Part shown: piece by piece, positions 1-64,000 of the stretch
How the letters are laid out: each line of letters opens with the position of its first letter
Position numbering within the stretch: the stretch's first letter is position 1
From: Patescibacteria group bacterium
GTDB taxonomy: Bacteria; Patescibacteriota; Patescibacteriia; JACRDY01
Length of the DNA stretch: 64,000 nucleotides
Direction: 5' to 3'
Assembly (NCBI GenBank): GCA_041650515.1
Contig: JBAZLA010000004.1
Coordinates: forward strand, 23,748 to 87,747
The notes under the pieces: model-generated
The model's input: only the letters and a program-made list of their open reading frames with translations
What the model was told of the DNA's origin: nothing
Databases searched by the model: none
Made by a program: the position numbers and the translations under genes

Positions 1-1359
1 GGGAAATTTATAACTCCGCGCGTCACCTTCAACGCCAACATTGCGAATCGGCAATAAGACCGCAAAAGCCATCCAAACTCTATTATACAAACCAGCCTTA
101 GCAATCTCTTCTTCAACAATATGACTAGCTTGACGGACAATTTCAGCCCGCTCAGGGGTGACTTCACCCACGATCCGAATACCCAGACCCGGCCCAGGAA
201 AAACGTGACGTCGGGCAATACTTTCGGGTAGGCCCAACTTCTTAGCAATATTACGCACCTCATCTTTATAAAAATCGCGCAATGGCTCATAGACCCGAAG
301 CTTCATATTTTTGGGTAAACCACCAACATTATGGTGCGATTTGATCGTCGAAGCATACTGGGTAATTCCGCTTTCGATCCGATCAGAATAAATTGTCCCC
401 TGGATCAACACTTTAGCCTTTTCTTTCTCGGCCACCCGGTCGAAAACTTCAATAAAGGTTCGGCCGATAATTTTGCGCTTTTTTTCTGGATCGGTAACAC
501 CCTTGAGAGCCTTAAAAAACTGATCACCGGCCCGAATTATTTTTAGATTCAAACGATATTTTTTAAAAACCTGCTCAATAAACTCGGTCTCACGATAACG
601 CATCAAACCAGTATCAACATAAACCGCCGTTAGCCGTTTACCAATCGCTTGATTAACTAAAATGGCCGCAGTGGATGAATCCACGCCACCAGACAAACCA
701 ATTACCGCTCGGCTAGTACCGATCTGCTGTTTAATTTCTTGAGTCAAATCTGTCAAAACATTCTCTACCCCCCAGCCTTTCTTAGCTCGACAGATCTTGA
801 GCGCAAAATTGCGCAAAATCTCTTGACCATGTGGTGTATGAGTTACCTCTGGATGAAATTGCAACCCGTAAATATTTTTAGCTACATTACCAAAAGCGGC
901 AATCTGACAATGGTTTGTTGAAGCTAGGGTCTGATAACCAGACGCTAACTTGGTCACCACGTCCCGGTGATTCATCCAAACAGGTTCGGTTGACTTCAGA
1001 CTGGATAAGACACTAACGCGCTTTTTAATCTTTAATTTGGTAATACCATATTCCCCGGCTTGGCCCGCCGTTACGATACCACCACTCAGATGGGCAATCA
1101 CCTGATGGCCGTAACAAATACCTAAAATTGGCACTCCTAATTCTAAAATATTCTGATGACCCTTGGGTGAAGTTTTATCAAAAACGGACAACCCGCCGCC
1201 AGAAAAAATGATCCCTTTTAGCCCAGAAATCTTTTCGAGCTCGCTGGCTGTGGTCCGCGCCGGAAGCACTTCTGAAAAAACCCCCAGGTCACGAATCCGT
1301 CGCGAAATTAGATGGCAGTATTGACCACCAAAATCTAAAACAATGATTTTATCCATATG
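1..1359 (-). CDS. guaA: GMP synthase (glutamine-hydrolysing), 3'-truncated at window edge
   Basis: Minus-strand ORF from ATG at 1357-1359 runs to position 1 without a stop. The translation starts MDKIIVLDFGGQYCHLISRRIRDLGV with ILGICYGHQ (class-I glutaminase domain), followed by the ATP-PPase motif SGGVDSS and a C-terminal ...GDARSYKFP. It is not in the ORF track because it is truncated. Confidence 0.85.
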
Positions 1360-1565
1360 ATTAATATTTAGCCCCATTATAAAGGATTTTGTAAAAACTG
1401 TCATCTGCTTCCCTTGCCCCGCTCGGAATGGAATCCACTAGGCCTACTCCATATGTCATCCCGAGCGGAGTCGAGGGATCTAATCTAAAGTACCAGCCAA
1501 AGTTTAATATTATTTTAGATTCCCCCATTCGCCCTACGAGCTCAGTCGGAATGACAATTAGCACT
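1360..1565 (-). promoter_or_regulatory. Structured 5' leader of guaA (nested hairpins; candidate riboswitch/attenuator, class not identified)
   Basis: The 200-nt untranslated gap between the rplL terminator and the guaA ATG has long-range complementarity tgtcattccga/tcgggatgaca. It also has internal hairpins (ccgctcgg...ccgagcgg; atgga..tccat around the palindrome taggccta). The 69-aa ORF 1361..1570 is probably spurious. Confidence 0.3.
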
Positions 1566-1597
1566 GACAAAAAAGCCCCGCAGTCGCGGGGCTTTTA
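1566..1597 (-). terminator. Rho-independent terminator after rplL
   Basis: GC hairpin gccccgc-agtc-gcggggc at 1575-1592, flanked by an A-run (5') and a T-run (3') on the plus strand. On the minus strand it lies immediately after the rplL stop. Confidence 0.6.
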
Positions 1598-1611
1598 CTA
1601 ACAAACGAAAT

Positions 1612-2013
1612 CTACTTTAAGGTCACTTTGCCGCCAGCTTCTTCAATCTTTTTCTTCATATTCTCAGCCTCAGCTTTGGCTACACCTTCTTTAATCATCT
1701 TGGGCGCACCATCAACTAGATCTTTGGCATCTTTTAGACCTAAAGCGGTAACTTCGCGAACGGCTTTGATCACGCCGATCTTGTTATCGCCAGAAGCAGC
1801 CAACTCAACATCAAAAGTGGTCTTTTCCTCAACCGCTTCAGCGCCAGCGGCTGGACCAGCCATCATCGCCACCGGAGCGGCGGCGGAAACACCAAATTTT
1901 TCTTCGAGGACTTTGACTAACTCAGCTAAGTCCAACACCGACATCTTCTCGATTTCGGCAACTAGGCTTTGGAATTTAGCTGGGACTTCAACTTGTTTTT
2001 GTTCGTCTGACAT
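1612..2013 (-). CDS. rplL: 50S ribosomal protein L7/L12
   Basis: 133 aa. Ala-rich hinge ([16 protein letters not shown]) and C-terminal domain [27 protein letters not shown]. Confidence 0.95.
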
Positions 2014-2033
2014 AATTTTAACATTATTATTAA

Positions 2034-2558
2034 TTATTGTTTTTTATCTTGAATCGCTTTTAGAGCATAAACCAAATTGCGTGGCACACCCTGTAAAACA
2101 TTAGCCAAACCAGATAGAGGGGCCTTAATACTACCAACCATCTTGGCTAATAGCTCCAACTTAGATGGCAATTTAGCCAAACTATTGACCACCGCTGCAT
2201 CAACAAATTTATTTTCCAAAATACCACCGTTAATCTTTAAAGCCTGGTGATTTTTGGCAAAAGTAGCCAAAAGTTTAGCTGGTGCTACTTCATCCTCATA
2301 GCCAACCACTGTGGCGATACCACCATCGATTGTCTTAGGGTCAACATTCTTTAGATCAACTTCCTTAAAGGCTCGCCCCAAAAGGGTTTTTTTAGCTACC
2401 ACATAGTCAATTTTTTCTTGACGACAAAGCTTCCGCAACTCATCGATCTCTTTGACTTTTAAACCATCAAAATTGGCAAAAACCGCTGCCTTCATCTTCT
2501 TTAAGATAGCCGCGATTTCACTAACAGCTTTTTCCTTTTGTTGTCTACTTTTAGCCAT
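2034..2558 (-). CDS. rplJ: 50S ribosomal protein L10
   Basis: 174 aa. Lies immediately upstream of rplL (classic rplJL operon) with an L10-like sequence. Confidence 0.9.
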
Positions 2559-2700
2559 ATTTTATTAAAATTAATTATTAAACAAAAACGGCAATAATGC
2601 CGTAGAAATAAGCCAAAAATGGCTAAATATACCTACACGGGTCTTATTGTTCGCCCGTGGTCTACGGCTAAGATAGCGTCAGTATAGCAGACAGCTAGCT
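2559..2700 (-). promoter_or_regulatory. Candidate rplJ (L10) autoregulatory leader / promoter region
   Basis: 140-nt untranslated leader upstream of rplJ with the hairpin acggca-ataa-tgccgt. The position matches the known L10 leader. The structure was not verified. Confidence 0.3.
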
Positions 2701-2761
2701 CTTGTCAAGTAAAAAACCCGCCGTCCTGGTGGCGACGGGTCATCAACCACTACTACTCTAG

Positions 2762-2998
2762 CTAAGTTTTCTTGAGTATAACCGCTGGAAAAAACTCCCA
2801 ACAGCCAAGACAAAACTTAGCCCAAGTGATGATTCTCTCCAGAAAATCCGGGTTGAGCTCCACGGCTAGCTTAATAACCAGGCTATTATCCTGGCAGCTG
2901 ACCGCGAGGGTGTAGCTCTCGATATTGAGAATCAAAAGTAGCACCAATTGGCACAACACCAACAAGACTATCAAGGTGGTGCAAAGATTCCGCTTCAT
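2762..2998 (-). CDS. Hypothetical small membrane protein
   Basis: 78-aa ORF with a hydrophobic N-terminus (TLIVLLVLCQLVLLLILNI). A weak hairpin plus T-run follows at 2712-2745 on the minus strand. Confidence 0.3.
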   Translation of the reverse strand: MKRNLCTTLIVLLVLCQLVLLLILNIESYTLAVSCQDNSLVIKLAVELNPDFLERIITWAKFCLGCWEFFPAVILKKT

Positions 2999-3441
2999 GG
3001 CTCCCCTCCTGGTGATATTTGTTAACGAACTAAAACGCCCAACTGTCTCAAGCTGGGCATCTTTGGGGAACCAATATCAAATAATCTAACCTCGCAGTAA
3101 TAACCAACCCATAAAAATGCCGAGCTTGAAACAGGCAGCCGCCACCAAGACATGCTTGGGGCGCAAAGACAGCCGGCTTTTGGACAAAGCTTTTTCTTGG
3201 GCTAATAAATTTTGATCATCAAATATCATCATATGGATACTCTTCTATTCTTTTAGACGAACTAACAGCCAAAATGTTACAAAAAAACACCCCTTACTAT
3301 TTGAGATGTCCTTTTGGTGAAACACCGTAGAGGAAGTTAGAACTATTATTCAAAGACAAAATAAATATATTTATATACCAAACTTAGTGGCACGGTTTAA
3401 GTAAATTTGTAGAAAACTGTTCTATCCCGTTTGTTCACTGC

Positions 3442-4626
3442 TTAATTCTGATACTTATCTTTTAACAAAATGTAAGGACATAAACTTTTACACCGACCGC
3501 ATTCATCAGCCGAAATCTTTTTCACGTCCGAAAACAATCCTTGAGAGACAATGCAAGTACTATATTTACCCCGTAAATGATTGACCTCTTCTTCCAAAGG
3601 TAATTTATGAGAAAACTTAGCAATATTAACACTATGTGCAGCTATTCTAGCGGCTTTGTAGCCTTCAACTACATTGTCTAAACTGGGGACTCCACCGGTA
3701 TGTTCTGATCTAGTCACGGAAACAATCATATGGGCATATCCCCTATAAGCCATATAAGCGCTACCTATGGCTGAAGCGATATGATCTTCGCCGCTAGCTG
3801 CATCTGTTGTAACTGGGCCTAGTGGTATTATAGGCGTCTGTTGTTTAAAAAATAACTTACAAAAACCATCTATTTTATCAAGAGAAGCGTGAGACACGCC
3901 TTCACGTACCACCTTCAACCCTTTTTTATTTGCGGCTTTAATATATTTTTCTTGCAATTTAAATTCTTCTAACGCAATCTCATCTAAACATTCACTTGCT
4001 GTTGCCCCTCTGAATGTTAAAGCCAAACTGACTGCTACGTCGTATCTTTTTAATACACTAATTATTCTATCAAAATATATCGAGGGTACGCTTGTATCAC
4101 GATTATTTATATACATATCTTTTATTACGCACGCCCCGCCCCTGCTAGTGACCGGCACTAGCCTTTTCCTCTTGGCTTTCTCATAAAGTTTTTTTGTAGC
4201 CGTAGGATGCAACACCATTAGTGAAACCCTAGCTTTGGCCTGATTCTCAATTTCTTTTAAAAAATTTTCGGGGCTTATACCTTTTTTGTCATCAAAGCAG
4301 GAATACACAGGGACAGTCGCAACCGGTCCATCAAAAATTTTAATTATGCCTTTATATAAAGGATTTGCTAATTGAACTGTACTTAAATCATAAATGACAT
4401 CCGGTCTAGTTTTTAATTTTACCAAAGCCCTTACTTTGTCCAATTCCCCCTGATAGTTGACGCTTTCGTTTAAACCTATTTGAGTACCAACTTTTATCAA
4501 GGAATTATGACCGATATAAACATCCTGTTTTCTACCATTCAAAATTATACCCCGTTTACTTTTTAATAAATGATTCAGCTGACTTTTACTCAAAATGTTT
4601 AATCTGATTTCTTCAATGCTATGCAT
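3442..4626 (-). CDS. ThiC-family protein (phosphomethylpyrimidine synthase-like radical SAM enzyme)
   Basis: 394 aa. The core GPVTTDAASGEDHIASAIGSAYMAYRGYAHMIVSVTRSEH matches the ThiC signature GPLxTDxAPGYDHITSAIGAA. The C-terminal C-x2-C-x4-C motif (CGRCKSLCP) is a ThiC-type cluster ligand. No TPP riboswitch is recognisable upstream. Confidence 0.65.
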   Translation of the reverse strand: MHSIEEIRLNILSKSQLNHLLKSKRGIILNGRKQDVYIGHNSLIKVGTQIGLNESVNYQGELDKVRALVKLKTRPDVIYDLSTVQLANPLYKGIIKIFDGPVATVPVYSCFDDKKGISPENFLKEIENQAKARVSLMVLHPTATKKLYEKAKRKRLVPVTSRGGACVIKDMYINNRDTSVPSIYFDRIISVLKRYDVAVSLALTFRGATASECLDEIALEEFKLQEKYIKAANKKGLKVVREGVSHASLDKIDGFCKLFFKQQTPIIPLGPVTTDAASGEDHIASAIGSAYMAYRGYAHMIVSVTRSEHTGGVPSLDNVVEGYKAARIAAHSVNIAKFSHKLPLEEEVNHLRGKYSTCIVSQGLFSDVKKISADECGRCKSLCPYILLKDKYQN

Positions 4627-4704
4627 ATAATATAAATTTACCTCTATTATTAACTATCAAATTTTAGCATATTCAGTAACTTAGTTCTAGCGTCATTCCC
4701 GCCT

Positions 4705-4740
4705 ACATAAAAAACCCCTTAAAATAAAGAGGTTTTTTAC
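4705..4740 (-). terminator. Hairpin + T-run terminating the minus-strand tRNA/tRNA-like RNA cluster
   Basis: Hairpin aacccctt-aaaataa-agaggtt with U-runs on both strands, located 3' of the RNA cluster on the minus strand. Confidence 0.4.
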
Positions 4741-4843
4741 AATGGGCCGGCCGGCCCGCCTCCGTCCGCAACGGCGGATTACGACGGGTAAAGATTCTAC
4801 CTCGGCGCTTTGCGCCTCGCTTCTGCCCGTATAAATCCCTCCA
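4741..4843 (-). repeat. GC-rich tRNA-like unit C ending in a copy of the tRNA-Tyr 3' terminus (..CCGGCCCA)
   Basis: 103-nt GC-rich block in an AT-rich genome. The minus-strand 3' end GGGCCGGCCGGCCCA repeats the last 8 nt of tRNA-Tyr. Internal stem-loops: gcgaggcgc-aaa-gcgccgagg and ccgccgttgcggacgg. Confidence 0.3.
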
Positions 4844-4881
4844 AATGAAAAAATCCTGCCAAAAAGCAAGATTTTTTCATT
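4844..4881 (-). repeat. AT-rich spacer hairpin between tRNA-like units
   Basis: aatgaaaaaatcctgc caaaaa gcaagattttttcatt: near-perfect 15-bp stem. Confidence 0.5.
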
Positions 4882-4957
4882 TGGGCCGGGAGGGATTCAC
4901 CTCGCTCCGCTCGCCCTGGGTCCGCCCGCGGCGGACCCGTGCAAATCCCACATCCAG
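4882..4957 (-). ncRNA. tRNA-like unit A (tmRNA-like 5' motif; 3' end identical to the last 13 nt of tRNA-Tyr)
   Basis: Minus strand reads GAUUCUGGAUGUGGGAUUUGCAC-GGGUCCGCC-GCG-GGCGGACCC-AGGGCGAGCGGAGCGAGGUGAAUCCCUCCCGGCCCA. The perfect 9-bp GC hairpin is shared with unit B (39621-39645). Its 3' end CCCTCCCGGCCCA equals the tRNA-Tyr T-stem/acceptor 3' end. GAUUCUGGAU and GGGAUUUGC resemble the E. coli tmRNA 5' region (quoted from memory). Confidence 0.3.
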
Positions 4958-4998
4958 AATCAAAAAATTCTTAGACAAATACTAAGAATTTTTTGATA
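4958..4998 (-). repeat. Perfect 16-bp AT hairpin between tRNA-Tyr and unit A
   Basis: atcaaaaaattcttag-acaaata-ctaagaattttttgat. Confidence 0.6.
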
Positions 4999-5081
4999 TG
5001 GGCCGGGAGGGATTTGCACCCCCGAAGGCGTAAGCCAGCTGATTTACAGTCAGCCCCGTTTGACTGCTTCGGTACCGACCC
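4999..5081 (-). tRNA. tRNA-Tyr (anticodon GTA), type II long variable arm, CCA not encoded
   Basis: Minus strand: GGGTCGG UA CCGAAGCAGUCAAACGG G GCUGA CUGUAAA UCAGC UGGCUUACGCCUUC GGGGG UGCAAAU CCCUC CCGGCCC A. Acceptor 7 bp (one G.U). Anticodon stem 5 bp with a U-GUA-A loop. Long variable arm and T-arm present. Confidence 0.8.
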
Positions 5082-5082
5082 G

Positions 5083-5158
5083 TGGAGCCGCCACCGGGAA
5101 TCGAACCCGGGACCCCATCCTTACCATGGATGTGCTCTACCAACTGAGCTACAGCGGC
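5083..5158 (-). tRNA. tRNA-Thr (anticodon GGT), CCA encoded
   Basis: Minus strand: GCCGCUG UA GCUC AGUUGGUA GAGC A CAUCC AUGGUAA GGAUG GGGUC CCGGG UUCGAUU CCCGG UGGCGGC U CCA. Canonical cloverleaf, 1 nt upstream of tRNA-Tyr. Confidence 0.9.
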
Positions 5159-5172
5159 AAATCTATAAAAAT

Positions 5173-6066
5173 TTAGCTTAACTGATCAAGCCGATCTTGA
5201 AACTCGGCGAGCTTATGGTTATCTTGATTAACCGAACATAATTTCTGGAAAGTCTCTTCAGCTAATTCTTTCTTGTGCAGTATTATACTTAAATCTAAGA
5301 GAAGGTCAAGATAACGCGGATTATTTGGTTCTAGGCCAACCGCTTTCTGTAAACAATCTACTGCCTTTTCCTCTTCGCTGGTTCCCCGATAAACCTCAGC
5401 TAAATCAGCATAATGCACCGCTGCCTGCGAATCTAATTCAACCGATTTTAGCTGACAAGCTTTGGCTTTTTCTAAGTCACCCTGAGAAAAAGCAATATTA
5501 CCCAAATGCGAATAAGCTTCATAGCTATCAGCATTAAGCTTAATAATATATTCAAAAGTTTCTCGAGCTTCATCTAAACGTCCTTCCGCTAGATACAACT
5601 CACCCAACCCCTCGTAAGCTTCTAGATCCTTAGGATCAAGAGCAATCGCGTCAATAAATTTTTTCTCCGCCTCTTCGGGTTTATCCTTATCTAACAACGC
5701 TTCGCCTTCTTTGACCAAAACATCCGTTTTGGCATCTAAAGTTTGCCGCTCCTTAAGTGTCCGCGGCTCAATCTTTTTACGGTATCTACGTTCTAATTCT
5801 AAAGTTTGATAATAAACTTTTTTGGACAACTCGCTAGCTTTTTTACCGTATGGCTTAAGCCAGTCAAAAATTTTCTTACTTTTTGCCAAAACGTTACGCT
5901 GCAGTTTTTCTCTGACAATTCGATCCTTAGTCTTCTCATCTTTGGCCTCTGGTATTGTCTCAACATCGATATTTTTAAGCTGTGGGAATTTTTTAACAAC
6001 AATAAAAATTATAATAACTAAAGCAATAATAATTATTCCTAGGGCGATAATGTTATAAATCATCAT
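5173..6066 (-). CDS. Membrane-anchored TPR-repeat protein
   Basis: 297 aa. N-terminal TM helix (IIALGIIIIALVIIIFIVV). TPR-like repeats (AYEGLGELYLAEGRLDEA; AYSHLGNIAFSQGDLEKA; VHYADLAEVY). Confidence 0.55.
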   Translation of the reverse strand: MMIYNIIALGIIIIALVIIIFIVVKKFPQLKNIDVETIPEAKDEKTKDRIVREKLQRNVLAKSKKIFDWLKPYGKKASELSKKVYYQTLELERRYRKKIEPRTLKERQTLDAKTDVLVKEGEALLDKDKPEEAEKKFIDAIALDPKDLEAYEGLGELYLAEGRLDEARETFEYIIKLNADSYEAYSHLGNIAFSQGDLEKAKACQLKSVELDSQAAVHYADLAEVYRGTSEEEKAVDCLQKAVGLEPNNPRYLDLLLDLSIILHKKELAEETFQKLCSVNQDNHKLAEFQDRLDQLS

Positions 6067-6069
6067 AAA

Positions 6070-6831
6070 CTAATCGACTTGATTAATTAGTTCTTTAAAA
6101 TCGTCGATCCTAGTACTAGCCGCGCCGACCAAGAACCCAGTGACATCTTCGAGAGCCAAAAAATTTTTAATTGTTTGACTATTAACCGTTCCACCGTAAA
6201 TAACCCTAAAATATTTACGAACGATTTCTAAACCGCAGATATCAACCAGCAAATGCTTAATAACAGCGCAGCGCGATCTAATCTCCTGAGGTGCCACCTC
6301 GTGGCGATCGCTACTTGTACTGATTGTCCAGAAAGGCTCATAGCAAAAAAACATTTGACCGGGCATAATATTACTAATCCCACCAAAAACCGCCTTAATC
6401 TGTTGCTCTAAAACCGCCTCGGCTTTGCCCTGGCTCCGCTCTTCCCAGCTCTCACCGATACAAACAACCGGCGTTAAGCCTTGCTCTAGAGCGGCCACAA
6501 CCTTTTTGTTAATCAATGAGTAATCTTCATTAAAATAAATCTTCCGTTCTGAATGACCCAAAATGACATACTGACAACCAACTTCCTTGAGCATCGCCGC
6601 TGACACCTCGCCGGTATAAGCTCCTTTGGCTGCGCTAGCGACATTCTGGGCACCAAGCTTAACTCCTGACCAATGTAGAATGCGACTAACCTTGTCTAAA
6701 GCAGTATAAGAAGGACAGATCACTAATTCGACTGATTTCGACCGGATTTTCTTTATTTTTTTGGCTAAAATAACACTTTCTTTAAGTGTTAAATTCATTT
6801 TCCAATTAGCAATAATAGTCTTTTGAGCCAT
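6070..6831 (-). CDS. tpiA: Triosephosphate isomerase
   Basis: 253 aa. IANWKMN near the N-terminus, the GHSERR-type motif ILGHSERK, and the catalytic region YEPFWTI. Confidence 0.8.
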   Translation of the reverse strand: MAQKTIIANWKMNLTLKESVILAKKIKKIRSKSVELVICPSYTALDKVSRILHWSGVKLGAQNVASAAKGAYTGEVSAAMLKEVGCQYVILGHSERKIYFNEDYSLINKKVVAALEQGLTPVVCIGESWEERSQGKAEAVLEQQIKAVFGGISNIMPGQMFFCYEPFWTISTSSDRHEVAPQEIRSRCAVIKHLLVDICGLEIVRKYFRVIYGGTVNSQTIKNFLALEDVTGFLVGAASTRIDDFKELINQVD

Positions 6832-6852
6832 ATTGTGCTTTTCTATAATACA

Positions 6853-8115
6853 CTACTTGGCGACAACTTTCAACGATCCTAAATCTTTAACTGGACCAAC
6901 CACCGCCAAGCTTAGCCGCTGATTCTGGCAAATCTGTTGCGCCACTTTTTGAATATCACCCGATTTGACCGCAAAAAGTTTTCTGATTTTTTCTTCGGGG
7001 GTTACTATCTTCCTGGTCAGTAGCTGTTGTCTAACATACCACTGAGCCAGATTAATTGAGTCTTCCATCTCAATTGCCACTTTGCCTTTAAAAAACTCCT
7101 GGGCTCGTTTTAATTCTTCCTGGGTGACCCCGTCTTTTTTAATTTTTTCCACCTCGTTTAGGATCAAATTAATCGCCTCAGCAGAGCGTTGTTTATCTAA
7201 ACCAGCTTGAATTAAAAGACAACCAGTATCTTGATAGACATTATTAACTGCTCGAACATAATAAGCCAAACTTTGCTCGCCGCGAATTTTGATAAATAAA
7301 CGCGAGCTCATACTACCACCCAGAATTGTTGCTAATAAATAGGCGGCATATACTTCCGGCTGTTCATAACTAAAGGCCGGCCAACCCAGCGCGACTTGCA
7401 CTTGTTCAGTTTGCTTAAATATAATTTTTGACCGCCTAATTTTTTGGTTTGACTCAAACTGATCATAGTTTATTTTTTTTGTCCGAACACCAGGCGTTAA
7501 AAAATATTTTTTAATTTGATTCAAATAGCCCCGAGGCAGATTACCAACTAAACCCAAAACCATATTTTGAGGTTGATAAAATCTGTCACGATAAGCTAGT
7601 AGCTTTTGTCGGCTCATCGCTTTGATATTCTGACGATTGCCAATCACTAGATAGCCTAATTTGTTATTCTGAAAAATTAACTGCTCAACTAAGTCTTCAA
7701 CGTACATCAACGGATTATCCTCGTACATATTGATTTCCTCAATAATAACCGGTTTTTCTTTATCAATTTCGACCGGTTTAAACTGAGAATGCCAAATAAT
7801 ATCCGCTAACCAATCTAGAGCTAACGTTAATTTATCTGCATTAATCTTAATATAATAACCCGTATGGTCTTTAGCAGTAAAAGCATTATAATCAGCGCCC
7901 ACCGCATCAAGAGCCTGAGAGATAATCATAGTGGACGGCCGACTGTCGGTGCCCTTAAACATCATGTGCTCAATAAAATGGGAAATACCATTAATCTTGG
8001 CGGCCTCATAGCGTGAACCGACCTTAACCAACAACAAAACACTGATAATCTTCGTCTCTTTTAATGACGCTGTAATTAGGGTTAACCCATTTTTTAGGGT
8101 TTGTTTTTTATACAT
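6853..8115 (-). CDS. M16-family (insulinase-like) zinc peptidase
   Basis: 420 aa. Inverted zinc motif HFIEHMMFKGT (HxxEH) near the N-terminus. Confidence 0.8.
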   Translation of the reverse strand: MYKKQTLKNGLTLITASLKETKIISVLLLVKVGSRYEAAKINGISHFIEHMMFKGTDSRPSTMIISQALDAVGADYNAFTAKDHTGYYIKINADKLTLALDWLADIIWHSQFKPVEIDKEKPVIIEEINMYEDNPLMYVEDLVEQLIFQNNKLGYLVIGNRQNIKAMSRQKLLAYRDRFYQPQNMVLGLVGNLPRGYLNQIKKYFLTPGVRTKKINYDQFESNQKIRRSKIIFKQTEQVQVALGWPAFSYEQPEVYAAYLLATILGGSMSSRLFIKIRGEQSLAYYVRAVNNVYQDTGCLLIQAGLDKQRSAEAINLILNEVEKIKKDGVTQEELKRAQEFFKGKVAIEMEDSINLAQWYVRQQLLTRKIVTPEEKIRKLFAVKSGDIQKVAQQICQNQRLSLAVVGPVKDLGSLKVVAK

Positions 8116-8195
8116 AAATTAATAGTTATAAGTTACAAGCAACAAGTTAAAAATAACTCCTATTACTTACTACTTTCAACTTATTGCTTTATTAT

Positions 8196-9296
8196 TTAAC
8201 TCCTTTGTCGATATTGATAAATAACCACCAACAAACCGCCGAATAATATCATCACCCCGACTACTACTCCTAATGCGATCAGTTTATCTTTACTTTGTAA
8301 AAACAAAGCTAACGAACCAAAAACCGCAGAAAATAGATACAAAACGATCACGGCCTGACGTTGCGACAGACCAATATCTAATAGACGAAAATGTAAATGT
8401 TTTTTGTCGGCTGTTCTAAAGGGTGATTTCTTTTCCCAAAATAAACGTCGTAAGATTACCCACAAAACGTCTAAAATCGGAATACCCATAATTAATAAAG
8501 CCGTAGCGATCTTACCACCAGAAATAATAGCTAAAATTCCCAACATAAAACCCAAAAAAAGTGACCCACCTTCCCCCAAAAATATTTTGGCTGGATGCCA
8601 ATTAAACAAAAGAAATCCCAAACAGCTACCGGCCAAAATAATTGCCAATAAAGCCGTATCGGGCTGCCACCATTTGGTGGCGGTCGAAAGCAAAAAAATA
8701 ATTACCGCGCCAATTGTTGTTATCCCCGAAACTAAACCATCTAGTCCGTCCAAAAACTTAGTAGTATACATCATCCCCATCAACCAAACCAAGGTAAAAA
8801 GATCAGCTGCTAAAGTAAAACGATAAGGCAATCCCCCCAACCACAGCACTGTCCATTGATAATAATCAAGATAAATCAGACCGCCAAAAGGATTAGTTAT
8901 TTTGATAATACCGATACCACCAACGATTACCACCACCACGGCTACCAGTGGCCAAATAATCTGCCGTCGCGGCGCCAAACCATAACGATCATCCAAATAG
9001 CCACCGATCATTAAAATTAATCCCGCTACGAATAAAGTCCAGATGTATTTGAGTAAAATATTTTGGCCAATCAGCCAATCAGTGCCATAAGCATAATAGA
9101 AAATGACAATAAAAAAACTCAGAAATATCGCTAAACCACCCAAAAGCGGCACTGGTCCTGGCTGAATCTTTCGCTGATCACCGGGATAATCAAAAATTTT
9201 GAATCTAATCGCTAGGCGCCTAATAATAATAGTCAATAAAACTGCCAACAACAGAGCGGCTAGAAAAGCGACTAAATAATTAATATAAAGAGTCAT
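8196..9296 (-). CDS. Glycosyltransferase family 4 polyprenyl-phosphate sugar-1-phosphate transferase (WecA/TagO/MraY superfamily)
   Basis: 366 aa, about 10 TM helices. Motifs RKIQPGPVPLLGG, DDRYGL, FLDGLDGLVSG and PAKIFLGEGGS. No MraY-type HHH motif seen. Confidence 0.6.
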   Translation of the reverse strand: MTLYINYLVAFLAALLLAVLLTIIIRRLAIRFKIFDYPGDQRKIQPGPVPLLGGLAIFLSFFIVIFYYAYGTDWLIGQNILLKYIWTLFVAGLILMIGGYLDDRYGLAPRRQIIWPLVAVVVVIVGGIGIIKITNPFGGLIYLDYYQWTVLWLGGLPYRFTLAADLFTLVWLMGMMYTTKFLDGLDGLVSGITTIGAVIIFLLSTATKWWQPDTALLAIILAGSCLGFLLFNWHPAKIFLGEGGSLFLGFMLGILAIISGGKIATALLIMGIPILDVLWVILRRLFWEKKSPFRTADKKHLHFRLLDIGLSQRQAVIVLYLFSAVFGSLALFLQSKDKLIALGVVVGVMILFGGLLVVIYQYRQRS

Positions 9297-9304
9297 TGAT
9301 AATT

Positions 9305-12124
9305 CTACTTAGTGTAGACACCCTGCTCGATGCGAATCTCACCACCAGCATCAAGAATTATTCTATCTTTACGCTGAATCTTTCCGGAAATGGTTAAATT
9401 AGCCAAAATATTACTAACTTTATCCTGGATCACCCGACGCAGTGGCCGGGCGCCAAACTGTGGATCAAAGCCAGCAACCGCTAGCTCCTCTATCGCCGCG
9501 TCGGTGAACTCCAGCCCAATACCTTTAACCTCTAGACTCTTCGCTACTTTTTTGAGCATCAGTTTAGCAATCTGACGGACCTCAACCATCGTTAGCGGTT
9601 TAAAAACATTGATTGCATCAAAACGATTCAAGAACTCCGGGCGGAAATATGTTCCCAGCTGACTCTCAATTAGGTCTTCTTTAATCTTATTGATATCAAC
9701 ACCAGCCTTAATCTGTTCATGGATATAACTCGTACCAGCATTGGAGGTCATAATAATAATTGCGTTGGTAAAGTCGACTGTTCGACCCAAATTATCCGTC
9801 AACCGACCATCATCCATTACCTGTAAAAAAACATTTAAAATATCGGGATGAGCTTTTTCTACCTCGTCGCACAAAAGTAAAGTAAAAGGTGTCTGTCTGA
9901 TCGCCTCCGTCAAAAAGCCACTGGTTTCCGCACCCGGCATCCCAACTAGACGATAGAGACTGTCTTTAGTCTGATATTCTGACATATCCAGGCGAATCAT
10001 ATTTTCCTCATTGCCAAAATACACCTCGGCGACTGTTTTGGCTAATTCGGTTTTACCAACACCGGTCGGACCCAAAAATAAAAAGTTGGCAATTGGCCGC
10101 TTAATCTCTCGCAGCTCAGCTCGGGAGCGTCGTAGGGCCGCCGCCACTTCCACTACGGCCTGCTCTTGATCAACCATCCGATCGTGGATCTGCTGTTCTA
10201 GATTTAATAATTTATCACTCTCGGTCTGAGTAATTTTGGTCACTGGCACCTTGGTTTTTTGTGAAACAATCACGGCCACATCCTCAGCAGTGACCGAAGC
10301 ATTTTGGCCACGGCTCTTACCAGTATAAACTGCCACTTCTTTTAATAAATCAATGGCTTTGGCCGGCAACTGACGATCGTGCATCAAACGCATAGCCAGC
10401 TCCACCGTCTTAGCAATCGCATCATATGAAAAAATAACTTTATTTTGATATTCAATACTACCAATCTTACTTTCCAAAATTTGAATCGCCTGATTAGACC
10501 CTGGTTCTTCAATCGGGACCTTATGTAGCGCGCCAGCCAGGGTGGTTTGACTCTCAATATATTGGTAATCCTGCGGCGTCGTCGTAGCAAAAACCAGAGT
10601 CTGGCTGTTGCTTAAATAATTAGCCAACACTTCAGATAAATCAAGACTTTCGCCACTGCCAGCACTAATACCAATCAAGCTGTGGATATCCTCAATAACC
10701 ATAATGATGTTCCCAGCTTTATTAATTTCATAAAAAATTTGTAATAATCTTTCATTAGCCGCCGAGGCGTCAGCCCCGGCTGTTAGTTTGGAAATACTAA
10801 GTGAAACCAAACGTTTATCTTGCAAAATTTTAGGCACATCATCAGCAATCATCCGTTGAGCCAGCCCCTCAATCATAGTTGTTTTACCGACCCCGGGTAA
10901 ACCAACTAAAACTACACTGCCTTTAGTCCCTTCAATAATGCGAAAAATCTCATCAAATTCCTTATCACGACCAACCACTGGGGAAAAATGACCATAAGCT
11001 GCCAAACGCGTTAAATCGGTGGCAAAATTATCTAAATAAGGGGTCATTACAGCCGTCATCGCCTTGTTCATCTCGCCCTTCGGCCGCAAACCGCCACGAC
11101 CGTGATAATATTTCCATTGTATCCGCAAAGCCTCATTAATCTGAAACCAGACCACAACATTTTTAATCTTATTAACGTCAATTTCTAGATTATAAAGTAA
11201 CCCCGCGGTTAAAGACTGGCTTTCCAAATCACAAGCGATTAATAGCTCGGCGACGGTAACTTTACTCTGCCGCATCTCATAAGCCTGCTCGTAAGCTTTA
11301 AAAAACAACTGTTTAATTTCGGCTGATAGATACGGATCACCATCGCCCCGCGGTATTTTGGCCATCGCTTGTTTGGTCTGGTTAATCAGTTTATCCCAAT
11401 CAACACCCAGACGGCTAAAAATAATTGCCACTTTTTGGAAACTAAATAAAGAAGCCAAAAGATGAATCGGCGCTACGGCTGGTTGATGCCAATTCTTGGC
11501 TAGCCGCCAGGCGCGAAAAATCACTTCAACAGCCTGTTGATCAAAAGCTAAACTAATATCAATGCTTTCACTTTTATTATCAACCTGTAACTCTTGCCAA
11601 CTCGGGATTACCGGCACAAAATCGTCAGCAACTAGAGCCCTCTCTTGAAAGGTTTTTTTGATTACTAATTCTTGTTTCTCTGATTCCCGATCCAAACGAT
11701 AGTAAATATACAAATCGGTAATTACGCTAAGCCAAAAGAGAATTAACCGCCAATCATGGTGTAAGACCGGCCAAGTTTTGAAATGAATTACTAGCGGCCA
11801 AAAACTAATATCAAATGCTTTGCCTTCGGCAATAAAGGGAATATAGACCCAAGCCGCTAAAAGTAAACCAATGATACCAAAAGCGACTAAAATGCCATTG
11901 ATAATTTTACGAACCAATTTCTCCATTTCATACTGGGCAATGTGCGACCAATCAACTACCTTGCCCCAATAAAGCAAACGCTCTTGCGGCCGATCGGCAG
12001 CAAAATCTGAATACCAAAATACCAACCCCTGTTCACGGCAACGCGGACAACCCTTAGCCTGGCAATCGGGACAAAAAACCGGATAAAAATTGTCCAAAAC
12101 TTTATTTTTATTTTCACCGGACAT
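9305..12124 (-). CDS. ClpA/ClpB-family double AAA+ ATPase with an N-terminal zinc ribbon and two TM helices
   Basis: 939 aa. Walker A boxes GLPGVGKTT and GPTGVGKTE; sensor-2-like motif GARPLRR. The N-terminus has CPDCQAKGCPRCREQG followed by hydrophobic segments (ILVAFGIIGLLLAAWVYIPF; LILFWLSVITDLYIYY). No ClpP-docking IGF loop seen. Confidence 0.75.
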   Translation of the reverse strand: MSGENKNKVLDNFYPVFCPDCQAKGCPRCREQGLVFWYSDFAADRPQERLLYWGKVVDWSHIAQYEMEKLVRKIINGILVAFGIIGLLLAAWVYIPFIAEGKAFDISFWPLVIHFKTWPVLHHDWRLILFWLSVITDLYIYYRLDRESEKQELVIKKTFQERALVADDFVPVIPSWQELQVDNKSESIDISLAFDQQAVEVIFRAWRLAKNWHQPAVAPIHLLASLFSFQKVAIIFSRLGVDWDKLINQTKQAMAKIPRGDGDPYLSAEIKQLFFKAYEQAYEMRQSKVTVAELLIACDLESQSLTAGLLYNLEIDVNKIKNVVVWFQINEALRIQWKYYHGRGGLRPKGEMNKAMTAVMTPYLDNFATDLTRLAAYGHFSPVVGRDKEFDEIFRIIEGTKGSVVLVGLPGVGKTTMIEGLAQRMIADDVPKILQDKRLVSLSISKLTAGADASAANERLLQIFYEINKAGNIIMVIEDIHSLIGISAGSGESLDLSEVLANYLSNSQTLVFATTTPQDYQYIESQTTLAGALHKVPIEEPGSNQAIQILESKIGSIEYQNKVIFSYDAIAKTVELAMRLMHDRQLPAKAIDLLKEVAVYTGKSRGQNASVTAEDVAVIVSQKTKVPVTKITQTESDKLLNLEQQIHDRMVDQEQAVVEVAAALRRSRAELREIKRPIANFLFLGPTGVGKTELAKTVAEVYFGNEENMIRLDMSEYQTKDSLYRLVGMPGAETSGFLTEAIRQTPFTLLLCDEVEKAHPDILNVFLQVMDDGRLTDNLGRTVDFTNAIIIMTSNAGTSYIHEQIKAGVDINKIKEDLIESQLGTYFRPEFLNRFDAINVFKPLTMVEVRQIAKLMLKKVAKSLEVKGIGLEFTDAAIEELAVAGFDPQFGARPLRRVIQDKVSNILANLTISGKIQRKDRIILDAGGEIRIEQGVYTK

Positions 12125-12132
12125 GGCAGTTT

Positions 12133-12501
12133 TTAAAATATTTGTTGATAAAACTCATAAACAACTAAAATCGGCAATCCCAACCAAACCAACAGCATAA
12201 TTAGCGACAGAACAAGATAAAACATTAGTTCCAACCCTTTCCAAAAAATTCCGATTGTCCGAAAAATAAAACTGATAATCTTACCAGCAATATCATACTG
12301 ACCATACATTGGTTTAGCCCAATTCAAAATCCAAACCGTTAGGCCAATGCTTTCTTCAAAACTGGCGATTGAATGTAACCGTCGCTTGATAAATTTAACC
12401 AAACCCACTGAATACCACCAAACCGGGAAATACAAAATATCGCCCACCAGATCTTTAGCGACGAATTTGGCTGAAAGTAGGGCCAAATTTTGACTTTTCA
12501 T
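12133..12501 (-). CDS. Hypothetical membrane protein
   Basis: 122 aa with a hydrophobic C-terminal half. No recognisable motif. Confidence 0.3.
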   Translation of the reverse strand: MKSQNLALLSAKFVAKDLVGDILYFPVWWYSVGLVKFIKRRLHSIASFEESIGLTVWILNWAKPMYGQYDIAGKIISFIFRTIGIFWKGLELMFYLVLSLIMLLVWLGLPILVVYEFYQQIF

Positions 12502-12617
12502 AACAATTTAATTATAGCACAAAAATAAAATAATAAAAAACAACGACTACCAATATTAATGTTTTTGATTAGGCCTAGTCTCTAATCTTAAATTCAAATG
12601 CATCAAAAGTTTTCAAT

Positions 12618-12780
12618 CTGGCGGGGGTTTAGGGGCGTTTGCGGCGCGTAAGCGCACCCTCGACTCCTAAGACGATGTTGAGGGAGTGCGCTGGTTAAAA
12701 CAAACTAAAGATGAACAAAACTCGCGCCGCAAACGCCCCTAAAACTTTTTTGGTTACTTTTTTAGTTATAAAAAAGTAAC
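12618..12780. repeat. Structured GC-rich intergenic element R1 (copy 1 of 2)
   Basis: Perfect 21-bp outer stem tttaggggcgtttgcggcgcg / cgcgccgcaaacgcccctaaa. Inner hairpin gcgcaccctc..gagggagtgcgc. Conserved single-stranded aaagatgaacaaaac, then an 11-bp AT hairpin gttactttttt-agttat-aaaaaagtaac. Homologous to 14874-15032. Confidence 0.55.
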
Positions 12781-12830
12781 AAACCAACCCAAAATAAAAA
12801 ACAGCCGGCGATGACTGTTTTTTACTCCTA

Positions 12831-14821
<1,991 letters not shown>

Positions 14822-14873
14822 ATATAATTTAAAATACACCAACTTTATCTTAAAAGCAACCAAAATATTAAAC

Positions 14874-15032
14874 CCGGCGGGGGTTTGGGGGTCGTTTGCG
14901 GCGCGGAGCCGCAGTCCCCGTCTGGCCGATACCGTCCAGGGGGCAAGGCGGGTTGATCCACATGAAAGTGAACAACACCCGCGCCTCAAACGCCCCCAAA
15001 GGTTTTTTGTTACTTTTTTGGCTCCAAAAAAG
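14874..15032. repeat. Structured GC-rich intergenic element R2 (copy 2 of 2)
   Basis: Outer stem tttgggggtcgtttgcggcgcgg / ccgcgcctcaaacgcccccaaa with compensatory a-u to g-c change relative to R1. Different inner hairpin. Conserved aaagtgaacaacac. Terminal AT hairpin gttacttttttgg..ccaaaaaagtaa. Confidence 0.55.
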
Positions 15033-15152
15033 TAAATGACCTTTGTGATATAAACCACCCGATCCTTCGTCCGCCTACGGCGGACTCAGGATGACAAATA
15101 AAAAAGAGGCCTATAAACCTCTTACTCTAAAATTTCACGTTTAAAACCACTG

Positions 15153-15506
15153 CTATCTCGCCACGGCCACGCCGCCAGAAAGTTCCAAATATTCCACCTG
15201 CCCAATGTTAACCATCCCTAATTGGTTGATTTTATCTTCCACCGAATCAACCGACTGCATCTGTCGACTCTGGAGCTGAAATTTACGGTTATCAAATTTG
15301 GCGTTTTCTAGCTTAATTTCCAAATCTCTAATCTCGTAGCCCTTGATAGCCGAATTATTTACGGCTAATAAATAAAAAAAGCCGCTGCAAATAATCAAAC
15401 AAATGACGGCAATATTTAAAGTTTTAATGCTTAGCTTAATTTGGCGATACCATTTAGTCTTGGCTCTTTCCTCTTTCAGATTTTGATTTTTGATAAAAAT
15501 GGTCAT
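15153..15506 (-). CDS. ftsL: FtsL-like cell-division protein
   Basis: 117 aa. Single TM helix then coiled-coil. Lies immediately downstream of rsmH in the mraZ-rsmH-ftsL order. Confidence 0.5.
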   Translation of the reverse strand: MTIFIKNQNLKEERAKTKWYRQIKLSIKTLNIAVICLIICSGFFYLLAVNNSAIKGYEIRDLEIKLENAKFDNRKFQLQSRQMQSVDSVEDKINQLGMVNIGQVEYLELSGGVAVAR

Positions 15507-16459
15507 ATTTTCTGAGCAACACGTAACTTAGCGCTACGAGCTCGGGAGTTTTGATTTAATTCTGCCTCATTGGCGATGATCGGCTTACGGGTCAAAATTT
15601 TTAGCTGCGCCTGGTGCGAACAGCAGCAGACCGGAATTTCTTTTGGACAAATACAGTCGCCGCTCTCCTGCCTAAAAAAATTCTTAACAATCCGATCTTC
15701 GAGCGAATGAAAAGAAACAACGGCTAGCCGACCACCACTGGGTAATAATTCCAGCGCCGATGGCAAAACTTTTGCTAGATTTTCTAGCTCGGCATTAACC
15801 GCAATTCTTAAAGCTTGAAAGGTTCGCGTCGCCGGGTGAATCTTACCCGGCCGATGATAATACTTTTTATAAACTTGAGAAACCAATTCCGCCAGCTCCG
15901 CTACGGAATAAATCTCTTTAGCGCGCCTAGTCTCGCTAATTATCTTGGAGATGGGTCGGGCTAATGGTTCTTCACCATAGGTTCGAAGCAGTTCATTGAG
16001 TTTCTCTTTATTTAAATTATTAATTAGCCAATGGGCAGTGGTTGAGTTACCAACCGGGTCAAACCTCATATCCAGAAATCCCGAACCCTGGAAAGAAAAT
16101 CCTCGACTTGAATCTTGGAGTTGATTAGATGATAAGCCCAAGTCAAGTACGATACCGCTAATCTGATTAAAATGTTGGTCATAAACAATTTGTTTTAAAT
16201 CTCGGAAATTACCTTGGACTATTTTTATATTTTTTTTAATTTTTTTATTCCCAGGTTCAGCTAGTTCTTTTGAAAATCGGCTAATCGCTTGCTGGTCTAA
16301 ATCAATTGCCAAAACTTGACCTTGAGGTGAGATTCTTTTGGCTATTTCCAAAGTATAACCGCCACCACCCAATGTTGCATCAATGAAATTCTGGCCAGGC
16401 TGGGGGTCTAAATAACTAATAACTTCGTTTAAAAGGACTGGAACGTGAATATTATTCAT
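15503..16459 (-). CDS. rsmH: 16S rRNA (cytosine1402-N4)-methyltransferase RsmH/MraW
   Basis: 318 aa. MNNIHVPVLLNEV, DATLGGGGYT and DLGLSSNQL. Confidence 0.9.
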   Translation of the reverse strand: MNNIHVPVLLNEVISYLDPQPGQNFIDATLGGGGYTLEIAKRISPQGQVLAIDLDQQAISRFSKELAEPGNKKIKKNIKIVQGNFRDLKQIVYDQHFNQISGIVLDLGLSSNQLQDSSRGFSFQGSGFLDMRFDPVGNSTTAHWLINNLNKEKLNELLRTYGEEPLARPISKIISETRRAKEIYSVAELAELVSQVYKKYYHRPGKIHPATRTFQALRIAVNAELENLAKVLPSALELLPSGGRLAVVSFHSLEDRIVKNFFRQESGDCICPKEIPVCCCSHQAQLKILTRKPIIANEAELNQNSRARSAKLRVAQKI

Positions 16460-16492
16460 AATTACGAATTACCCATTACTTGTTACTCGCCA

Positions 16493-16924
16493 TTAAACCC
16501 CAAGTTCGCCTAATTGCTCAGCAATCCCCTCACTCTTAGTCTCTACTCCCTGACGATATTTCTCCCACAATGAGCTATCCCAAATTTCTACTCGGTTATA
16601 TAGACCAGTAACTATTAACTTTTTGGTCACGCTGGCAAACTTTCTTAGATAATCCGGCAACATAATCCGGCCCTGATTATCTAATTTAACATCCATGGCA
16701 CCGGCTAACATCAAACGAGAAAAAGCACGGCTATTAGCTTGAGAAATCGGCAAGGCGGCCAATTTATCCGCCAACTTTTGCCATTCATCTTGAGGATATA
16801 AAACCAAACAACCGTCTAGCCCCTTGGTGACAACTCCACCTTTAAGTAGATCCTCCCGGAATTTAACCGGAATGGCTAAACGGCCCTTATTATCTAAATT
16901 ATGTGTGAATTCGCCAATAAACAT
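16493..16924 (-). CDS. mraZ: Transcriptional regulator MraZ
   Basis: 143 aa with two DXXXR-type repeats (DNKGRLAIP; DNQGRIMLP). Confidence 0.9.
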   Translation of the reverse strand: MFIGEFTHNLDNKGRLAIPVKFREDLLKGGVVTKGLDGCLVLYPQDEWQKLADKLAALPISQANSRAFSRLMLAGAMDVKLDNQGRIMLPDYLRKFASVTKKLIVTGLYNRVEIWDSSLWEKYRQGVETKSEGIAEQLGELGV

Positions 16925-16955
16925 ATTTTATTTATACACTTTTATTTTGGTTTTT

Positions 16956-16985
16956 CCCCACTTTTATCCACATTCATCCACTATG
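16956..16985 (-). promoter_or_regulatory. MraZ operator: three direct GTGG(A/G) repeats at 10-bp spacing upstream of mraZ
   Basis: Minus strand cataGTGGATgaatGTGGATaaaaGTGGGG, 30-60 nt upstream of the mraZ ATG. Confidence 0.6.
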
Positions 16986-17051
16986 TTACTATTATACACC
17001 ACTTTTAAAACCTAAGCAACCACCTGTCAACTAATAAAAAAACAATTAAAA

Positions 17052-17078
17052 AAAGCCGATTTTCGGCTAAATTTAAAT
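17052..17078. terminator. Bidirectional hairpin terminator (agccga-ttt-tcggct) flanked by A- and T-runs
   Basis: aaaaaagccgattttcggctaaattt, between dtd (upstream on minus) and the mraZ promoter. Confidence 0.5.
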
Positions 17079-17112
17079 AAATTAATAATTAATATCCAAA
17101 CCTGTTGATAAC

Positions 17113-17145
17113 TGGCAACATTAAAATTATATTTTAATGTTGCCA
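17113..17145. promoter_or_regulatory. Perfect 14-bp-arm palindrome immediately 3' of dtd
   Basis: ggcaacattaaaat-tat-attttaatgttgcc. Confidence 0.4.
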
Positions 17146-17181
17146 TCCCGACTCCCGCATCACAGGACGAGGAATCTGTCT

Positions 17182-17622
17182 TTAGCTCTCCAAAATTATG
17201 GTCACCGGACCATTATTTACCAACTCCACTTGCATCATCGCCCCAAACTCACCAGTCTCGACCTTAAGATTGGCAATTTTAATTTTAGCTACAAATTGCT
17301 GATATAAATCTACTGCTTCTTGCCCCCGAGCAGCGGCATCAAAACTGGGTCGTCTCCCCTTTTTAGTATCAGCATAGAGGGTAAATTGAGAAACAATTAA
17401 TATCTCGCCATTAATATCCAATACCGATTGATCGAACTCGATATTATTTTGATTAGAAAAAATTCTTAGGTTTAAAATTTTAGCGGCTAGATATTCAACA
17501 TCTTTGGGTGTATCACCGTTTTTAATGCCCAATAAAACAACCAAACCTGCTTGGATCTGCCCAATGGTTCGTTCGCTAATTTTGACATTAGCCGCCGTTA
17601 CTCGTTGGATAACCGCTCTCAT
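17182..17622 (-). CDS. dtd: D-aminoacyl-tRNA deacylase
   Basis: 146 aa. MRAVIQRV N-terminus and the SQFTLYAD motif. Confidence 0.9.
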   Translation of the reverse strand: MRAVIQRVTAANVKISERTIGQIQAGLVVLLGIKNGDTPKDVEYLAAKILNLRIFSNQNNIEFDQSVLDINGEILIVSQFTLYADTKKGRRPSFDAAARGQEAVDLYQQFVAKIKIANLKVETGEFGAMMQVELVNNGPVTIILES

Positions 17623-17637
17623 TAAATAACTAAAAAT

Positions 17638-19425
17638 TTATTTATGGTCAAAATTCTGTTTATCCCATAACTCATAAAATCTACCACGGCTAGCGCAGAG
17701 TTGGTCAAAATTTCCAGATTCTATAAGCTTCCCGTCCTCGATGACTAGAATTTTATCCATTTCTCTAATTGTGGTAAGCCGATGGGCAATAACTATAGCC
17801 GTTACGTTTTTAAAAAACTTATGCAGTGAATCACGAATTTTTTCTTCCGATTCCAAATCTAGATGGGAGGTTGCTTCATCAAGAAGTAAAATTTGAGGCT
17901 CTTTAAATATAGCTCTAGCGATGCCTAATCTTTGCCGCTCACCTCCAGAAAGCCTGATCCCCTTTTCTCCAATGATTGTTTCTAGCCCTTGCGGCAGTCG
18001 GTTCAAAAAGTCAGAAATATGAGCGACCTCTAAAGCCTGCTTTAATAATTTCTGATTTGCTTTCTTCTTGGTATTAGTAATAACGATATTATCACGCAAC
18101 GAAAAATTGAATACCTCTGTATCCTGCAATACAACGGAGACCAGATCAAAATAACCACTACGGCCAATCTTCTTTATCGATACGTCGTCGAATAAAATAT
18201 CGCCCTTAAATTCTTCACGTTCTTTAAGAAGCAGTTTGAAGAGAGTGGACTTGCCAGCTCCAGACAAACCAACGATACCTACTTTTTCGCCGCGGCGTAC
18301 CTCAAATGTAATGTTATTTAAAACTTTATTAGACTCATAGGAAAACGACACTCCTCGGAAAATAATTTTTTGCCAAGCTGATGACAACGGAACCTTGCCT
18401 GATTCGTTATCAATAATTATTGGCTCATTTAATATCTCCTTCATCCTAGCCACGCTAAACTTGGAAGTCACAAAATCGACACTAACACTAGACAGTTCGT
18501 CGATTGATTCTCTAAGTTTTGAGAAATAACTATTAAATAAAATCAAAAAACCAATTTCATAATGACCGCCAAATATCCCTCTAATTATAATAATGAAAAT
18601 GCCAATCTTAAAAATGTTTGCCCAAAAAGATAAAAAAGCGTTACGGGACTGATACCAAAAAATTCGCACTTTAAGTCTTCTAAAAAGTTCTCCCATTTTT
18701 TTGGCCAAAACAGTATATAAAGTTTTAGCCATAGACATAACTTTGACTGTCCTAATATTACTGATCGCCTCAAAAAGTAGACCATTAACTTGCTCTTCTT
18801 GAATATTAACCAGGTATGAGGCCTCGCCCGCCCTACGCTTTATAGTGCTCGAAATAAAAAAATAAGTAAGTAAAAAAACTGACAAAACCAGTAGGACCGT
18901 ATGATCAAATCTAGCAATAATAATATTAATTGCAACCAGATTAACGGCAATTTCAATAATATTATTGAACCAGATCCGCAGAATCTTGCTAAATCCGTCG
19001 GCAGCATTTTGGATCTTCTTTATTTTATTACCAGAGTTCTCTTCTTCATGCCAAGCCATATCCAATAAAAACATATGCCTAATGGCTCTTAGCGATGAAT
19101 CAATAGCTATCTTCTCAGATATCTGATAACCAAGATACTTCGAAAAAAATTGACTCAAGCTTCTAATAACAACTGCTGCCGACCATAATAACAAGACTAT
19201 CCACAAACCGTTTAGAGATTCCCCCGGTTGGTATTTAGTCAAAATAGTAACGATTGCCGCCAAGGCAAAGGCGGGATAAAGCCACGCCAGATCCCCTGCT
19301 AGACGGATCAGAGAAGCAACCACAAAACGTCCCCGATACGGCCGCAATAGCTGCAGGATATCTTTAATCAACTGCCAAGAAGAATATTGTATAACTTGTT
19401 TTTCGAAGTTTAATATTTTGGGCAT
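17638..19425 (-). CDS. ABC transporter, fused permease/ATP-binding exporter (MsbA-like)
   Basis: 595 aa. N-terminal 6-TM domain. Walker A GLSGAGKST, signature LSGGERQRLGIARA, Walker B ILLLDEATS. Confidence 0.8.
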   Translation of the reverse strand: MPKILNFEKQVIQYSSWQLIKDILQLLRPYRGRFVVASLIRLAGDLAWLYPAFALAAIVTILTKYQPGESLNGLWIVLLLWSAAVVIRSLSQFFSKYLGYQISEKIAIDSSLRAIRHMFLLDMAWHEEENSGNKIKKIQNAADGFSKILRIWFNNIIEIAVNLVAINIIIARFDHTVLLVLSVFLLTYFFISSTIKRRAGEASYLVNIQEEQVNGLLFEAISNIRTVKVMSMAKTLYTVLAKKMGELFRRLKVRIFWYQSRNAFLSFWANIFKIGIFIIIIRGIFGGHYEIGFLILFNSYFSKLRESIDELSSVSVDFVTSKFSVARMKEILNEPIIIDNESGKVPLSSAWQKIIFRGVSFSYESNKVLNNITFEVRRGEKVGIVGLSGAGKSTLFKLLLKEREEFKGDILFDDVSIKKIGRSGYFDLVSVVLQDTEVFNFSLRDNIVITNTKKKANQKLLKQALEVAHISDFLNRLPQGLETIIGEKGIRLSGGERQRLGIARAIFKEPQILLLDEATSHLDLESEEKIRDSLHKFFKNVTAIVIAHRLTTIREMDKILVIEDGKLIESGNFDQLCASRGRFYELWDKQNFDHK

Positions 19426-19553
19426 GGCTGGCGCTTGGGTTCGCTCAAATAGCGAACGATTATCGTTTAAATTTACCTTGAGTAGTCTGGATGTCTAATA
19501 ATAACTAAAAATCGCCCAACTGGCCGATTCTCTCAAGTATAAACCGAGCCTAG

Positions 19554-21161
19554 TTAGTAGACCTCTTCTTTTTTCTCGCGAATAAAAGAAAACCACTCTT
19601 CCATTACTTCTAAAATTATCTTCAACGGCGCTTCAATAATAAAATCCAAGATAAAAACAAAAATATTTATTTTAGATAGCTTGACCGAGAGCCAACGACC
19701 GATACGGACAATTGGCAGAGAGAAAAAATCGAACAAAAAATTAATCAAACCCTCTTTGGTATTAAGAACAATCAACTCACGGGCGGTTAACCGGATATGG
19801 ATAGCAAAAAAACTAACAACACACAAAAAGAAAATAAAAATCGTACCAGAAAAAATACTAAAGCTTAATTTATTTAGAATATAAATAACAATCCCGAAAG
19901 TAATACCATAAGTAATGATATAAAATAGATTAAAGAAAAAGTTCATCACCCTACCTCGGCTGGCTAAACTCTTGATATGATATTTGGCCTCCGCATCCTC
20001 TTGCTGATAGACTATTTCTTTTACTCCGGCGATGATGGCCTCGGTATTCTTTTTACGCGGTAAACGAATAAATAAACTAATAGCAAACATTAAAAATGGC
20101 GGGAACAAAACATTAATTATTAGAGTGACATAGTTTAATGTTTGTTCAAACAGATAGTCCAACGGGATTTCGATCAAAAAAGCCAAAAACATTTTGGTGA
20201 TAAAAATGTAAATGATACTGCGAATAACTGACCGAACAACCTTTATTCTAATCTTCTTATAGCGCTGCTCGCAAATTTGCATTATCTGGTCAGCTAATAA
20301 CTTTGGCCGAGCGATAATATCATCAATATTATCCTGATTTTTTTCCAAAACATCTTTCAAAATCAAAAAATAAACGGAATAACGGCGACTAATTTTCCAA
20401 AGTTTGCTTCTAAGAGGATGGTTGATATAATATTCGGCTCTAATCTTAATTTTTTCTAGATTATCAGTAAAATCAGCCAACAAACCAGGCTCGATATCGC
20501 TATTAAAAAAATTAGGATAAAATTGACTTATTAAATAATGATAAAGAATAATCCCATCTGAGCGCATTAAACTACGCAAAACGGTCAGCTGCAAGAGAAT
20601 ATTCTGCTCATTCTCAGGCAAAGAATCTGGCAACTCAACATCGCGCTGTAAAATCTTCCTCATGGCCAAAATTAGAGCATTACGTTGTTTGAAATCAAAT
20701 AATACCTCCTCGATCTCACAAGCGGCGACATTTATCAACCAAGTCATTATCTTAAACGCCTGACGCATCGGCCGTTTTTCAAAAATCGATCTATTAATGA
20801 TCAAGTATTTATTTAATATTTCCTCGACTTCCTTGGCCTTACTCTCAGGCAAAGTATTATTAGGCAAATAATTAACCCTGATTAATTCTTGTAGTAAAGT
20901 CAAGCCGATTTTATCTTTTCGCTTTTCAATCAGAATAATCCTCTTGAGAATGCGAAAAATGGCATTTTTTCGTAATAAATGCTCATCATTATAATCCACA
21001 ACATTGCGTAATTTTTCGTAAACCGATGAAAATTTGCTGATTACCTGATTAACTCTAATTTTAGCTTCATCCCCGATCATCTCCCTATCCGTCTGTTCTT
21101 TGACTTTAAAAGTATTGACCAGCTTGACCATTACATTGGGGATAAAAAATTTACTTTCCAT
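19554..21161 (-). CDS. Hypothetical polytopic membrane protein
   Basis: 535 aa. Long helical cytoplasmic N-terminal region then about 5 TM helices. No motif recognised. Confidence 0.4.
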   Translation of the reverse strand: MESKFFIPNVMVKLVNTFKVKEQTDREMIGDEAKIRVNQVISKFSSVYEKLRNVVDYNDEHLLRKNAIFRILKRIILIEKRKDKIGLTLLQELIRVNYLPNNTLPESKAKEVEEILNKYLIINRSIFEKRPMRQAFKIMTWLINVAACEIEEVLFDFKQRNALILAMRKILQRDVELPDSLPENEQNILLQLTVLRSLMRSDGIILYHYLISQFYPNFFNSDIEPGLLADFTDNLEKIKIRAEYYINHPLRSKLWKISRRYSVYFLILKDVLEKNQDNIDDIIARPKLLADQIMQICEQRYKKIRIKVVRSVIRSIIYIFITKMFLAFLIEIPLDYLFEQTLNYVTLIINVLFPPFLMFAISLFIRLPRKKNTEAIIAGVKEIVYQQEDAEAKYHIKSLASRGRVMNFFFNLFYIITYGITFGIVIYILNKLSFSIFSGTIFIFFLCVVSFFAIHIRLTARELIVLNTKEGLINFLFDFFSLPIVRIGRWLSVKLSKINIFVFILDFIIEAPLKIILEVMEEWFSFIREKKEEVY

Positions 21162-21579
21162 AATGTTTCTGTTTAGGCTTGGTGATATTTGGCTCGCGAC
21201 CGTAAAAAGGTTGAACTAAATTAAAACCCCTCTTATTAATTAATTTACTAAGGCCGTCTTCAAATAAACTCTCAAGACTGACATTCTCATCCTTAAATTT
21301 TAAACCAGCCACCGGGATACCCAGGGTATAACCTAAAGTATTAGCCGTTACTATTCCTAGGCGAACCGAGCTAAAAGATCCAGGGCCAACCAATACAATT
21401 ATTCCTGTTAATCGCGACGGTTCAATATTATTACCACCTAAGAATTTATTAAGTAATGACAATAATCTCTCCGCCTGTCGATAACCAACAACTGTTATCT
21501 GTTGGTCAATCACCTCTCTTCTATTGGCTAAACCCAACCGTATCTGATCATTAACTATAGTATTGATTAACAAATACAT
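21151..21579 (-). CDS. tsaB: tRNA threonylcarbamoyladenosine biosynthesis protein TsaB (short form)
   Basis: 142 aa with GPGSFSSVRLGIVTAN, matching the TsaB/YeaZ GPGSFTGxRIG motif. Confidence 0.65.
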   Translation of the reverse strand: MYLLINTIVNDQIRLGLANRREVIDQQITVVGYRQAERLLSLLNKFLGGNNIEPSRLTGIIVLVGPGSFSSVRLGIVTANTLGYTLGIPVAGLKFKDENVSLESLFEDGLSKLINKRGFNLVQPFYGREPNITKPKQKHYGK

Positions 21580-21581
21580 AA

Positions 21582-22730
21582 TTATTCATAAGAAAGGTTG
21601 GCCGACGGGATAAACTCACCATTATTATTCCAAAACAGCCGAATCAACGCTGCGCCATCGTGTTCATAATATTCTAACTTCAAATTATGATAACCGCTCG
21701 AGAGATAAGCGCTACCGCTATTTAGGGCTAAACCATGATCAGACCAATCATTGATAATTAAATTACCATCAATATACAGGCGTACACCATCATCAGAGTA
21801 GGTATAAAAAGTTTTAGTGGTATTATTATCAACTTTTATTTTACCAACCCAACGAACAGAAAAATTGTTACTGCTTACTACCGAACCGGGGCCACTTTCC
21901 TTCCAATCAAAATCAACCTGATTATCAATTCGATTAAAAACTTCCGTATCAAAGTTAGTACCATTATAATAATATCCCTTCAAGCCCTGCCGCGAATTAA
22001 TAATGGCGCCAGTGCTATAACTGAGTAAATCATTATCGCTAGTACCATCAAATAAAGTCTGAGCGGTATCACCGATAGCCATTCTAAATTGATCAATATC
22101 GTCACCCTCAACATAACGAAAATTCTGATACGGCAGATCCAAAATAAACTTGGTATTAAAACGATAATTATCCCAAGAAACTGGTGGATAAAATTTACGA
22201 GTATAACCATTGACTAACCAGTAATAATCTTTCTCACCAGTATAATGCAAGACGCTACCCGTTGGGTGTTGATTATTGTTTAACGGCTGACCAACTTGAT
22301 AATCCTGAAAAAAAGAATCCGGTAAATCAATTATTCTGCTCTGCCAGGATAAACCATACAAATATTCAGCTTGGCTAACACTGGGAACAGCCCGCAGCTG
22401 CCCCAATGGTTCGACTGCATAAACCGTAGAATTAGTATAAAGCTTAATTAGATAAGTACCGGGTCGGACGACCACACTTTTTCCTAATTGGATATTGGCT
22501 AAGTCAGCACCGCTAACTGTTTTGACGTTATTAAAATTAATATACCAAGAAAAATAAACTTTTTCATTAGGAAAAGCATGCCGCTTACCGTCGTAGCCAT
22601 AATAATAGACCGTCGAATTATTAACACCCTTAATCAGATCGCCGGGCGAGATGGTAGCCGCCGACCCCGGCCGAGGCATGATCCAAAGAAGTAAAGCTAA
22701 AACCAATAAAATCTTAGTAATTTTTGACAT
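21582..22730 (-). CDS. Secreted protein with C-terminal PA14 domain
   Basis: 382 aa, signal peptide. C-terminal FSVRWVGKIKVD...YTYSDDGVRLYIDGNLIINDW...GYHNLKLEYYEHDGAALIRLFW fits the PA14 consensus. Confidence 0.6.
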   Translation of the reverse strand: MSKITKILLVLALLLWIMPRPGSAATISPGDLIKGVNNSTVYYYGYDGKRHAFPNEKVYFSWYINFNNVKTVSGADLANIQLGKSVVVRPGTYLIKLYTNSTVYAVEPLGQLRAVPSVSQAEYLYGLSWQSRIIDLPDSFFQDYQVGQPLNNNQHPTGSVLHYTGEKDYYWLVNGYTRKFYPPVSWDNYRFNTKFILDLPYQNFRYVEGDDIDQFRMAIGDTAQTLFDGTSDNDLLSYSTGAIINSRQGLKGYYYNGTNFDTEVFNRIDNQVDFDWKESGPGSVVSSNNFSVRWVGKIKVDNNTTKTFYTYSDDGVRLYIDGNLIINDWSDHGLALNSGSAYLSSGYHNLKLEYYEHDGAALIRLFWNNNGEFIPSANLSYE

Positions 22731-22853
22731 ATTATTTCACTTTATTTATTCAAGTTTAGCACAAAAAGAGAAAAAAATCCACTAAAATAGAGGTTGATTT
22801 TTAAGCCCTATTTTAGCGAAAATTAACAGGTTATCTCAAGCCAACTGAATAAA

Positions 22854-23288
22854 CTAAGCGACCTCGTTTAATAGCTTCCGACTCTCTTTTCGGATAATTA
22901 ACCAATGGACAAGATATAATGGCAGACCGATAATAATCATCGATAGGTATCGGGACGCTTCTCGCTGGCGATTAGCTGTTAGATAATCAAAGTCTTTTTG
23001 TTGTTCCTGCCAACTCCGGTAATCAACCAACCAAGCTTCGAGTGTTATTTGTTGATCAGCAGCAATTTCGACTTTTTGCTGATTAGCCAGCGCCTGATCG
23101 ATTTGTTCTATGGCTACTGGCGGATAAGGAGCGTTAAAATACAGCTGGTCAGTTTTATCAGCCTGCGTAAACACATAGATTTTAAGACCCATATTAACTA
23201 AGCCCACTCCCCCGATAACTAAAAGGACTAAGCCAACCAAGGCAAAAAGATAGAGATAAATTGTCCTGATCAATGATTGTTTTGCCAT
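22854..23288 (-). CDS. Hypothetical membrane-anchored protein
   Basis: 144 aa with an N-terminal TM helix. Confidence 0.3.
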   Translation of the reverse strand: MAKQSLIRTIYLYLFALVGLVLLVIGGVGLVNMGLKIYVFTQADKTDQLYFNAPYPPVAIEQIDQALANQQKVEIAADQQITLEAWLVDYRSWQEQQKDFDYLTANRQREASRYLSMIIIGLPLYLVHWLIIRKESRKLLNEVA

Positions 23289-23297
23289 ATTTTTTTA

Positions 23298-24782
23298 TTA
23301 ATTATTTATCCGCTGTAAGATAAAAACTTCTGGCGTCTCATTAGCCTTGATGCTTAATTGTCCGACGATCTGCCAATTATTAGCCGCAAACCATTCTAAA
23401 ACTAAATCACGAACATCAGCTATTAGTTCCTGCTCAATCAAAATAATTTTATCATCATCTTCGATGATATCAGCCAGCTGCCCAATGTTTTCTTTTTTTA
23501 AATAATTTACCCAATTGTATTTAACCAAATTTAAATCATCATCATCACTTTTTTCGGCCACTGGCAAAAAACCCGCTACCGGCACTCCACCTTGGTAATA
23601 CTTGTCAACTAACAGAGCATGATTATAACGGCTAACAATAATTTTATCCACGCCGACTTGATTATTATTAAGGTAGCCACCAATCTCCTGCCAATAAAAA
23701 TGAAACTGATTAACAAATGATAAATTTAACAGAATCAAAAAAATAGAAATCCCGACAAGTGCCAAAACTTTTTCTCGACTCCTTAAAGTTAAATTATCAA
23801 AACCTTTAGCTATCAACAAATAAAAACCTAAGCTACAGCCTAAAAAATACTTGGCATGCATAAAAACTATTAAAAATGGCGGCAAGATCAAAATAAAACA
23901 ATATATAATTTTTATTCTGGTTAGATGATCATCTTTTTTATGACCGTACCAAATTACCGCCAATAAACAAGCAAAAATAAACAGATAAATAAACGCAGCA
24001 ATTATATGAGAATCAACAGCCGCTAAAAAATAGCTTATATTCTTGAAGCCATTAAAAATATAAACTGGCATTTTAAAAAACCAACCCTCCAATAATGGCA
24101 CCTGAAGCTTGCGATAAAGGGCCGGAATAAACCAAAACAAAAAGCTACCTAGGATTACCGCTTGGGCCAAGAAAAAATGCTTTATCCTAGCTTGACGCCG
24201 CTGCCAAATTATAACAACCGCTTGGGCCAGAATTACAAACCAAGAAAATAAATGGCACCAGATCAAAAGTATTGAAAAAATAAAATAAAGACCGAACGAA
24301 CGCCGAGAAATCTTGGGCCCAAAGAAATCCCAATAAAAATAAGTTGAGAGAATAGCCAATAAGAATAACAAACTATAGACCCTAGCTTCTACAGCATAAA
24401 CAATCTGGATCAAAGATAGGGACGAAAATAGAACCGCGATTAAAGCTACTCGGCGATTAAACATTTTTTTGCCCAAAAGATATAAAAAGAATAAAGCCAG
24501 AATATTAAACAACAAAGACAAACAACGAGTGCTGTATTCGGTCAAGGGGACAATTTTACCAAAAAAATGGAATAACAAAATATAAAATGGCGGGTTATTC
24601 TCCCCCACTAAATAATACCAAATCTGTCCCACTGACAGGTTAGCAAAATGGACACTAAAAAGCTCATCAAACCAAAAACTACCCCGATGGATAAGAAAAT
24701 AAATCCGCAACAACAGACCAATAACAATCAGCAAAACTAAAGTAATCGAAGATAAATTCTTTTTAAAAAAATTAGCGACCAT
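23298..24782 (-). CDS. GT-C family glycosyltransferase (ArnT/PMT-like polyprenol-phosphate-dependent transferase)
   Basis: 494 aa, about 11 TM helices. Directly follows the GT2 polyprenol-phosphate glycosyltransferase (4-nt overlap), the usual donor-synthase/transferase pairing. Confidence 0.5.
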   Translation of the reverse strand: MVANFFKKNLSSITLVLLIVIGLLLRIYFLIHRGSFWFDELFSVHFANLSVGQIWYYLVGENNPPFYILLFHFFGKIVPLTEYSTRCLSLLFNILALFFLYLLGKKMFNRRVALIAVLFSSLSLIQIVYAVEARVYSLLFLLAILSTYFYWDFFGPKISRRSFGLYFIFSILLIWCHLFSWFVILAQAVVIIWQRRQARIKHFFLAQAVILGSFLFWFIPALYRKLQVPLLEGWFFKMPVYIFNGFKNISYFLAAVDSHIIAAFIYLFIFACLLAVIWYGHKKDDHLTRIKIIYCFILILPPFLIVFMHAKYFLGCSLGFYLLIAKGFDNLTLRSREKVLALVGISIFLILLNLSFVNQFHFYWQEIGGYLNNNQVGVDKIIVSRYNHALLVDKYYQGGVPVAGFLPVAEKSDDDDLNLVKYNWVNYLKKENIGQLADIIEDDDKIILIEQELIADVRDLVLEWFAANNWQIVGQLSIKANETPEVFILQRINN

Positions 24783-25488
24783 TGGTCAAAAATTTAAGAC
24801 GAAACATGGTAATAAAAAAAGCTACCACCTCTTTGCGGGACAGCTTAGATCGACCCTTGATTCTATCCTGAAAGACAATAGGCAGCTCTTTAATTCTAAA
24901 ACCGTTCTGTTCACAATAATAAATCATTTCCTCTTGAAAAGCATAGCCATTGCTTTTTATTTTATCTAGATTAATTTTTTCTAAAACCGTTCGACTATAG
25001 CAGCGATAACCTGAGGTAACATCAAGAGTTTTCAGACCTAGAACCAAACGACTAAACCAACTAGCAGCCGAACTACAAAAATGCCGCCAAACGCCCCAAC
25101 CGATAATCTGGCCACCGGCTACTCGCCGAGAACCGATAACAACCTCGGCACCGTCTTGGATGGCTTTAATGAACTTCGGCAAAAGCTTCGGATTATGAGA
25201 AAAATCGGCATCCATTTCAAAAATTAAATCAGCGCCACTTGCTAATGCCGCTCTAAAACCACTAATATAAGCGCTGCCCAAACCCAGCTTAGCTGGCCGC
25301 TTAATGAGAACAATATCAAATTTTTGGGCTAGATTAGAAACGATACTCGCTGTGCCATCTTGAGAATTATCATCAACGATAATAACCTGCAAATTCTGTA
25401 TATTCAAAAAAAATATTTCTTCAATCAGCCCCCCAATATTTTCCGCTTCGTTATAGGTCGGAATAATAATCACCTTTTTCTCAATCAT
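24772..25488 (-). CDS. GT2 polyprenol-phosphate glycosyltransferase (DPM1/ArnC-like)
   Basis: 238 aa. IIIPTYNEAENI, VDDNSQDGT and DADFSH motifs. Confidence 0.75.
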   Translation of the reverse strand: MIEKKVIIIPTYNEAENIGGLIEEIFFLNIQNLQVIIVDDNSQDGTASIVSNLAQKFDIVLIKRPAKLGLGSAYISGFRAALASGADLIFEMDADFSHNPKLLPKFIKAIQDGAEVVIGSRRVAGGQIIGWGVWRHFCSSAASWFSRLVLGLKTLDVTSGYRCYSRTVLEKINLDKIKSNGYAFQEEMIYYCEQNGFRIKELPIVFQDRIKGRSKLSRKEVVAFFITMFRLKFLTNGR

Positions 25489-25594
25489 AATTTTTGTCTG
25501 GGGGCCAATAAAATATAGAATTAATTTAGTTCTTCTCTAATTTTTTAATTGTGCCCACCATCCACCAGCCTTATCTCAACTATCTTATAAAGAA

Positions 25595-25987
25595 TTAAGT
25601 ATACTTCTTAACCTTGTCAATCAACTCGTAGATAGAAATTTCGCTTTTGACAAAATAATCAACTGCGCCTAACTTTTTGGCTTTTTCTTGATCTTCTAAT
25701 TGCCCCAAACTAGAATAAGCAATCACTTTAACCGACTTAAGAACTGGGTCTTTTTTGAGAAGCTTCAAAATCTCGAAACCATTATGATCAGGTAAGATTA
25801 TATCCATCAAAATAAGATCGGGCTTATTTTTTTTGGCTAATAATAAAAAATCGTCAAAATTAGTTGCCGATTCTACATCGTAACCCTCTTTATTCAGCTT
25901 TAGCTTACAAACGTTAGAGTAAAATTTGTCATCCTCAATAATAAAAATCTTTTTGCCTGGCTTGGCGGTAGTTTTGGTCTTGGGCAT
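25595..25987 (-). CDS. Response regulator, receiver domain only (CheY-like)
   Basis: 130 aa. Acidic pocket (IIEDD) and phospho-acceptor context LILMDIILPDHNGFEILK. Confidence 0.8.
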   Translation of the reverse strand: MPKTKTTAKPGKKIFIIEDDKFYSNVCKLKLNKEGYDVESATNFDDFLLLAKKNKPDLILMDIILPDHNGFEILKLLKKDPVLKSVKVIAYSSLGQLEDQEKAKKLGAVDYFVKSEISIYELIDKVKKYT

Positions 25988-26005
25988 ATATTTGTCTAAT
26001 AATGT

Positions 26006-26800
26006 CTATTTAACTAGCGGAATCTCGACATAAAAAGTGGAGCCAATGTTATCTTTGCTCTTAAACCAAATCTTGCCACCCAAACTCTCAACATAAGATT
26101 TAACGATATAAAGCCCCAGACCGCTACCCTGAGTCTCAATCCTAATAGCATTTTGACCACGAAAAAATTTGGAGAATAATCTCTTTTGGTCCTTAGCCGA
26201 AATACCAATACCCGTATCGGCGACGCTGATATGAATTTTATTTTTTAATTTTTTAACCGTCACTTCCACCCGACCGTTAGCTCTATTATATTTAATGGCG
26301 TTAGATATTAAATTATAGATGATTTCGCGCAGACGATGGCTATTAACCATTACTTGAGGGAGATGGCTCGGCTTGGTATGAAGATTTATCTTGAGCTTCT
26401 TTTTGTGCGCCAAAATATCCAACTCATCAATAACATTATGAAAAATCTTGGAAATATTAACCGGTCGAGCATGGCTCCTAATCCGACCAGTTTCTATTTC
26501 CGAAGCGTTTAAGAAATCAGAAACTAGCTCAATTACTTTGTGGTTAATATGAAAAACATCAAGCAGCGTTCGTTTAACCTGCTGATTGAGCGAACCAAGC
26601 TCACCGCGCAGGATCATCTGTAAATTAATTTTGATAATATTAAGCGGTGTCTTAAGTTGGTGGGCTGTAATAATCAAAAAATTCTCCTTAATCTGCTCAA
26701 CCACCGACAAATCATGACTAAGGTCGCCTTTAATTTGCTCAATCGTGACTATCGTCTTTTTTCCGCTCTTTTTAGCTTTAATCATATTTAGACCTATCAT
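26006..26800 (-). CDS. Cytoplasmic sensor histidine kinase (HisKA + HATPase_c)
   Basis: 264 aa. H-box ITAHQLKTPLNII; N/G boxes (NAIKYN; DTGIGI; GSGLGL). No TM or sensor domain. Confidence 0.75.
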   Translation of the reverse strand: MIGLNMIKAKKSGKKTIVTIEQIKGDLSHDLSVVEQIKENFLIITAHQLKTPLNIIKINLQMILRGELGSLNQQVKRTLLDVFHINHKVIELVSDFLNASEIETGRIRSHARPVNISKIFHNVIDELDILAHKKKLKINLHTKPSHLPQVMVNSHRLREIIYNLISNAIKYNRANGRVEVTVKKLKNKIHISVADTGIGISAKDQKRLFSKFFRGQNAIRIETQGSGLGLYIVKSYVESLGGKIWFKSKDNIGSTFYVEIPLVK

Positions 26801-26816
26801 AGCATAAATAATAGCT

Positions 26817-27254
26817 CTAGTCAGCTGTTTCTCGCCAACTAGAAACAGTAATTTGCGGGTTGATAGACGTTAAACTGATACTAAGCCGCCTAATTATATT
26901 CCCAACTGTCCCGCTAGTAGTAACAACTCGGCTCTGGTCACCTGAACTAATAACCGTATAAGAACAACCACCAGCCCCTAACGTTAAACTACCAGTACCA
27001 GTAAAAGTACTAGCTAGCCAAATACGCCCCAACGCCTCTTCGGCGCAAGCGTTAGCTAGGGCTTTGGCCTGGTTAGACTGTTCTAGAACTAAACTATTAT
27101 TGATGGCGCCAATACCAAGCAACAACAAAGACATAACAACGGCGATACCAACTGCGCTAGCAATTAATACACTCAAAAAAACAACATAGCCATTCTTTTT
27201 AGCGACGACTGGCAGTGGCATAGAAAATTTTACTATATTGGTATTGATTAACAT
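26817..27254 (-). CDS. Pseudopilin-like minor pilin (locus 1)
   Basis: Hydrophobic N-terminal helix (FLSVLIASAVGIAVVMSLLLLG). The likely start is the internal Met at 27221. Overlaps the next pilin gene. Confidence 0.4.
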   Translation of the reverse strand: MLINTNIVKFSMPLPVVAKKNGYVVFLSVLIASAVGIAVVMSLLLLGIGAINNSLVLEQSNQAKALANACAEEALGRIWLASTFTGTGSLTLGAGGCSYTVISSGDQSRVVTTSGTVGNIIRRLSISLTSINPQITVSSWRETAD

Positions 27255-27714
27255 TGGCTGGATTTAAATAAGTCACAGTGAATTGGACTCTAACTAAATC
27301 GTTAGTACCGCTGATTGCCCAATTGGAAAAAATCAAATCTGAAACAACGACCCGATCATTAGTCAAAGCAGCCGTCGCCGCCAGTGCTCCTTCGGTGATA
27401 CTGATTATCCCACTATTGGATAAACTAAAGGTTGTCGGCGTTTTCGTAATATCAGTCATCGTCAAAGTCAAAGCCGCCGCGCTACTGCCGATAGCTGGAG
27501 CGGTGACGCCAGTAGAATTACGAATTGTTTGGGTAATAGTCTGCATTACCTGTATCCCCTGCTGTTCAACTTCGGCTATGACTTGACCCTTGACTCGGGC
27601 GTTAAGAATCATAAAAACAAAATTGGATACCACTAACAAAATACTAGCAGTGATAGCTATATATAATACTAACTCGATAACAGTAAAACCTTTTTTATTT
27701 TCGGCTCGAAACAT
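27199..27714 (-). CDS. Type IV pilin-like protein (prepilin N-terminal methylation motif)
   Basis: 171 aa. MFRAENKKGFTVIELVLYIAI: the class III signal GFT(L/V)IE. Confidence 0.7.
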   Translation of the reverse strand: MFRAENKKGFTVIELVLYIAITASILLVVSNFVFMILNARVKGQVIAEVEQQGIQVMQTITQTIRNSTGVTAPAIGSSAAALTLTMTDITKTPTTFSLSNSGIISITEGALAATAALTNDRVVVSDLIFSNWAISGTNDLVRVQFTVTYLNPANVNQYQYSKIFYATASRR

Positions 27715-27722
27715 ATCAAAAA

Positions 27723-29213
27723 TTATTGTGGCTTAATAACCTGGAGTTCCTGGGTGTCAGCTGAACTAGCAATAAACGCCCGGTCAAGAATACTATTATA
27801 AACAATGGCACTAGGACTATTATTAATATCTAGCTGCCCCAGAATAACCGGCGCCATACTCATCGTATTAGTGTTAACCACTTTAAAATCAGTCGTCGTT
27901 GAGCTGGTAGCCATGAAGATATAACCGGTACTAGCAGCCAAAGACATCGAACGAATATCAGCGCCAATCTCTAAAGTACTTATTAGACTAGCTGTGCCCG
28001 GATTACTAATATTAAAATCATAAAGCTCTGGGGCCGCCGAACTCTCTCGGCCTAGATAAAGATGATTATTATTACCCACGGCGAGAGCCATACCATTAGC
28101 TGCGTCATTACCACTATTAACATTGACCGAAGTTGATAAGGTCGGTGCAGTTTTGGTGGTTGTATTAAATATCCACAGTTCAGCGTTATCGTCATTAGAG
28201 GTGATGTAAACATAGTCATTAAAAACAACAATATCAGTCGGCACACCAGTTAAAGCTCCTTGCCGACCAATCGGCGCTCCAGGATTATCAGGATTAGCCT
28301 GGAGATCAAAAATTAATAGTTCATCACCACCCGCCCGAACCATATACAAATAATCATTATCGACGGCCAAAGCGATCGCGTCAGCGTTATTATTATTGCT
28401 ATTACCATTGGTTAAATTAGTGGCCTTTAATTTACCACCAGCACCAATAGCAGTTGGATCAGAAATATCTAAAATCTGCAGCTCCGCACTATTGTTACTA
28501 GAAGCGATATAAGCATAATTGCCCCTAACCACAATATCATTAGGATCGCCGTTAAGAGCTCGCTGACCAACCAACTGGGGTGAAGCAGGATTGGTAGCAT
28601 CAAAAATATAGAATTCATTACCCAGAGCACTATTAGCCCGGCTAAGATAAACGTAGTTATTAGCAAAAGCAATTGATATACCATCGGCCGCTACACTGCC
28701 ACTGTTTAACAAAGTGAGATCAAAGCTGGAAGCTAAGGCCGGAGAAGACCAATCACCAGCGGCTAAAGCTCGCCAATTAGTTAACCGAGTGGTTAAAGTA
28801 ACGGTGCCAGTCCGAGCGGCCGTCTGATTCCAGGTAATAGTCGAGGTAATATCCTTACGATAACTATCAACATCGGTTATACTAATCTGTCTGACGAAGC
28901 CGTCGATTGCGTCTGAAGTGCCAGCCAAAATCCAATAATTGCCAACAGCTGAGACTGTTAGACCGTGCGGCCCAGCGACCAAACCAGCAAAATCATTCTG
29001 CCCAATATTTTTGACTATTTCTAAACCTTCTTCAGCCAACAAAACCGCTCTAGCCCTCGGACCACTAAGCATAATTGTTTCCCGACCAAATATAAAAACC
29101 CCAACTAAAGCCGTCATTAATAAAGCAAAAATTGCCATACCCAAAATCACCTCAATGATACTAAAGCCACGAGCGACCCCATTACTTCTAATAAGTAACC
29201 GTTCCCTTAGCAT
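27723..29213 (-). CDS. Large pilin-like protein with C-terminal beta-propeller (LVIVD-like repeats): putative pilus-tip adhesin
   Basis: Likely start at ATG 29211-29213 (MLRERLLIRSNGVARGFSIIEVILGMAIFAL). Followed by about 6 repeats containing GNYAYIASS, NDYLYMVRAGGDELLIFDL, NDYVYITSNDDNAELWIFN and HLYLG. Confidence 0.55.
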   Translation of the reverse strand: MLRERLLIRSNGVARGFSIIEVILGMAIFALLMTALVGVFIFGRETIMLSGPRARAVLLAEEGLEIVKNIGQNDFAGLVAGPHGLTVSAVGNYWILAGTSDAIDGFVRQISITDVDSYRKDITSTITWNQTAARTGTVTLTTRLTNWRALAAGDWSSPALASSFDLTLLNSGSVAADGISIAFANNYVYLSRANSALGNEFYIFDATNPASPQLVGQRALNGDPNDIVVRGNYAYIASSNNSAELQILDISDPTAIGAGGKLKATNLTNGNSNNNNADAIALAVDNDYLYMVRAGGDELLIFDLQANPDNPGAPIGRQGALTGVPTDIVVFNDYVYITSNDDNAELWIFNTTTKTAPTLSTSVNVNSGNDAANGMALAVGNNNHLYLGRESSAAPELYDFNISNPGTASLISTLEIGADIRSMSLAASTGYIFMATSSTTTDFKVVNTNTMSMAPVILGQLDINNSPSAIVYNSILDRAFIASSADTQELQVIKPQ

Positions 29214-29658
29214 TAATGCCGATATTACGAATAAAATTATTACCGGTATTAGATAAAACAACACTACCGCTAGACTGTGGTAGACCATCAAATTTGGTAA
29301 AAACTATCTCAGTGGCTCCATCAGGACTAACCGCCTGAATAGTCGCCGGTAAAATAAATTTCTCATCATAATTAGTATCTCGAGTGATATAACTAGTCCC
29401 TTTGAATAAAACAATATTACCAGGTTGAATTTTAACCCCCCAGGTGCTGTCCCCACTCACTGCTTGTGATAATAACTGAGCTCGCCGCCAGCTCTGGGTA
29501 ATAGTAGTAGAGGCGATATCTAAATCGTTTCGGTTTTGGAAAGATTGAAAAACTGGAATTGATAAAACCACAATAATACTAACCAAAGCCAACGATACTA
29601 AAATTTCGACCAAAGTAAACCCCCGCTTTAATGATTTATGATAGTTGACAGAAGACAT
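29188..29658 (-). CDS. Type IV pilin-like protein
   Basis: Likely start at the internal Met (MSSVNYHKSLKRGFTLVEILVSLALV); class III signal. Confidence 0.7.
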   Translation of the reverse strand: MSSVNYHKSLKRGFTLVEILVSLALVSIIVVLSIPVFQSFQNRNDLDIASTTITQSWRRAQLLSQAVSGDSTWGVKIQPGNIVLFKGTSYITRDTNYDEKFILPATIQAVSPDGATEIVFTKFDGLPQSSGSVVLSNTGNNFIRNIGINAKGTVTY

Positions 29659-29666
29659 AGCTATAA

Positions 29667-30827
29667 CTAATACTGGATTGAACCAAATAAGCCGTAAATC
29701 GGTAAAATGATAGCAACAGCAACTAACAAAACGCCAAACCAAACAATAAACAGTAATAACGGCTCTAGGATAACTGATAAGTCCTTAGTTGTTGCCTCAA
29801 TCTTATCCTCAAAATTTTTCCCGATCTGGATAAGGGCCTCGGGTAAGCTACCAGACTGCTCACCAGCAAAAATAAGCTGCTGAGTCGATTTTGGTATATA
29901 ACGTTCAGCGTGATGATAGTTAGCAAAACTTTTTTTAAACGAATTGCCTTCGTCAACACTATCTTTTAAGTATTGATAAAACTTTTGGTAAACTCTAAAA
30001 TTAGTTACTTGCGCTAACAAATCTAAAGCGTCCAATAGCGGCAAACCAGCCTGCAACAGCGTTCCTAGCATATAACCAAAACGAGCTAGTTCTGTTTGCC
30101 TAACCAAGCGTTTAATCACTGGCAAATAAAAAAATAAATACTGACCCAAAAACTTGGTCCGAGGAAAAATGAAAACGAAATAGATTGATAGCAGCAAGAC
30201 AACTAAAAAAACTGGGATAAACAACCAACCCCAGAGAGAAATAAAATCACCGATCCAGATTAATATTCTAGTCGGCCAAGGTAAATCTGTCCCAATACTA
30301 CCAAAAGCTCCAGCTAAGCGGGGCAAAACAAACCAACTAACACCTAAACCAACTACTAAGGTAACAAAAATCACAAAAACTGGATAAATCATGGCTGAAC
30401 GAACTTTGGATCTGAAGCTGCGTTCTTTTTGCTGCTGAATATTAACAACTTTCAGATTCTCGACCAACCGACCAGAGCTCTCACCAATTTTAATCAAAGA
30501 AGTAACTTCATTAGAAAAAAAGGCCGTTTTATCCAACGCCTGCCAGAGCAGCAAACCACCGTCAACATCCAAAATTAAAGAATCAATAAAAAGACGCATT
30601 CTTTGAGTCCGCATCTCTGATTTGACTGCTTCCAGGGCTGGTAATATGCTCATACCGGCAGCCAAAAGCATAGTCAAATTGTTAATAAAATTTTCCTTTT
30701 CAGTCTCTAGACCAAAATCCATCAACCACAGCTTGAACGGTTTTTTAGTTCTGGCTGGTTTATTATCTCCGGACGTTGGTTTTACCATTTTTTTCTTTAT
30801 TTCCGCCTCCATAGTTATTATTAACAC
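29667..30827 (-). CDS. pilC: Type IV pilus assembly platform protein PilC / T2SS protein F
   Basis: 386 aa with two T2SSF-type repeats and 3 TM segments. Confidence 0.85.
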   Translation of the reverse strand: MLIITMEAEIKKKMVKPTSGDNKPARTKKPFKLWLMDFGLETEKENFINNLTMLLAAGMSILPALEAVKSEMRTQRMRLFIDSLILDVDGGLLLWQALDKTAFFSNEVTSLIKIGESSGRLVENLKVVNIQQQKERSFRSKVRSAMIYPVFVIFVTLVVGLGVSWFVLPRLAGAFGSIGTDLPWPTRILIWIGDFISLWGWLFIPVFLVVLLLSIYFVFIFPRTKFLGQYLFFYLPVIKRLVRQTELARFGYMLGTLLQAGLPLLDALDLLAQVTNFRVYQKFYQYLKDSVDEGNSFKKSFANYHHAERYIPKSTQQLIFAGEQSGSLPEALIQIGKNFEDKIEATTKDLSVILEPLLLFIVWFGVLLVAVAIILPIYGLFGSIQY

Positions 30828-32478
30828 TTTTTGTTGCTGGTGGCTCAGCGATTCTTAAGACTTCAGCGATTGTTGTCAGGCCAGCCTTAACTTTTTCTAA
30901 ACCATCCTCAAAAAGCGAGTGTGAACCTTGCTGCTGAGCTAACTCCCAGATTTGTTTAGTTGACGGACGTTTTAAAATTAAATCTTCTAATTCCGGCGTT
31001 ACTAAAATAAATTCAAAAATAGCAATCCGACCACTAAAACCGGTACCATTGCAAGCCGGGCAACCCTTACCTCGGTAAAGAGTAATCTCATCATCAGTAA
31101 AATAAGGGCCAACCATCGGATAATTTTTAATCAGATCGCTACGTTTAATAGTTTCGCTGATTCGACACTTCTCACAAAGTTGACGAACCAAGCGTTGAGC
31201 TAGAACAACTTCTAGGGTTGAAGCAAGTAAAAAAGGCTCAACTGCCATATCTAATAAACGCGGAATACCAGTCGCCGCATCATTAGCATGAAAGGTTGAG
31301 AGTAATAAATGACCAGTCAAGGCCGCATTAATAGCAATCTCAGCTGTTTCTTCATCACGAATTTCCCCGACTAAAATAATATCAGGATCCTGACGAACAA
31401 TTGAACGCAACCCCCTAGCAAAAGTCAGATTAGTTTGGGGATTAACCTGAATCTGATTGACCCCCGAAATCTTATATTCAACTGGATCCTCAATAGTGGT
31501 AATATTGACCTGAGGAGTATTAACTTTTTTTAACAAGGCATACAGAGTAGTGGTCTTACCAGAGCCCGTCGGTCCGGTTACCAAAATCATACCAAACGGC
31601 TTAGCAGCTACGGCCTCCAAAATTTGTTGGTCTTTAGCCGATAAACCAAGATCACTTAGAGTAAAACCCCGCACGTAGTGTGATAATATTCTAATAGCAA
31701 TTTTTTCGCCATCAAGCGTCGGCACAATAGAAATACGCAAATCAACGATATTACTCTCATTAGCATGACGCATCGAACCATCCTGAGTAGCGTAATGCTC
31801 ATCAGTTCGCAGATGACTACGAACCTTAATCCGGTTTAAAATATTTTCATAGTGAGCTTTGGGTATCCGCCCAGCCTCTTGTAACAAGCCATCCACTCGA
31901 AAACGCACTACCACTTCCTTCTCCCCTGGTTCAAAGTGAATATCCGAAGCGTGATAGCTCAGAGCATCAGCAAAAATCTCATCAATAATTTCCGGCGCAA
32001 TCCGGCTTTCTTCCTTAATAATCTGAGCAAAACGGGTTTCTAGGGCTTTACGGTAATAAGTCAAAATAGTGTCAATATCTTCTGGCAGAGAATAAGCTAC
32101 CTTGATCGTTTTAGATTTAAAAATACTCTGCAAGGCCGGCAATAAATCTTTATTAGCCGGATCGTCAGTGGCCACGACAATATTATCCTTGGTCTCCGAA
32201 AACAAAACTGCCCGATATTTTCGACCAATCTCCTCGGGGATCCGAGAAACCTGATCTCGGCCTGGCAGGTTGGAATTAAGATCGGCATAAGTTACTTTAT
32301 AAAACTCAGACATCGCCTGACCTAATAAGTCATTACTGAGCAAACCTTCATTAAGAAGATGGTCAATTACATCGATTCTCCCTTTCTTAGCCAAATCTTC
32401 GGCCTCTCTCAAATCGGCCTCAGTTATATAATTACCTTCCAGCAGGATATTCCTAATTTTTTTACCCTCCAGCTTCAT
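30763..32478 (-). CDS. pilB: Type IV pilus assembly ATPase PilB / GspE
   Basis: 571 aa. N-terminal GspE_N-like domain, Walker A GPTGSGKTTTLYA, tetracysteine CEKC...CPACNGTG. Confidence 0.9.
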   Translation of the reverse strand: MKLEGKKIRNILLEGNYITEADLREAEDLAKKGRIDVIDHLLNEGLLSNDLLGQAMSEFYKVTYADLNSNLPGRDQVSRIPEEIGRKYRAVLFSETKDNIVVATDDPANKDLLPALQSIFKSKTIKVAYSLPEDIDTILTYYRKALETRFAQIIKEESRIAPEIIDEIFADALSYHASDIHFEPGEKEVVVRFRVDGLLQEAGRIPKAHYENILNRIKVRSHLRTDEHYATQDGSMRHANESNIVDLRISIVPTLDGEKIAIRILSHYVRGFTLSDLGLSAKDQQILEAVAAKPFGMILVTGPTGSGKTTTLYALLKKVNTPQVNITTIEDPVEYKISGVNQIQVNPQTNLTFARGLRSIVRQDPDIILVGEIRDEETAEIAINAALTGHLLLSTFHANDAATGIPRLLDMAVEPFLLASTLEVVLAQRLVRQLCEKCRISETIKRSDLIKNYPMVGPYFTDDEITLYRGKGCPACNGTGFSGRIAIFEFILVTPELEDLILKRPSTKQIWELAQQQGSHSLFEDGLEKVKAGLTTIAEVLRIAEPPATKSVNNNYGGGNKEKNGKTNVRR

Positions 32479-32775
32479 AGTTTTTAGATAATTTTTTTAT
32501 ATTATAACATATTAGTAAACTACCGTAAACGAAATCAAGCTTTATTTCAAATAAAAAACAACGATCTCAGGATAACTTTCAATCCGCAACGGCGGTCCCC
32601 AAGTGCCCGTACCACTGGTGGTATAGATCGAAAAACTGCCCGAAGTATGCAACCCCTAATCATAATCATGATAAATCAACTTGGTTATATAGTTAAAGGA
32701 CATAATTTTCCAAAACATATATTAGCGCTCTCATCATTCTACCACTTTTAATGGATAAACAAAAAAATCCGCTCC

Positions 32776-32945
32776 AAAGCTCCGAGGGTGGGACTCCTTC
32801 GCCCAGCAGCGAAGCCTGGGTTTGGCGGCGCCTTTGGCGCAACGCCAAACCCTTTGAATTCACCCCGCGACATAAGCAGTCATGTCGCTCTCTCCTCATT
32901 CGCCTCGCTCATTCAGAGAGGGTGAATTCAAACCCACAACCAAGT
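32776..32945 (-). pseudogene. tRNA-Asn 3'-half duplicate interrupted by a 133-nt structured insertion in the T-loop
   Basis: 32776-32796 (aaagctccgagggtgggactc) and 32930-32945 (aaacccacaaccaagt) are identical to the T-arm/acceptor part of the intact tRNA-Asn 200 nt away. The 133 nt between them (32797-32929) forms nested stems: 10-bp gaattcaccc..gggtgaattc, 7-bp gcgacat..atgtcgc, 7-bp tttggcg..cgccaaa and 6-bp cttcgc..gcgaag. Confidence 0.6.
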
Positions 32946-32989
32946 AACTAATTCAAAATAATTCACAAATATCAAAAAAGACGGCAAAG

Positions 32990-33061
32990 CTCCGAGGGTG
33001 GGACTCGAACCCACAACCAAGTGGTTAACAGCCACCTGCGCTACCATTGCGCTACCTCGGA
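32990..33061 (-). tRNA. tRNA-Asn (anticodon GTT), CCA not encoded
   Basis: Minus strand: UCCGAGG UA GCGC AAUGGUA GCGC A GGUGG CUGUUAA CCACU UGGUU GUGGG UUCGAGU CCCAC CCUCGGA G. The flanking aaagc/gcttt extend the acceptor helix. Confidence 0.85.
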
Positions 33062-33144
33062 GCTTTGCCGTCTTAATCTTTAAAAAAATAAATTTTACAA
33101 CAAATCATTATGCCTGCCCCGTGGTCCCATAAGGACTTTACGGG

Positions 33145-33160
33145 GCTACCTCGGAGCTTT
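33145..33160 (-). repeat. 16-nt exact duplicate of the tRNA-Asn 5' end (gctacctcggagcttt) next to the rpoD terminator hairpin
   Basis: Identical to 33051-33066. Adjacent hairpin ccccgt..acgggg at 33117-33144. Confidence 0.6.
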
Positions 33161-33191
33161 AAAGCGGATAACTTTATGGATTAATATTTTA

Positions 33192-34433
33192 CTAGTAATC
33201 CCGTAATTTTTCAATATCCCGACTATGGCGAATCTTTTCTAAGGCCTTAGCTTCAATTTGACGAATACGTTCGCGAGTAACATCAAACTCCTTACCGACT
33301 TCTTCTAGGGTATGAGAAACACCATCTAATAGACCAAAGCGCATTTCCAGAATCTTTTGTTCCCGGGGTGACAATTCTTTAATTACTTCTTTAACATAAT
33401 CGCGCAATAAACGCAAACCGGCTGACCGATCGGGGCTGACATTTTTTACATCCTTAATAAAGTCCTCTAGGGTACTATCTTCATCATCTTCACCGACTGA
33501 GGTTTCTAAAGAAATCGTATCTTGAGAAATTTTGATAATATGTCTAACTTTATCAAGTTCTTCATTCATCTCAGCCGCGACTTCTTCTGGCAACGGTTCA
33601 CGACCCAAATCTTGAATTAACTGCCGCTCAACCTGCTGAAACTTATTAATTGTTTCCACCATATGCACGGGGATACGGATCGTCCGCGACTGATCGGCCA
33701 AGGCTCGAGTAATCGCCTGGCGAATCCACCAAGTAGCATAAGTAGAAAATTTATAACCTTTACGATATTCAAATTTCTCAACTGCCCGAAATAAACCAAT
33801 ATTCCCTTCTTGAATCAAGTCAGCTAATGACAGGCTCTTGCCAACAAATTTTTTAGCAATAGAAACAACTAACCTTAGGTTGGCTTCAATCAATCGTTTC
33901 TCGGCATCAGTGTCATCCCGTTCTTTGCGTTTGGCTAGAGCAATTTCTTCATCACCAGTTAATAACGGTACCTTACCAATCTCCCGCAAGTACATCTGAA
34001 TTGAATCAGCGGAAATCTCACCTAGATCAATCCCCTTACTGACCTCGGGCGCGGCCGCTGTAACTTTTTTGAACATTTCTCCTTGTTCCACTTTTCTACC
34101 CAACAAACCGCCTCTATTCTCAATAATCTGGACGCCATTGCGGTCTAATCGCTCTAAAAATTCTTCAAACAAATCCAAATAATGCTCAAGGCTAGGAAAA
34201 GCATATAGAATTTCTTCCTCAGTTAGAAAGCTTTTTGCCCGGCCCTTTTTGATTAACCAATCAGTTGTTTCTGGAGCTGGCTGAACCACCTTTAAGCTGG
34301 CCACCTTCTTGGTCGCCTTTTTCTTACTAACTATCTTTCTCCTCTTACCAAAAACGCTCTTACGCTTTTTGGCTGATCCGACCGATTTGCTGCTTTTTTT
34401 AGCCGCTCGCTTATTTTTATTTTCTTTAGCCAT
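33192..34433 (-). CDS. rpoD: RNA polymerase sigma factor RpoD (sigma-70)
   Basis: 413 aa. Region 2 ([41 protein letters not shown]) and region 4 ([24 protein letters not shown]). Basic Lys-rich N-terminus. Confidence 0.9.
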
Positions 34434-34445
34434 AAAATTTAGAAT

Positions 34446-35126
34446 TTATTTTCCCAACTCTTTTTTCTCCTCAATAATTGCTTTGTTGGCTTCACGACGC
34501 TGGCTATAAAAACCAAGTAAAGAAAAAATTAATACACTAGCAAAAATTATACCAACTATATTAATAAGAAATAATTCAAAAGAATTAATCATATCTGGTA
34601 AACGCCACATTCTGAGGCCAATGCTAATATTACATAACGGTGGCAAAAGAGCAACGGCGATAATCGTTCCGGGTAAAAATTCTGACAATTCTTTTTTAAC
34701 AATTGCCAAAGAGGCAGCAACACCAGCGGCCAGGGCGATATAAAAATGCAACAAACTCGGCTGATTATTACTAAAAATAGCTGAGTAGTCGCCAAACGGA
34801 ATAAAAATAGCAATGATAAAAGAAAAAGCCAAAATAGCTAACAGGGTCTTTAAGATAACAAACAACGAGCGGACAACAAGCAAAAAATCAGCCAAAACTA
34901 TCCCCAGACTCAGAGACAGAACCGGTGACAAAATCGGTGAAACCAACATAGCACCAATCACGACCGCTACATTATTTGAGAACAAGCCTAAAGTGGCAAT
35001 AATCGCTGCTAGGATAACCATCAAAAAGAACGACTGCCGTGGCGAGCTAGAATTAATAATTTTATCAATAGCTTCTTTGCGATCTTCAGACGAAACTTTA
35101 AAAATAAAATTGCTCTTGTTACTCAT
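34446..35126 (-). CDS. DUF389-like membrane protein
   Basis: 226 aa. GAMLVSPILSPV resembles the DUF389 GAMLISPLMGP signature. Several TM helices. Confidence 0.45.
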   Translation of the reverse strand: MSNKSNFIFKVSSEDRKEAIDKIINSSSPRQSFFLMVILAAIIATLGLFSNNVAVVIGAMLVSPILSPVLSLSLGIVLADFLLVVRSLFVILKTLLAILAFSFIIAIFIPFGDYSAIFSNNQPSLLHFYIALAAGVAASLAIVKKELSEFLPGTIIAVALLPPLCNISIGLRMWRLPDMINSFELFLINIVGIIFASVLIFSLLGFYSQRREANKAIIEEKKELGK

Positions 35127-35128
35127 AA

Positions 35129-36934
35129 TTAGCTTAAATGATAAAGTTGATCGGTTAATTCTGAAAACTTTTCTAATAATCTTTTTATTGACTCTTGATC
35201 GCCAGCTGTTTCACTCTCTTTTATCTGCCCCTCGATTAATCTTAATTGATTTAGAGTATATTCTCGTTTCAGATTCTTTATAATTGTCATGACCTCTTCC
35301 TTGGCTTTTTCCAAACTCAATTCTTCTACCGATTCGCTATCAATTAATAATGTTAGCTGATTTAAATATTCAGCTAACTCTTGGCTAATTGACTGCTGTA
35401 AACTTTGTATATAAAAATCTCGGTCTTGGGAAGACGAAAGAGTGGTCTTATTATACCAGACTATCAGTTCGGTGTAAAACTGCCTGGGTTTGGCGCCAAC
35501 CAACGCCTCGGGGACTAAATTTTCCACCACATAAGCCAAATTATCTGGATATTTGAGAATAATCGCCAAGAGTTGCTCGCTCTGTTTCTGGAAACGAGAC
35601 AAACCCTTTTTCTCGATAGCTAATTCCTTTTTAACTACTGACGGCACCCGGCTCGCTAGTTTAACCAAGGTTTCTCGTAAAATGTTTTCGGAGACCTTTA
35701 CTGCCTCAGCCAACTGTTGCAGCCAATGAGTCTGCTCAACTTTGTCCACTAATTTAGCTATTATTGGCAATATCTTTTTAACTATCCCCTTTTTAACTTC
35801 GGGACTGGTTAAATCGGCACCATTAACTATTCGGCTAAAATAATACTCCATTATCGGCTGCGCGGTTTTGATTTTTCGTTGCCAAAGATCAACTGAATTA
35901 TCTTTAATAAAATTATCTGGGTCTAGGCCATTAGGTAATTGGATAACCCGTACATTTAACCCACCCTGTAAAGCGACATCAATCCCCCGCTCAGACGCTA
36001 GCTGACCAGCTTGATCCGGATCAAAAGACAGGGCGACATTCTCTGAATAACGTTTTAAAAGCTTAACCTGGTCACCGGTCAAGGCGGTACCGCAACTAGC
36101 AACCACATTAGTGACACCAAACTGGTGCGAAGTAATAACATCCATATTACCTTCAACTAAAACCACTAATTGCTGTTTTTTGATTTCTTGTTTGGCTTTA
36201 TCTAACCCAAAGAGGAGCTGCCCTTTATTAAAGATCATGGTCTGCGGCGTATTAATATATTTTGCCTCCTTAGCTTCCGGCTCCAAAGTTCGAGCCGAAA
36301 AACCGACTACCTGACTGTGATGATCTGAGATGGGAAACATTAGTCGATTACGAAAACGGTCATAAAACCCAGCTCCGCGCTCTTTTTTGACCGTTAGGCC
36401 AGCTAAAAAAATCTCGGGCTCAATGAACCCTCTTTTTTGTAAAAATTTGGCTGTATCATCCCAACTATCAGGAGCAAAACCTAATTGCCACTGATCAATA
36501 GTTAGTTGATCAACTTGCCTCTTGGCTAAATACTGCCGAGCACTAGCCGCTACTGGCGAATCTAATAGTACTTTATGATAATATTTAGCAACCAAACTAT
36601 TAATATCTAATAATCTAGTCCGCTGACTGATAACAGCGGGATCTTGTTTTTGTAAAATCACTCCAGCTTTTTGAGCTAATAAACGTAAGGCTTCGGGAAA
36701 TTCTACTCCTTCAATTTTTTGGATAAAAGTAAAAATATCACCACCCTCGGCGCAGCCAAAACAATGCCAAATTTGTTTATCGCGAGATACCAAAAATGAC
36801 GGCGTTTTTTCGGTATGAAAAGGACATCGAGCTTTCCAATTGGTCCCCACTTGCTGCAATTTGACATACTCTTGAACTAAATCAACGATGTCAATCTTAG
36901 ATTTTATTTCATCAGTCGGCGTTAGCATAATCAC
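35129..36934 (-). CDS. dnaG: DNA primase
   Basis: 601 aa. Zinc ribbon CPFHTEKTPSF...CFGC; TOPRIM VVLVEGNMDV. Upstream of rpoD, the classic operon. Confidence 0.9.
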   Translation of the reverse strand: MIMLTPTDEIKSKIDIVDLVQEYVKLQQVGTNWKARCPFHTEKTPSFLVSRDKQIWHCFGCAEGGDIFTFIQKIEGVEFPEALRLLAQKAGVILQKQDPAVISQRTRLLDINSLVAKYYHKVLLDSPVAASARQYLAKRQVDQLTIDQWQLGFAPDSWDDTAKFLQKRGFIEPEIFLAGLTVKKERGAGFYDRFRNRLMFPISDHHSQVVGFSARTLEPEAKEAKYINTPQTMIFNKGQLLFGLDKAKQEIKKQQLVVLVEGNMDVITSHQFGVTNVVASCGTALTGDQVKLLKRYSENVALSFDPDQAGQLASERGIDVALQGGLNVRVIQLPNGLDPDNFIKDNSVDLWQRKIKTAQPIMEYYFSRIVNGADLTSPEVKKGIVKKILPIIAKLVDKVEQTHWLQQLAEAVKVSENILRETLVKLASRVPSVVKKELAIEKKGLSRFQKQSEQLLAIILKYPDNLAYVVENLVPEALVGAKPRQFYTELIVWYNKTTLSSSQDRDFYIQSLQQSISQELAEYLNQLTLLIDSESVEELSLEKAKEEVMTIIKNLKREYTLNQLRLIEGQIKESETAGDQESIKRLLEKFSELTDQLYHLS

Positions 36935-36945
36935 TCCTTTAAAAT

Positions 36946-37857
36946 TTAGGGCTGTAAAATATCCTCGATTCGGCCGTCGACAGAAATTATTACTTCTTGA
37001 ACCGTCGCGAACTGCTTAAGCGTCTCGGTGATCTCCGACCTAATCGCTGTTACTCGGCAAGAACCGCCCAGCCCGCCTTCTAACTCCTGACTTAAATCTA
37101 CTGTAGCGACTCCGTCCGTAATCGTCAATTTTTGGATCTTAACCCCAGGATTAATCGAGGTAAAAAAACCAGCCTGAATTTCGCTGGATAATGGTCCAGC
37201 TAATAATTGTTCCAAAGCGGCCCGCGCCACGGCCTGAGTTTTGGGCACCTGGCGATCAACTGCAAAAACTTTGCTGCAAGACGATTCTGGATCTAATTTA
37301 CTATTGTTAAAATAGACTCTGACCATACTCGTCTCTGAGCTAGCCAACTGAAGTGGAATCTGTACCACCGCGTCATTAGCTGATAAATCAGAGGGATTAT
37401 CTTTAGCTAGAACTAAAACGCCATCACTAGATTGAGCAACAGTAAAATTTAAACTAGCAATAAATGGCACCCAGTCTGTGGTCATCCAGCCACTCTGGGC
37501 CTCGGCTAATCCACTGGCTAAAACTTGGCCACTACTATCTAGTAGTTTGACTGGGAAACTGGCTTCAAAAAACCAAGTACCACGAGCCTGACCGCTAATT
37601 TCCAAGGGACTGGTTACTGTGGCACCCGTCGCTGGTGCAATCACTTGAATTTGGTCACTAATCCTATCAGAGCTATTAACCGCCAATTGACCACAAGGTG
37701 TAACCGGCTGCGACGCGCTGGGATTACCACGCTTGACCCACTGACCAGCTTGGCAAAACCAGGTATCTTCATCGCCAGTAGCTAAACGCGAAACAACCAC
37801 CAAAACAGCTAAAATAACCACACTAATTAATAGGCTGATAGTTAGTTTATTTTTCAT
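36946..37857 (-). CDS. GerMN-domain lipoprotein/secreted protein
   Basis: 303 aa. N-terminal signal/TM. The C-terminal region (ALEQLLAGPLS...ATVDLSQEL...QEVIISVDG) resembles GerMN. Confidence 0.45.
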   Translation of the reverse strand: MKNKLTISLLISVVILAVLVVVSRLATGDEDTWFCQAGQWVKRGNPSASQPVTPCGQLAVNSSDRISDQIQVIAPATGATVTSPLEISGQARGTWFFEASFPVKLLDSSGQVLASGLAEAQSGWMTTDWVPFIASLNFTVAQSSDGVLVLAKDNPSDLSANDAVVQIPLQLASSETSMVRVYFNNSKLDPESSCSKVFAVDRQVPKTQAVARAALEQLLAGPLSSEIQAGFFTSINPGVKIQKLTITDGVATVDLSQELEGGLGGSCRVTAIRSEITETLKQFATVQEVIISVDGRIEDILQP

Positions 37858-37865
37858 ATTGTTGA

Positions 37866-38561
37866 TTAATCATCCTGGGTTGGCTTTTTGTCTCTGAGTA
37901 AATAAAGCCCAACGTAGCTAAGCGGCGTATAGAGCGCACCCATCACTACCTTATATATCCACCAAGGAATAATAATCATTATCATGGTTTTAAACGAATA
38001 AATACCGGCAAAGGCAACAATGGTAAAAATAACCGAATCGACGAACTGAGACCAGACATTTGAAAGGTTAGAGCGAAGCCAAAAATATTTATTACCCCAC
38101 TTTTTCTTGAACAAAAAGAATGAGAAGACGTCTTGATATTCAGCCATAATAAACGCCAATAGAGAAGCAACCGACATTCTAAAGGAAACACCAAAAATCT
38201 GATTATAGCTGTCGTGCGCCCACATTCCGTCTGGTGACCAAGGCAAAAAATACGAGATAACCGTGTACAGAATAAATAACGCCGTGCTAATAAAACCAGC
38301 CCAAACAAACATTCTAGCTAATGGCTTACCATAAACTTCGCCAATTACATCCGTCATTAAAAAAACAATCGGGAAGGAAAAGACCGCTACCGACAAATGA
38401 GTGCCAAAGAAAAACGGCATCAATTTTAGGCCTAAAGTATTAGCCGCTACTAACGAGGTAATGTACAAAGAAAGCGCGATTAAAACCTTACCGATGTTTT
38501 TGGCATCTAATATCGCCAAAGAAGAAATGGCTGAGTTTGGTTGATCTTTCACTTGATCCAT
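37866..38561 (-). CDS. YhhQ/DUF165-family queuosine-precursor transporter-like membrane protein
   Basis: 231 aa, 6 TM. FPIVFLMTDVIGEVYGK resembles the YhhQ FPxTFxxTDxxNExYG motif. Call made from remembered family signature only. Confidence 0.45.
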   Translation of the reverse strand: MDQVKDQPNSAISSLAILDAKNIGKVLIALSLYITSLVAANTLGLKLMPFFFGTHLSVAVFSFPIVFLMTDVIGEVYGKPLARMFVWAGFISTALFILYTVISYFLPWSPDGMWAHDSYNQIFGVSFRMSVASLLAFIMAEYQDVFSFFLFKKKWGNKYFWLRSNLSNVWSQFVDSVIFTIVAFAGIYSFKTMIMIIIPWWIYKVVMGALYTPLSYVGLYLLRDKKPTQDD

Positions 38562-38621
38562 AGTTATATTTTTATTAATTTATTCAAGTTGAGGCACTCG
38601 GCGTCAGAGCCTCCGACTAAA

Positions 38622-39467
38622 TTATGTCGGTTTGTTGCCGGTAAAGATACAATACCTGATCAATCCTTTGTCGGCCATTCTATAACACTCAAACCCAGCG
38701 GTGGTGTTAATAAAAAACTTTTGCAATCGAAAAAATTTTACAAATCTATATGGTAATATAGAAATTTTATGCAATCGGTAAAATGATGGAAGAACATTCT
38801 CGGTTATGTCTTGTTCTTTTATATCTTCGAACCCAGCCTCTTTAATAATTTTTGTAAATTGGTCGTGCCGAAAATCTTTTAGCCCGATCATTGCCGAGCC
38901 TTCTATGACGGTATCAAGCATTTTCTTTTCCCACTCGGAGAACTCTTCATCAGGCGCAATAGTGTATTCAAAAAAAGCTATCTTACCACCGGGCTTCAAA
39001 ACTCGAAAGAATTCTTGGAGTGTTTTTCGAATATCAGGAGAATGAGAAAGCGTCTCAGTGGTATAAATCGCATCAAAATAATTATCAGGAAAATTTGTAA
39101 ACGAATAGTCCATCATCTGATAATCGGTTTTATCTTGAACGCCGAGTCTACTTGCTAATTTCCGAGCTTTTTTAATTTGAAAAAGAACGATATTGATCCC
39201 AAAAACTTTTGGTCCGTATTTTTTAGCCAGATACGTTGAAACAACACCTTGTCCGCATCCAGCGTCTAAAACAATCTGCCCATCGCTTAGCTCTAAATTC
39301 TTCGCCACTAAATCTTGCAAAAAAAACTGCGCTTCTTTCTCGCTGATGTCTGCTTTTCGGCTGGGGTAATAACCAAGGTGTATTGACCCCCGAAGGATGT
39401 AATCATATCCGAGCCTTGACTCCAGACTTGAGTAGTACTTAAAAACTTTTTGCTGATCAGTATTCAT
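38622..39467 (-). CDS. Class I SAM-dependent methyltransferase
   Basis: 281 aa. Motif I VLDAGCGQGV and post-I acidic residue. Confidence 0.7.
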   Translation of the reverse strand: MNTDQQKVFKYYSSLESRLGYDYILRGSIHLGYYPSRKADISEKEAQFFLQDLVAKNLELSDGQIVLDAGCGQGVVSTYLAKKYGPKVFGINIVLFQIKKARKLASRLGVQDKTDYQMMDYSFTNFPDNYFDAIYTTETLSHSPDIRKTLQEFFRVLKPGGKIAFFEYTIAPDEEFSEWEKKMLDTVIEGSAMIGLKDFRHDQFTKIIKEAGFEDIKEQDITENVLPSFYRLHKISILPYRFVKFFRLQKFFINTTAGFECYRMADKGLIRYCIFTGNKPT

Positions 39468-39549
39468 AGTAAATCTTCAACAGAAATGTTCAAGGTCTTA
39501 GCGATCTTTGAAAAACACTTTGGTCAGCCATGCCGATGAAAAATTGTCT

Positions 39550-39660
39550 TGGCGGAGAGGGCGGGATTTCCGCCTCCCCTTCAACTCCCCCGATATGCAT
39601 CGGGGTCGCTCAGGGTCGTTGCCCTGGGTCCGCCCGCGGCGAACCCGTTCGAATCCCCTC
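39550..39660 (-). ncRNA. tRNA-like unit B (acceptor-like stem, tmRNA-like GGAUUCGAACGGG motif, encoded CCA), homologous to unit A
   Basis: Minus strand: GGAGGGG-AUUCGAACGGG-UUCGCC-GCG-GGCGGACCC-AGGGCAACGACCCUG-AGCGA-CCCCGAUGCAUAUCGGGG-GAGUUGAAGGGGA-GGCGGAAAUCCCGCC-CUCUCC-G-CCA. 5' GGAGGGG pairs with 3' CCUCUCC (one G.U), nearly identical to the tRNA-Ser acceptor. The 9-bp hairpin has a U.G where unit A has C.G. Confidence 0.35.
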
Positions 39661-39711
39661 CACATCTTAACGGAAATCTGCCGCCCACAAAAGTGGGCGT
39701 CAAATTTCCAT
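39661..39711 (-). repeat. Long AT/GC hairpin spacer between tRNA-Ser and unit B
   Basis: ggaaat-ttgac-gcccac-tttt-gtgggc-ggcag-atttcc. Confidence 0.5.
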
Positions 39712-39796
39712 CGGAGAGGGCGGGATTCGAACCCGCGGTGAGTTTCCCCACACACGCTTTCCAAGCGTGCGCACTAGGCCTCTATGCGACCTCTCC
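39712..39796 (-). tRNA. tRNA-Ser (anticodon GGA), type II, CCA not encoded
   Basis: Minus strand: GGAGAGG U CGCAUAGAGGCCUAGUGCG CACGC UUGGAAA GCGUG UGUGGGGAAACUCACC GCGGG UUCGAAU CCCGC CCUCUCC G. Confidence 0.85.
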
Positions 39797-39859
39797 AAGA
39801 TAAATAAATGCAAAGGTATTCTAGCTTATTTCCGCCAATTTTTCAATAATCAAAAAGCG

Positions 39860-39888
39860 ACGGAACTAACCGTCGCCCTTTAAGACTT
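39860..39888 (-). terminator. Rho-independent terminator after the thioredoxin-like gene
   Basis: Minus strand gggcgacgg-uuaguu-ccgucgc followed by UUUUU. Confidence 0.5.
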
Positions 39889-39896
39889 AAGCTAAG

Positions 39897-40505
39897 TTAT
39901 TTGTTTAAATCAGTAATTAAAGCTTCAAATTCGGCTTTCTCGGCAGCTAAATCATCAGCGCTCTCATGACCATTGCCAACTCGATAGTATTTACAGCCAA
40001 AAACAAAAGTGGGAATTGAACCATTAGGATTAAACTCCTGGTAAACCGCTTGAGCCGCCGCCGGAAAAGTTGTTTCTACTGCTGGAGTTAAAGTATCATC
40101 GCCAGTGTCTATTTCCCAGTGATAAGCAACAATCTGACCAGCCGCCACGGCCTTACTGACTACCGCGTCAAAAGTATCCTTAATCCAAGTGCAATGGGGA
40201 CACCAAGTGGTGGTAAATAAATAAACTACCGGCTTACCATTTTCCTCGCAAATCTCGGCATTCTTTTTTTCGGAAAAAGTAGTAATACCAGTTACTGTTG
40301 TCGCCTGTGATTCAACTCCTAAATTCTGAGACGGAGTCTGGACATTAACGACCGTACCACTATTGTCCGGCGTGGCTGTTTTATCAACAGTACTCAAAAA
40401 TAAAAGACTAAAAGCAATCACACCCACGATTGCCAAACCAGCAAATAGACCAAACAAAAAACTGGTCTTAGTCGTATTGGGGGCTACATTTTTGTTGTCA
40501 GCCAT
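39897..40505 (-). CDS. Membrane-anchored thioredoxin-fold thiol-disulfide oxidoreductase
   Basis: 202 aa. N-terminal TM helix; CxxC active site in FTTTWCPHCTWIKDTF. Confidence 0.6.
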   Translation of the reverse strand: MADNKNVAPNTTKTSFLFGLFAGLAIVGVIAFSLLFLSTVDKTATPDNSGTVVNVQTPSQNLGVESQATTVTGITTFSEKKNAEICEENGKPVVYLFTTTWCPHCTWIKDTFDAVVSKAVAAGQIVAYHWEIDTGDDTLTPAVETTFPAAAQAVYQEFNPNGSIPTFVFGCKYYRVGNGHESADDLAAEKAEFEALITDLNK

Positions 40506-40518
40506 AGTTTTATAAAGA

Positions 40519-41664
40519 TTATCTTTTTATTAATTTAATTAATCTGTTGATTCTTTCTAAAAATTTTTCATTTAGTGAGACCAAAAGTAGACCAATTATA
40601 CCAACTAGACCAAAGAGCGTCAAATCTAACCGCCAATTGCCCAAACTAAACCAACTGACGGAAATTGTCTGTTCTGCTTCATAGGTATTACGATCCTGAT
40701 CCTCAACTTTTAATTTTACTAGATAGGTCCCAGCTTTTCTGTAACTATGTCTAACTAGCCTCTCAGTGGATTGGCGCCCATCACCAAAATCCCAAAAATA
40801 AGTATAATTATCCAGCTGATCATCAACGACATTAGTTTTAAAAGCATAGTCAGCCCAACCTTTTTTAGTATAAACAATACTCACCTGACCAGTTAAGTCG
40901 AAAGCACCAAACTGTCCCAAGACACGCCAATCTACGCCAGCCGACTGGTTAGGATTGGCTAGCTCATTCGTTAAAGCTTTTTCCACTATTACTGGCTTAA
41001 GTTCGGTTTTAGGAGCCGAGTTAACATTGAGCGGCATCGGATTAGAAAGATTGCTGGGAAAATTAACTGGCGGTGGCGGTGTTTCTCGAACCGGTTCGGC
41101 TTGCCACTTATTAGAATCTAAGGGATAAAGATCTTGACCATCATTATGACCATCGCCATCAGTATCCGGATTTTTCGGGTCGGTTCCCCAGGCTTCTTCT
41201 TGAGTGTCAACTACGCCGTCATTATCATCATCAGCATCTTGATTATCCCCGACTCCATCATTATCAGTATCAATATCAGGCGTAATCAGACCGGTCTGCT
41301 CTGTATTATTATCTGGCTTTTGGTCTTCATGACCAGCGATTATCACCTCAACCCGGATATTAAATGTCGAGGACGGAATGGTAAAATCAACCCAAGCATC
41401 ATCATATGTACCGCTAACTGCTGATATCACCTGCGAAGTGCCGATTAGCTTATCACCAAGATAAAAACTAACATAGCCCTGAACATCTTCGGTGCCATGA
41501 TTACTGACTCGGGCAATAATCCGGTTTTCTTTGCCAGCGATAAAACTGGGCTTACTAAATCTAATATCCGAATGATTAATAGCTAAATCATACTCCAATG
41601 CCGCCAAGGCATTAGTTGGCAAGAGTAGAAATAACCCTATTGCGCAATAAAAAATTTTCTTCAT
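40519..41664 (-). CDS. Secreted/anchored protein with thrombospondin type-3-like Ca-binding repeats and a PKD domain
   Basis: 381 aa. Signal peptide; DTDNDGVGDNQDADDDNDGVVD...DTDGDGHNDGQD; PKD-like YTYFWDFGDGRQS...GTYLVKLKVED; C-terminal TM helix. Confidence 0.6.
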   Translation of the reverse strand: MKKIFYCAIGLFLLLPTNALAALEYDLAINHSDIRFSKPSFIAGKENRIIARVSNHGTEDVQGYVSFYLGDKLIGTSQVISAVSGTYDDAWVDFTIPSSTFNIRVEVIIAGHEDQKPDNNTEQTGLITPDIDTDNDGVGDNQDADDDNDGVVDTQEEAWGTDPKNPDTDGDGHNDGQDLYPLDSNKWQAEPVRETPPPPVNFPSNLSNPMPLNVNSAPKTELKPVIVEKALTNELANPNQSAGVDWRVLGQFGAFDLTGQVSIVYTKKGWADYAFKTNVVDDQLDNYTYFWDFGDGRQSTERLVRHSYRKAGTYLVKLKVEDQDRNTYEAEQTISVSWFSLGNWRLDLTLFGLVGIIGLLLVSLNEKFLERINRLIKLIKR

Positions 41665-41714
41665 ATATAACTAAACTTTCAAGAATATAAACGCCTTTGC
41701 TACAAAGAAATAAA

Positions 41715-42155
41715 TTATAATACCCTCAGATCCTTTAACGTCTTTTTAAACTGCAAAATAACGGCCCGCGCTGTATTTTTATCTAGTTCAAAATCAGTCT
41801 CATGAACTAAACGATTACGAATTTTATGTGCCCACCAAACCTGACGAATTTTTGGCGAAGTGACACTAACAACTTTAAGCCTTTCACCCATTGTTTCACC
41901 AGCGATTCCTAGTGATTTAAGAGTATAATCCAACAACTTGTCGGCTTCCATTATTGCCAACTGCCAATAACTAGCTGAATCCTTATTAATTAATTCCTCA
42001 ATCTCCTGCCACTTTTTCTGGATCTGTGCTCGGCTAAAACTAGGCAAACTCGGCCGTTTAATATATCTAACGACCAAATAGACTAAAAAGAACAAAACTA
42101 CTAAACCAATGCCAGTTAAGATTAAATAATCAAAATAATTTAGCTCAATTCTCAT
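41715..42155 (-). CDS. Hypothetical membrane-anchored protein (possible HEPN-like Rx4H motif)
   Basis: 146 aa. N-terminal TM helix; C-terminal WWAHKIRNRLVHE. Confidence 0.3.
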   Translation of the reverse strand: MRIELNYFDYLILTGIGLVVLFFLVYLVVRYIKRPSLPSFSRAQIQKKWQEIEELINKDSASYWQLAIMEADKLLDYTLKSLGIAGETMGERLKVVSVTSPKIRQVWWAHKIRNRLVHETDFELDKNTARAVILQFKKTLKDLRVL

Positions 42156-43609
42156 AGCTCTGGTTTAGACCTATGCCAATCAGTCGTCAATTGGTACTGA
42201 TGGCCAACACGCAAGACCAACTCTTCACCCAACTGCGGTCCAATAATTTGTAAACCCACCGGTAGATTGCCAACAAAGCCGCAGGGTACTGATAGACCGC
42301 ACATTCCAGCCACGCTGGCCGGCGTTAAATACATATCAGCCAGATACATCGACAGTGGATCGTCCAACTTTTCACCCAAATTAAAAGGTAAAAATGGCGA
42401 AACTGGAGCTAAAAGAACGGAGACTTTTTTAAAAATATTTTCAAACTCTTGTTTAATAATTGTTCGCACTTTCTGCGCCTGGGTGTAATAAGCATCATAA
42501 TAACCATGAGATAAAGCAAAAGTGCCGATCATAATCCGCCGTTTTACTTCTTCGGGAAAACCCGTCCGCCGAGAAAAAGCATAAGTTTGGGTTAAACTTT
42601 TAGCTTCTTGATTACGCACGCCATAGCGAATACCATCCAACCGAGCTAGGTTGGCGCTATCCTCACAGGGCACAACAACGTAATAAACAGCCAATGCATA
42701 TTTAGTGTGCGGTAAAGAAACCTCCACTACTTCGGCACCCAAATCTTCTATCTGTCTAATGGCTTCATTAATCACCACCCGAGTATCCTCATCTAAACCC
42801 CTAGCAAAATATTCTTTAGGTAAACCGATTTTAAAACCCTTAATATCATTCTCAATCTCTTTGGTATAGTGCGGCACCGATTTATTAAGAGTCGTTGAAT
42901 CTAGTTTATCCACGCCCGCCATCACTTCCATAATCGCCGCCACATCCCAAGCGCTCTTAGCCATTGGACCAACCGTATCGAGCGACGAGGACATGGGCAT
43001 AATGCCATAACGCGAATTACGGCCGTAGCTGGGTTTAAGACCAGTGATATTACAAAAAGAAGCCGGCTGGCGGATCGAGCCGCCAGTATCTTCGCCAATG
43101 GCATAGATACAACTGTCAGCCGCCACGGCCGCGGCACAACCGCCAGAAGATCCACCAGAGACTTTACTTAAATCCCACGGATTTTTTACCGGACCATATT
43201 GCGAATTCTCATTAGAAGCGCCATGACCAAAAGCATCACAATTATTTTTGCCAATAATCACCCCGCCAGCTGCCTTGATCTTTTTAATCACCGTGGCATC
43301 ATAAGGCGGAATATAGTTATCTAAAATTTTAGCCGCAGCCGTGGAACGCAAACCTTGGGTGCAAATAGCATCTTTAACTGCCAAGGGTACACCAGCTAAC
43401 CAACCAATCTCTTCACCGGCCTTAATCTGTTTATCTACTTCCCCGGCCGATATCAAACTCTCTTTTTCGGCTACGGTAATATAAGCGTTAAGCTGGGGAT
43501 TAACTTTTTTGATTTGGGCTAAGCACTCTCTAGCCACTTCTTGAGCACAAAAATCTTTTTTTCTGAGGCCCTGATGAATCTCTTTAATTGTCAGTTCATT
43601 TAATTTCAT
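42152..43609 (-). CDS. gatA: Glutamyl/aspartyl-tRNA amidotransferase subunit A
   Basis: 485 aa. Amidase signature GGSSGGCAAAVAA with the Ser-cisSer-Lys context. Confidence 0.9.
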   Translation of the reverse strand: MKLNELTIKEIHQGLRKKDFCAQEVARECLAQIKKVNPQLNAYITVAEKESLISAGEVDKQIKAGEEIGWLAGVPLAVKDAICTQGLRSTAAAKILDNYIPPYDATVIKKIKAAGGVIIGKNNCDAFGHGASNENSQYGPVKNPWDLSKVSGGSSGGCAAAVAADSCIYAIGEDTGGSIRQPASFCNITGLKPSYGRNSRYGIMPMSSSLDTVGPMAKSAWDVAAIMEVMAGVDKLDSTTLNKSVPHYTKEIENDIKGFKIGLPKEYFARGLDEDTRVVINEAIRQIEDLGAEVVEVSLPHTKYALAVYYVVVPCEDSANLARLDGIRYGVRNQEAKSLTQTYAFSRRTGFPEEVKRRIMIGTFALSHGYYDAYYTQAQKVRTIIKQEFENIFKKVSVLLAPVSPFLPFNLGEKLDDPLSMYLADMYLTPASVAGMCGLSVPCGFVGNLPVGLQIIGPQLGEELVLRVGHQYQLTTDWHRSKPEL

Positions 43610-43652
43610 TGACTTTTTAACTTTATAACTTTCAACTTGTTACTTTTTTTAT

Positions 43653-43955
43653 TTATTCTTCGCCTTCAAAAACTCCCCTGACTTTAATTAGGTTGTCTTG
43701 ATGCTCCGGCCAATTGTCCTTAATTGACTGACTAACCAACGGATCTTTGGTCGCTGATTCGTCAGCGCGGCTAACATCTTCTAGCCCAGTCACCTGAAAA
43801 GTCGGCGCCACTTTGCTCGTATCCACTTCTTTAAGCTGTTCGACATAATCTAAAATCGCCGAAAGTTGTTTGGCAAATTTCTTTTTTTCATCGGCAGTTA
43901 GATCAATTGCCGCCAGCTTGGCAATATGTTCAACGTCTTTTTGACTTAATTTCAT
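43653..43955 (-). CDS. gatC: Glutamyl/aspartyl-tRNA amidotransferase subunit C
   Basis: 100 aa, immediately upstream of gatA. Confidence 0.8.
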   Translation of the reverse strand: MKLSQKDVEHIAKLAAIDLTADEKKKFAKQLSAILDYVEQLKEVDTSKVAPTFQVTGLEDVSRADESATKDPLVSQSIKDNWPEHQDNLIKVRGVFEGEE

Positions 43956-44111
43956 AAAATAAACAAAATAAAGGTTAGACTTATTATAACAAACTTAGGT
44001 TGATTAATAAATACGATCATCTGCCTCACCCATTGACATAAAACAAGAAACTAACTAAAGTAAAATATTAACCAGAAAACTACTTCCCAAGCCCAAAGGA
44101 GGGCAAAAAAA

Positions 44112-44480
44112 ATGAAATCAGTTACCATTGTCAGCGCTATTGGTAGGTCGGCAACACCGCACCTACAGATTAACCAAGACTACTACGACACCCTGGCAGA
44201 GTTGATCAAGACCCAACTCGCCAGTCCTCAGATCGCGATCAAGATTGTGTCTGATATCACCGCGCTGGAAGTCTTGCCCTGTGGTCAAAACAAACTCCAA
44301 GCCGTGATCTTTGTCTCCAGCGGCATGCTGGACGAAGCCAAACAGCTTCGCCAGCAACACCCCGAACTCACGGTGGTGGTGTTGAGCGGTGAGATTCCGG
44401 CCGGCGAGATCGTTCACATTAACATCGGCTGGGGGCTATCCCCGGAGATATTTCAACGAATCGTCAGCGCCGCCAACTGA
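44112..44480 (+). CDS. GC-rich orphan alpha/beta protein, paralog 1 (function unknown)
   Basis: 122 aa. RBS aaggaggg 8 nt upstream; own terminator. Codon usage visibly GC-rich against an AT-rich background. Paralogous to the next gene. Confidence 0.5.
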   Translation: MKSVTIVSAIGRSATPHLQINQDYYDTLAELIKTQLASPQIAIKIVSDITALEVLPCGQNKLQAVIFVSSGMLDEAKQLRQQHPELTVVVLSGEIPAGEIVHINIGWGLSPEIFQRIVSAAN

Positions 44481-44482
44481 CC

Positions 44483-44516
44483 CCTACGGACAGCCCAGCC
44501 TGCCCGTTCTTTTTAT
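44483..44516 (+). terminator. Rho-independent terminator of orphan paralog 1
   Basis: cggacagc-ccagc-ctgcccg + UCUUUUUAUUU. Confidence 0.6.
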
Positions 44517-44596
44517 TTAATGTCAAAACCTTTATTGCTCTTATTCAGATAGTGTGGTTAAATATAAAATCACGTCGGAAAAGGAGGGAGAATCAA

Positions 44597-44980
44597 ATGC
44601 TAATTGCCATCGTCGAGCAAACCAACCTCAACAACCAAACCGACCAGCGATACACCGGGATGATCGAAAATCTCAGCCAGCGGCTCGCCGATCATGACAA
44701 CATCATCGTCCAGGTGATGCCAACGGTTGAAATGGCCAAAAGAATGATCACTCAAATTAGATTTTCCGCCATCATCTTTGTTTCGGGCTATATGGTTAAA
44801 CCGGCTCGAGAGCTAGCCCTGGCGATTCGTCGCCAAGGTCTGACCACCAAGGTCATTACGCTCGAAGGGGCGATGGTGGTCGAAGCCCAAATGAATGAGC
44901 CGATCATCCGACTCGACAAGGTGGCGGCATCAGCCAACAACTGCCGAGAACTCATCCGGGCCATCTGCCGGGCAAACTGA
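44597..44980 (+). CDS. GC-rich orphan alpha/beta protein, paralog 2
   Basis: 127 aa from ATG 44597 (RBS aaaaggaggg). Shares IAIVEQT, AIIFVSGYMV and L..A..LR.Q....T..V..L.G with paralog 1. Near-identical terminator module. Confidence 0.5.
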   Translation: MLIAIVEQTNLNNQTDQRYTGMIENLSQRLADHDNIIVQVMPTVEMAKRMITQIRFSAIIFVSGYMVKPARELALAIRRQGLTTKVITLEGAMVVEAQMNEPIIRLDKVAASANNCRELIRAICRAN

Positions 44981-45013
44981 CGGACAGCTCCTTCGCTGCC
45001 CGTTTTTTTATTT
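44979..45013 (+). terminator. Rho-independent terminator of orphan paralog 2
   Basis: cggacagc-uccuuc-gcugcccg + UUUUUUUAUUU. Confidence 0.6.
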
Positions 45014-45363
45014 GACGACCTTATTAATCTTTGTTAGTTTACTAAAAGAGCGAACATTTATTTTTGGCGAAAACAATGGGCTCGCTGGGAAATGAGACTA
45101 AGTCTTTAGGAGAACTGCCGACCTCCTATCCGGTAACCCATCCCCCACCGGAATTTCCTGGTAACCCGTTCTGCCCGTCGGCGGCTTCAGGCCGGGGGCT
45201 GCTGGAGGGTTATCGTTTTTGCCAATTTGTGGGTGTTTCTTCCACCCGCGATTGCCACACCAAACTTTAGAAGTCTTAGCGAGGTCTGGGGCTCATAACC
45301 CCGGTTGAGGTCCATCGCTCGGCCTCATTGCCAGGGACGCAAATTCCCTCTTCTGGAGTGGCT

Positions 45364-45406
45364 CAGGATTCCGACCCTTGGTCAACGGAATCCTTTTTGT
45401 TTTTTA
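45364..45406 (+). terminator. Strong rho-independent terminator ending a GC-rich non-coding stretch
   Basis: aggauuccg-acccuuggucaa-cggaauccu + UUUUUGUUUUUU. Confidence 0.6.
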
Positions 45407-45415
45407 TAAATAACA

Positions 45416-45502
45416 CACAGTCCATAGTACCCAGTACACAGATATAAGAACCCACCGACGGTGGGTTTTGATTACTATGGACTAGGTACTCGGTACTGTG
45501 GA

Positions 45503-45505
<3 letters not shown>
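45416..45505. repeat. X1: about 90-nt direct-repeat element (gtac-rich imperfect inverted arms around a central GC hairpin), copy 1
   Basis: cagtccatagtacccagtacacag..aacccaccgacggtgggtt..ctatggactaggtactcggtactgtggac. Abuts the ligA stop codon. Homologous to 60655-60760. Confidence 0.55.
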
Positions 45506-47557
<2,052 letters not shown>

Positions 47558-47606
47558 TTAATCTACACCAAAATACATTAGGTAGGCTGATCTTTATCAA
47601 TCATTA

Positions 47607-48422
47607 TTATCCCTGGCTAATAATACTGGTTTCTGAAAATAAAATATAATCAAAAATATCTAAATCGGGTAATTGGCGTGGCATAGTCACCAAAATTTTC
47701 TGGCGACTAGAACGATAAAAACCCTGCGAATCGAGCAAAATACGACTAGGGATATTAACTTGCTCTTGACCAGCTAAATCAGTGTAAGCCCGAACAACTA
47801 AATTACTGACTGAACATTCATTAACACCAAGACTAACGGCTTTAAATTTGGCTCTAATAAATTCCGAATCTTGGGGAGCCGGACCAGTTATTAATTCAAT
47901 TTTATAACCATCAGCACCGTTATTAAGAGTACCCGCTGGTAGATAAACTTCTTGATAGGTATCGCCCCAAGATTCTTGATTTTGCCAATCTGCCCAACCA
48001 ACTAACAGCGGACAATCTTGGCTATCCGCCCACAACCGGATAGTCTTAATACTTGGTGGATCATCTTCTTCCTCCTCTAGGCTATAAAGATCTAACTGAT
48101 AATATTCATTCTGTCTTAAATCTAGAGTAATATTTTCTTCTTGATCGCTGTAAGTTCTTAACAAACGTCCCAAATTATCAGGAAAGGTTAAATCTAATTC
48201 TAAATTAGTAAAATCGTCCTCTTGCCTGATCTGGTAGAGACCATTTTCTAATCCGGACTCGGCAATATACCAAGCCGGCAACGCCTCATCGATGTAGCGA
48301 CTTTGTCTTAGAGCCTGCACAATAAATTGGCTTAAAAATGTAACCGTCAAAACCAACGTCGATACCACCAATAAGGATACAATCAATATGTTGCCGTCAT
48401 TTTTTTTGTCTAGATAAAACAT
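47607..48422 (-). CDS. Minor pilin-like protein (PilX-like), locus 2
   Basis: 271 aa. N-terminal hydrophobic helix ILIVSLLVVSTLVLTVTFL. Last gene of the pilin operon. Confidence 0.4.
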   Translation of the reverse strand: MFYLDKKNDGNILIVSLLVVSTLVLTVTFLSQFIVQALRQSRYIDEALPAWYIAESGLENGLYQIRQEDDFTNLELDLTFPDNLGRLLRTYSDQEENITLDLRQNEYYQLDLYSLEEEEDDPPSIKTIRLWADSQDCPLLVGWADWQNQESWGDTYQEVYLPAGTLNNGADGYKIELITGPAPQDSEFIRAKFKAVSLGVNECSVSNLVVRAYTDLAGQEQVNIPSRILLDSQGFYRSSRQKILVTMPRQLPDLDIFDYILFSETSIISQG

Positions 48423-48424
48423 AT

Positions 48425-49018
48425 TTAACGTTTATAAACCCGACTGGAAGCCGTGGTCTGCAAAAAAAGGCTATCGGGCGCATCTGGTAAGGTAGAATTT
48501 AATTCTAAATAAATTGTTACTCGCGGTTGGATATTACTGGCGTAACCCTCTTCACTCATCTCAAACGGATCTTCAAGCGGATAAACATAAAAAATTAGTT
48601 TACTCACCTCCAGGCTATCACTAGTCAATGACTCCCAGCTGGCACCACCGTCGAAACTAACTTCCACACAATGGACTACCCCAGCGGGACAGCCGGAGCC
48701 GAGATCGGCACTATCCCCTTGTCGGAAATAAATTTGGCTATTTAAATCGTCGGTCAAATGAAGCTCATGATTAATTATTCCAGTCGGCCAACTGGGAGAG
48801 TACTCTATTAGTCTAGTTCGAACTTGCTGAGTAATCTTAGCCATGATCAGTTGACCCTCGGCTAGAACTTTTTGTTCAGTTAATATTCTTCTCTCTGAAC
48901 GTTGCGACATTGAAAAAATATCAATAACCACCAATAGAATTAAAGAAAATAAAGAAATCGCAACTAATATTTCTATTAACGTTAACCCTTGCTGACTTTT
49001 AAGTCCTCTAGCTAACAT
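48425..49018 (-). CDS. Type IV minor pilin (prepilin-type N-terminus)
   Basis: 197 aa. QGLTLIEILVAISLFSLILLVV. Confidence 0.65.
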   Translation of the reverse strand: MLARGLKSQQGLTLIEILVAISLFSLILLVVIDIFSMSQRSERRILTEQKVLAEGQLIMAKITQQVRTRLIEYSPSWPTGIINHELHLTDDLNSQIYFRQGDSADLGSGCPAGVVHCVEVSFDGGASWESLTSDSLEVSKLIFYVYPLEDPFEMSEEGYASNIQPRVTIYLELNSTLPDAPDSLFLQTTASSRVYKR

Positions 49019-49597
49019 TTATTTCCAATTATATAAATAATCTTGGAGTGAAAAAAACTTAGGAACACCCTTTATTTCAATAGCCACTTGAGAAATAATC
49101 TTTAAACCAATTATATTGTCACTAACTGGGTCACAAATTTGAGGTGGTAAGGCAGTATCACAAACCGGATCAATAGTAATCAAGCGATAATAATCAAGCG
49201 GCGTGGCATTATTATTGGGATCATAACTAATATAACGATTGCCCAACGCGGTTTCATGGTTATAAAGCCTGGCCTGAGTGATATTATTAATACTAAAATC
49301 AATGCTCAGCTCACCGGTCAAATAATCCATATTAACTACCCCCTCATTATCATTGGGATTAAGCAATCCGTCGCTCCAAACTTGATCGGGATCTAGCCAA
49401 TTACTATCGCGGATATTTCTAACCAACTCGATACCCTCGCGAGCTAACTGATTACCTAAAAGTTGGACTTCAATATCGGCCTGAGCTTTATTATTTATAA
49501 CCAGCAACCCTAAAACCGATATTAAAAAACCAACTACAATTCCGGAAACTACTACTACTTCCAAAATTGTCTGCCCCCTTTTATTTAATCTACTCAT
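49019..49597 (-). CDS. Type IV minor pilin (prepilin-type N-terminus)
   Basis: 192 aa. KRGQTILEVVVVSGIVVGFLISVLGLLV. Confidence 0.6.
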   Translation of the reverse strand: MSRLNKRGQTILEVVVVSGIVVGFLISVLGLLVINNKAQADIEVQLLGNQLAREGIELVRNIRDSNWLDPDQVWSDGLLNPNDNEGVVNMDYLTGELSIDFSINNITQARLYNHETALGNRYISYDPNNNATPLDYYRLITIDPVCDTALPPQICDPVSDNIIGLKIISQVAIEIKGVPKFFSLQDYLYNWK

Positions 49598-49599
49598 AC

Positions 49600-50094
49600 T
49601 TAATTTTGTAATTGCCCAGTCAATGAATTTAAAATAATCTGTTTGGTTTCAGCCAGCGGCGTATAAGTTATATTAATGGTTAAACTAGTCTGACCACTAA
49701 CCGCACACTCATCAGAAAAATTAATCTGCGAACCGCCAGACAAAAAAACAATCTGACAGCCAGCAGCTGGGCTTAGATCGACCTTCTGCCAACTAACTGT
49801 TTTAACCAATTCGGCGTTATTAACTAGAACTTGATAACCATGTGCTTGCAAAACTAGAGAATAAAATTCGGGATTAACTATTTCACCATCAGGTAATTTA
49901 ATGTTGGTGCCGGCTAACGCTCTAGTTTTTAAATCAATAATCTCACCTTCTAACTGTTTAGTAATCAGGTTGAGCTCTTTCTCCTGCTGGCCGCTATTAT
50001 AGTTAGCCAAAACTAAGGTTGCCATGCCCATAATAATCATAACTGAAACTATCAATTCAATTAGAGTAAAACCATTTTTTTTGTCTAGAACCAT
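49600..50094 (-). CDS. Type IV minor pilin (prepilin-type N-terminus)
   Basis: Likely start at the internal Met (MVLDKKNGFTLIELIVSVMIIMG). The track ORF is extended 30 codons upstream. Confidence 0.65.
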   Translation of the reverse strand: MVLDKKNGFTLIELIVSVMIIMGMATLVLANYNSGQQEKELNLITKQLEGEIIDLKTRALAGTNIKLPDGEIVNPEFYSLVLQAHGYQVLVNNAELVKTVSWQKVDLSPAAGCQIVFLSGGSQINFSDECAVSGQTSLTINITYTPLAETKQIILNSLTGQLQN

Positions 50095-50822
50095 AGATAC
50101 CAATTTAATATTGCTTGACCATAAAATAAACAAAAGAAAGTACTCGAGGTTAAAAACGTGCCAAAAGGAATGGCTGATGACCAACTTTTATTTTTTGATA
50201 AAATTAACATGACACCAACAATGGCTCCAGTTACATAAGCCAAAATTAGAGCGATCAACACTTGTGGCCAACCCAAAATTACTCCAATCAAAAATCCCAA
50301 TCGAATATCGCCGCCGCCGATCCAACGACCACGAGAAATTATAAACTGCAAAGAGAAAAAACCCGCCACTATTATACCGCCCAGAATCAAGCTCCAGAAT
50401 GAATAGCCAATTATTAAATTAAAAATCAAACTTAAAATAATCGCTGGCCAAACCACTCGATCTAAAATTAGATAGTATTTTAAATCATAAATAAAAATAA
50501 TGATCAGGAAGAGGCTAATAACCGAATAAAAAAAAGTCTGATAGCTCAACCCCCACTGTCGATAAACTAGGACAAAGACCACTGCCGTTACCAGCTCAAC
50601 TAAGGGATATTGCCAAGAAATCTTTTGACGACAATAACGACAACGAGCTCTTAACGCTAAAAAGCTTAGTATCGGGACCAGGTCCCAAAAAGCCAACGGC
50701 TGGTGACAATGAGGACAAATTGAATGCTTAGCGAAGATACTTTTATTAACAAAAAATCGCCAAATTAAGGCATTAATAAAACTACCGAAGATCAGCCCAA
50801 GAATAAAAAAAATAATTACCAT
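50085..50822 (-). CDS. pilD: Prepilin peptidase (A24 family)
   Basis: 245 aa. Zn-binding CPHCHQPL...CRYCRQKI, polytopic membrane protein with catalytic Asp regions. Confidence 0.85.
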   Translation of the reverse strand: MVIIFFILGLIFGSFINALIWRFFVNKSIFAKHSICPHCHQPLAFWDLVPILSFLALRARCRYCRQKISWQYPLVELVTAVVFVLVYRQWGLSYQTFFYSVISLFLIIIFIYDLKYYLILDRVVWPAIILSLIFNLIIGYSFWSLILGGIIVAGFFSLQFIISRGRWIGGGDIRLGFLIGVILGWPQVLIALILAYVTGAIVGVMLILSKNKSWSSAIPFGTFLTSSTFFCLFYGQAILNWYLWF

Positions 50823-50915
50823 ATTATCCTAGATTATAGCATTTTTTATCACTTTAGACTAACTAAAAACCCCCACTAATTGGGGGCTATTTAGTTCTAT
50901 CCAGCAATCAAAATT

Positions 50916-51431
50916 CTAGAGACAAGTAGTATTGGCGAAACCATTTTCTGATAAACAGGTTGGCCCAGCATTCAAATTGCCAGTGCCGCTCTCCAAATAT
51001 AGCCAAACATCGAAACCCTGACCACTATCAGTCTGGTTATAAGAATAATTACAAGTCGCGGTCGCTCCACTAGTACATTCGCTAGCTGGTTGGCTAGGAT
51101 CCTGAGGGATATTAGCCATATAAACCGTACCGGCGGTAGTCGCTGCCACTCCATTAGTCTGACTCACCGTGTCACAAGCGTTACCACCACAATCAGAACC
51201 GGTACCCAGTTCTAAAGTAGCACCCGTCGGATAAACAGCTTGATCATTGTAATACATCTCTAGAGCCGTTTTAAGTTGAGCCAAGTCACCTAAACGTTTA
51301 GCATCTCGCGACTTTTGACGAGCGCTTTGCAGAGAGACTACAGCCAAAGTTGATAGTAAACCGATAATAGCGATAACTACCAACAACTCAATTAACGTAA
51401 AACCTCGAGATTTATTCATAGATAGTTTCAC
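50916..51431 (-). CDS. pilA: Type IV major pilin PilA-like
   Basis: 171 aa. MNKSRGFTLIELLVVIAIIGLLSTLAVVSLQSAR. Ser/Thr/Gly-rich C-terminal domain with Cys pairs. Confidence 0.8.
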   Translation of the reverse strand: MKLSMNKSRGFTLIELLVVIAIIGLLSTLAVVSLQSARQKSRDAKRLGDLAQLKTALEMYYNDQAVYPTGATLELGTGSDCGGNACDTVSQTNGVAATTAGTVYMANIPQDPSQPASECTSGATATCNYSYNQTDSGQGFDVWLYLESGTGNLNAGPTCLSENGFANTTCL

Positions 51432-51537
51432 CTCCTCTCTTTTTACACGACTCTTAGTCTCAAAGACTTCATAATCGCCGTAAAAAGAAATGTTTATTAT
51501 TTATTAATTATTTATTAATAACTACATTATAACATTT

Positions 51538-52752
51538 TTAAACGCTACCAGCAAGACGATACATGGGTAAAATCATCGCTGCCACCACCAAAGCAACGCC
51601 GGCACCCATCAAAATAATTACTAAAGGCTCAATCAAGCTCACTAAATTATTGATGCTATTATTGACCTCCCGACTATAAAAGACAGCAATATTCTCTAAG
51701 ACTTTATCTACCCGACCAGTTCGCTCACCAATGTCAATCATTTCGGTTACCATATAGGGTATAACGATTTCTTCAGCTAACACGGCGGCAATTGGACTGC
51801 CGTTAGCCACTTCTTTAGCCGTCTTAAAGACTAGTTTTTTATATACTGTGTTGCTCATCGAGTCAGCTACTGTTTCTAAAGAATTAACGATGTCCACACC
51901 GCCCTTAAGCAAAATGCTCAAACTGGTAGTGAACCGAACAATATAAATATCATTCAACACTCCACTCAAAATCGGAATCTTTAATTTTAACTGATCCCAC
52001 CAATTTTTGCCCTTGGTAGTTTTAATTAAAAAATAAAAAGCTAAACCAAATAAAAAAATAAAAATACACAGTAACCACCAATAAGCAGCAAAAAAGTTGC
52101 TGACTGCAATAATTATTCTAGTACTTAATGGCAACTCAACATTAGCTTCTTGCAGAATAACCATCATCTTGGGCACCACAAAAGCCATCATAAAGATAAT
52201 AATAGCTACCAACATAACGAAAATAAAAGACGGATAGATCAACATCGAACGAATCTTAGAATATAGATCATATTCTCTTTCTTTCTGATCCGCCAAATAT
52301 TCCAAAACCTCGTCTAATTTACCCACGCGTTCACCAGTCCGAACCAAATTAATATAAAAACTATCAAAAATATCGGGGAACTCAGCTAGGGCTTCAGAAA
52401 GACGGGCGCCACCCTCTACTTTATCGGCAACCTTAGAAAGAACCATTTTGAGTCGCTGATTTTGAGTCTGACGACTTAATGTCTGGAGTACCCCAACCAT
52501 CGGTAAATTAGAGGTTACCAAGATAGAAAAACGCCGAGATAGAATCATTAAATCTTTATCCGAAACTCGTCCCAAAAAAGGCAACTTAGTAAAAAAAAGC
52601 TGACGTTTGGCAGTCAACCTTAAAAAAAATATTTCGTAACCATGTTCTTCCAAAATATCTTTAGCGGCCAACTCACTGTTGGCTTCGACCAAACCCTTAA
52701 AAACCCGGCCTTGATGGTCTCTAGCTTTATAGCTAAAAAAAGGCATAACCAA
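51538..52752 (-). CDS. pilC: Type IV pilus platform protein PilC / T2SS F (second copy)
   Basis: 404 aa with two T2SSF repeats. Confidence 0.85.
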   Translation of the reverse strand: MVMPFFSYKARDHQGRVFKGLVEANSELAAKDILEEHGYEIFFLRLTAKRQLFFTKLPFLGRVSDKDLMILSRRFSILVTSNLPMVGVLQTLSRQTQNQRLKMVLSKVADKVEGGARLSEALAEFPDIFDSFYINLVRTGERVGKLDEVLEYLADQKEREYDLYSKIRSMLIYPSFIFVMLVAIIIFMMAFVVPKMMVILQEANVELPLSTRIIIAVSNFFAAYWWLLCIFIFLFGLAFYFLIKTTKGKNWWDQLKLKIPILSGVLNDIYIVRFTTSLSILLKGGVDIVNSLETVADSMSNTVYKKLVFKTAKEVANGSPIAAVLAEEIVIPYMVTEMIDIGERTGRVDKVLENIAVFYSREVNNSINNLVSLIEPLVIILMGAGVALVVAAMILPMYRLAGSV

Positions 52753-53148
52753 TTATTGATTTTTATCCCGCAGAACGGTCTTAATTTTGTCTACTACCTC
52801 TGATGGCATAAAGTGAGCTTTAATCAAATAACCCTCGGCGCCGCGCTCAAAACCCTTCTTAACATCATCTTTCTGACCAAGATTGGTCAACATAATTACT
52901 GGGATACTCTTGGTTTTAGGATCGGCTTTAACTTTTTCCAAAACTTCAAAACCATCCATCTTGGGCAGCAAAATATCCAACAAAATAATGTTGGGCATTT
53001 TTTCTTTGCTCAGTCTCAAACCCTTCTCCCCGTCGTCAGCGGTTACTACATTAAACCCCTCAATCTCAAACTTAGTTCGATACATTTCGGAGAGAAAGTT
53101 GTCGTCCTCCACTAAAAGGATAGTATACTTTTTATCATTTTGAGCCAT
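52753..53148 (-). CDS. Response regulator receiver protein (PilH/CheY-like)
   Basis: 131 aa. ILLVEDD; ILLDILLPKMDGFEVL; conserved Lys. Embedded between pilB and pilC. Confidence 0.8.
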   Translation of the reverse strand: MAQNDKKYTILLVEDDNFLSEMYRTKFEIEGFNVVTADDGEKGLRLSKEKMPNIILLDILLPKMDGFEVLEKVKADPKTKSIPVIMLTNLGQKDDVKKGFERGAEGYLIKAHFMPSEVVDKIKTVLRDKNQ

Positions 53149-53180
53149 ATTGATATTAATTTAATTAATTAATTCTATAT

Positions 53181-54923
53181 TTACTCTTGGGTAACTCGTA
53201 ACACTTCCTCAACAGTAGTCAGGCCAGCTAAAGCACTAACTAAGCCATTTTGCAATAAAGTCATCATCTTTTGCCGCTGCATTTCTTTTTTAACCTCAGC
53301 AAAATTATAACCCGAGACGATCAACTGTTTGAGCTCGTCCGTTACCTTCAAGATTTCAGCAATTGCTTTCCGGCCTTGGTAGCCAGTATTACCACAATAT
53401 TGGCAACCAGCGCCTTTATAAAAAATCAAATTATTAGCATCAACTCCGGACGGTAAAAATTCTACTGGTAAAGTCTGCAGTTCTTTTTTGATGATCTTCA
53501 TTAAATATTCCGGAATCTCAGTCGGCTGGCGACAGTCAGAACAAACTTTCCTCACTAGACGCTGAGCAATAACCAAATTTAAAGTCGAAGCCAATAAGAA
53601 CGGCTCAACACCCATATCAATTAACCGCGGTACTACTCCCAGAGAATCATTAGTGTGAATGGTAGAAAAAATCAGATGACCGGTCAAGCCAGCATGAATG
53701 GCCATCTCGGCAGTTTGCTTATCTCGGACTTCACCAACCATAATAATATTAGGATCTTGTCGCAATATCGCTCGCAGGCCAGAAGCAAAAGTAAAGTGAA
53801 CTTCTGGTTTGATTTGTGATTGGTTAACTCCTTCTATATAAAATTCCACCGGATCCTCCAGCGTAACAATATTATTACTTTCTCGATCCAAAGTATTCAA
53901 AATCGAATAAAGTGTGGTTGACTTGCCCGATCCGGTTGGCCCGCTGATCAGAAGCAAACCATGAGGTCGTCGAATATTTTTATCAACGGTCTTGATATCC
54001 TCTTCGCTATAACCCAACTCAGCCAGTGTCGCCACCTTGTCGCCGGTATCTAAAATCCGCAAAACAACCTTTTCTTTGTCCAAGAGTGGCATAATCGAAA
54101 CACGAAAATCAACCTTGCGTCCTTCAATATCCAAGCCAATTCGACCGTCTTGGGGCACTCTTGTTTCATCAATTTTGAGATTAGCTAAAACCTTAATCCG
54201 AGAAATGACTGGCGAATGAACGTAAGCCGGCAGCTTAATTGAAGTCCGCAAGACCCCATCAATCCGATAACGGACCCGACTCCCCTCGCTCAGTGGTTCG
54301 ATATGAATATCAGAAGCGCCGCCATCGACGGCATGACGGATGATCACCGAAACAATTTTAGAAACCGGCGCCACCGAGATTATCGCTTCTACATCCTCCT
54401 CCTTGGTCTCTTTTTTCTTTTTCTTAACATCCTTCTCCTCCTCCGCTTCTTTGAGCGCCTGACTAACTTCTCGAGCTAAACTAGTATACTGCTCCAAAGC
54501 ATCAGCCAAACTAGTAAAAGAAATAATCACGTATTTAACCTTTAGATTGTGTTGTTTAGCCAAAAAATCAATTGCTTCGATCGATCGAAAATTATAAGGA
54601 TCAATCAAACCAACTTTAATAATATTACCTTCTTGGTTAATAGCTGTTAGTTGGTAATTATTAGCTACCGTAAATGGTACTAATTCTAAAATCTCACGAC
54701 TAATTTTTTGACCCCGCAGATCAAGATAAGAAAAATTAGCACTCTCAGCTAGAGCAGCGAACAGATCTTCCTCTTTAACTAAATTTTGATCAACTAAAAA
54801 ATGGAGTAGATCAACTGGTCGATTAAAGTTTTGGTGACTCAAATTAGCTAAATTATCAGGCGTAATCAAGCCCTTATCTTTGAACTCATTTAATAATTTT
54901 TCACCACCGCTAAAAATAGCCAT
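53181..54923 (-). CDS. pilB: Type IV pilus assembly ATPase PilB / GspE (second copy)
   Basis: 580 aa. GspE_N domain, Walker A GPTGSGKSTTLYS, Asp box, His box, tetracysteine CSDC...CQYCGNTG. Confidence 0.9.
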   Translation of the reverse strand: MAIFSGGEKLLNEFKDKGLITPDNLANLSHQNFNRPVDLLHFLVDQNLVKEEDLFAALAESANFSYLDLRGQKISREILELVPFTVANNYQLTAINQEGNIIKVGLIDPYNFRSIEAIDFLAKQHNLKVKYVIISFTSLADALEQYTSLAREVSQALKEAEEEKDVKKKKKETKEEDVEAIISVAPVSKIVSVIIRHAVDGGASDIHIEPLSEGSRVRYRIDGVLRTSIKLPAYVHSPVISRIKVLANLKIDETRVPQDGRIGLDIEGRKVDFRVSIMPLLDKEKVVLRILDTGDKVATLAELGYSEEDIKTVDKNIRRPHGLLLISGPTGSGKSTTLYSILNTLDRESNNIVTLEDPVEFYIEGVNQSQIKPEVHFTFASGLRAILRQDPNIIMVGEVRDKQTAEMAIHAGLTGHLIFSTIHTNDSLGVVPRLIDMGVEPFLLASTLNLVIAQRLVRKVCSDCRQPTEIPEYLMKIIKKELQTLPVEFLPSGVDANNLIFYKGAGCQYCGNTGYQGRKAIAEILKVTDELKQLIVSGYNFAEVKKEMQRQKMMTLLQNGLVSALAGLTTVEEVLRVTQE

Positions 54924-54931
54924 AAATTAAA

Positions 54932-55249
54932 CTAATAATCAAAAGCTTGAAAAACATTTGTTTTCCCCTTGATAATTGATGGAATATCCAATGGCTCGGC
55001 CAACCGCTTCAAAGCCAAGACTCGAGCGCCGTCAATTAATATTCGATCTAGGGCAACAGATTCCCAGCCGGCATTCTGGGCCGTAGCAATGCTAACCTGC
55101 ATCACCGCGTCTTCGATCATTAATCCTTTCGAACTAGAATCTTGATGAGAATTTTTGTAAATTAAATAACCGGTGCCACCCAAAGATAAAATGATTAAAA
55201 TAATCAAAATGGTATTTCTAGTAGTTTTAACTTGTTTTTGAATCAACAT
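54932..55249 (-). CDS. Small membrane-anchored protein (possible PilP-like)
   Basis: 105 aa. N-terminal TM helix. Positioned between the pilO-like gene and pilB. Confidence 0.3.
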   Translation of the reverse strand: MLIQKQVKTTRNTILIILIILSLGGTGYLIYKNSHQDSSSKGLMIEDAVMQVSIATAQNAGWESVALDRILIDGARVLALKRLAEPLDIPSIIKGKTNVFQAFDY

Positions 55250-55261
55250 AAAAACAAAACT

Positions 55262-55912
55262 TTAGTTGCCGTAATAATAAGCGTTCAAGGTAATTAAATA
55301 GCTCTGCGCTTCGCCGCCAAAATTAATCGAGGCAATATCCATCAAACGTAAATTGCTTTCAATCAAAGCAACAACTTGTTTAAGTGCCTCATAATCACCA
55401 TCTTCTAGATTTAAGGCGATCGTCAGTTTCTTAATCTCTTTTTCCTTAACCGTTTTAGTAACTGGCTTATTTGATGTCTGACTCGGATTATTTTCGGTTG
55501 GATTGGTCATCAAGGCAGTGCCACTAACCACGTTAGTTGGCTGACTGACCGAGAAAGAAGCTAAAGTCAACCCGGCTTGCTTGGTTAAAGTATCCAGTTG
55601 AACAATTAAGTTAGGAATATCGGCCTCTGTAGGCAAAATTTCGTTAATTTTGGACAAATCGCCGGCTGAAAATTCATTATATTTAGCGATAATCTCCTCA
55701 ATTTCAAAGGCTTGTTTTTTTAAACCGTTTAGTTTTATTATTGCCGTTTGCTCACTAAAATTTTTCAGGTTCTCCCGCTGCAGCTGAGGTTTAAATAAAA
55801 AAGAATAAAATGATAGAGAAACAACTGAAATAATAATAATAATAAACCAATAAAAATATTTATTTAGATAGTAGAGCGGCCGATTTTCTTTTGGCTGGTT
55901 TGGTGTATTCAT
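55262..55912 (-). CDS. PilO-like type IV pilus assembly protein
   Basis: 216 aa. N-terminal TM helix, coiled-coil, periplasmic domain. Gene order pilM-pilN-pilO. Confidence 0.45.
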   Translation of the reverse strand: MNTPNQPKENRPLYYLNKYFYWFIIIIISVVSLSFYSFLFKPQLQRENLKNFSEQTAIIKLNGLKKQAFEIEEIIAKYNEFSAGDLSKINEILPTEADIPNLIVQLDTLTKQAGLTLASFSVSQPTNVVSGTALMTNPTENNPSQTSNKPVTKTVKEKEIKKLTIALNLEDGDYEALKQVVALIESNLRLMDIASINFGGEAQSYLITLNAYYYGN

Positions 55913-55919
55913 AAGTAGA

Positions 55920-57188
55920 CTAAGGCTTTAAGAAAAAATCTGGTTTTAAATTTAATTCTAAATTAAATAAAACCTCAGTAATTTCTTCCTCTGGTTCGTT
56001 AATTTTTTTATTATCTGGAGAATCAAGAACTATTGTCTTCATTGAAGCGGTGTTAAAGGTCACTTGGCTAATTTGATCGGTCGCCTCTTCAAAAACAGCA
56101 ATCTGCTTGGCAGCAGCCAAATAATCCTTAGCGACGACTGAGAGGATAACTCGCCCAGCACCATCGACGGTCAAATTTTTATAATAAACCTCAGGAACAG
56201 TTTGGGCTTCCAAAAACTGAAAAAGACCAGACCAATAATAATGGTTGCTAACAATCTGACCCAAAGAAGTCAGTTGCTTATCTAAAGCCACAATCTTATC
56301 TTTCTGGGTCTGATAATCCTGCAATTTTTGATTAAATTGAGTAATCTTGGCATCAGTCTCCTGGCTCTGACCGGATAGATAACTCTGGTAATAAATCAAA
56401 CCAAAATAAACAGCGGCCACCGCTACTACGTAAACCACCAAAATAACCAATGACTTTTTAATCTTTGAATAAAGCTCTGGATAATAAACAATTAGTAACT
56501 GTTTAGTTAAATCAACTTCTAACGAACCAAAATCTGGATGATCAACTTTTTCTGGTAAGTGCAATCTTTCCGTTTTATTTTTATCTTCATGGTTGCTAAC
56601 CGGTGGCACTAACGATGGTTTGGTAACCGACGGCTCGTTAATTTTAATCTCTTTAGGCTTAGCCGCTAACTTTTCTGTATTTTTATCAACCGATGTTGTA
56701 ACCCGTCGCTTACCAAAAAGACGACGCCACCAGCTGTCTTTGGAAGTTTTGTCGTTTTCAATTTTTTTATTAAGCAACGAGTCGGGGGTTAAACTTATTT
56801 TTTCATTTTTGGATTGGTGCTCTACCGGCGGCTCAGAAATTAAAACTGATTTAGCTGGCTCTAGTGGTCCAAGAGGCGTTATTCGGGCTGGCTCTTTAGG
56901 TGGTGTGACTAAAGTTATCTCCTCTTTCTTGGCGGTTATTTTACTATCGGTAGTTAAAAAATCACCATCATCTTCTTGACGACGACTAAATAATTCTTTT
57001 AATCTCTTAATAACCGGATTTCCTAATTTTTGCGTCTTAACTGCTGTTTCTTTCTTATCTAACTTTTCTTTATCCGGGTCAGTCAAAACTAGCTCCTCAT
57101 CATGAGAGGTTTTCTTTTTTTGTTCTGTTCCTTCCTTAGCGCGTAATTCTTTTGGTAACAAACTAATATCCATAATCAAATTATTCAA
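55920..57188 (-). CDS. PilN-like type IV pilus assembly protein with long Lys/Glu-rich N-terminal extension
   Basis: 422 aa. Single TM helix (VILVVYVVAVAAVYFGLIYY) about 250 aa in. Overlaps pilM by 8 nt. Confidence 0.45.
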   Translation of the reverse strand: MNNLIMDISLLPKELRAKEGTEQKKKTSHDEELVLTDPDKEKLDKKETAVKTQKLGNPVIKRLKELFSRRQEDDGDFLTTDSKITAKKEEITLVTPPKEPARITPLGPLEPAKSVLISEPPVEHQSKNEKISLTPDSLLNKKIENDKTSKDSWWRRLFGKRRVTTSVDKNTEKLAAKPKEIKINEPSVTKPSLVPPVSNHEDKNKTERLHLPEKVDHPDFGSLEVDLTKQLLIVYYPELYSKIKKSLVILVVYVVAVAAVYFGLIYYQSYLSGQSQETDAKITQFNQKLQDYQTQKDKIVALDKQLTSLGQIVSNHYYWSGLFQFLEAQTVPEVYYKNLTVDGAGRVILSVVAKDYLAAAKQIAVFEEATDQISQVTFNTASMKTIVLDSPDNKKINEPEEEITEVLFNLELNLKPDFFLKP

Positions 57189-58242
57189 TTTCGCGCATCG
57201 CTAAACCAACGGCCACCGCCATCTTAGGACCAATTTTATCTAGAACTGGCTTAAGACTCTCGGGATAAATCGTCCGCGCCCATGGATCGCCTACAAAAAC
57301 TTTAATATTTAAAGCTTTAGATAAATAAACATCAAAATTAGGCAATAATGACGAGCCGCCAGTTAAAATTACCTTTTCGATTTTTTCTTCTAGAGCATCG
57401 TTTTCCTGCTGATATAACCCAAAACAATATTTAATCTCATGGACTAAAGAATTGAGGACTTCTTGAAAAGACGAAAATTCACTGACTTGCTCAATTGTGC
57501 TAAGATCTTTTTTAAACTGTTCGGCGGCATCCCAATCTAATTTGAGACCTTGGCTAATTATTTGAGTAAAATTAGCACCGCCGGTATCAATACTACGATT
57601 TAAGACGGGAATGCTATTCTTGATCACCGATATATTGGTCATCCGACCACCAACATCGACAATCATCACCGCCGATTTATCACCACCAACTAACGAACGA
57701 ACCAGGGCAAAACCTTCGGTTTCTAGACTAATGATTTCTAAATTAGTTTTTTTGAATAATTCTAAATAGCGCTGAACTAATTTTTGAGGAGCGGCCGTTA
57801 GCAAAAAGCGATTAACCTTAATTTCACCATCAACTTTTTCGTTTTCGCTGGACAAAGTCTTCCAATCTAAAATCATTTCTTCTAACGGCAAAGGAATAAC
57901 TTTTTTAGCCTCCCATTTAATTGTGTCCTCTAGCTCTTTGGGCGAATCAGTCTTAATACCAGTTAGATTGATCACCGAACTAAAAATCGAAGAAACCGGC
58001 AGGGCAGCAACTACCTTTCGACCAGTAATTTTGGCTTTACGACAGACTCTATTTAAAATTTGAGCCGTCCGCTCAACATTAGTAATTAAATCATCACCAC
58101 CAAAACGAACCGATAAGTCAGTGAAGCCATAAGTCACTAATTTTGGTCGCCCAGCTTCGTCTTTAAGCTCAACCAACTTAATGTTATCTGTACCAACATC
58201 AATACCTAAATAACTTCTCTCTTTGTTGAACATTGAGGCCAT
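57181..58242 (-). CDS. pilM: Type IV pilus assembly protein PilM (actin-like ATPase fold)
   Basis: 353 aa. YLGIDVGTDNIKLVEL, VDVGGRMTNISV and ILTGGSSLLPNF. Confidence 0.8.
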   Translation of the reverse strand: MASMFNKERSYLGIDVGTDNIKLVELKDEAGRPKLVTYGFTDLSVRFGGDDLITNVERTAQILNRVCRKAKITGRKVVAALPVSSIFSSVINLTGIKTDSPKELEDTIKWEAKKVIPLPLEEMILDWKTLSSENEKVDGEIKVNRFLLTAAPQKLVQRYLELFKKTNLEIISLETEGFALVRSLVGGDKSAVMIVDVGGRMTNISVIKNSIPVLNRSIDTGGANFTQIISQGLKLDWDAAEQFKKDLSTIEQVSEFSSFQEVLNSLVHEIKYCFGLYQQENDALEEKIEKVILTGGSSLLPNFDVYLSKALNIKVFVGDPWARTIYPESLKPVLDKIGPKMAVAVGLAMREIE

Positions 58243-58442
58243 ATTTTACACTTAAAATAAGGTGACTTTAATTTTTATTATTATAACAAATTTTTCTAAA
58301 TCTGACTAGGATTTTACCTCAAATTAAAACTAACCTAAAAATAACACTGGCCCGAGCTGTCTTTTCTGTCTTTAGAGTAAATTAATCATGATTTAAAGCT
58401 ATCTTTTGTTACTTAAATTATACCAAAAAGTAGCCTTTTGAG

Positions 58443-58856
58443 CTACTCCTGTTTTTGATCAATAGCCTGATTAACCAGTTTATCAGCCAGTTTGTTCTCC
58501 TCCCTGGGGACATGATGATATTTAATTCTCTTAAAACCCAGGGCTAGGTTCCAAATTTTGACAAAAATTTTTGCTAATTCCTTATTTTTAACTTTCATTG
58601 TCTGACTCAGCTGACCGACAACCAACTCGCTATCCAAAAAAAAGTCAATTTCCTCACCACCTAGCTCTTGAGCCTTTTCTAAGGCCAGGACGACTGCTTG
58701 ATATTCGGCTTGATTATTAGTGGCGACGCCCAAAAATTTTTTATATTGCCCCAAAATCTCTTTTTGGTGATTATAAATCACCACGCCAATGCCTGCTGGC
58801 CCAGGATTACCCCGCGCGCCACCATCAGTATAAATTATTAGCTTAGTACTATTCAT
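58443..58856 (-). CDS. rnhA: Ribonuclease HI
   Basis: 137 aa. IYTDGGARGNPGPAGIGVVI, EYQAVVLAL and DSELVVGQ. Confidence 0.9.
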   Translation of the reverse strand: MNSTKLIIYTDGGARGNPGPAGIGVVIYNHQKEILGQYKKFLGVATNNQAEYQAVVLALEKAQELGGEEIDFFLDSELVVGQLSQTMKVKNKELAKIFVKIWNLALGFKRIKYHHVPREENKLADKLVNQAIDQKQE

Positions 58857-60654
58857 CTTTTTTTTCTAAATCAATAACTTTTAACTGCAGCTCCCGATTA
58901 CCATTCCACTCATTGACTCCAACATCAAAAACGATATCTACCCTATCCCCTTTTTTAATTTTATTATTGTGCTCTGGCATGATACCAAATCCAATGAATT
59001 TACGTAAGAGACCGTTTTTTTGCTTAACTAATAACCGTAAATGCAAATTGTCCTTACCCACTGGTTCGAGCGCCTCGACCTCGACTGATTGGACTAAAAA
59101 TTTTGGCCGTGGATTAGAATCGCCAAACGGCTCCATATTATTTAAACTGTCATACAAACTCCAAGTAACCTCTTCAAGGTCGACAACGGCCTCCACTAAA
59201 AGAGCTTTAGTTAAATCCTTATCGACTAAATTTTTATTGGCACTCTGTTGGATTTCTTTTTTAAACTTAGCTAGGTCATTTTTATCTTTTAAGGTAAAAC
59301 CACAAGCCGCCGGATGACCACCATAATTAGCAAACAAATAATCCAACTGCTGCAAAGCTTCAATAACATTAAAAGCCGGCAAGCTCCGGCCAGAGCCAAC
59401 AATTTCGCCGTCGTTCTCTGAGGCAACAATTACTGGCCGATTATATTGATCCATTATTTTACCAGCTACCAGACCAATCACGCCTAATGGCCAATCTTTA
59501 CCTAAAGCAAATAATAATTTTTCGGTTTTTAAGCTAGTCTCCACTTTTTGTCTCACCTCCTCGGTTAGCCGATCAGTCAAAACTTGACGTTGGCTATTAG
59601 TTTGATTAAGCAGATCGGCCATGTCCTCGGCCTCGCTCCGATCAGTCGTGATTAAAAGTCGATACGCCGTATTAGCATGACCAAGCCGACCAGCAGCATT
59701 AAGCCGAGGCGAAATTTGGAAAGCAATAGAATAAGTGTTAAGCCAACCAGCTTTGGTGGGTAAATAATCTTTTAAGCCACCGTTGATTCGATTGTTGCCA
59801 CCAATAGCGGCTTTTAAAAAAAGCGCTTGCAAACCCAGCCGCGGGGTTTTATTCAAAACCACCAAGCCATATTTAACCAGGGTGCGGTTCTCACCCAGCA
59901 GCGGTGAACAATCCGCGACTGTGCCAATTGCCACTAAATCCAACAACCATTTTTCTAAACCTTCCCAATTTTCTTGGTCGTCGAGTTTTTTAGCTTCCTT
60001 AATCAAAGCCTGGGCCACTTTGAAAGCCACGCCGGCCCCGGCTAATTCTCGAAAGGGATATTTCTCTTTTTCTACTTTTGGATCAATTAGAGCAAATGAC
60101 TGAGGTAACTCTAACGGTTGAGAATGATGGTCAGTAACAATAACGTCAATCCCAGCTTGGTTACATAAATTGATTTCGGCCGCGTTAGCGATACCGCAAT
60201 CAACAGTGATGATTAAATTAATTTTATCTTTGATAAAACCTTTAACAGCCTCGACATTTAAACCATAGCCTTCTTTTTCTCGGTGCGGGATATAAATTTG
60301 TAAAGGCAACTCATGAATGGCCTCTTCTGGTCTAAACTTTTCAATCAACTTTTGCAGGACGCTCGTCATCACTGCTGAGCTAGAAACTCCATCAGCATCA
60401 TAATCGCCATGAACCAAAATCTTTTCGCCCTTTTTGACTGCTGCCATAATCCGTTTGACCGCTTTTTTCATATCTTTAAACAAAAACGGATCATGGAGAT
60501 CTTGCTCATAATCGGGGTTCAAAAATTCGTCCACTTTTTCTTGGCTATCTAAGCCGCGATTATAAAGTAATTGCAAAACCACCGGCGAGAGCTCCGGAAA
60601 TTTAGCTTTAATTTCAGTGGGCGCCACTGGGGCGACTTGCCAGTTTTTAGGCAT
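58849..60654 (-). CDS. recJ: Single-stranded-DNA-specific exonuclease RecJ
   Basis: Start reassigned to ATG 60652-60654 (MPKNWQVAPVAP...). The 11 codons upstream translate the X2 repeat. DHH motifs (HGDYDADGVSS; VTDHH); DHHA1 GGHPAACGF. Confidence 0.85.
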   Translation of the reverse strand: MPKNWQVAPVAPTEIKAKFPELSPVVLQLLYNRGLDSQEKVDEFLNPDYEQDLHDPFLFKDMKKAVKRIMAAVKKGEKILVHGDYDADGVSSSAVMTSVLQKLIEKFRPEEAIHELPLQIYIPHREKEGYGLNVEAVKGFIKDKINLIITVDCGIANAAEINLCNQAGIDVIVTDHHSQPLELPQSFALIDPKVEKEKYPFRELAGAGVAFKVAQALIKEAKKLDDQENWEGLEKWLLDLVAIGTVADCSPLLGENRTLVKYGLVVLNKTPRLGLQALFLKAAIGGNNRINGGLKDYLPTKAGWLNTYSIAFQISPRLNAAGRLGHANTAYRLLITTDRSEAEDMADLLNQTNSQRQVLTDRLTEEVRQKVETSLKTEKLLFALGKDWPLGVIGLVAGKIMDQYNRPVIVASENDGEIVGSGRSLPAFNVIEALQQLDYLFANYGGHPAACGFTLKDKNDLAKFKKEIQQSANKNLVDKDLTKALLVEAVVDLEEVTWSLYDSLNNMEPFGDSNPRPKFLVQSVEVEALEPVGKDNLHLRLLVKQKNGLLRKFIGFGIMPEHNNKIKKGDRVDIVFDVGVNEWNGNRELQLKVIDLEKKDE

Positions 60655-60760
60655 ATTATAGTACGTAGTACCTAGTACACAGTACATAGAAATTTAACAC
60701 CACCAACGTTGGGTTATAAATCACTATGTACTAGGTACTGTGTACTCGGTACTGATTAAA
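60655..60760. repeat. X2: about 100-nt repeat element, copy 2, same orientation as X1
   Basis: tagtacgtagtacctagtacacagtacatag..aacaccaccaacgttgggtt..cactatgtactaggtactgtgtactcggtactg. Shares blocks with X1: agtacc(c/t)agtacacag, aac(c/a)cacc(g/a)acg(g)tgggtt, ctatg(g/t)actaggtact, ctcggtactg. Confidence 0.55.
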
Positions 60761-60953
60761 AACTCGCCGTCCAGATAACCATGGTAAAAACAATAACAAT
60801 CGTCAGAATGATCCAAATGATTTTTTCTAGTTTTTTCTTTTTGATCTTCATAATGTTAAATAGTCTTTAAATTATTGACAGTAGTATTTTTAAAGAGGAT
60901 ACTATAAATATTACTTGAAATATCACTTAAATTGCAACAGGAGGGTATTTATC

Positions 60954-61325
60954 ATGGCCAGCAAACGGTTAGCCGAAGTTTTGAAAAAAATCAAGAGAAT
61001 GCCTCTGCCAACGCGGGAGCAGAACGAGAATTTTTCCCACTTACCCCAGAAAGATCCCCGGGTCCGACTCTGGATGGTGCTGACTGACATCGATCACCCT
61101 TGGCACAGCGAAGGAGAAGTCAAGGTTCCTCGGATGAGCCAAGAAACTGCCAGACGACTACTTCGCTCCTGGCGATCCATCAAGGCTAACGCCACTCGTC
61201 GGTGTCGCGCCCTGCCCGATGACGATCCGAGAAAAATACTCGCGAGTGCAAAAACTTCCCATCCGCTTACCTGGACCGTCACGGTGATGGAGATGACGGT
61301 GGAAGGAGCTGCGGCATTCAAATAA
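60954..61325 (+). CDS. GC-rich orphan protein (Arg-rich, function unknown), plus strand
   Basis: 123 aa from ATG 60954 (RBS caggaggg). Arg/Trp-rich (RRLLRSWRSIKANATRRCRALPDDDPRK). GC-rich codons. Own terminator. Confidence 0.4.
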   Translation: MASKRLAEVLKKIKRMPLPTREQNENFSHLPQKDPRVRLWMVLTDIDHPWHSEGEVKVPRMSQETARRLLRSWRSIKANATRRCRALPDDDPRKILASAKTSHPLTWTVTVMEMTVEGAAAFK

Positions 61326-61354
61326 GAACTGCGGTAGTAAGTTACCTGGCAAAG

Positions 61355-61383
61355 CCAATCGCCATCCTGGCGATTTTTTTTAA
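61355..61383. terminator. Hairpin terminator (aatcgcca-tcc-tggcgatt + T8) shared by the orphan gene and convergent lepA
   Basis: gccaatcgccatcctggcgatttttttt. Confidence 0.6.
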
Positions 61384-61427
61384 AAAGAACATTCTCGCTT
61401 ACTAAGATTATCAATAATCAGCCAATA

Positions 61428-63191
61428 CTACCTCTTTAATACGGCGATAAACGCTTCAGCCGGGATATCGACCTTACCCAAAGTGCGCATTTTCTTTTTA
61501 CCTTTCTTTTGTTTTTCCAAGAGCTTACGTTTACGACTGACATCGCCGCCATACAATTTAGCCGTTACATCTTTACGCATGGCCGAAATTTTTTCCGAAG
61601 CAACAATTGTGCCACCGATGGCCGCTTGGAGCTTAACTTCAAACATTTGCCGCGGCAGAATCTTCTTAAGTTCGCCAACCACCTTTTTACCCACCCGGTA
61701 TGATTCATCTTTATAAACAATGGTCGACAGAGCTTCAACCGGCTCAGTGGCGACCAAAATATCCAAACGAACCACGTCGGTTTTTTGATAAACTTTAAAA
61801 GTATAATTTAAGGAAGCAAAACCCGCCGAGACGCTTTTTAGTCTATCATAAAAATCAATAATTAACGACGCTAAAGGTATATCATAATGTAAGATAGCAA
61901 TCTTCTCGTCTAAGAATTCCGTAGTTTTATATTCCCCTCTTTTCTCACGAACTAATTCCATCACCGCTCCTAAATAATTTTTCGGCGTCACAATATCAAC
62001 GCTATAAATCGGCTCCTCCAAAAAATCAATCAGCGAACTCTCGGGTAATTCTTGCGGACTTTTAATAATAAAAATTTCACCATTGGTTTTATGTAGCGTA
62101 TAAGCCACTGATGGCACGGTAACGATTAGGTCTAGATCAAATTCCCGGTGCAACCGCTCTTGGATAATGTCCAAATGGAGCATACCCAAAAATCCACAGC
62201 GCAGGCCAAACCCCAAGGCTGGTGAATTCTCTGGTTCAAAAGTGAGTGCCGCATCATTAAGTTTAAGTTTGCCAATACCCTCGCGCAGATGAGAATAATC
62301 GCTGCCCTCCTTACAGAAAATACCAGCAAAAACCATTGGTTTAGCTTCTTTGTAACCAGGCAATGCCGGCACGGTTTCTTTAGCAATCGTATCACCAACT
62401 CGACAACGGGCCACTTCTTTAAGACCAGTAACAATATAACCAATGTCGCCACTGTTTAAAACTTCTTTGGGTATTAGCTTAGGTTTAAACACGCCAACCT
62501 CTAAAACTTCCTCAGTGGCACCAGTGCCAAGTAAAATTATTTTATCGCCCCGCCGGACCGTACCATCAACCAATCGGACATAGGCAACCACGCCGCGATA
62601 ATCATCAAACATTGAATCAAAAATTAGCGCTCGTAAACTGCCAGCTTCATTTACCTGAGGCGGTGGCACTTTATCAATTACCGCTTGCAAAACTTTATCA
62701 ACGCCCTGACCAGTCTTAGCTGAAACTAACAAAACCTCATCTTCGCGACAACCAATCAGACTCATCACTTCTTTTTTGACTAAAGAAACATCAGCCGCCG
62801 GTAAATCAATTTTGTTAAGAACTGGGATAATGGTTAGATTTTGTTCTAAAGCCAAATAAAGATTAGCCAGAGTTTGAGCTTGGATCCCCTGAGTCGCATC
62901 AACTAATAAAATCGCGCCTTCAACCGCGGCCAACGATCGTGAAACTTCATAAGAAAAATCAACATGGCCTGGTGTATCAATTAAGTTTAGCTCATAACCC
63001 TGATAATCCATCCGCACCGGCTGCAGTTTAATCGTGATCCCCCGCTCTCGTTCCAGATCCATCTGATCCAACAGCTGATTCTGCATCTTGCGTTTTTCCA
63101 CTGTACCAGTCAATTCTAAAAAACGATCAGCCAGGGTTGATTTACCATGATCAATATGAGCGATGATGCAGAAATTTCGAATGTTGTTCAT
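61428..63191 (-). CDS. lepA: Elongation factor 4 (LepA)
   Basis: 587 aa. IRNFCIIAHIDHGKSTLADRFLELTG; DTPGHVDFSYEVSRSL; NKIDLP. Confidence 0.9.
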   Translation of the reverse strand: MNNIRNFCIIAHIDHGKSTLADRFLELTGTVEKRKMQNQLLDQMDLERERGITIKLQPVRMDYQGYELNLIDTPGHVDFSYEVSRSLAAVEGAILLVDATQGIQAQTLANLYLALEQNLTIIPVLNKIDLPAADVSLVKKEVMSLIGCREDEVLLVSAKTGQGVDKVLQAVIDKVPPPQVNEAGSLRALIFDSMFDDYRGVVAYVRLVDGTVRRGDKIILLGTGATEEVLEVGVFKPKLIPKEVLNSGDIGYIVTGLKEVARCRVGDTIAKETVPALPGYKEAKPMVFAGIFCKEGSDYSHLREGIGKLKLNDAALTFEPENSPALGFGLRCGFLGMLHLDIIQERLHREFDLDLIVTVPSVAYTLHKTNGEIFIIKSPQELPESSLIDFLEEPIYSVDIVTPKNYLGAVMELVREKRGEYKTTEFLDEKIAILHYDIPLASLIIDFYDRLKSVSAGFASLNYTFKVYQKTDVVRLDILVATEPVEALSTIVYKDESYRVGKKVVGELKKILPRQMFEVKLQAAIGGTIVASEKISAMRKDVTAKLYGGDVSRKRKLLEKQKKGKKKMRTLGKVDIPAEAFIAVLKR

Positions 63192-63260
63192 AAATACAAG
63201 TTATAAAGTTATAAAGTTTTGGATCTTGAACTTTATAACTTTACAAACTTTATAACTACT
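63192..63260. promoter_or_regulatory. lepA upstream region with symmetric AT repeats (agttataaagtt x2 / aactttataact x3)
   Basis: caagttataaagttataaagttttggatcttgaactttataactttacaaactttataactac. Confidence 0.3.
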
Positions 63261-64000
63261 TTATAGTTCTTCTTCCAACTTTGGCACTTCTTCTTTGCGA
63301 AAAAAACGACGCCGCAATGAAGTAATAAATAATAACATCTCTTCTGATTTTAGCAAGAGACTAACTAAAACAAAGACTATCAAGCCACCAAAAGCTGCCA
63401 AGCCCCCCTGAGCTAAAATACCCAAAAAGGTTCGCGTACCAGTAAATGGCTCAACAAAATATTTCAAAAACTGAATAACTAAAGCCATGGCTATAGTGGC
63501 AACCGAAATCTTAGCCACCGACCAAATAATATTAGCCTCATCCAGCCTGCCAACTTTAAATCGCAAGAAAATCCACAGCAAAGCCATATTAATGATCGAG
63601 GAAACGGAAAAGGCTAAGGCTAAACCAGCGACACCATAAACCTTTGCCAAACTTAAAGCTAAAACAATATTGACCACTGCTCCTACTAAACCAGTTACAA
63701 AAGGAATTAAAGTATTATGTAGAGCATAAAACCCTCGCGCCAAAAGCGGAATTAGACTCTGGGCAAATAAACTAATACTAAATAAAGCCAAGGCGTCAGC
63801 CGTGAGAATAGTGTCCTCCCAATCAAAATAGCCAGCACCCAAAATAACACGAACAATCTGCGCCCGTAGAACTAGAAACATTACTGACAAAGGAATAATA
63901 AAAAATAATATTTGGCGCACGGTTTGGGAAAAACTTTTTACAAAATTGTCTTTGTCACCGCTGGCGATAAAAGTCGAAAGCGTCGGGAAGGCGGCAATCG
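63261..64000 (-). CDS. murJ: Lipid II flippase MurJ-like protein, 5'-truncated at window edge
   Basis: The open frame continues to position 64000 without a stop (...IAAFPTLSTFIASGDKDNFVKSFSQTV-RQILFF...). The C-terminal region RGFYALHNTLIPF resembles the MurJ RAFYAxxDTxTP motif. Multiple TM helices. Confidence 0.5.
   Translation of the reverse strand, partial: IAAFPTLSTFIASGDKDNFVKSFSQTVRQILFFIIPLSVMFLVLRAQIVRVILGAGYFDWEDTILTADALALFSISLFAQSLIPLLARGFYALHNTLIPFVTGLVGAVVNIVLALSLAKVYGVAGLALAFSVSSIINMALLWIFLRFKVGRLDEANIIWSVAKISVATIAMALVIQFLKYFVEPFTGTRTFLGILAQGGLAAFGGLIVFVLVSLLLKSEEMLLFITSLRRRFFRKEEVPKLEEEL

What the first reader, a model, noticed from the sequence alone, without database searches (positions are those of the whole stretch)
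4741..5158. tRNA-Thr/tRNA-Tyr operon followed by two GC-rich tRNA-like units that reuse the tRNA-Tyr 3' terminus
On the minus strand the order is tRNA-Thr, tRNA-Tyr (1 nt apart), a perfect 16-bp AT hairpin, unit A, a 15-bp AT hairpin, unit C, then a terminator. Units A and C are strongly GC-rich in an AT-rich genome. Unit A ends with the same 13 nt as tRNA-Tyr (CCCTCCCGGCCCA) and unit C with the same 8 nt (CCGGCCCA). Unit A starts GAUUCUGGAUGUGGGAUUUGCAC, which resembles the E. coli tmRNA 5' region (GAUUCUGGAUUCGACGGGAUUUGCG, quoted from memory), and carries a perfect 9-bp hairpin GGGUCCGCC-GCG-GGCGGACCC. Possible explanations are co-transcribed tRNA-like or tmRNA-derived structured RNAs, remnants of a small non-coding element that integrates at tRNA 3' ends and duplicates the att core, or an unusual ssrA. 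None has been described as such.
Basis: partly seen in the sequence, partly recalled or inferred. Interest (0 to 1): 0.75.

Follow-up and report, generated by a model that had tools for sequence, protein, structure and literature searches.

The report
Repeated tRNA-end modules behind tRNA-Tyr
Behind the tRNA-Tyr gene of this small-genome (Patescibacteria) bacterium sit two GC-rich repeat modules built from one inverted and one direct copy of the tRNA's own 3' end; the same kind of module trails every other tRNA locus examined in this genome, has the architecture of the long-known but unexplained RtT repeats behind E. coli tRNA-Tyr, and is not a tmRNA.

Summary
On the minus strand, tRNA-Thr and tRNA-Tyr are followed by AT hairpin, unit A, AT hairpin, unit C and a final hairpin. 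Units A and C end in 16 and 8 nt of the tRNA-Tyr 3' end.

It also missed that tRNA-Ser, tRNA-Asn and tRNA-Gln of the same genome carry the same module, tailored to each tRNA. Units A and Ser share a near-identical GC core.

Relatives have 0, 1 or 4 units at the Tyr locus. The sequence after unit C matches (54/55) the 3' flank of an uninterrupted tRNA-Tyr in a relative, so 4998-4743 is inserted or duplicated DNA.

ARAGORN and Rfam find no tmRNA, tRNA or other family in the units. The closest known thing is E. coli RtT (rttR): same architecture, but no detectable sequence homology.

Best reading (about 0.5): recombination and repair scars with breakpoints in the T loop, read through as an RtT-like tail. 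Small GIY-YIG nuclease genes sit in this locus in relatives. Function is unproven.

This is a new variant of a known kind; interest 0.58.

The parts
5083..5158 (-). tRNA-Thr (GGT), CCA encoded
   Evidence: ARAGORN; Rfam tRNA 63.8 bits
4999..5081 (-). tRNA-Tyr (GTA), class II, no CCA encoded. Its T loop and 3' strand GTGCAAATCCCTCCCGGCCCA (5019-4999) is sense copy X1.
   Evidence: ARAGORN; Rfam 50.7 bits; sequence
4959..4997 (-). hp1: perfect 16-bp AT-rich hairpin with A-tract and U-tract (terminator-like)
   Evidence: the repeat finder I2; not called by the terminator scan
4939..4949 (-). Antisense-T segment of unit A, GGGATTTGCAC: perfect reverse complement of the tRNA-Tyr T loop and stem, 5019-5009
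   Evidence: the repeat finder I6; 11/11, p<0.001; the predicted fold pairs it with the tRNA
4918..4938 (-). Unit A core stem (P-stem) GGGTCCGCC-GCG-GGCGGACCC, followed by AGGGCGAG
   Evidence: I12; nearly identical core in the tRNA-Ser unit; covarying stem in the Asn unit
4882..4900 (-). X2: sense copy of the tRNA-Tyr 3' end at the end of unit A (GTG-AATCCCTCCCGGCCCA; 16 nt identical, 2-nt deletion in the T loop)
   Evidence: the repeat finder D2; sequence
4841..4884 (-). hp2: 19-nt-arm AT hairpin. The same hairpin follows CCGGCCCA in relatives L006 (48/52 identical) and L015 (47/52 identical).
   Evidence: I1
4829..4842 (-). Antisense-T segment of unit C, GGAGGGATTTATAC: complementary to AAATCCCTCC of the tRNA and to AATCCCTCC of unit A
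   Evidence: I9 and I11
4743..4828 (-). Unit C body: ACGGG...CCCGT stem, GGCGC-AAA-GCGCC and TCCGC-CGTT-GCGGA hairpins, an internal AATCC, and the end GGGCCGG-CCGGCCCA (X3, 4750-4743). Its 5' part is homologous to the units of L006 and L015 (ACGGGCAGRAGCG).
4700..4742 (-). Ancestral 3' flank of tRNA-Tyr: hairpin AAAAAACCTCTT-TATTTT-AAGGGGTTTTTT plus ATGTAGGC. It is 54/55 identical to the flank that directly follows an uninterrupted tRNA-Tyr in relative L011.
   Evidence: I5
39553..39710 (-). Same module behind tRNA-Ser (39797-39712). Parts: hairpin 39709-39672; antisense-T GGGGATTCGAAC 39658-39647; core GGGTTCGCC-GCG-GGCGGACCC-AGGGC 39646-39621; further hairpins; sense copy AATCCCGCCCTCTCCG 39568-39553, followed by CCA.
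   Evidence: no Rfam family
32775..32945 (-). Same module behind tRNA-Asn (33061-32990). Parts: diverged partial tRNA copy 32945-32916; hairpin; antisense GGGTGAATTCAAA 32865-32853 (13/13 complementary to that diverged copy, not to the tRNA); stem GGGTTTGGCG...CGCCAAACCC-AGG 32852-32815; sense copy GAGTCCCACCCTCGGAGCTTTG 32796-32775.
   Evidence: no Rfam family

Best explanation
Window 4998-4743 holds two stacked 'tRNA-tail modules'. It is not a gene for a tmRNA or a tRNA-like RNA.

Each module has four parts:
- an AT-rich terminator-like hairpin;
- an antisense copy of the T loop and T-stem 3' strand of the sense copy that precedes it;
- a GC-rich hairpin core (GGG-stem-CCC, then AGG);
- a sense copy of the tRNA 3' end, running from the middle of the T loop to the discriminator base.

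Shown here: the modules are inserted or duplicated DNA between tRNA-Tyr and its ancestral 3' flank. They belong to a family that trails all four tRNA loci examined in this genome, with ends tailored to each tRNA. Copy number differs between relatives and even between near-identical strains. The tRNA-derived part always begins in, or is interrupted in, the T loop.

Inferred: the modules are products of repeated break-and-repair or recombination at the T loop of tRNA genes.
- The breaks may come from the small GIY-YIG nucleases encoded in this very locus in several relatives. The analogy is phage SegB, which cuts tRNA genes at RAWTSGAAC, the antisense of the T loop.
- Repair against related tRNA-plus-terminator cassettes leaves the displaced old 3' end and its terminator downstream.
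- Snap-back (templated) synthesis and template switching at the hairpins create the inverted copies and keep them perfect.
- Unequal crossing-over between the direct repeats changes copy number.

At the RNA level, read-through past hp1 would give an RtT-like tail. In that tail the antisense segment can pair with the T arm (predicted), and the tRNA-like 3' ends could be trimmed by the tRNA 3'-processing enzymes. I take any RNA function to be secondary and unproven.
For: (1) Architecture and significance. The direct repeats X1, X2 and X3 and the inverted repeats are listed. Antisense segments are perfect over 9-15 nt in six units (p<=0.003 each).

(2) Insertion.
- The flank after unit C is 54/55 identical to the flank directly after tRNA-Tyr in L011. 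The end of the L006 unit, CCGGCTCACCA plus terminator, matches the tRNA-Tyr end plus terminator of L008 and L025 (37/44 and 40/45).
- Sites without units: L001, L008, L024, L010, L027.

(3) Family.
- The Ser and Asn units in the window and a Gln unit 8.5 kb beyond the window on the same contig have ends matched to their own tRNA.
- The core GGGTYCGCCGCGGGCGGACCCAGGGC is shared by the Tyr-A and Ser units.
- The core stem covaries in the Asn unit.

(4) Copy-number dynamics. L022 and L023 carry three identical 121-nt tandem units plus a fourth. L021, with an identical TPR protein, is 424 nt shorter.

(5) T-loop breakpoints or inserts.
- Junctions in the window: unit A GGTG|AATCC and the Ser unit GCGG|AAATCC.
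- GC inserts inside the T loop: Gln GGGGTTC[31 nt GC hairpins]GAATCC; L022 unit 4 GGTTCGGA[42 nt]ATCC; E. coli RtT GGTTCGAC[GC insert]TAATCC.
- Sources.

(6) Nuclease genes. GIY-YIG ORFs (85-100 aa, PF01541) lie inside the Thr-Tyr locus of L021-23, L026, L027 and L028, flanked by tRNA fragments with GC hairpins.

(7) Literature.
- SegB cuts inside tRNA genes at RAWTSGAAC and drives recombination-dependent tandem amplification of a tRNA-Tyr segment (PMC13096335).
- Hairpin-primed templated synthesis at breaks is an established repair outcome (abstract of PMC9303309).

(8) Hairpin modules are 90% or more identical between genomes whose adjacent TPR proteins are only about 50% identical. This points to exchange of tRNA-terminator cassettes.

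(9) The same design exists in E. coli RtT.
Against: - No GIY-YIG homologue, integrase or transposase was found in the 64-kb window. The nuclease link therefore rests on relatives and on analogy.
- The CPR GIY-YIG proteins consist of the catalytic domain only and match no phage SegB family in PHROGs.
- Break-repair alone does not explain why the same 26-nt GC core sits behind two different tRNAs, or why a streamlined genome keeps such tails at 4 of 4 loci. Both facts would fit a mobile module or a selected RNA.
- The covarying core stem and the conserved AGG after it could reflect selection on an RNA.
- No transcript data are available.
Confidence: 0.5

Rival explanations
1. The units are selected, structured small RNAs: RtT-like mimics of the tRNA 3' end. 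They would be co-transcribed with the tRNAs and released by tRNA-processing nucleases. They might then act as regulators or decoys, for example for enzymes or nucleases that recognise the T arm and acceptor end, or as modulators of tRNA maturation through the antisense-T pairing.
For: - The units are present at 4 of 4 tRNA loci of a streamlined genome.
- They always lie on the tRNA strand.
- The core stem keeps pairing through compensatory changes, and AGG is conserved after it.
- Each unit ends exactly at a tRNA-like 3' end and is followed by its own hairpin.
- The Ser unit ends in a 7+3-bp acceptor/T-like minihelix followed by an encoded CCA (read).
- Folding of read-through RNA predicts strong antisense:T-arm helices (z -5 to -9).
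- E. coli RtT RNA is a real processed transcript, reported to be linked to tyrT processing and to the stringent response (10.1101/2024.07.17.603846).
Against: - Close relatives lack units at the same locus.
- Unit interiors are not alignable between species, and copy number varies from 0 to 4.
- Single units fold no better than shuffles.
- Hairpin complementarity can be maintained by template switching without selection.
- No Rfam family matches and no expression data exist.
Confidence: 0.22
2. The units are miniature non-autonomous integrative elements that insert site-specifically at tRNA 3' ends or T loops and duplicate the att core. They would be mobilised in trans by an enzyme encoded elsewhere.
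For: - Direct repeats of the tRNA 3' end bound each insert.
- Relatives have empty sites, and the ancestral flank is preserved.
- The distal copy carries the original CCA in L006 and at the Ser locus, while the proximal tRNA end does not. This is expected if the element supplies a new 3' end.
- The same core lies behind two different tRNAs.
- Repeat lengths (16-22 nt and 36-48 nt) correspond to T-loop and anticodon-loop crossover classes of tRNA-targeting integrases (own knowledge; Williams 2002, not checked here).
Against: - The ends are tailored to each tRNA, including the inverted copy. A pre-formed attP would therefore be needed for every target.
- The inserts are only 117-200 bp.
- No integrase or transposase gene lies near any of the three window loci.
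- In L025 the CCA-bearing copy is the proximal one.
- There are no terminal inverted repeats.
Confidence: 0.18
3. The segment is a tmRNA-derived RNA or an unusual (two-piece or permuted) ssrA.
For: There is a local similarity between TGATTCTGGAT-G-TGGGATTTGC and the E. coli tmRNA 5' region. Only 2 of 500 shuffles score as high.
Against: - ARAGORN finds no tmRNA.
- Rfam tmRNA, alpha, beta and cyano tmRNA and tmRNA_permuted give nothing on the units at E<=10. The only weak hits (13-15 bits against a 47-bit threshold) lie on the true tRNAs.
- The units have no 5' acceptor strand, no G3:U70 pair and no intact T loop.
- Half of the match is the antisense of the T loop.
- The same module occurs behind Ser, Asn and Gln tRNAs.
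Confidence: 0.02
4. The units are non-conserved random spacer, or decaying tRNA pseudogenes of no further significance.
For: Related genomes without units exist, and unit interiors diverge fast.
Against: The design recurs at four tRNA loci and in at least four other genomes. Antisense segments are perfect, the core is shared, and hairpin modules are conserved.
Confidence: 0.08

Closest known systems
E. coli tyrT-operon distal 178-bp repeats / RtT RNA (rttR, Rfam RF00391)
   Same: - Both lie directly behind tRNA-Tyr genes and are tandemly repeated (one spacer copy and three distal copies in K-12).
- Each unit ends with the tRNA-Tyr 3' end (19 nt in E. coli, 16 and 8 nt here).
- Each contains an antisense segment (GGGGAAGGAT) that pairs with the T-stem and acceptor copy. 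This pairing is the closing helix of the Rfam consensus structure.
- Both have a GC-rich hairpin interior sitting in a T-loop position of a degenerate tRNA 3'-half copy (read).
- Both leave a free tRNA-like 3' tail.
   Different: - There is no detectable sequence or CM homology. RF00391 gives no hit at E<=10, and an nhmmer RtT profile reaches only E about 1. A Smith-Waterman z of 5.5 for unit A is inflated by the shared tRNA-derived end.
- The CPR units are shorter (about 80-105 nt against 130-178 nt).
- Their antisense segment matches the preceding copy across an AT hairpin better than it matches their own 3' end.
- They occur behind several different tRNAs and share a core between loci.
- CCA is mostly not encoded.
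attL/attR duplication of tRNA 3' ends by integrative elements (genomic islands, prophages)
   Same: The insert is bounded by direct repeats of the tRNA 3' end starting in the T loop or anticodon loop. The tRNA is restored at the proximal side, and the displaced original end with its flank lies at the distal side.
   Different: The inserts are 117-200 bp with no integrase. The ends, including an inverted copy, are tailored to each tRNA.
SegB (GIY-YIG) homing endonuclease in phage T4/T6 tRNA clusters
   Same: A small GIY-YIG gene is embedded between tRNA genes in relatives of this genome. SegB targets the T loop (RAWTSGAAC) and drives recombination-dependent tandem amplification of a tRNA-Tyr segment (PMC13096335; PMC2330249).
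   Different: The setting is a bacterial chromosome, not a phage. The CPR proteins are 85-100 aa, have the catalytic domain only, and have no PHROG match. The amplified units are truncated tRNA copies, not full genes. No such gene lies in this window.
tmRNA (ssrA), one-piece or permuted
   Same: There is a short 5' sequence resemblance and a tRNA-like 3' end.
   Different: No acceptor stem, no T loop, no tag reading frame call, and no model match.

Membership tests
RtT RNA (RF00391) | Located immediately downstream of a tRNA-Tyr gene on the same strand, in tandem copies | tested here: met
   Two units follow tRNA-Tyr on the minus strand. The E. coli layout was confirmed.
RtT RNA (RF00391) | The unit ends with a copy of the tRNA-Tyr 3' terminus | tested here: met
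   16 nt (unit A) and 8 nt (unit C) are identical to the tRNA-Tyr end. E. coli has 19 nt including CCA.
RtT RNA (RF00391) | Closing helix between an antisense segment and the T-stem/acceptor copy at the unit's own 3' end | tested here: inconclusive
   Only 6 bp (+3) in unit A and 5 bp in unit C, not significant on their own (p 0.16-0.66). E. coli has 10 bp. The antisense segment pairs better with the upstream copy.
RtT RNA (RF00391) | Match to the Rfam covariance model at or above 45 bits | tested here: not met
   No RtT hit at E<=10 on 4600-5250, nor on the Ser or Asn regions. There is none in L006, L015, L022 or L025 at the gathering threshold, while the four E. coli copies score 133-138 bits. 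nhmmer gives E about 1.
RtT RNA (RF00391) | Released as a discrete RNA from the tRNA operon transcript | not testable with these tools
   No transcript data are available.
tmRNA | Detected by ARAGORN tmRNA mode or by Rfam tmRNA models (RF00023, alpha, beta, cyano, permuted) | tested here: not met
tmRNA | Acceptor stem formed by the 5' and 3' ends, with G3:U70 and an intact T arm | tested here: not met
   No 5' strand complementary to CCGGCCC is present in unit A. The T loop carries a 2-nt deletion.
tRNA | Cloverleaf recognised by ARAGORN or Rfam RF00005 | tested here: not met
   Only the four true tRNAs are called in the window.
tRNA-targeting integrative element | Direct repeats of the tRNA 3' part flank the insert, and empty sites exist in relatives | tested here: met
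tRNA-targeting integrative element | Integrase or recombinase encoded in or next to the insert | tested here: not met
   Neighbours are TPR, TIM, an M16 peptidase, ClpB-like, ThiC-like, L10 and L12, sigma-70, T2SSE, a methyltransferase and a thioredoxin-like protein.
Group I intron in tRNA (known in Patescibacteria, PMC13011429) | Rfam Intron_gpI match, with insertion inside a tRNA that is split by it | tested here: not met
   No intron model hit. The tRNAs are intact, and the units are too short at 80-105 nt.

The most novel reading that the evidence does not exclude
The modules could be a previously unrecognised, widespread class of T-loop-directed elements or RNAs, an 'RtT-like superfamily' reaching from Patescibacteria to Enterobacteria. 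One version is small non-autonomous modules that copy themselves behind tRNA genes with target-templated ends. The other is selected tRNA-end mimic RNAs that act as decoys or immunity determinants against T-loop-cutting homing endonucleases or tRNA-targeting nucleases. Either version would also finally give E. coli RtT a rationale.
Probability: 0.2. Interest if true: 0.85.

Novelty: new variant of a known kind. Interest (0 to 1): 0.58.

Why it matters
The RtT repeats behind E. coli tyrT have been known for decades without a convincing origin or function.

Here the same design turns up in a very distant, genome-reduced lineage: an antisense T segment, a GC hairpin core and a tRNA 3'-end copy. 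It sits behind all four tRNA loci examined in this genome, with ends tailored to each tRNA, and copy number varies between strains. That turns a one-off curiosity into a comparative problem.

It points to the T loop of tRNA genes as a recurrent breakpoint, possibly through GIY-YIG nucleases. It also gives concrete predictions for transcript processing and nuclease specificity.

On the practical side, these tails explain GC-rich 'tRNA-like' blocks that annotation pipelines leave blank. They can also cause assembly collapse at tRNA loci.

Tried and rejected
- tmRNA and tRNA-like gene: ARAGORN and Rfam, at gathering thresholds and at E<=10, are negative.
- Other known ribozymes or sRNAs: only spurious miRNA-type hairpin hits.
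- Group I intron: no hit and wrong size.
- Sequence homology to RtT: the CM and nhmmer are negative. The Smith-Waterman signal is judged not independent of the tRNA-derived end.
- Phage or viral origin of the core: the 18-mer scan of viral contigs gave only chance hits in GC-rich coding DNA.
- The genome contigs pattern scan found only a relative without units (L001). Two of the four metagenome hits were chance (L004, L005).
- 'Anti-acceptor' idea for the L006 unit end: dropped once that end was recognised as the displaced tRNA 3' end with CCA.
- GIY-YIG gene in the window: not found.
- GC-rich block at 14870-15000: it lies inside an ORF with a DUF3795 domain, so it is probably coding.
- Literature searches found no description of such tails in Patescibacteria.
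Full report
**1. What is in the sequence**

On the minus strand the window carries tRNA-Thr(GGT) at 5158-5083 and, 1 nt later, tRNA-Tyr(GTA) at 5081-4999. Both are confirmed by ARAGORN and by the Rfam tRNA model (63.8 and 50.7 bits).

Downstream, in order:
- hp1, a perfect 16-bp AT hairpin (4997-4959);
- unit A (to 4882);
- hp2, a hairpin with 19-nt arms (4884-4841);
- unit C (to 4743);
- a final hairpin (4739-4708).

Unit A ends with 16 nt identical to the tRNA-Tyr end (AATCCCTCCCGGCCCA). Unit C ends with CCGGCCCA. The 9-bp GC hairpin is exact.

The units reach 60-80% GC in a window that averages 40%. One correction: the consensus terminator scan calls none of the hairpins.

**2.

Unit A begins with GGGATTTGCAC, the exact reverse complement of the tRNA-Tyr T loop and stem GTGCAAATCCC (I6). 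Unit C begins with GGAGGGATT(T), the reverse complement of the T-stem copy at the end of unit A and of the tRNA (I9, I11).

The layout is therefore: sense T, AT hairpin, antisense T, GC core, sense T, AT hairpin, antisense T, GC core, sense end.

The complementarity with the preceding sense copy is perfect over 9-15 nt in every unit examined (p<=0.003 each). Complementarity with the unit's own 3' end is only 5-8 nt.

RNA folding of a read-through transcript puts the T loop and T-stem 3' strand of tRNA-Tyr into an 11-bp helix with the antisense segment, stacked under hp1 (z = -5.2). The tRNA-Ser locus behaves the same way (z = -7.1). The whole tail has z = -9.4. Single units alone are unremarkable, with z about -1.

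**3. It is a family, not a one-off**

- tRNA-Ser (39797-39712) is followed by a hairpin and then GGGGATTCGAAC, the antisense of its own T loop. Next comes the core GGGTTCGCC-GCG-GGCGGACCC-AGGGC, which is nearly identical to the unit A core. More hairpins follow, then AATCCCGCCCTCTCCG, a copy of its own 3' end, followed by CCA.
- tRNA-Asn (33061-32990) is followed by a diverged partial copy of itself and a hairpin. Then comes an antisense segment that matches that diverged copy 13/13 rather than the tRNA. A covarying stem GGGTTTGGCG...CGCCAAACCC-AGG follows, and then a 22-nt copy of the tRNA end plus flank.
- tRNA-Gln lies about 8.5 kb beyond the window on the same contig. It is followed by a terminator hairpin and a T-arm/acceptor copy with 31 nt of GC hairpins inserted in the T loop.

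All four tRNA loci examined in this genome therefore carry such a tail. A motif scan finds the core only at tRNA loci.

**4. Relatives**

The organism is a Patescibacterium near Ca. Falkowbacteria. The best homologues of the adjacent TPR protein are only 50-58% identical. The gene order M16 peptidase, TIM, TPR, tRNA-Thr, tRNA-Tyr is conserved.

Behind tRNA-Tyr the relatives show:
- No unit: L001, L008, L024, L010, L027.
- One unit with the same 5' sequence as unit C (ACGGGCAGRAGCG): L006/L007 and L015. In L015 the antisense segment follows that tRNA's T-loop variant, GTGCGAATC paired with GATTCGCAC.
- One unit made of GC hairpins plus a 36-48-nt tRNA-Tyr 3' part: L011 and L025.
- Three identical 121-nt tandem units plus a fourth with a GC insert in the T loop: L022 and L023. 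L021, with an identical TPR protein, is 424 nt shorter and lacks tRNA-Tyr; this is either a deletion or an assembly collapse.

The flank after unit C is 54/55 identical to the flank directly after the uninterrupted tRNA-Tyr of L011. The end of the L006 unit plus its terminator matches the tRNA-Tyr end (with CCA) plus terminator of L008 and L025.

hp2 and another hairpin type are 90% or more identical between genomes whose proteins are only about 50% identical. Each unit's distal part therefore looks like the 3' end plus terminator of a former resident tRNA-Tyr gene. These cassettes appear to be exchanged between lineages.

**5. What it is not**

- tmRNA. There is no ARAGORN tmRNA and no Rfam tmRNA match on the units at E<=10. 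The quoted E. coli tmRNA string is correct, and the local match is nominally unusual (2 of 500 shuffles). But half of it is the antisense T loop, and the units have no acceptor stem.
- tRNA. The tRNA models do not call the units.
- Group I intron. Such introns are known in Patescibacteria tRNAs at position 35/36 (PMC13011429), but no intron model hits here.
- Integrase- or transposase-bearing element. The neighbours are housekeeping genes.
- Viral. The scan of viral contigs gave only chance hits.

**6. Closest known**

The E. coli K-12 region tyrT-tyrV-rttR was fetched as L020. Rfam RtT (RF00391) hits four copies at 133-138 bits.

Its consensus structure has a closing helix between GGGGAAGGAU and AUCCUUCCCC, that is, an antisense segment paired with the tRNA-like 3' end. 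It also has GC-rich internal hairpins and a free CACCACCA tail.

Reading the sequence, each E. coli unit is a degenerate tRNA-Tyr 3'-half copy. The antisense segment is inserted in the variable-arm region, and a GC-rich block is inserted in the T loop.

This is the same design as the Patescibacteria units. Sequence homology is not demonstrable:
- RF00391 does not hit any CPR unit.
- An nhmmer RtT profile reaches only E about 1.
- The Smith-Waterman z of 5.5 for unit A includes the tRNA-derived end.

The rtT RNA is described as a processing product of the tyrT operon with a suspected link to the stringent response. Its mode of action is unknown (10.1101/2024.07.17.603846).

**7. How it most likely arises and works**

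Shown:
- insertion relative to an ancestral flank;
- tailoring of both ends to each tRNA;
- a core shared between loci;
- copy-number polymorphism, including identical tandem copies;
- junctions or GC inserts located in the T loop;
- small GIY-YIG ORFs (85-100 aa, PF01541) inside the Thr-Tyr locus of six related contigs, flanked by tRNA fragments carrying the hairpin CCGCCGAATCGGCGG.

From the literature:
- The GIY-YIG homing endonuclease SegB cuts inside tRNA genes at RAWTSGAAC, the antisense of the T-loop consensus. It drives recombination-dependent tandem amplification of a segment containing tRNA-Tyr (PMC13096335; PMC2330249).
- Hairpin-primed templated synthesis at double-strand breaks generates inverted and direct templated insertions (abstract of PMC9303309).

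Inferred:
- breaks in the T loop of tRNA genes are repaired against related cassettes;
- each repair leaves the displaced old 3' end and its terminator behind;
- snap-back synthesis and template switching at the hairpins generate and homogenise the antisense segments, which would explain the 13/13 match to a diverged copy at the Asn locus;
- unequal crossing-over between the direct repeats changes copy number.

I put this at about 0.5.

Weak points:
- The window contains no GIY-YIG gene.
- The CPR proteins are not SegB-like by PHROGs or NCBIfam.
- Repair alone does not explain the shared core or the retention of tails at every locus in a reduced genome. Those facts keep two rivals alive: a selected RtT-like RNA (0.22) and a miniature mobile module (0.18).

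**8. Verdict**

This is a real, non-random feature. The tmRNA reading is rejected, and the 'att-core duplication' and 'co-transcribed tRNA-derived RNA' readings are partly right. It is best filed as a new variant of the RtT-type tRNA-operon tail, now seen as a multi-locus family in Patescibacteria. Function is unproven. Interest is moderate to high because it makes the old RtT puzzle comparative and testable.

Noticed in passing
window 39553-39710 and 32775-32945 (minus strand): tRNA-Ser and tRNA-Asn are followed by the same kind of module (antisense T, GC core, sense 3' copy). The Ser unit shares a 26-nt core with unit A and ends in a minihelix-like hairpin followed by an encoded CCA.
   Followed up: yes
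L031 679-880 (same contig as the window, about 8.5 kb beyond window position 64000): tRNA-Gln(CTG) is followed by a terminator hairpin and a T-arm/acceptor copy with two GC hairpins (TCCCCCTAACGGGGGA, CCACCCGTAGGGTGG) inserted exactly in the T loop, then a second hairpin.
   Followed up: partly
L011 3460-3655: A complete tRNA-Thr sits nested inside the anticodon stem-loop of another tRNA-Thr-like sequence. The nested tRNA is flanked by complementary GC-rich arms CCGCCTGCC and GGCGGGCAGG. This could be an interrupted pseudogene or an unusual insertion.
   Followed up: no
L022 3390-3455; L027 1113-1170 and 1313-1365; L010 3435-3490: 5' fragments of tRNA-Thr or tRNA-Tyr lie upstream of the intact genes, each fused to or interrupted by GC-rich hairpins. 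In L022 the insert is in the D loop. In L027 the hairpin CCGCCGAATCGGCGG replaces the D and anticodon arms.
   Followed up: partly
L021-L023 3611-3868; L026 2191-2484; L027 1362-1619; L028 1301-1603: Small GIY-YIG-only ORFs (85-100 aa) are inserted between or next to tRNA-Thr and tRNA-Tyr in several relatives. None was found in the 64-kb window.
   Followed up: partly
L021 versus L022, around 3940-4400: Two contigs with identical TPR protein differ by 424 nt. L021 lacks the intact tRNA-Tyr and three tandem units. This is either a real recombinational deletion or an assembly collapse across the repeats.
   Followed up: no
window 33074-33062 and 32990-32978: tRNA-Asn is bracketed by a 13-nt inverted repeat (AAGACGGCAAAGC and GCTTTGCCGTCTT) that would extend the acceptor stem, followed by a U run. 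It may be a processing stalk or a terminator.
   Followed up: no
window 5083-5085 versus 4999, 39712 and 39550-39552: tRNA-Thr encodes its CCA, while tRNA-Tyr, tRNA-Ser and tRNA-Asn do not. At the Ser locus the CCA follows the distal partial copy instead of the tRNA.
   Followed up: partly
window 14870-15000: A very GC-rich block (up to 78%) with hairpins lies inside ORF 14438-15058, which has a DUF3795 domain, next to a tRNA-guanine transglycosylase gene. It is probably coding, not an RNA gene.
   Followed up: partly
L001 (CAZZDA010000032.1): This MAG contig is labelled 'uncultured Gammaproteobacteria'. It nevertheless carries the adjacent tRNA-Thr(GGT) and tRNA-Tyr(GTA) pair (no spacer) and the same tRNA-Tyr 3' end (AATCCCTCCCGGCCCA) as the window. 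The taxonomic label may be wrong.
   Followed up: no
L006 420-560: Downstream of the L006 unit lie further short structured GC-rich patches in AT-rich DNA, for example CCCGATTTATCGGG and GTGCTTTGGCGGATTTCATCGGCG...GCCCAGCTTTGGCCCAGG. Their nature is unknown.
   Followed up: no

What the first reader, a model, noticed from the sequence alone, without database searches (positions are those of the whole stretch)
32776..33160. tRNA-Asn flanked by its own 5' and 3' fragments; the 3'-half copy is split by a 133-nt highly structured insertion
Three pieces of tRNA-Asn are found within 400 bp. They are the intact gene (32990-33061), an exact 16-nt copy of its 5' end upstream (33145-33160), and a 3'-half copy downstream (32776-32945). 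The T-loop of the 3'-half copy is interrupted, between UU and GAGU, by a 133-nt insert folding into four nested perfect stems of 6-10 bp. tRNA 3'-half duplications are the classic footprint of integrase-mediated insertion at tRNA genes, yet no integrase or cargo is present. The insert looks like a miniature structured element or MITE-like parasite of the att copy. Together with the tRNA-Tyr and tRNA-Ser modules, every tRNA locus in this window carries GC-rich structured appendages.
Basis: seen in the sequence. Interest (0 to 1): 0.6.

Follow-up and report, generated by a model that had tools for sequence, protein, structure and literature searches.

The report
Wreck of an overwritten tRNA-Asn gene
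The working tRNA-Asn gene of this uncultured Patescibacteria (CPR) bacterium sits inside the two broken ends of an older tRNA-Asn gene, most likely the scar of a small mobile tRNA cassette that still carries a GIY-YIG nuclease gene in some related bacteria and other metagenome contigs but not here.

Summary
An intact tRNA-Asn(GTT) lies on the minus strand at 32990-33061. A 16-nt exact copy of its 5' end lies upstream. A 3' half lies downstream, and its T loop is split by a unique 133-nt GC-rich insert with a highly stable predicted fold.

New points:
- The two outer fragments carry their own complementary leader and trailer, so they are the two ends of one former gene. The only promoter-like site lies upstream of them.
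- The inner gene has a different, perfect 13-bp leader/trailer stem followed by a U run.
- There is no integrase, transposase or GIY-YIG gene anywhere in the 64 kb.
- The insert has no second copy in any sequence I could reach and no Rfam match. It folds equally well on both strands.
- Orthologous tRNA-Asn and tRNA-Ser loci of related CPR genomes are either clean or carry the same layout: 5' pseudo-fragment, intact tRNA, 3' pseudo-fragment. GC hairpins sit at the D arm, anticodon or T arm. Several of these loci also hold an ~80-aa free-standing GIY-YIG gene, and one holds a group I intron.

Best reading (about 0.5): a nuclease-less fossil of a tRNA-replacing homing-type cassette. The integrase reading does not fit the Asn locus, and the MITE reading has no support. 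The wider element family looks undescribed.

The parts
33186..33214 (-). Promoter-like site TTGAAA-17-TAAAAT, upstream of the OUTER 5' fragment. No such site lies directly before the inner tRNA.
   Evidence: 10 of 12 consensus matches
33161..33169 (-). Distal leader arm of the outer (old) tRNA-Asn gene, ATCCGCTTT. It is complementary to the distal trailer arm at 32767-32774.
   Evidence: I2 (21-nt arms, 90% complementary); (the pairing appears in the minimum-energy fold)
33145..33160 (-). Outer 5' fragment: 16-nt exact copy of leader AAAGC plus tRNA positions 1-11
   Evidence: (D3)
33116..33146 (-). GC hairpin that caps the 5' fragment after tRNA position 11, GCCCCGTAAAGTCCTTATGGGACCACGGGGC. 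Relatives carry hairpins at the same D-arm site: L085 at 9|10, L088 at 12|13, L013 in the D loop.
   Evidence: relatives
33075..33115 (-). AT-rich spacer. It occupies the position where related loci carry the GIY-YIG ORF or its remnants.
   Evidence: no GIY-YIG by tblastn; compare
32978..33074 (-). Inner, intact tRNA-Asn(GTT) cassette. The tRNA is at 32990-33061, enclosed by a perfect 20-bp inverted repeat made of the acceptor stem plus a 13-bp leader/trailer stem (AAGACGGCAAAGC / GCTTTGCCGTCTT).
   Evidence: (I1)
32972..32977 (-). U run after the inner leader/trailer stem. Stem plus U run looks like a terminator that encloses the tRNA.
   Evidence: the same design with covarying stems in L082, L085 and L088
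32931..32945 (-). Outer 3' half, part a: tRNA positions 40-54 (ACTTGGTTGTGGGTT), 15/15
   Evidence: (D2)
32797..32929 (-). 133-nt GC-rich palindrome-rich insert in the T loop of the outer 3' half. It is unique, has no Rfam family and folds equally on both strands.
32775..32796 (-). Outer 3' half, part b: tRNA positions 57-73 plus trailer CTTTG, 22/22
   Evidence: (D1)
32761..32774 (-). Distal trailer arm of the outer gene (GAGCGGAT), followed by its own U run
   Evidence: (I2)

Best explanation
The locus is the fossil of a gene replacement.

A resident tRNA-Asn gene, with its own promoter, its own leader/trailer stem and its own U run, was split. A complete second tRNA-Asn allele, with a different leader/trailer stem and U run, now sits between the two stumps and supplies the function.

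Some related bacteria and other metagenome contigs show the same layout in a fuller form: 5' stump, then an ~80-aa free-standing GIY-YIG nuclease gene, then a complete tRNA, then a 3' stump. GC-rich hairpins replace or interrupt the D arm, the anticodon region or the T arm of the stumps.

The proposed mechanism is homing-type, free-standing-endonuclease gene conversion:
1. The nuclease breaks a naive tRNA gene.
2. Repair copies in the cassette, which includes a working tRNA, so the insertion is harmless.
3. The displaced stumps carry GC palindromes.
4. The nuclease gene is later lost by deletion.

On this view the 133-nt insert is the largest and most elaborate of these palindromic stump modifications. 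It is not an independent MITE.

Shown directly:
- the nested anatomy in the window;
- the same anatomy in relatives, with or without the nuclease gene;
- presence/absence polymorphism at orthologous loci.

Inferred:
- that the nuclease drove the insertion;
- that the window once had a nuclease gene;
- how the palindromes arise.
For: Anatomy in the window
- The outer fragments carry their own complementary distal flanks, ATCCGCT.. / ..AGCGGAT. These are in register with the acceptor strands and differ from the inner AAGACGGC / GCCGTCTT (I1 and I2).
- The whole locus folds as an outer 23-bp stem enclosing a hairpin, the inner cloverleaf on its 20-bp stem, and the T arm with the insert. dG is -206 kcal/mol and z is -12.6.
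- The only promoter-like site lies upstream of the outer fragment.

Leader/trailer stems are native
- A leader/trailer stem plus U run is a native feature of clean tRNA-Asn genes in relatives, and the stem sequences covary (L082, L085, L088).
- So the window's outer and inner units each look like a native-type allele.

Orthologous loci
- The loci share the synteny ligA-gatCA-PKD-Trx-[tRNA-Ser]...DnaG-sigma-[tRNA-Asn].
- L082 is clean at both loci. L088 is clean at the Asn locus.
- L083 and L085/L092 carry a 5' pseudo-copy and up to three 3' pseudo-copies of tRNA-Asn with GC hairpins.
- L088 carries a tRNA-Ser 5' stump with a 22-nt palindrome.

Association with the nuclease
- GIY-YIG ORFs (PF01541, E about 1e-17) lie between stump and intact tRNA in L013, L083, L085, L089 and L094.
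- I also sampled two further GIY-YIG proteins starting from the protein alone. Both sit in stump-GIY-YIG-tRNA-Ser arrangements, and some strain variants add a 3' stump.

Evidence that the outer pieces are the resident gene
- In L097 the outer stumps have acceptor strands GGAGAGG / CCTCTCC. The inner tRNA has GGAAGGG / CCCTTCC.
- In L085 the downstream tRNA-Ser stump has the T arm, acceptor end and upstream flank of the clean L082 gene. The intact copy next to the nuclease gene differs.
- In the window's Ser locus the displaced 3' end keeps the encoded CCA seen in relatives. The working gene has none.

Loss of the nuclease gene in relatives
- L094 keeps only the first and last ~25 nt of one GIY-YIG ORF.
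- L092 has arrays of stumps with no ORF.
Against: - There is no trace of a GIY-YIG ORF in the window (tblastn; Pfam).
- The 133-nt insert shows no sequence relation to the conserved hairpin modules of the GIY-YIG loci. A covariance model of the Ser-type module gives only E >= 5 inside it.
- No relative examined has an insertion within an otherwise retained T loop. The closest case is replacement of the whole T arm by a hairpin in L083 and L085.
- The inner and outer tRNA-Asn bodies are identical where both exist. Their foreign versus resident status therefore rests only on the flanks.
- These ~80-aa proteins are a bare catalytic domain, and their cleavage specificity is untested.
- The intact tRNA in nuclease-bearing loci keeps an unmodified anticodon region, so simple 'target destroyed by insertion' logic does not explain immunity.
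- The closest available relatives are only 75-80% identical in sigma-70, so the history cannot be followed step by step.
Confidence: 0.5

Rival explanations
1. Integrase att-site scar. An element integrated into tRNA-Asn at the anticodon arm and brought a replacement 3' part. It was later deleted almost completely, leaving the displaced 3' half (attR) 45 nt downstream. The insert would be a remnant of the element's end.
For: - A displaced 3' copy that runs from inside the tRNA to the discriminator is the classic product of integration (PMC9897764, read).
- At the Tyr, Ser and L012-Asn loci the direct repeat runs from the T loop to the acceptor end, ending at the discriminator in Tyr and Ser. 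The T loop is one of the known crossover sublocations for integrases; this last point is from my own recollection of Williams 2002, which I did not read here.
- In the Ser locus the displaced copy keeps the ancestral CCA.
Against: - Integration does not create an upstream 5' fragment.
- The 5' and 3' fragments have complementary private flanks, so they are the two halves of one gene (I2).
- There is no integrase, excisionase or cargo in the 64 kb.
- Four separate loci (three in the window and L012) would all have had to be deleted down to 100-210 nt.
- Relatives with the same layout carry a GIY-YIG gene, not an integrase.
Confidence: 0.15
2. Local partial tandem duplications by slippage or unequal crossing-over, with breakpoints inside the tRNA. 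One would have produced the 5' fragment and another the 3' half. Decay followed, with independent growth of GC palindromes. No mobile element is involved.
For: - Partial duplications with one breakpoint inside a gene give exactly 'fragment + intact' or 'intact + fragment'.
- Arrays of near-identical pseudo-copies with identical trailers in L092 look like tandem amplification.
- No nuclease or recombinase is present in the window.
Against: - A recent duplication should copy the flanks. Here the distal leader and trailer of the outer unit differ completely from those of the inner unit, yet each pair is self-complementary.
- The 5' and 3' stumps pair with each other, which is not expected from two independent duplications.
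- Neutral decay in a 40% GC genome should not produce 58% GC perfect palindromes.
- The same architecture recurs next to GIY-YIG genes when sampling starts from the protein.
Confidence: 0.2
3. The 3' half plus insert, or the whole nested locus, is a functional structured RNA. It might be a processing or stability element of the pre-tRNA transcript, or a tRNA-mimicking small RNA.
For: - Very strong predicted folds (z = -5.8 to -12.6).
- The appendages are GC-rich in an AT-rich genome.
- All three tRNA loci of the window carry one.
- The Ser appendage folds into a four-way junction closed by an acceptor-like stem and ends in GCCA.
- The tRNA-identical blocks of the pseudo-copies track the cognate tRNA of each genome.
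Against: - It is not conserved. Orthologous loci of relatives are empty or carry different pieces.
- The insert folds equally well on both strands and 47 of its 50 predicted pairs are Watson-Crick, as expected for DNA palindromes.
- It lies downstream of the inner stem plus U run.
- There is no Rfam match even at E <= 10.
- Tyr1 and Tyr2 do not fold better than shuffled sequence (z = -1.1 and -0.4).
Confidence: 0.07
4. The 133-nt insert is a MITE-like or small palindromic mobile element that happened to land in a dead tRNA copy.
For: - It has sharp boundaries inside an otherwise exact tRNA copy.
- There is a possible 2-nt TC duplication at the boundaries.
- Its nested palindromes resemble stacks of small repeat elements inserted into one another.
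- Other short GC modules are shared between tRNA-linked sites. A 37-nt module is shared by Tyr1 and Ser (D15). A 13-mer is shared by Tyr2 and 32583-32595.
Against: - No second copy of the insert or of any of its hairpins was found in the window, in about 1.2 Mb of related loci, or in the phage and plasmid collections. An exact pattern built from its 13-bp arms found nothing in viral contigs.
- Its termini are not inverted repeats of each other.
- A 2-nt duplication has a 1 in 16 chance expectation.
- The rest of the 472-kb contig and of the genome could not be searched.
Confidence: 0.08

Closest known systems
Free-standing GIY-YIG homing endonucleases that sit next to a resistant allele of their target, such as phage T4 SegB in the tRNA gene cluster (PMC2330249; related mobE work PMC2790892)
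   Same: - A small GIY-YIG gene sits beside tRNA genes.
- Spread is inferred to occur by double-strand break and co-conversion of flanking DNA that includes a working copy of the targeted gene.
- Tandem amplification of the region is seen in L092 and L094. A 2026 paper (PMC13096335, abstract only) reports SegB-driven amplification.
   Different: - These elements are chromosomal, in CPR and other bacteria, not in phage.
- The protein is only ~80 aa, a bare catalytic domain with no DNA-binding domain.
- The ORF often ends inside the tRNA's 5' region.
- The resident tRNA gene is left as two stumps carrying conserved GC hairpin modules.
- In the window itself the nuclease gene is absent.
- Cleavage activity is untested.
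Integrase-mediated insertion of islands or prophages into tRNA genes, leaving attL/attR with a displaced tRNA 3' fragment (PMC9897764; Williams 2002 as cited there)
   Same: - The incoming DNA carries tRNA sequence, so the gene stays functional.
- A displaced 3' copy runs from inside the tRNA to the discriminator and lies downstream.
   Different: - A 5' fragment is also present.
- The fragments lie 45-90 nt from the intact gene, not kilobases away.
- There is no integrase.
- The complete tRNA with its own leader and trailer is the incoming unit.
Group I introns in bacterial tRNA anticodon loops, and 'collaborative homing' of an intron with a free-standing endonuclease (review PMC3984707, title and abstract only; the term 'collaborative homing' is from my own knowledge and was not read here)
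   Same: - The L013 relative has exactly this: a group I intron (RF00028, 56 bits) in the tRNA-Asn anticodon loop.
- The GIY-YIG gene lies directly upstream of that tRNA in L013.
- A hairpin-bearing 5' stump lies before the GIY-YIG gene in L013.
   Different: The window's insert is 133 nt, lies in the T loop of a dead copy, has no intron signature and cannot restore a tRNA, because positions 12-39 are missing.
Short ORF-less insertions and intervening sequences at stem-loop tips of CPR rRNA genes (PMC11270868)
   Same: - The host clade is the same.
- They are short (<200 bp), uncharacterised, ORF-less insertions at tips of stem-loops of structural RNA genes.
- GIY-YIG proteins are noted in some non-intron insertions.
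   Different: - Those lie in functional rRNA genes and are presumably removed from the RNA.
- This one is in a non-functional tRNA fragment.
- That paper does not mention tRNA (0 occurrences).

Membership tests
Integrase att scar at a tRNA gene | Direct repeat of the tRNA 3' part: one copy in the intact gene, one displaced downstream | tested here: met
   22-nt and 15-nt exact copies
Integrase att scar at a tRNA gene | Integrase gene and/or island cargo between or beside the repeats | tested here: not met
   The spacer is 45 nt. No integrase or recombinase Pfam hit anywhere in the 64 kb.
Integrase att scar at a tRNA gene | Only the 3' part is duplicated, and homology stops at the att core | tested here: not met
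   A 16-nt 5' copy lies upstream. The outer fragments have complementary private flanks (I2).
MITE / small dispersed palindromic repeat | Multiple copies in the genome | tested here: inconclusive
   No other copy in the 64-kb window, in about 1.2 Mb of related loci, or in the phage and plasmid collections. An exact pattern of one arm pair found nothing in viral contigs.
MITE / small dispersed palindromic repeat | Terminal inverted repeats at the element's ends, plus a target-site duplication | tested here: not met
   The ends GAATTCACCC... and ...GGGCGAAG are not inverted repeats. The 13-bp inverted repeat is internal (I5). Only an ambiguous 2-nt TC is duplicated.
tRNA-replacing GIY-YIG cassette (defined here from L013, L083, L085, L089, L094, L097, L107) | A complete tRNA lies between a 5' stump and a 3' stump of the same tRNA species | tested here: met
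   Window. Relatives.
tRNA-replacing GIY-YIG cassette (defined here from L013, L083, L085, L089, L094, L097, L107) | The stumps belong together and differ from the inner allele | tested here: met
   Outer ATCCGCT/AGCGGAT versus inner AAGACGGC/GCCGTCTT. The L097 acceptor strands differ in the same way.
tRNA-replacing GIY-YIG cassette (defined here from L013, L083, L085, L089, L094, L097, L107) | An ~80-aa GIY-YIG ORF lies adjacent to the intact tRNA | tested here: not met
   tblastn and Pfam are negative in the window. ORF-less versions do exist in relatives (L083 Asn locus, L085/L092).
tRNA-replacing GIY-YIG cassette (defined here from L013, L083, L085, L089, L094, L097, L107) | GC hairpin module at the D arm, anticodon or T arm of the stumps, homologous to the conserved modules | tested here: inconclusive
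   Hairpins are present at the D-arm site (33116-33146) and in the T loop. The covariance model R1 does not recognise the 133-nt insert (E >= 5). It ranks the Tyr1, 15070 and Ser hairpins top, at only E = 0.07-1.
Group I intron / known RNA family | Match to an Rfam covariance model | tested here: not met
   Only the tRNA matched at the gathering threshold, at E <= 5 over the window and at E <= 10 over 32740-33180.
Intron-containing or split functional tRNA | The pieces can be joined into a complete cloverleaf | tested here: not met
   The outer copy lacks positions 12-39, that is most of the D arm, the anticodon stem 5' strand and the anticodon.

The most novel reading that the evidence does not exclude
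The GC-rich hairpin modules and the tRNA-identical blocks around them may be working parts of an undescribed class of minimal mobile elements.

Such an element would consist of an ~80-aa GIY-YIG catalytic domain with no DNA-binding domain, plus a replacement tRNA gene. The structured, tRNA-derived modules would supply target or structure recognition, acting as guide-like RNA or as cruciform DNA. The replacement tRNA would make insertion into an essential single-copy gene harmless. This would be a natural 'cleave-and-rescue' design.

The window's three tRNA appendages would then be nuclease-less, possibly trans-mobilisable derivatives. That includes the locus-specific antisense T-loop segments of Tyr1 and Ser.
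Probability: 0.12. Interest if true: 0.8.

Novelty: new variant of a known kind. Interest (0 to 1): 0.5.

Why it matters
tRNA genes in streamlined CPR genomes are mostly single-copy and essential, so it is unclear how mobile DNA could colonise them.

This locus and its relatives suggest a route other than the integrase route. The invader brings a whole working tRNA and leaves the resident gene as two hairpin-capped stumps.

If the link to the nuclease is confirmed, three things follow:
- It would define a new, very small homing-type element. It is common in Patescibacteria and present in at least one GC-rich metagenome contig of unknown taxonomy (L094).
- It would explain frequent assembly breaks at tRNA genes in these MAGs. 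L005, L007 and L085 all end at tRNA-Asn.
- It would explain some mis-called or missed tRNA genes.

For the window itself the practical message is modest: the 133-nt structure is most likely a scar, not a gene.

Tried and rejected
- Cyanobacterial small dispersed repeats or HIP1 context. The window is 40% GC, has only 2 HIP1 sites, and its sigma-70 places it in Patescibacteria.
- tmRNA, split or permuted tRNA. ARAGORN and Rfam found nothing, and the outer copy lacks positions 12-39.
- Coding potential of the insert. The two ORFs overlapping it (68 aa and 66 aa) have no Pfam match.
- A further decayed tRNA-Asn copy in 32500-32775. Local alignment is no better than shuffles (207/300 and 22/300 reach the score).
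- A genome-wide TCC-stem-GGA hairpin family. It is not enriched in the window: 14 observed against 9.1 in shuffles, maximum 22.
- Collection scans for the Tyr/Ser 26-nt module and for the 13-bp arms of the insert. There were 0 hits in viral contigs and 0 in JGI metagenomes for the module. That collection evidently does not contain this contig, so this negative says little.
- Literature. Full-text searches found no paper describing GIY-YIG genes flanked by hairpin-bearing tRNA stumps in bacteria. This covers that library only.
- attC, bridge-RNA and primer-binding-site analogies for the sense/antisense tRNA segments. I considered these from memory and dropped them. The consensus motifs do not fit, no partner enzyme is present, and no CCA complement is present.
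Full report
**Source and setting**

The window is part of a 472-kb metagenome contig, ENA ERZ27247363 k141_1064255. Its sigma-70 is most similar to those of Patescibacteria/CPR MAGs. Identity is 66-73% against species representatives and at best 75-80% in a 5.8-billion-protein collection, so no close relative is available. The DNA is 40% GC and almost every long ORF is on the minus strand. Pfam annotation of the whole window shows only housekeeping genes. There is no integrase, transposase or GIY-YIG gene.

**The observation**

tRNA-Asn(GTT) lies on the minus strand at 32990-33061. Read along the minus strand, the locus contains the following, in order.

- **Promoter-like site.** TTGAAA-17-TAAAAT at 33214..33186.
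- **Outer leader and 5' fragment.** A leader ATCCGCTTT is followed by a 16-nt exact copy of AAAGC plus tRNA positions 1-11, at 33160..33145.
- **GC hairpin.** 33146..33116.
- **AT-rich spacer.** About 40 nt.
- **Intact tRNA.** It is enclosed in a perfect 20-bp inverted repeat. This is the acceptor stem extended by 13 bp of leader and trailer, AAGACGGCAAAGC / GCTTTGCCGTCTT, followed by a U run.
- **Second spacer.** 26 nt.
- **3' half, part a.** tRNA positions 40-54 (15/15).
- **Insert.** 133 nt.
- **3' half, part b.** tRNA positions 57-73 plus CTTTG (22/22).
- **Outer trailer.** GAGCGGAT followed by a U run.

The insert is 58% GC and folds into three adjacent domains with six stems of 5-13 bp. 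Its z-scores are -5.8 to -7.4. It folds equally well on the plus strand (z = -6.0), and 47 of its 50 predicted pairs are Watson-Crick.

The two outer fragments belong together. Their distal flanks are complementary to each other and in register with the acceptor strands (21-nt arms at 90%, I2). These flanks are unrelated in sequence to the equally complementary flanks of the inner gene (I1). The whole 411-nt locus folds as a nested object. An outer 23-bp stem encloses the cap hairpin, the inner cloverleaf on its 20-bp stem, and the T arm with the insert (dG -206 kcal/mol, z = -12.6).

A leader/trailer stem followed by a U run is the normal design of clean tRNA-Asn genes in relatives, and the stem sequences covary. 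It is seen in L082 (11 bp), L085 (14 bp) and L088 (8 bp). The locus therefore holds two native-type tRNA-Asn units. One is complete. The other is reduced to its two ends, wrapped around the first, and still owns the only promoter-like site.

**Relatives**

The tRNA-Ser(GGA) and tRNA-Asn loci are orthologous across the window, L082, L083 and L088. All share the synteny ligA-gatC-gatA-x-PKD-thioredoxin-[Ser]...Gmad2-DnaG-sigma-[Asn]. In L085 only the DnaG-sigma-[Asn] part is shared. Their content differs.

- **L082.** Clean at both loci.
- **L088.** Clean at the Asn locus. At the Ser locus it has a 5' stump (positions 1-25) with a 22-nt perfect palindrome inserted between positions 12 and 13.
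- **L083.** After tRNA-Asn it has a copy in which positions 25-34 and the whole T arm are replaced by hairpins with the same stem, TCCGCC...GGCGGA.
- **L085 with its continuation L092.**
  - It has a 5' stump with two hairpins, then the intact gene, then three 3' pseudo-copies.
  - Its hairpin stems are TCCTGC...GCAGGA, so they covary with those of L083.
  - The tRNA-identical blocks match each genome's own tRNA.
- **L012.** It has a T-loop-to-acceptor copy behind a structured ~100-nt segment.
- **L005, L007 and L085.** All three contigs end at or just after tRNA-Asn, as expected where repeats break assemblies.

**Link to a nuclease**

Several loci carry an ~80-aa GIY-YIG ORF (PF01541, E about 1e-17) between a stump and an intact tRNA.

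- **L083 and L085.** tRNA-Ser, then GIY-YIG, then a tRNA-Ser copy with a 34-43-nt two-hairpin insert between G35 and A36.
- **L013.** A 5' stump with a D-loop hairpin, then GIY-YIG, then a tRNA-Asn carrying a group I intron (RF00028, 56 bits) in its anticodon loop.
- **L089 and L094.** I found these with a DNA pattern for the hairpin-substituted tRNA-Asn. L094 is GC-rich and taxonomically unassigned. It carries arrays that include a deleted ORF remnant.

To avoid circularity I then started from the protein. I took two arbitrary homologues out of 82, each found on many contigs. Both lie in the same arrangement around tRNA-Ser(GGA): a 5' stump with the two-hairpin insert, then the ORF with its stop codon inside the tRNA's 5' region, then the intact tRNA. 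A 3' stump with the same insert follows in L097 and some of its strain variants, but not in L099 or L107.

The Ser-type insert is conserved across these lineages: CCACCGCC-NNN-GGCGGGG-TYCCGCC-NNN-GGCGGRA. The loops vary, and there is one compensatory stem change.

**Which piece is resident**

- **L097.**
  - The outer stumps carry acceptor strands GGAGAGG / CCTCTCC. The inner tRNA carries GGAAGGG / CCCTTCC.
  - The strain variant L099 has lost the 3' stump by recombination.
- **L085.** The stump downstream of the nuclease gene has the T arm, acceptor end and upstream flank of the clean L082 gene. The intact copy differs.
- **Window, Ser locus.** The displaced 3' end keeps the encoded CCA that relatives have. 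The working gene has none.

The outer pieces are therefore the old gene and the inner tRNA came in. This is the same relation that the flanks indicate for the window's Asn locus.

**Interpretation**

The best-supported reading is that the window's Asn locus is a nuclease-less, partly deleted member of this kind of arrangement. A resident tRNA-Asn gene was overwritten by a cassette that carried a complete tRNA-Asn. I infer that this happened through endonuclease-initiated gene conversion, as with free-standing GIY-YIG homing endonucleases such as T4 SegB (PMC2330249).

The cap hairpin after position 11 has counterparts at the same D-arm site in L085, L088 and L013. The T-loop insert has its nearest counterpart in the T-arm replacement of L083 and L085.

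Several things are not shown:
- that the nuclease cuts tRNA genes;
- that the window ever had the ORF;
- how GC palindromes arise or what they do.

The 133-nt insert itself has no detectable relative.
- blastn-short found no second copy against the window and related loci.
- An exact pattern of its 13-bp arms found nothing in viral contigs.
- blastn found nothing in the phage and plasmid collections.
- Rfam found nothing at E <= 10.
- A covariance model of the conserved Ser-type module gives only E >= 5 inside it.
- That same model ranks the Tyr1, 15070 and Ser hairpins of the window first, at marginal E-values of 0.07, 0.13 and 1.

**Rivals**

- **Integrase scar (0.15).**
  - It explains a displaced 3' copy.
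  - It does not explain the 5' fragment, the paired private flanks, the 45-nt spacer or the lack of any integrase.
  - It remains more plausible for the Tyr, Ser and L012 appendages, whose repeats start in the T loop and, in Tyr and Ser, end at the discriminator.
- **Local partial duplication plus decay (0.2).** It does not explain unrelated but self-complementary flanks, or GC-rich perfect palindromes in an AT-rich genome.
- **Functional RNA (0.07).** The locus is not conserved, the folds are strand-symmetric, and the 3' half lies behind a stem plus U run.
- **MITE (0.08).** It has no copy-number support and the insert has no terminal inverted repeats. However, only about 6% of a ~1-Mb genome (my assumption for its size) could be searched.

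**Novelty and score**

Displaced tRNA fragments are well known (PMC9897764). So are free-standing GIY-YIG endonucleases near tRNA genes (PMC2330249). The following combination was not found in the searchable literature:
- a complete replacement tRNA;
- two stumps of the resident gene;
- conserved hairpin modules;
- a bare ~80-aa GIY-YIG domain whose ORF runs into the tRNA.

I rate the window's feature as a new variant of a known kind, with interest 0.5. The specific 133-nt structure is probably a scar, but it points to an element family worth describing.

The most novel reading still open is that the hairpin and tRNA-derived modules confer target recognition on a minimal 'cleave-and-rescue' element. 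I give it about 0.12.

Noticed in passing
window 4882-4951 (Tyr1) and 4743-4846 (Tyr2), minus strand: Two successive appendages lie downstream of tRNA-Tyr, each followed by its own AT-rich hairpin plus U run.
- Tyr1 starts with an 11-nt exact antisense copy of the tRNA-Tyr T loop and T-stem 3' strand (GGGATTTGCAC). It ends with a 16-nt exact sense copy, AATCCCTCCCGGCCCA.
- Tyr2 is more diverged. It contains a 16/17 match to the leader plus 5' end of tRNA-Asn (AAAGCGCCGAGGTAG).
- Neither folds better than shuffled sequence (z = -1.1 and -0.4).
   Followed up: partly
window 39550-39666, minus strand: An appendage lies downstream of tRNA-Ser(GGA).
- It has an 11-nt antisense T-loop copy (GGGATTCGAAC).
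- It shares a 37-nt module with Tyr1 (39621-39657 versus 4913-4949, 92% identity).
- It ends with a 16-nt sense copy followed by CCA.
- The working tRNA-Ser has no encoded CCA, whereas relatives do.
- It folds into a four-way junction closed by an acceptor-like stem (z = -4.0).
   Followed up: partly
window 32978-32997 / 33055-33074; L082 11259-11350; L085 11393-11493; L088 11268-11368: tRNA-Asn genes of this clade are enclosed by a leader/trailer stem of 8-14 bp that extends the acceptor stem. A U run follows. The stem sequences covary between genomes. It looks like an intrinsic terminator, or a processing stem, wrapped around the whole tRNA.
   Followed up: partly
window 32583-32595: A 13-mer, CCGCCGTTGCGGA (minus strand), lies in a GC-rich island between the Asn locus and pilB. 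It is shared exactly with Tyr2, and 0 of 300 shuffles reach the score. The rest of 32500-32775 shows no tRNA similarity beyond chance.
   Followed up: yes
window 12587-12779 and 14843-15035: Two copies of a ~190-nt intergenic element lie 2256 nt apart. Each has a 17-bp GC-rich stem (GGGGCGTTTGCGGCGCG...CGCGCCGCAAACGCCCC) enclosing ~75 nt, preceded by an AT hairpin. There is no Rfam match.
   Followed up: no
window 15054-15095: A hairpin GTCATCCTGAG[TCCGCCGTAGGCGGA]CGAAGGATC. Its core is the second-best hit of the covariance model built from the GIY-YIG-associated module (E = 0.13).
   Followed up: partly
window 43956-45502: The gap between ligA and gatC is GC-rich and 1.5 kb long, against about 200-470 nt in L083 and L082. 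It holds two opposite-strand ORFs (122 aa and 142 aa) with no Pfam match. This may be a lineage-specific insertion.
   Followed up: partly
L013 5226-5838: In a CPR relative, a tRNA-Asn 5' stump with a D-loop hairpin comes first. Next is a GIY-YIG ORF whose stop codon lies in the D loop of the following tRNA. That tRNA-Asn is interrupted in the anticodon loop by a group I intron (RF00028, 56 bits). ARAGORN misses the gene.
   Followed up: yes
L097 1427-1940 versus L099 1738-1830: This is a strain polymorphism. L099 lacks the 3' stump because of recombination between the intact tRNA-Ser and the stump. Its only tRNA-Ser(GGA) copy at this locus is left with an A-C mismatch in the acceptor stem.
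   Followed up: partly
window 4999-5081: tRNA-Tyr has an unusual T loop, UGCAAAU, with G where the conserved U55 is expected.
   Followed up: no

What the first reader, a model, noticed from the sequence alone, without database searches (positions are those of the whole stretch)
39550..39796. Second tRNA + AT hairpin + GC-rich tRNA-like unit module (tRNA-Ser / unit B), homologous to the unit A module
Unit B (39550-39660, minus) sits 3' of tRNA-Ser-GGA behind a long hairpin, just as unit A sits 3' of tRNA-Tyr. B and A share about 35 nt, including the 9-bp hairpin. A has C.G where B has U.G, so the change keeps the pair. B has its own acceptor-like closure: 5' GGAGGGG pairs with 3' CCUCUCC, which is almost the tRNA-Ser acceptor. 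It is followed by G and an encoded CCA. B also contains GGAUUCGAACGGG, matching the tmRNA GGAUUCGACGGG motif. Each unit mimics the acceptor end of its neighbouring tRNA. This points either to a tRNA-3'-end-targeting mini-element or to a family of tRNA-like RNAs matured with their partner tRNAs.
Basis: seen in the sequence. Interest (0 to 1): 0.75.

Follow-up and report, generated by a model that had tools for sequence, protein, structure and literature searches.

The report
tRNA-linked repeat element after tRNA-Ser
The GC-rich stretch behind the serine tRNA gene is one copy of a widespread family of folded elements that sit behind tRNA genes and end in an exact copy of that tRNA's tail; it is the same kind of "tRNA-linked repeat" known, and still unexplained, in E. 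coli since 1978.

Summary
Unit B (39661-39550, minus strand) follows tRNA-Ser(GGA) and a hairpin. It ends in a 16-nt exact copy of the tRNA's 3' end, and shares a 28-nt core with unit A behind tRNA-Tyr. A third unit follows tRNA-Asn, and a fourth, A2, follows unit A.

It is not tRNA-like or tmRNA-like. "GGAUUCGAAC" is the reverse complement of the neighbouring tRNA's own T-loop. It pairs with the T-loop and T-stem part of the terminal tRNA copy.

One metagenome scan found the same layout behind at least 12 kinds of tRNA, 38 cases with a tRNA just upstream. The contigs are low in GC; one is Moranbacteria. Twenty units align into a three-way junction with strong covariation. A model built from them finds units C and B.

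The closest known thing is the E. coli tRNA-linked repeat (TLR; RttR, RrB). It has the same position, 3' identity, X'/X pairing, tandem copies and a GGCCCGAAGGG hairpin. Sequence and covariance models do not connect the two groups.

Most likely it is a read-through trailer RNA that borrows the tRNA's 3' end. Its function is unknown. A DNA-level mobile-element origin is not excluded.

The parts
39818..39846 (-). Promoter-like site TTGAAA-17-TAGAAT, about 20 nt upstream of tRNA-Ser
   Evidence: 10 of 12 matches. No promoter-like site lies between the tRNA and unit B.
39711..39797 (-). tRNA-Ser(GGA), with no encoded CCA
   Evidence: ARAGORN; Rfam tRNA, 55.3 bits.
39672..39709 (-). Spacer hairpin GGAAATTTGACGCCCAC-TTTT-GTGGGCGGCAGATTTCC
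   Evidence: Sequence and fold. It is not a canonical intrinsic terminator by the scan. Spacers in the family are hairpins with unconserved sequence.
39647..39661 (-). X': GGAGGGGATTCGAAC, the reverse complement of the tRNA's T-loop and T-stem 3' side plus part of the acceptor 3' strand. It is the 5' strand of helix P1.
   Evidence: The 11 nt at 39657-39647 are an exact reverse-complement match. X' tracks the tRNA T-loop in 31 of 31 modules. P1 covariation is shown.
39626..39646 (-). P2 hairpin GGGTTCGCC-GCG-GGCGGACCC, shared with unit A
   Evidence: The family P2 helix has 12 pairs with compensatory changes.
39621..39625 (-). Junction AGGGC (family consensus ACCC-AGGC)
   Evidence: Invariant ACCCAGGC in alignment A1.
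39569..39620 (-). P3 region. It contains a small hairpin (39625-39612) and the 7-bp hairpin CCCCGAT-GCAT-ATCGGGG (39605-39588). This part diverges from the family consensus.
   Evidence: Fold. Model R1 aligns it with low posterior probability.
39553..39568 (-). X: exact copy of the last 16 nt of tRNA-Ser, from the T-loop AAU through discriminator G. It is the 3' strand of P1 plus a tail.
39550..39552 (-). CCA after the copy
   Evidence: The tRNA gene itself lacks CCA. CCA follows 9 of 30 family units.
4882..4949 (-). Unit A behind tRNA-Tyr: X' GGGATTTGCAC (4949-4939), P2 (4938-4918), X AATCCCTCCCGGCCCA (4897-4882)
4743..4842 (-). Unit A2, a second unit in tandem with A. It starts with GGAGGGATTT (reverse complement of the tRNA-Tyr T-arm) and ends in CCGGCCCA.
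32779..32873 (-). Unit C behind tRNA-Asn: X' 32866-32853, P2 32852-32818, X GAGTCCCACCCTCGGAGC (32796-32779)
   Evidence: Model R1 scores it 28.8 bits, E = 4.9e-6.

Best explanation
Unit B is a member of a family of tRNA-linked repeat (TLR) elements.

**What is shown**
- The module is: tRNA, spacer hairpin, X', P2 hairpin, ACCC-AGGC junction, P3 hairpin or hairpins, then X.
- X is an exact copy of the tRNA's 3' end, starting in the T-loop.
- X' is the reverse complement of the start of X.
- On the tRNA-sense strand the unit folds into a three-way junction. It is closed by X':X, about 8 bp that cover T-loop positions 57-60 and T-stem positions 61-64.
- The rest of the acceptor 3' strand is left as a tail.

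**What is inferred**
1. RNA polymerase starting at the tRNA promoter reads through the spacer hairpin and transcribes the unit.
2. The borrowed tRNA 3' end lets the enzymes that finish tRNA 3' ends cut the unit out. These would be RNase Z or exonucleases, plus the CCA-adding enzyme where CCA is not encoded.
3. The product is a discrete, stable, GC-rich small RNA made in step with its tRNA.
4. The direct repeats X1 and X2 allow tandem gain and loss of units.
5. The near-universal T-loop gives the homology for spread to other tRNA genes.
6. Template switching within the X1-hairpin-X' quasi-palindrome could keep X' matched to the tRNA.

What the released RNA then does is unknown.
For: **Position and strand**
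- The unit is always downstream of the tRNA and on the same strand. 38 metagenomic cases have a tRNA upstream on the same strand, in most of them ending 40-70 nt upstream. They cover at least 12 tRNA identities.
- In the window, 3 of 4 tRNAs have a unit.

**Terminal copy and X'**
- Exact 3'-end copies run 13-21 nt.
- X' matches the tRNA's own T-loop in 31 of 31 modules.
- The next two P1 pairs covary: 93% paired against 50% in shuffles, 0 of 2000 shuffles as high.

**Structure**
- In the three-way junction 96.3% of cells are paired against 85.2% in shuffles. 21 pairs show compensatory changes, and 0 of 500 shuffles reach this. Sliding the partners drops pairing to 34-62%.
- There are 32 G-U cells against 2 A-C cells. 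The inner helix P3b is lost when the antisense strand is folded.

**Conservation**
- The unit core is 88-97% identical between orthologous loci whose spacer and flanks are only 54-66% identical.
- Model R1, built without any window sequence, finds unit C (E = 5e-6) and unit B (E = 0.008).

**Transcription signals**
- There is a promoter-like site before tRNA-Ser and none before unit B. The spacer hairpin is not a canonical terminator.

**E. coli TLRs share the layout**
- They have 18-19 nt of 3' identity to the upstream gene and lie between dual terminators. They are transcribed by read-through and processed (PMC8144298).
- They have X':X pairing for the tyr, arg and lys tRNAs.
- They carry a GGCCCG(A/U)AGGG hairpin between P2 and X. 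In the CPR sequence pool, 7 of 9 occurrences of that 11-mer sit at exactly this place.
Against: - No expression data exist for any CPR unit. Co-transcription and processing are inferred.
- Helices P1 to P3 are almost purely Watson-Crick and fold equally well on the other strand. A DNA-level palindrome would look the same.
- The distribution among relatives is patchy. The same core sits next to different tRNAs within one genome. That looks like mobility rather than a conserved gene.
- Orphan units occur without an adjacent tRNA. In L148 a 376-aa ORF is bracketed by copies of the tRNA-Pro tail.
- Homology to the E. coli TLRs is not detected by nhmmer, by model R1 or by the Rfam RtT model.
Confidence: 0.6

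Rival explanations
1. The unit is a DNA-level element. It would be a miniature, non-autonomous integrative or mobile element, or the scars of one, that targets the T-loop-to-3'-end segment of tRNA genes. The inserted DNA restores the tRNA 3' end and pushes the original end downstream, where it becomes X. The hairpins act in DNA or single-stranded DNA. Any transcript is incidental.
For: - The repeat starts inside the T-loop and runs to the end of the gene, as at the attachment sites of tRNA-targeting integrases (my knowledge: Williams 2002).
- Among intact copies, CCA follows only the distal copy in 5 cases and only the proximal copy in none. The relative L005 has tRNA-Ser(GGA) with encoded CCA and no unit.
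- The same core lies at different tRNAs in one genome.
- Presence among relatives is patchy.
- Tandem arrays carry a duplicated X plus spacer.
- In L148 an ORF and a unit are bracketed by copies of X.
- G-U pairs are few in P1 to P3.
- Small GIY-YIG nuclease genes sit at several of these tRNA loci.
Against: - The insert is 100-180 nt and encodes nothing. No recombinase is linked to it, and the window has no GIY-YIG gene.
- An ordinary integrase uses one attachment site, not the tails of a dozen different tRNAs.
- The core is conserved while the flanks diverge, with compensatory changes and sense-strand G-U pairs.
- The E. coli counterparts give stable, processed RNAs.
- There are no copies in viral contigs.
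Confidence: 0.22
2. The units are neutral debris. They would be decaying tandem duplicates of the tRNA's 3' part, invaded by GC-rich palindromes, with no function and no dedicated way of moving.
For: - Degenerate direct copies of tRNA parts lie nearby: window 32945-32918, L003 and the E. coli tyrT TLR.
- Some copies of X have decayed, as in L089, L170 and L200.
Against: - The same ordered core (X', P2, ACCCAGGC, P3, X) recurs behind at least 12 tRNA types in several lineages.
- It shows covariation and far higher conservation than the spacers.
- The units are 67-80% GC in a 40% GC genome.
Confidence: 0.1
3. Unit B would be a tRNA-like or tmRNA-like RNA with its own acceptor stem and CCA, which is charged or otherwise acts like a tRNA.
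For: - The minimum-energy fold of unit B is cloverleaf-like, with a 7-9 bp closure, a T-arm-like hairpin and G-CCA.
- The string GGAUUCGAACGGG resembles the tmRNA 5' region.
Against: - ARAGORN finds no tRNA or tmRNA in the unit.
- The best Rfam tmRNA match is 13.4 bits against a threshold of 47.
- The motif is the reverse complement of the neighbour's T-loop. It changes to ATTTGCA behind tRNA-Tyr and to ATTTGAA behind tRNAs with a UUCAAAU loop.
- The closure beyond about 8 bp is not supported across the family.
- CCA follows only 9 of 30 units.
Confidence: 0.04

Closest known systems
E. coli tRNA-linked repeats (TLRs: RttR/RtT behind tyrT-tyrV, units in the lys and arg tRNA operons, RrA/RrB/RrF behind 5S rRNA). 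Egan & Landy 1978 and Rudd 1999, as summarised in PMC8144298.
   Same: - They lie immediately downstream of a tRNA or rRNA gene, on the same strand.
- The last 18-19 nt are identical to the 3' end of the upstream gene (here 16-18 nt).
- There are one to five tandem copies per locus.
- They are flanked by hairpins or terminators.
- An upstream X' is complementary to the start of the copy: tyr GGGGAAGGAT/ATCCTTCCCC, arg GGGAGGAT/ATCCTCCC.
- The order is X', a short linker, a hairpin, GGCCCG(A/U)AGGG, then X. The rrnB TLR even carries GGATTTGAAC.
- Their function is unknown.
   Different: - There is no detectable overall sequence similarity.
- In the CPR units X' reaches into the T-loop, P2 is GGGU...ACCC rather than GUUGC...GCAAC, and P3 often carries an extra hairpin with a 6x6 purine internal loop.
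- CCA is usually not encoded.
- The host is Patescibacteria, not Enterobacteria.
- RrA/B/F bind Hfq and CsrA. Nothing comparable is known here.
Attachment sites of integrative elements that target tRNA genes
   Same: [quoted passage not shown]
   Different: The insert is about 100-180 nt with no integrase. One core is associated with many different tRNA tails. The interior has RNA-type covariation.
tRNA-like processing signals in longer transcripts (plant mitochondrial t-elements, MALAT1 mascRNA)
   Same: A tRNA-derived feature at a transcript end may recruit tRNA-processing enzymes.
   Different: Those fold as cloverleaves or minihelices. Here only the 3' strand of the tRNA is copied, and it pairs with a dedicated complement.
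tmRNA tRNA-like domain
   Same: A GGAUUCGA-type string near the 5' end, and a 3' end like that of a tRNA.
   Different: There is no tag reading frame, no pseudoknots and no ARAGORN or Rfam call. The string derives from the neighbour's T-loop.

Membership tests
tRNA-linked repeats (TLR, as defined for E. coli) | Located in a tRNA or rRNA operon, immediately downstream of the gene and on the same strand | tested here: met
   Unit B starts about 50 nt after tRNA-Ser. Units A and C sit the same way. 38 metagenomic cases have a same-strand tRNA upstream.
tRNA-linked repeats (TLR, as defined for E. coli) | The 3' end of the element (18-19 bp in E. coli) is identical to the 3' end of the upstream gene | tested here: met
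   16 nt for B, 16 for A and 18 for C. The range is 13-21 nt in 30 modules.
tRNA-linked repeats (TLR, as defined for E. coli) | One to five copies in tandem per locus | tested here: met
   A plus A2 behind tRNA-Tyr. Tandem units occur in L116, L148, L156, L174, L183, L184 and L185.
tRNA-linked repeats (TLR, as defined for E. coli) | Common descent with the E. coli TLR sequences | tested here: inconclusive
   nhmmer, model R1 and the Rfam RtT model find no link. The motif order and the 11-mer GGCCCG(A/U)AGGG are shared at the equivalent place. K-mer sharing with the tyrT TLR exceeds all 300 shuffles at k = 10.
tRNA-linked repeats (TLR, as defined for E. coli) | Transcribed by read-through with the upstream RNA and processed to a discrete RNA | not testable with these tools
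   The only evidence is the placement of promoter-like and terminator-like sites.
Rfam RtT RNA (RF00391) | Score at or above the family's gathering threshold | tested here: not met
   No RtT match at E <= 10 in 39450-39900, nor at E <= 1 in the seven CPR loci searched. The four E. coli units score 133-137 bits in the same run.
tmRNA | tRNA-like domain plus a tag reading frame, recognised by ARAGORN or Rfam | tested here: not met
   No tmRNA. The permuted tmRNA model scores 13.4 bits against 47.
tRNA | Cloverleaf with an anticodon arm, recognised by ARAGORN or Rfam | tested here: not met
   Only the four canonical tRNAs are called.
tRNA-targeting integrative element | Direct repeats of the tRNA 3' segment flank the inserted DNA | tested here: met
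tRNA-targeting integrative element | An integrase or recombinase is encoded between the repeats | tested here: not met
   Only 142 nt lie between the tRNA's 3' end and its downstream copy X behind tRNA-Ser, too short to encode a protein. The neighbours are a methyltransferase and a thioredoxin-like protein.

The most novel reading that the evidence does not exclude
TLRs may be one ancient class of structured trailer RNA shared by Enterobacteria and Patescibacteria. They would have a common three-way-junction core (X':X helix, P2, and a CCC-GAA-GGG hairpin). That core would be actively re-tailored to the 3' end of whichever stable RNA lies upstream, whether a tRNA or 5S rRNA. This would imply either a conserved role in maturation or quality control of stable-RNA 3' ends, or a templated copying mechanism that nobody has described.
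Probability: 0.3. Interest if true: 0.8.

Novelty: new variant of a known kind. Interest (0 to 1): 0.6.

Why it matters
TLRs have been an unexplained feature of E. coli tRNA and rRNA operons for more than 45 years, and one copy sits in the rrnB T1-T2 cassette. In the literature I could search they are treated as an E. coli family whose location and sequence are conserved in many Enterobacterales.

This work gives the old question comparative leverage:
- The same architecture is abundant in Patescibacteria.
- The structure is supported by covariation.
- The X':X pairing rule also holds in E. coli.
- The two groups share a hairpin motif.

The constraints are now explicit, and they can be tested directly by mutagenesis in E. 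coli.

There are also practical consequences for annotating CPR genomes:
- The units create spurious ORFs.
- They may break assemblies next to tRNA genes.
- No Rfam family covers them.

Tried and rejected
- **Genome scan with the A/B core.** An exact scan of species-representative genomes with the A/B core hairpin gave 0 hits.
- **Orthologous loci via the methyltransferase.** I tried to reach orthologous loci through the downstream methyltransferase. Synteny is not conserved.
- **Sequence and model links to E. coli.** nhmmer with the E. coli TLRs against the CPR pool found nothing. Model R1 did not find the E. coli TLRs or unit A. The Rfam RtT model did not find the CPR units.
- **Viral contigs.** The scan gave one chance hit.
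- **Full acceptor-stem pairing.** I tested whether X' extends into a full acceptor stem. Support stops after two further pairs.
- **Canonical K-turn.** The purine internal loop does not fit a canonical K-turn on inspection.
- **T-arm mimic.** A T-arm mimic made from the P3 3' strand and X has no covariation.
- **Encoded CCA.** CCA as a family feature is rejected: it follows 9 of 30 units.
- **Joint folding of A and B.** MAFFT misaligns the 3' ends.
- **Literature.** Searches for CPR tRNA-like RNAs and for RttR were unproductive.

Full report
**1. The observation**

All features below are on the minus strand.
- tRNA-Ser(GGA) lies at 39797-39711 (ARAGORN; Rfam).
- A 38-nt hairpin follows at 39709-39672.
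- The GC-rich unit comes next. It reaches 76% GC in a window that averages 40%.
- The unit ends in AATCCCGCCCTCTCCG (39568-39553). This is identical to the last 16 nt of the tRNA, and CCA follows it.
- The unit begins with GGAGGGGATTCGAAC. Eleven of these bases are the exact reverse complement of the tRNA's T-loop region.

The 9-bp hairpin GGGTYCGCC-GCG-GGCGGACCC occurs twice in the window, in units B and A, against 0 expected. A C-G pair in A is a U-G pair in B.

- tRNA-Tyr is followed by two units, A and A2.
- tRNA-Asn is followed by unit C.
- Each unit ends in a 16-18 nt exact copy of its own tRNA's tail.

The window comes from a Patescibacteria genome assembled from a metagenome.

**2. What the "tmRNA motif" really is**

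The string at the 5' end of each unit is the reverse complement of the neighbouring tRNA's T-loop.
- It is ATTCGAA behind tRNA-Ser.
- It is ATTTGCA behind tRNA-Tyr, whose T-loop is the unusual UGCAAAU.

I call this string X', and the terminal tRNA copy X. Neither ARAGORN nor Rfam sees a tRNA, a tmRNA or any other family in the units.

**3. The family**

An exact scan of species-representative genomes with the A/B core found nothing. Loci fetched through the methyltransferase gene were not syntenic.

Among 80 loci fetched through RpoD, L018 has a unit of the same architecture at the orthologous place, behind the rpoD-linked tRNA-Asn.

I then scanned metagenomes with a pattern drawn from A, B, C and L018: GGATTYGAA, 0-1 nt, GGGT, 8-38 nt, ACCCAGGS.
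- 38 matches have a tRNA upstream on the same strand, in most of them ending 40-70 nt upstream.
- These tRNAs are Thr, Pro, Ser (four anticodons), Arg, Asp, Glu, Met, Gln, Tyr and Leu.
- Nearly all of these units end in a 13-21 nt exact copy of that tRNA's tail.
- More units turned up at contig edges, in tandem arrays, or without an adjacent tRNA.
- One such contig carries a TrpRS identical to that of Candidatus Moranbacteria GW2011_GWC2_37_73.
- Viral contigs hold no copies.

**4. Structure**

X' matches the tRNA's own T-loop variant (G or A at position 57) in 31 of 31 modules. The two pairs beyond GGAUUY:RAAUCC covary with the T-stem: 93% are paired against 50% in shuffles, with 0 of 2000 shuffles as high. 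Further extension into an acceptor-like helix is not supported.

Twenty long-form units align well (A1). RNAalifold gives a three-way junction made of these parts:
- P1, which is X':X.
- A GAA linker.
- P2.
- An AGG linker.
- P3, stacked directly on P1.
- A conserved 6x6 purine internal loop (GAAGGA / GGGUGA) leading to a further hairpin.

The support for this fold is strong:
- 96.3% of cells are paired, against 85.2% in shuffles.
- 21 pairs show compensatory changes.
- 0 of 500 shuffles reach the observed values.
- Sliding the 3' partners drops pairing to 34-62%.

Strand evidence is weaker.
- G-U cells outnumber A-C cells 32 to 2. Folding the opposite strand keeps P1 to P3 but loses the inner helix.
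- Sense folds are more stable than antisense folds by about 2 kcal/mol on average.

Model R1 contains no window sequence. It finds unit C (28.8 bits, E = 4.9e-6) and unit B (17.4 bits, E = 0.008), but not the short unit A.

Between two orthologous tRNA-Thr loci the conservation is uneven:
- flanks and spacer: 54-66% identical
- unit core: 97% identical
- middle part of the unit: 88% identical

**5. Comparison with what is known**

E. coli has 22 "tRNA-linked repeats" at 10 loci. They are defined by 18-19 bp at their 3' end that are identical to the 3' end of the upstream tRNA or rRNA gene. Their function is unknown. The three copies behind 5S rRNA lie between dual terminators, are transcribed by read-through, are processed, and bind Hfq and CsrA (PMC8144298).

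I read the E. coli loci directly and found the same layout.
- The tyr, arg and lys TLRs each have an X' complementary to the start of X. For tyr this makes a 10-bp P1.
- A hairpin, GUUGC...GCAAC, follows X'.
- The invariant GGCCCG(A/U)AGGG comes next, and then X.
- The rrnB TLR reads CAAATCCGCC-GGGA-GCGGATTTGAAC, then a hairpin, then GGCCCGGAGGG, and ends in the 5S 3' end.

Short-form CPR units read GGAUUYGAA, P2, AGGCCCGAAGGG, RAAUCC. In the 1.92-Mb CPR pool, 7 of the 9 occurrences of the E. coli 11-mer lie exactly between P2 and X.

The interior of the tyrT TLR shares 10-mers with 9 CPR units, against 0.6 expected; 0 of 300 shuffles reach this. The tyrV TLR does not.

Formal similarity searches fail: nhmmer, model R1 and the Rfam RtT model. 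I therefore file the CPR units as TLRs by architecture. Common descent is probable but unproven.

**6. Mechanism**

The anatomy, the covariation and the co-orientation with the tRNA are shown. Co-transcription is inferred:
- There is a promoter-like site before tRNA-Ser and none before unit B.
- The spacer hairpin is not a canonical terminator.

It is also inferred that the borrowed 3' end recruits the tRNA 3'-end maturation enzymes, by analogy with RrB.

CCA is not a family feature. It follows 9 of 30 units. Among intact copies it follows only the distal copy in five cases and only the proximal copy in none.

That asymmetry, together with four other observations, keeps a DNA-level mobile or integrative origin alive:
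- The distribution among relatives is patchy.
- The same core sits at different tRNAs.
- Orphan units exist.
- In L148 an ORF is bracketed by copies of X.

The two readings are compatible. The element could spread as DNA and also be expressed as RNA.

**7. Verdict**

- The tRNA-like and tmRNA-like interpretation is rejected.
- The reading as a family tied to tRNA 3' ends is upheld and linked to a known but unexplained class.
- The function remains unknown.

Noticed in passing
window 14860-14985 (+): A GC-rich island of about 125 nt (up to 78% GC) lies in an intergenic region and is followed by a run of T. It has no Rfam match even at E <= 1. It may be an unannotated structured RNA.
   Followed up: partly
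window 33072-33062 and 32990-32980 (-): tRNA-Asn is bracketed by an 11-nt inverted repeat (GACGGCAAAGC ... GCTTTGCCGTC) followed by a run of T, so leader and trailer can pair. In L003 a 13-nt bracket surrounds tRNA-Ser(CGA) in the same way.
   Followed up: no
window 32945-32918 (-): A degenerate direct copy of the 3' half of tRNA-Asn (ACTTGGTTGTGGGTTTGAATTCACCCTC) lies between tRNA-Asn and unit C. The X' of unit C matches this copy better than it matches the tRNA itself.
   Followed up: partly
L003 1662-1860: An intact tRNA-Arg(CCT) sits between what look like the 5' and 3' halves of a second Arg-like tRNA. GC-rich complementary segments flank the intact gene (ACCTGCCCGACTTGC ... GCAAGTCAGGCGGGC). 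This looks like a tRNA gene nested inside a split pseudo-tRNA.
   Followed up: no
L003 1955-2155; L028 2726-2977; L148 6553-6813; L156 160-411 and 788-1054; L174 2199-2450; L022 16289-16555; L019 11287-11553; L096 1700-1993: Small GIY-YIG nuclease genes (Pfam PF01541 checked for three of them) lie right next to tRNA genes or TLR arrays in Patescibacteria-like contigs. In L003 and L028 the tRNA-Ser 3' end is duplicated on both sides of the gene, as for a homing element. The window has none.
   Followed up: partly
L148 7425-9059: A 376-aa ORF with no Pfam match is bracketed by two copies of the tRNA-Pro 3' end. A full unit sits just before the distal copy. The layout resembles a tiny island integrated at the tRNA tail.
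   Followed up: partly
L134 and L152 (L152 minus strand, about 70 nt before the unit core): A truncated tRNA-Asn has its T-loop followed by a perfect 18-bp palindrome (TTCGAATCCCTCTAACAC ... GTGTTAGAGGGATTCGAA). There is no distal copy of the tRNA tail, so here X' can pair only with the proximal T-loop.
   Followed up: partly
L210 (E. coli rrnB, between terminators T1 and T2): The rrnB TLR lies between terminators T1 and T2 (this T1-T2 spacer is, to my knowledge, part of many cloning vectors). It contains a relic tRNA T-arm hairpin (CAAATCCGCC-GGGA-GCGGATTTG) although it follows 5S rRNA. This suggests it descends from a unit once linked to a tRNA.
   Followed up: no
L008, L011, L013: Three contigs of relatives end at or within about 30 nt after the rpoD-linked tRNA-Asn. 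This would fit assemblies breaking at a repeated element behind the tRNA.
   Followed up: no
window 39553-39533; L157 about 8420-8400; L185 about 1550-1530: The sequence after the distal tRNA-Ser copy is similar in three unrelated contigs: CCAAGACAATTTTTCATCGG (window), CCAAGACAATTTTTTATCGG (L157) and CCAACACAATTTATTATCGG (L185). The repeat or module may therefore extend beyond X behind tRNA-Ser.
   Followed up: no
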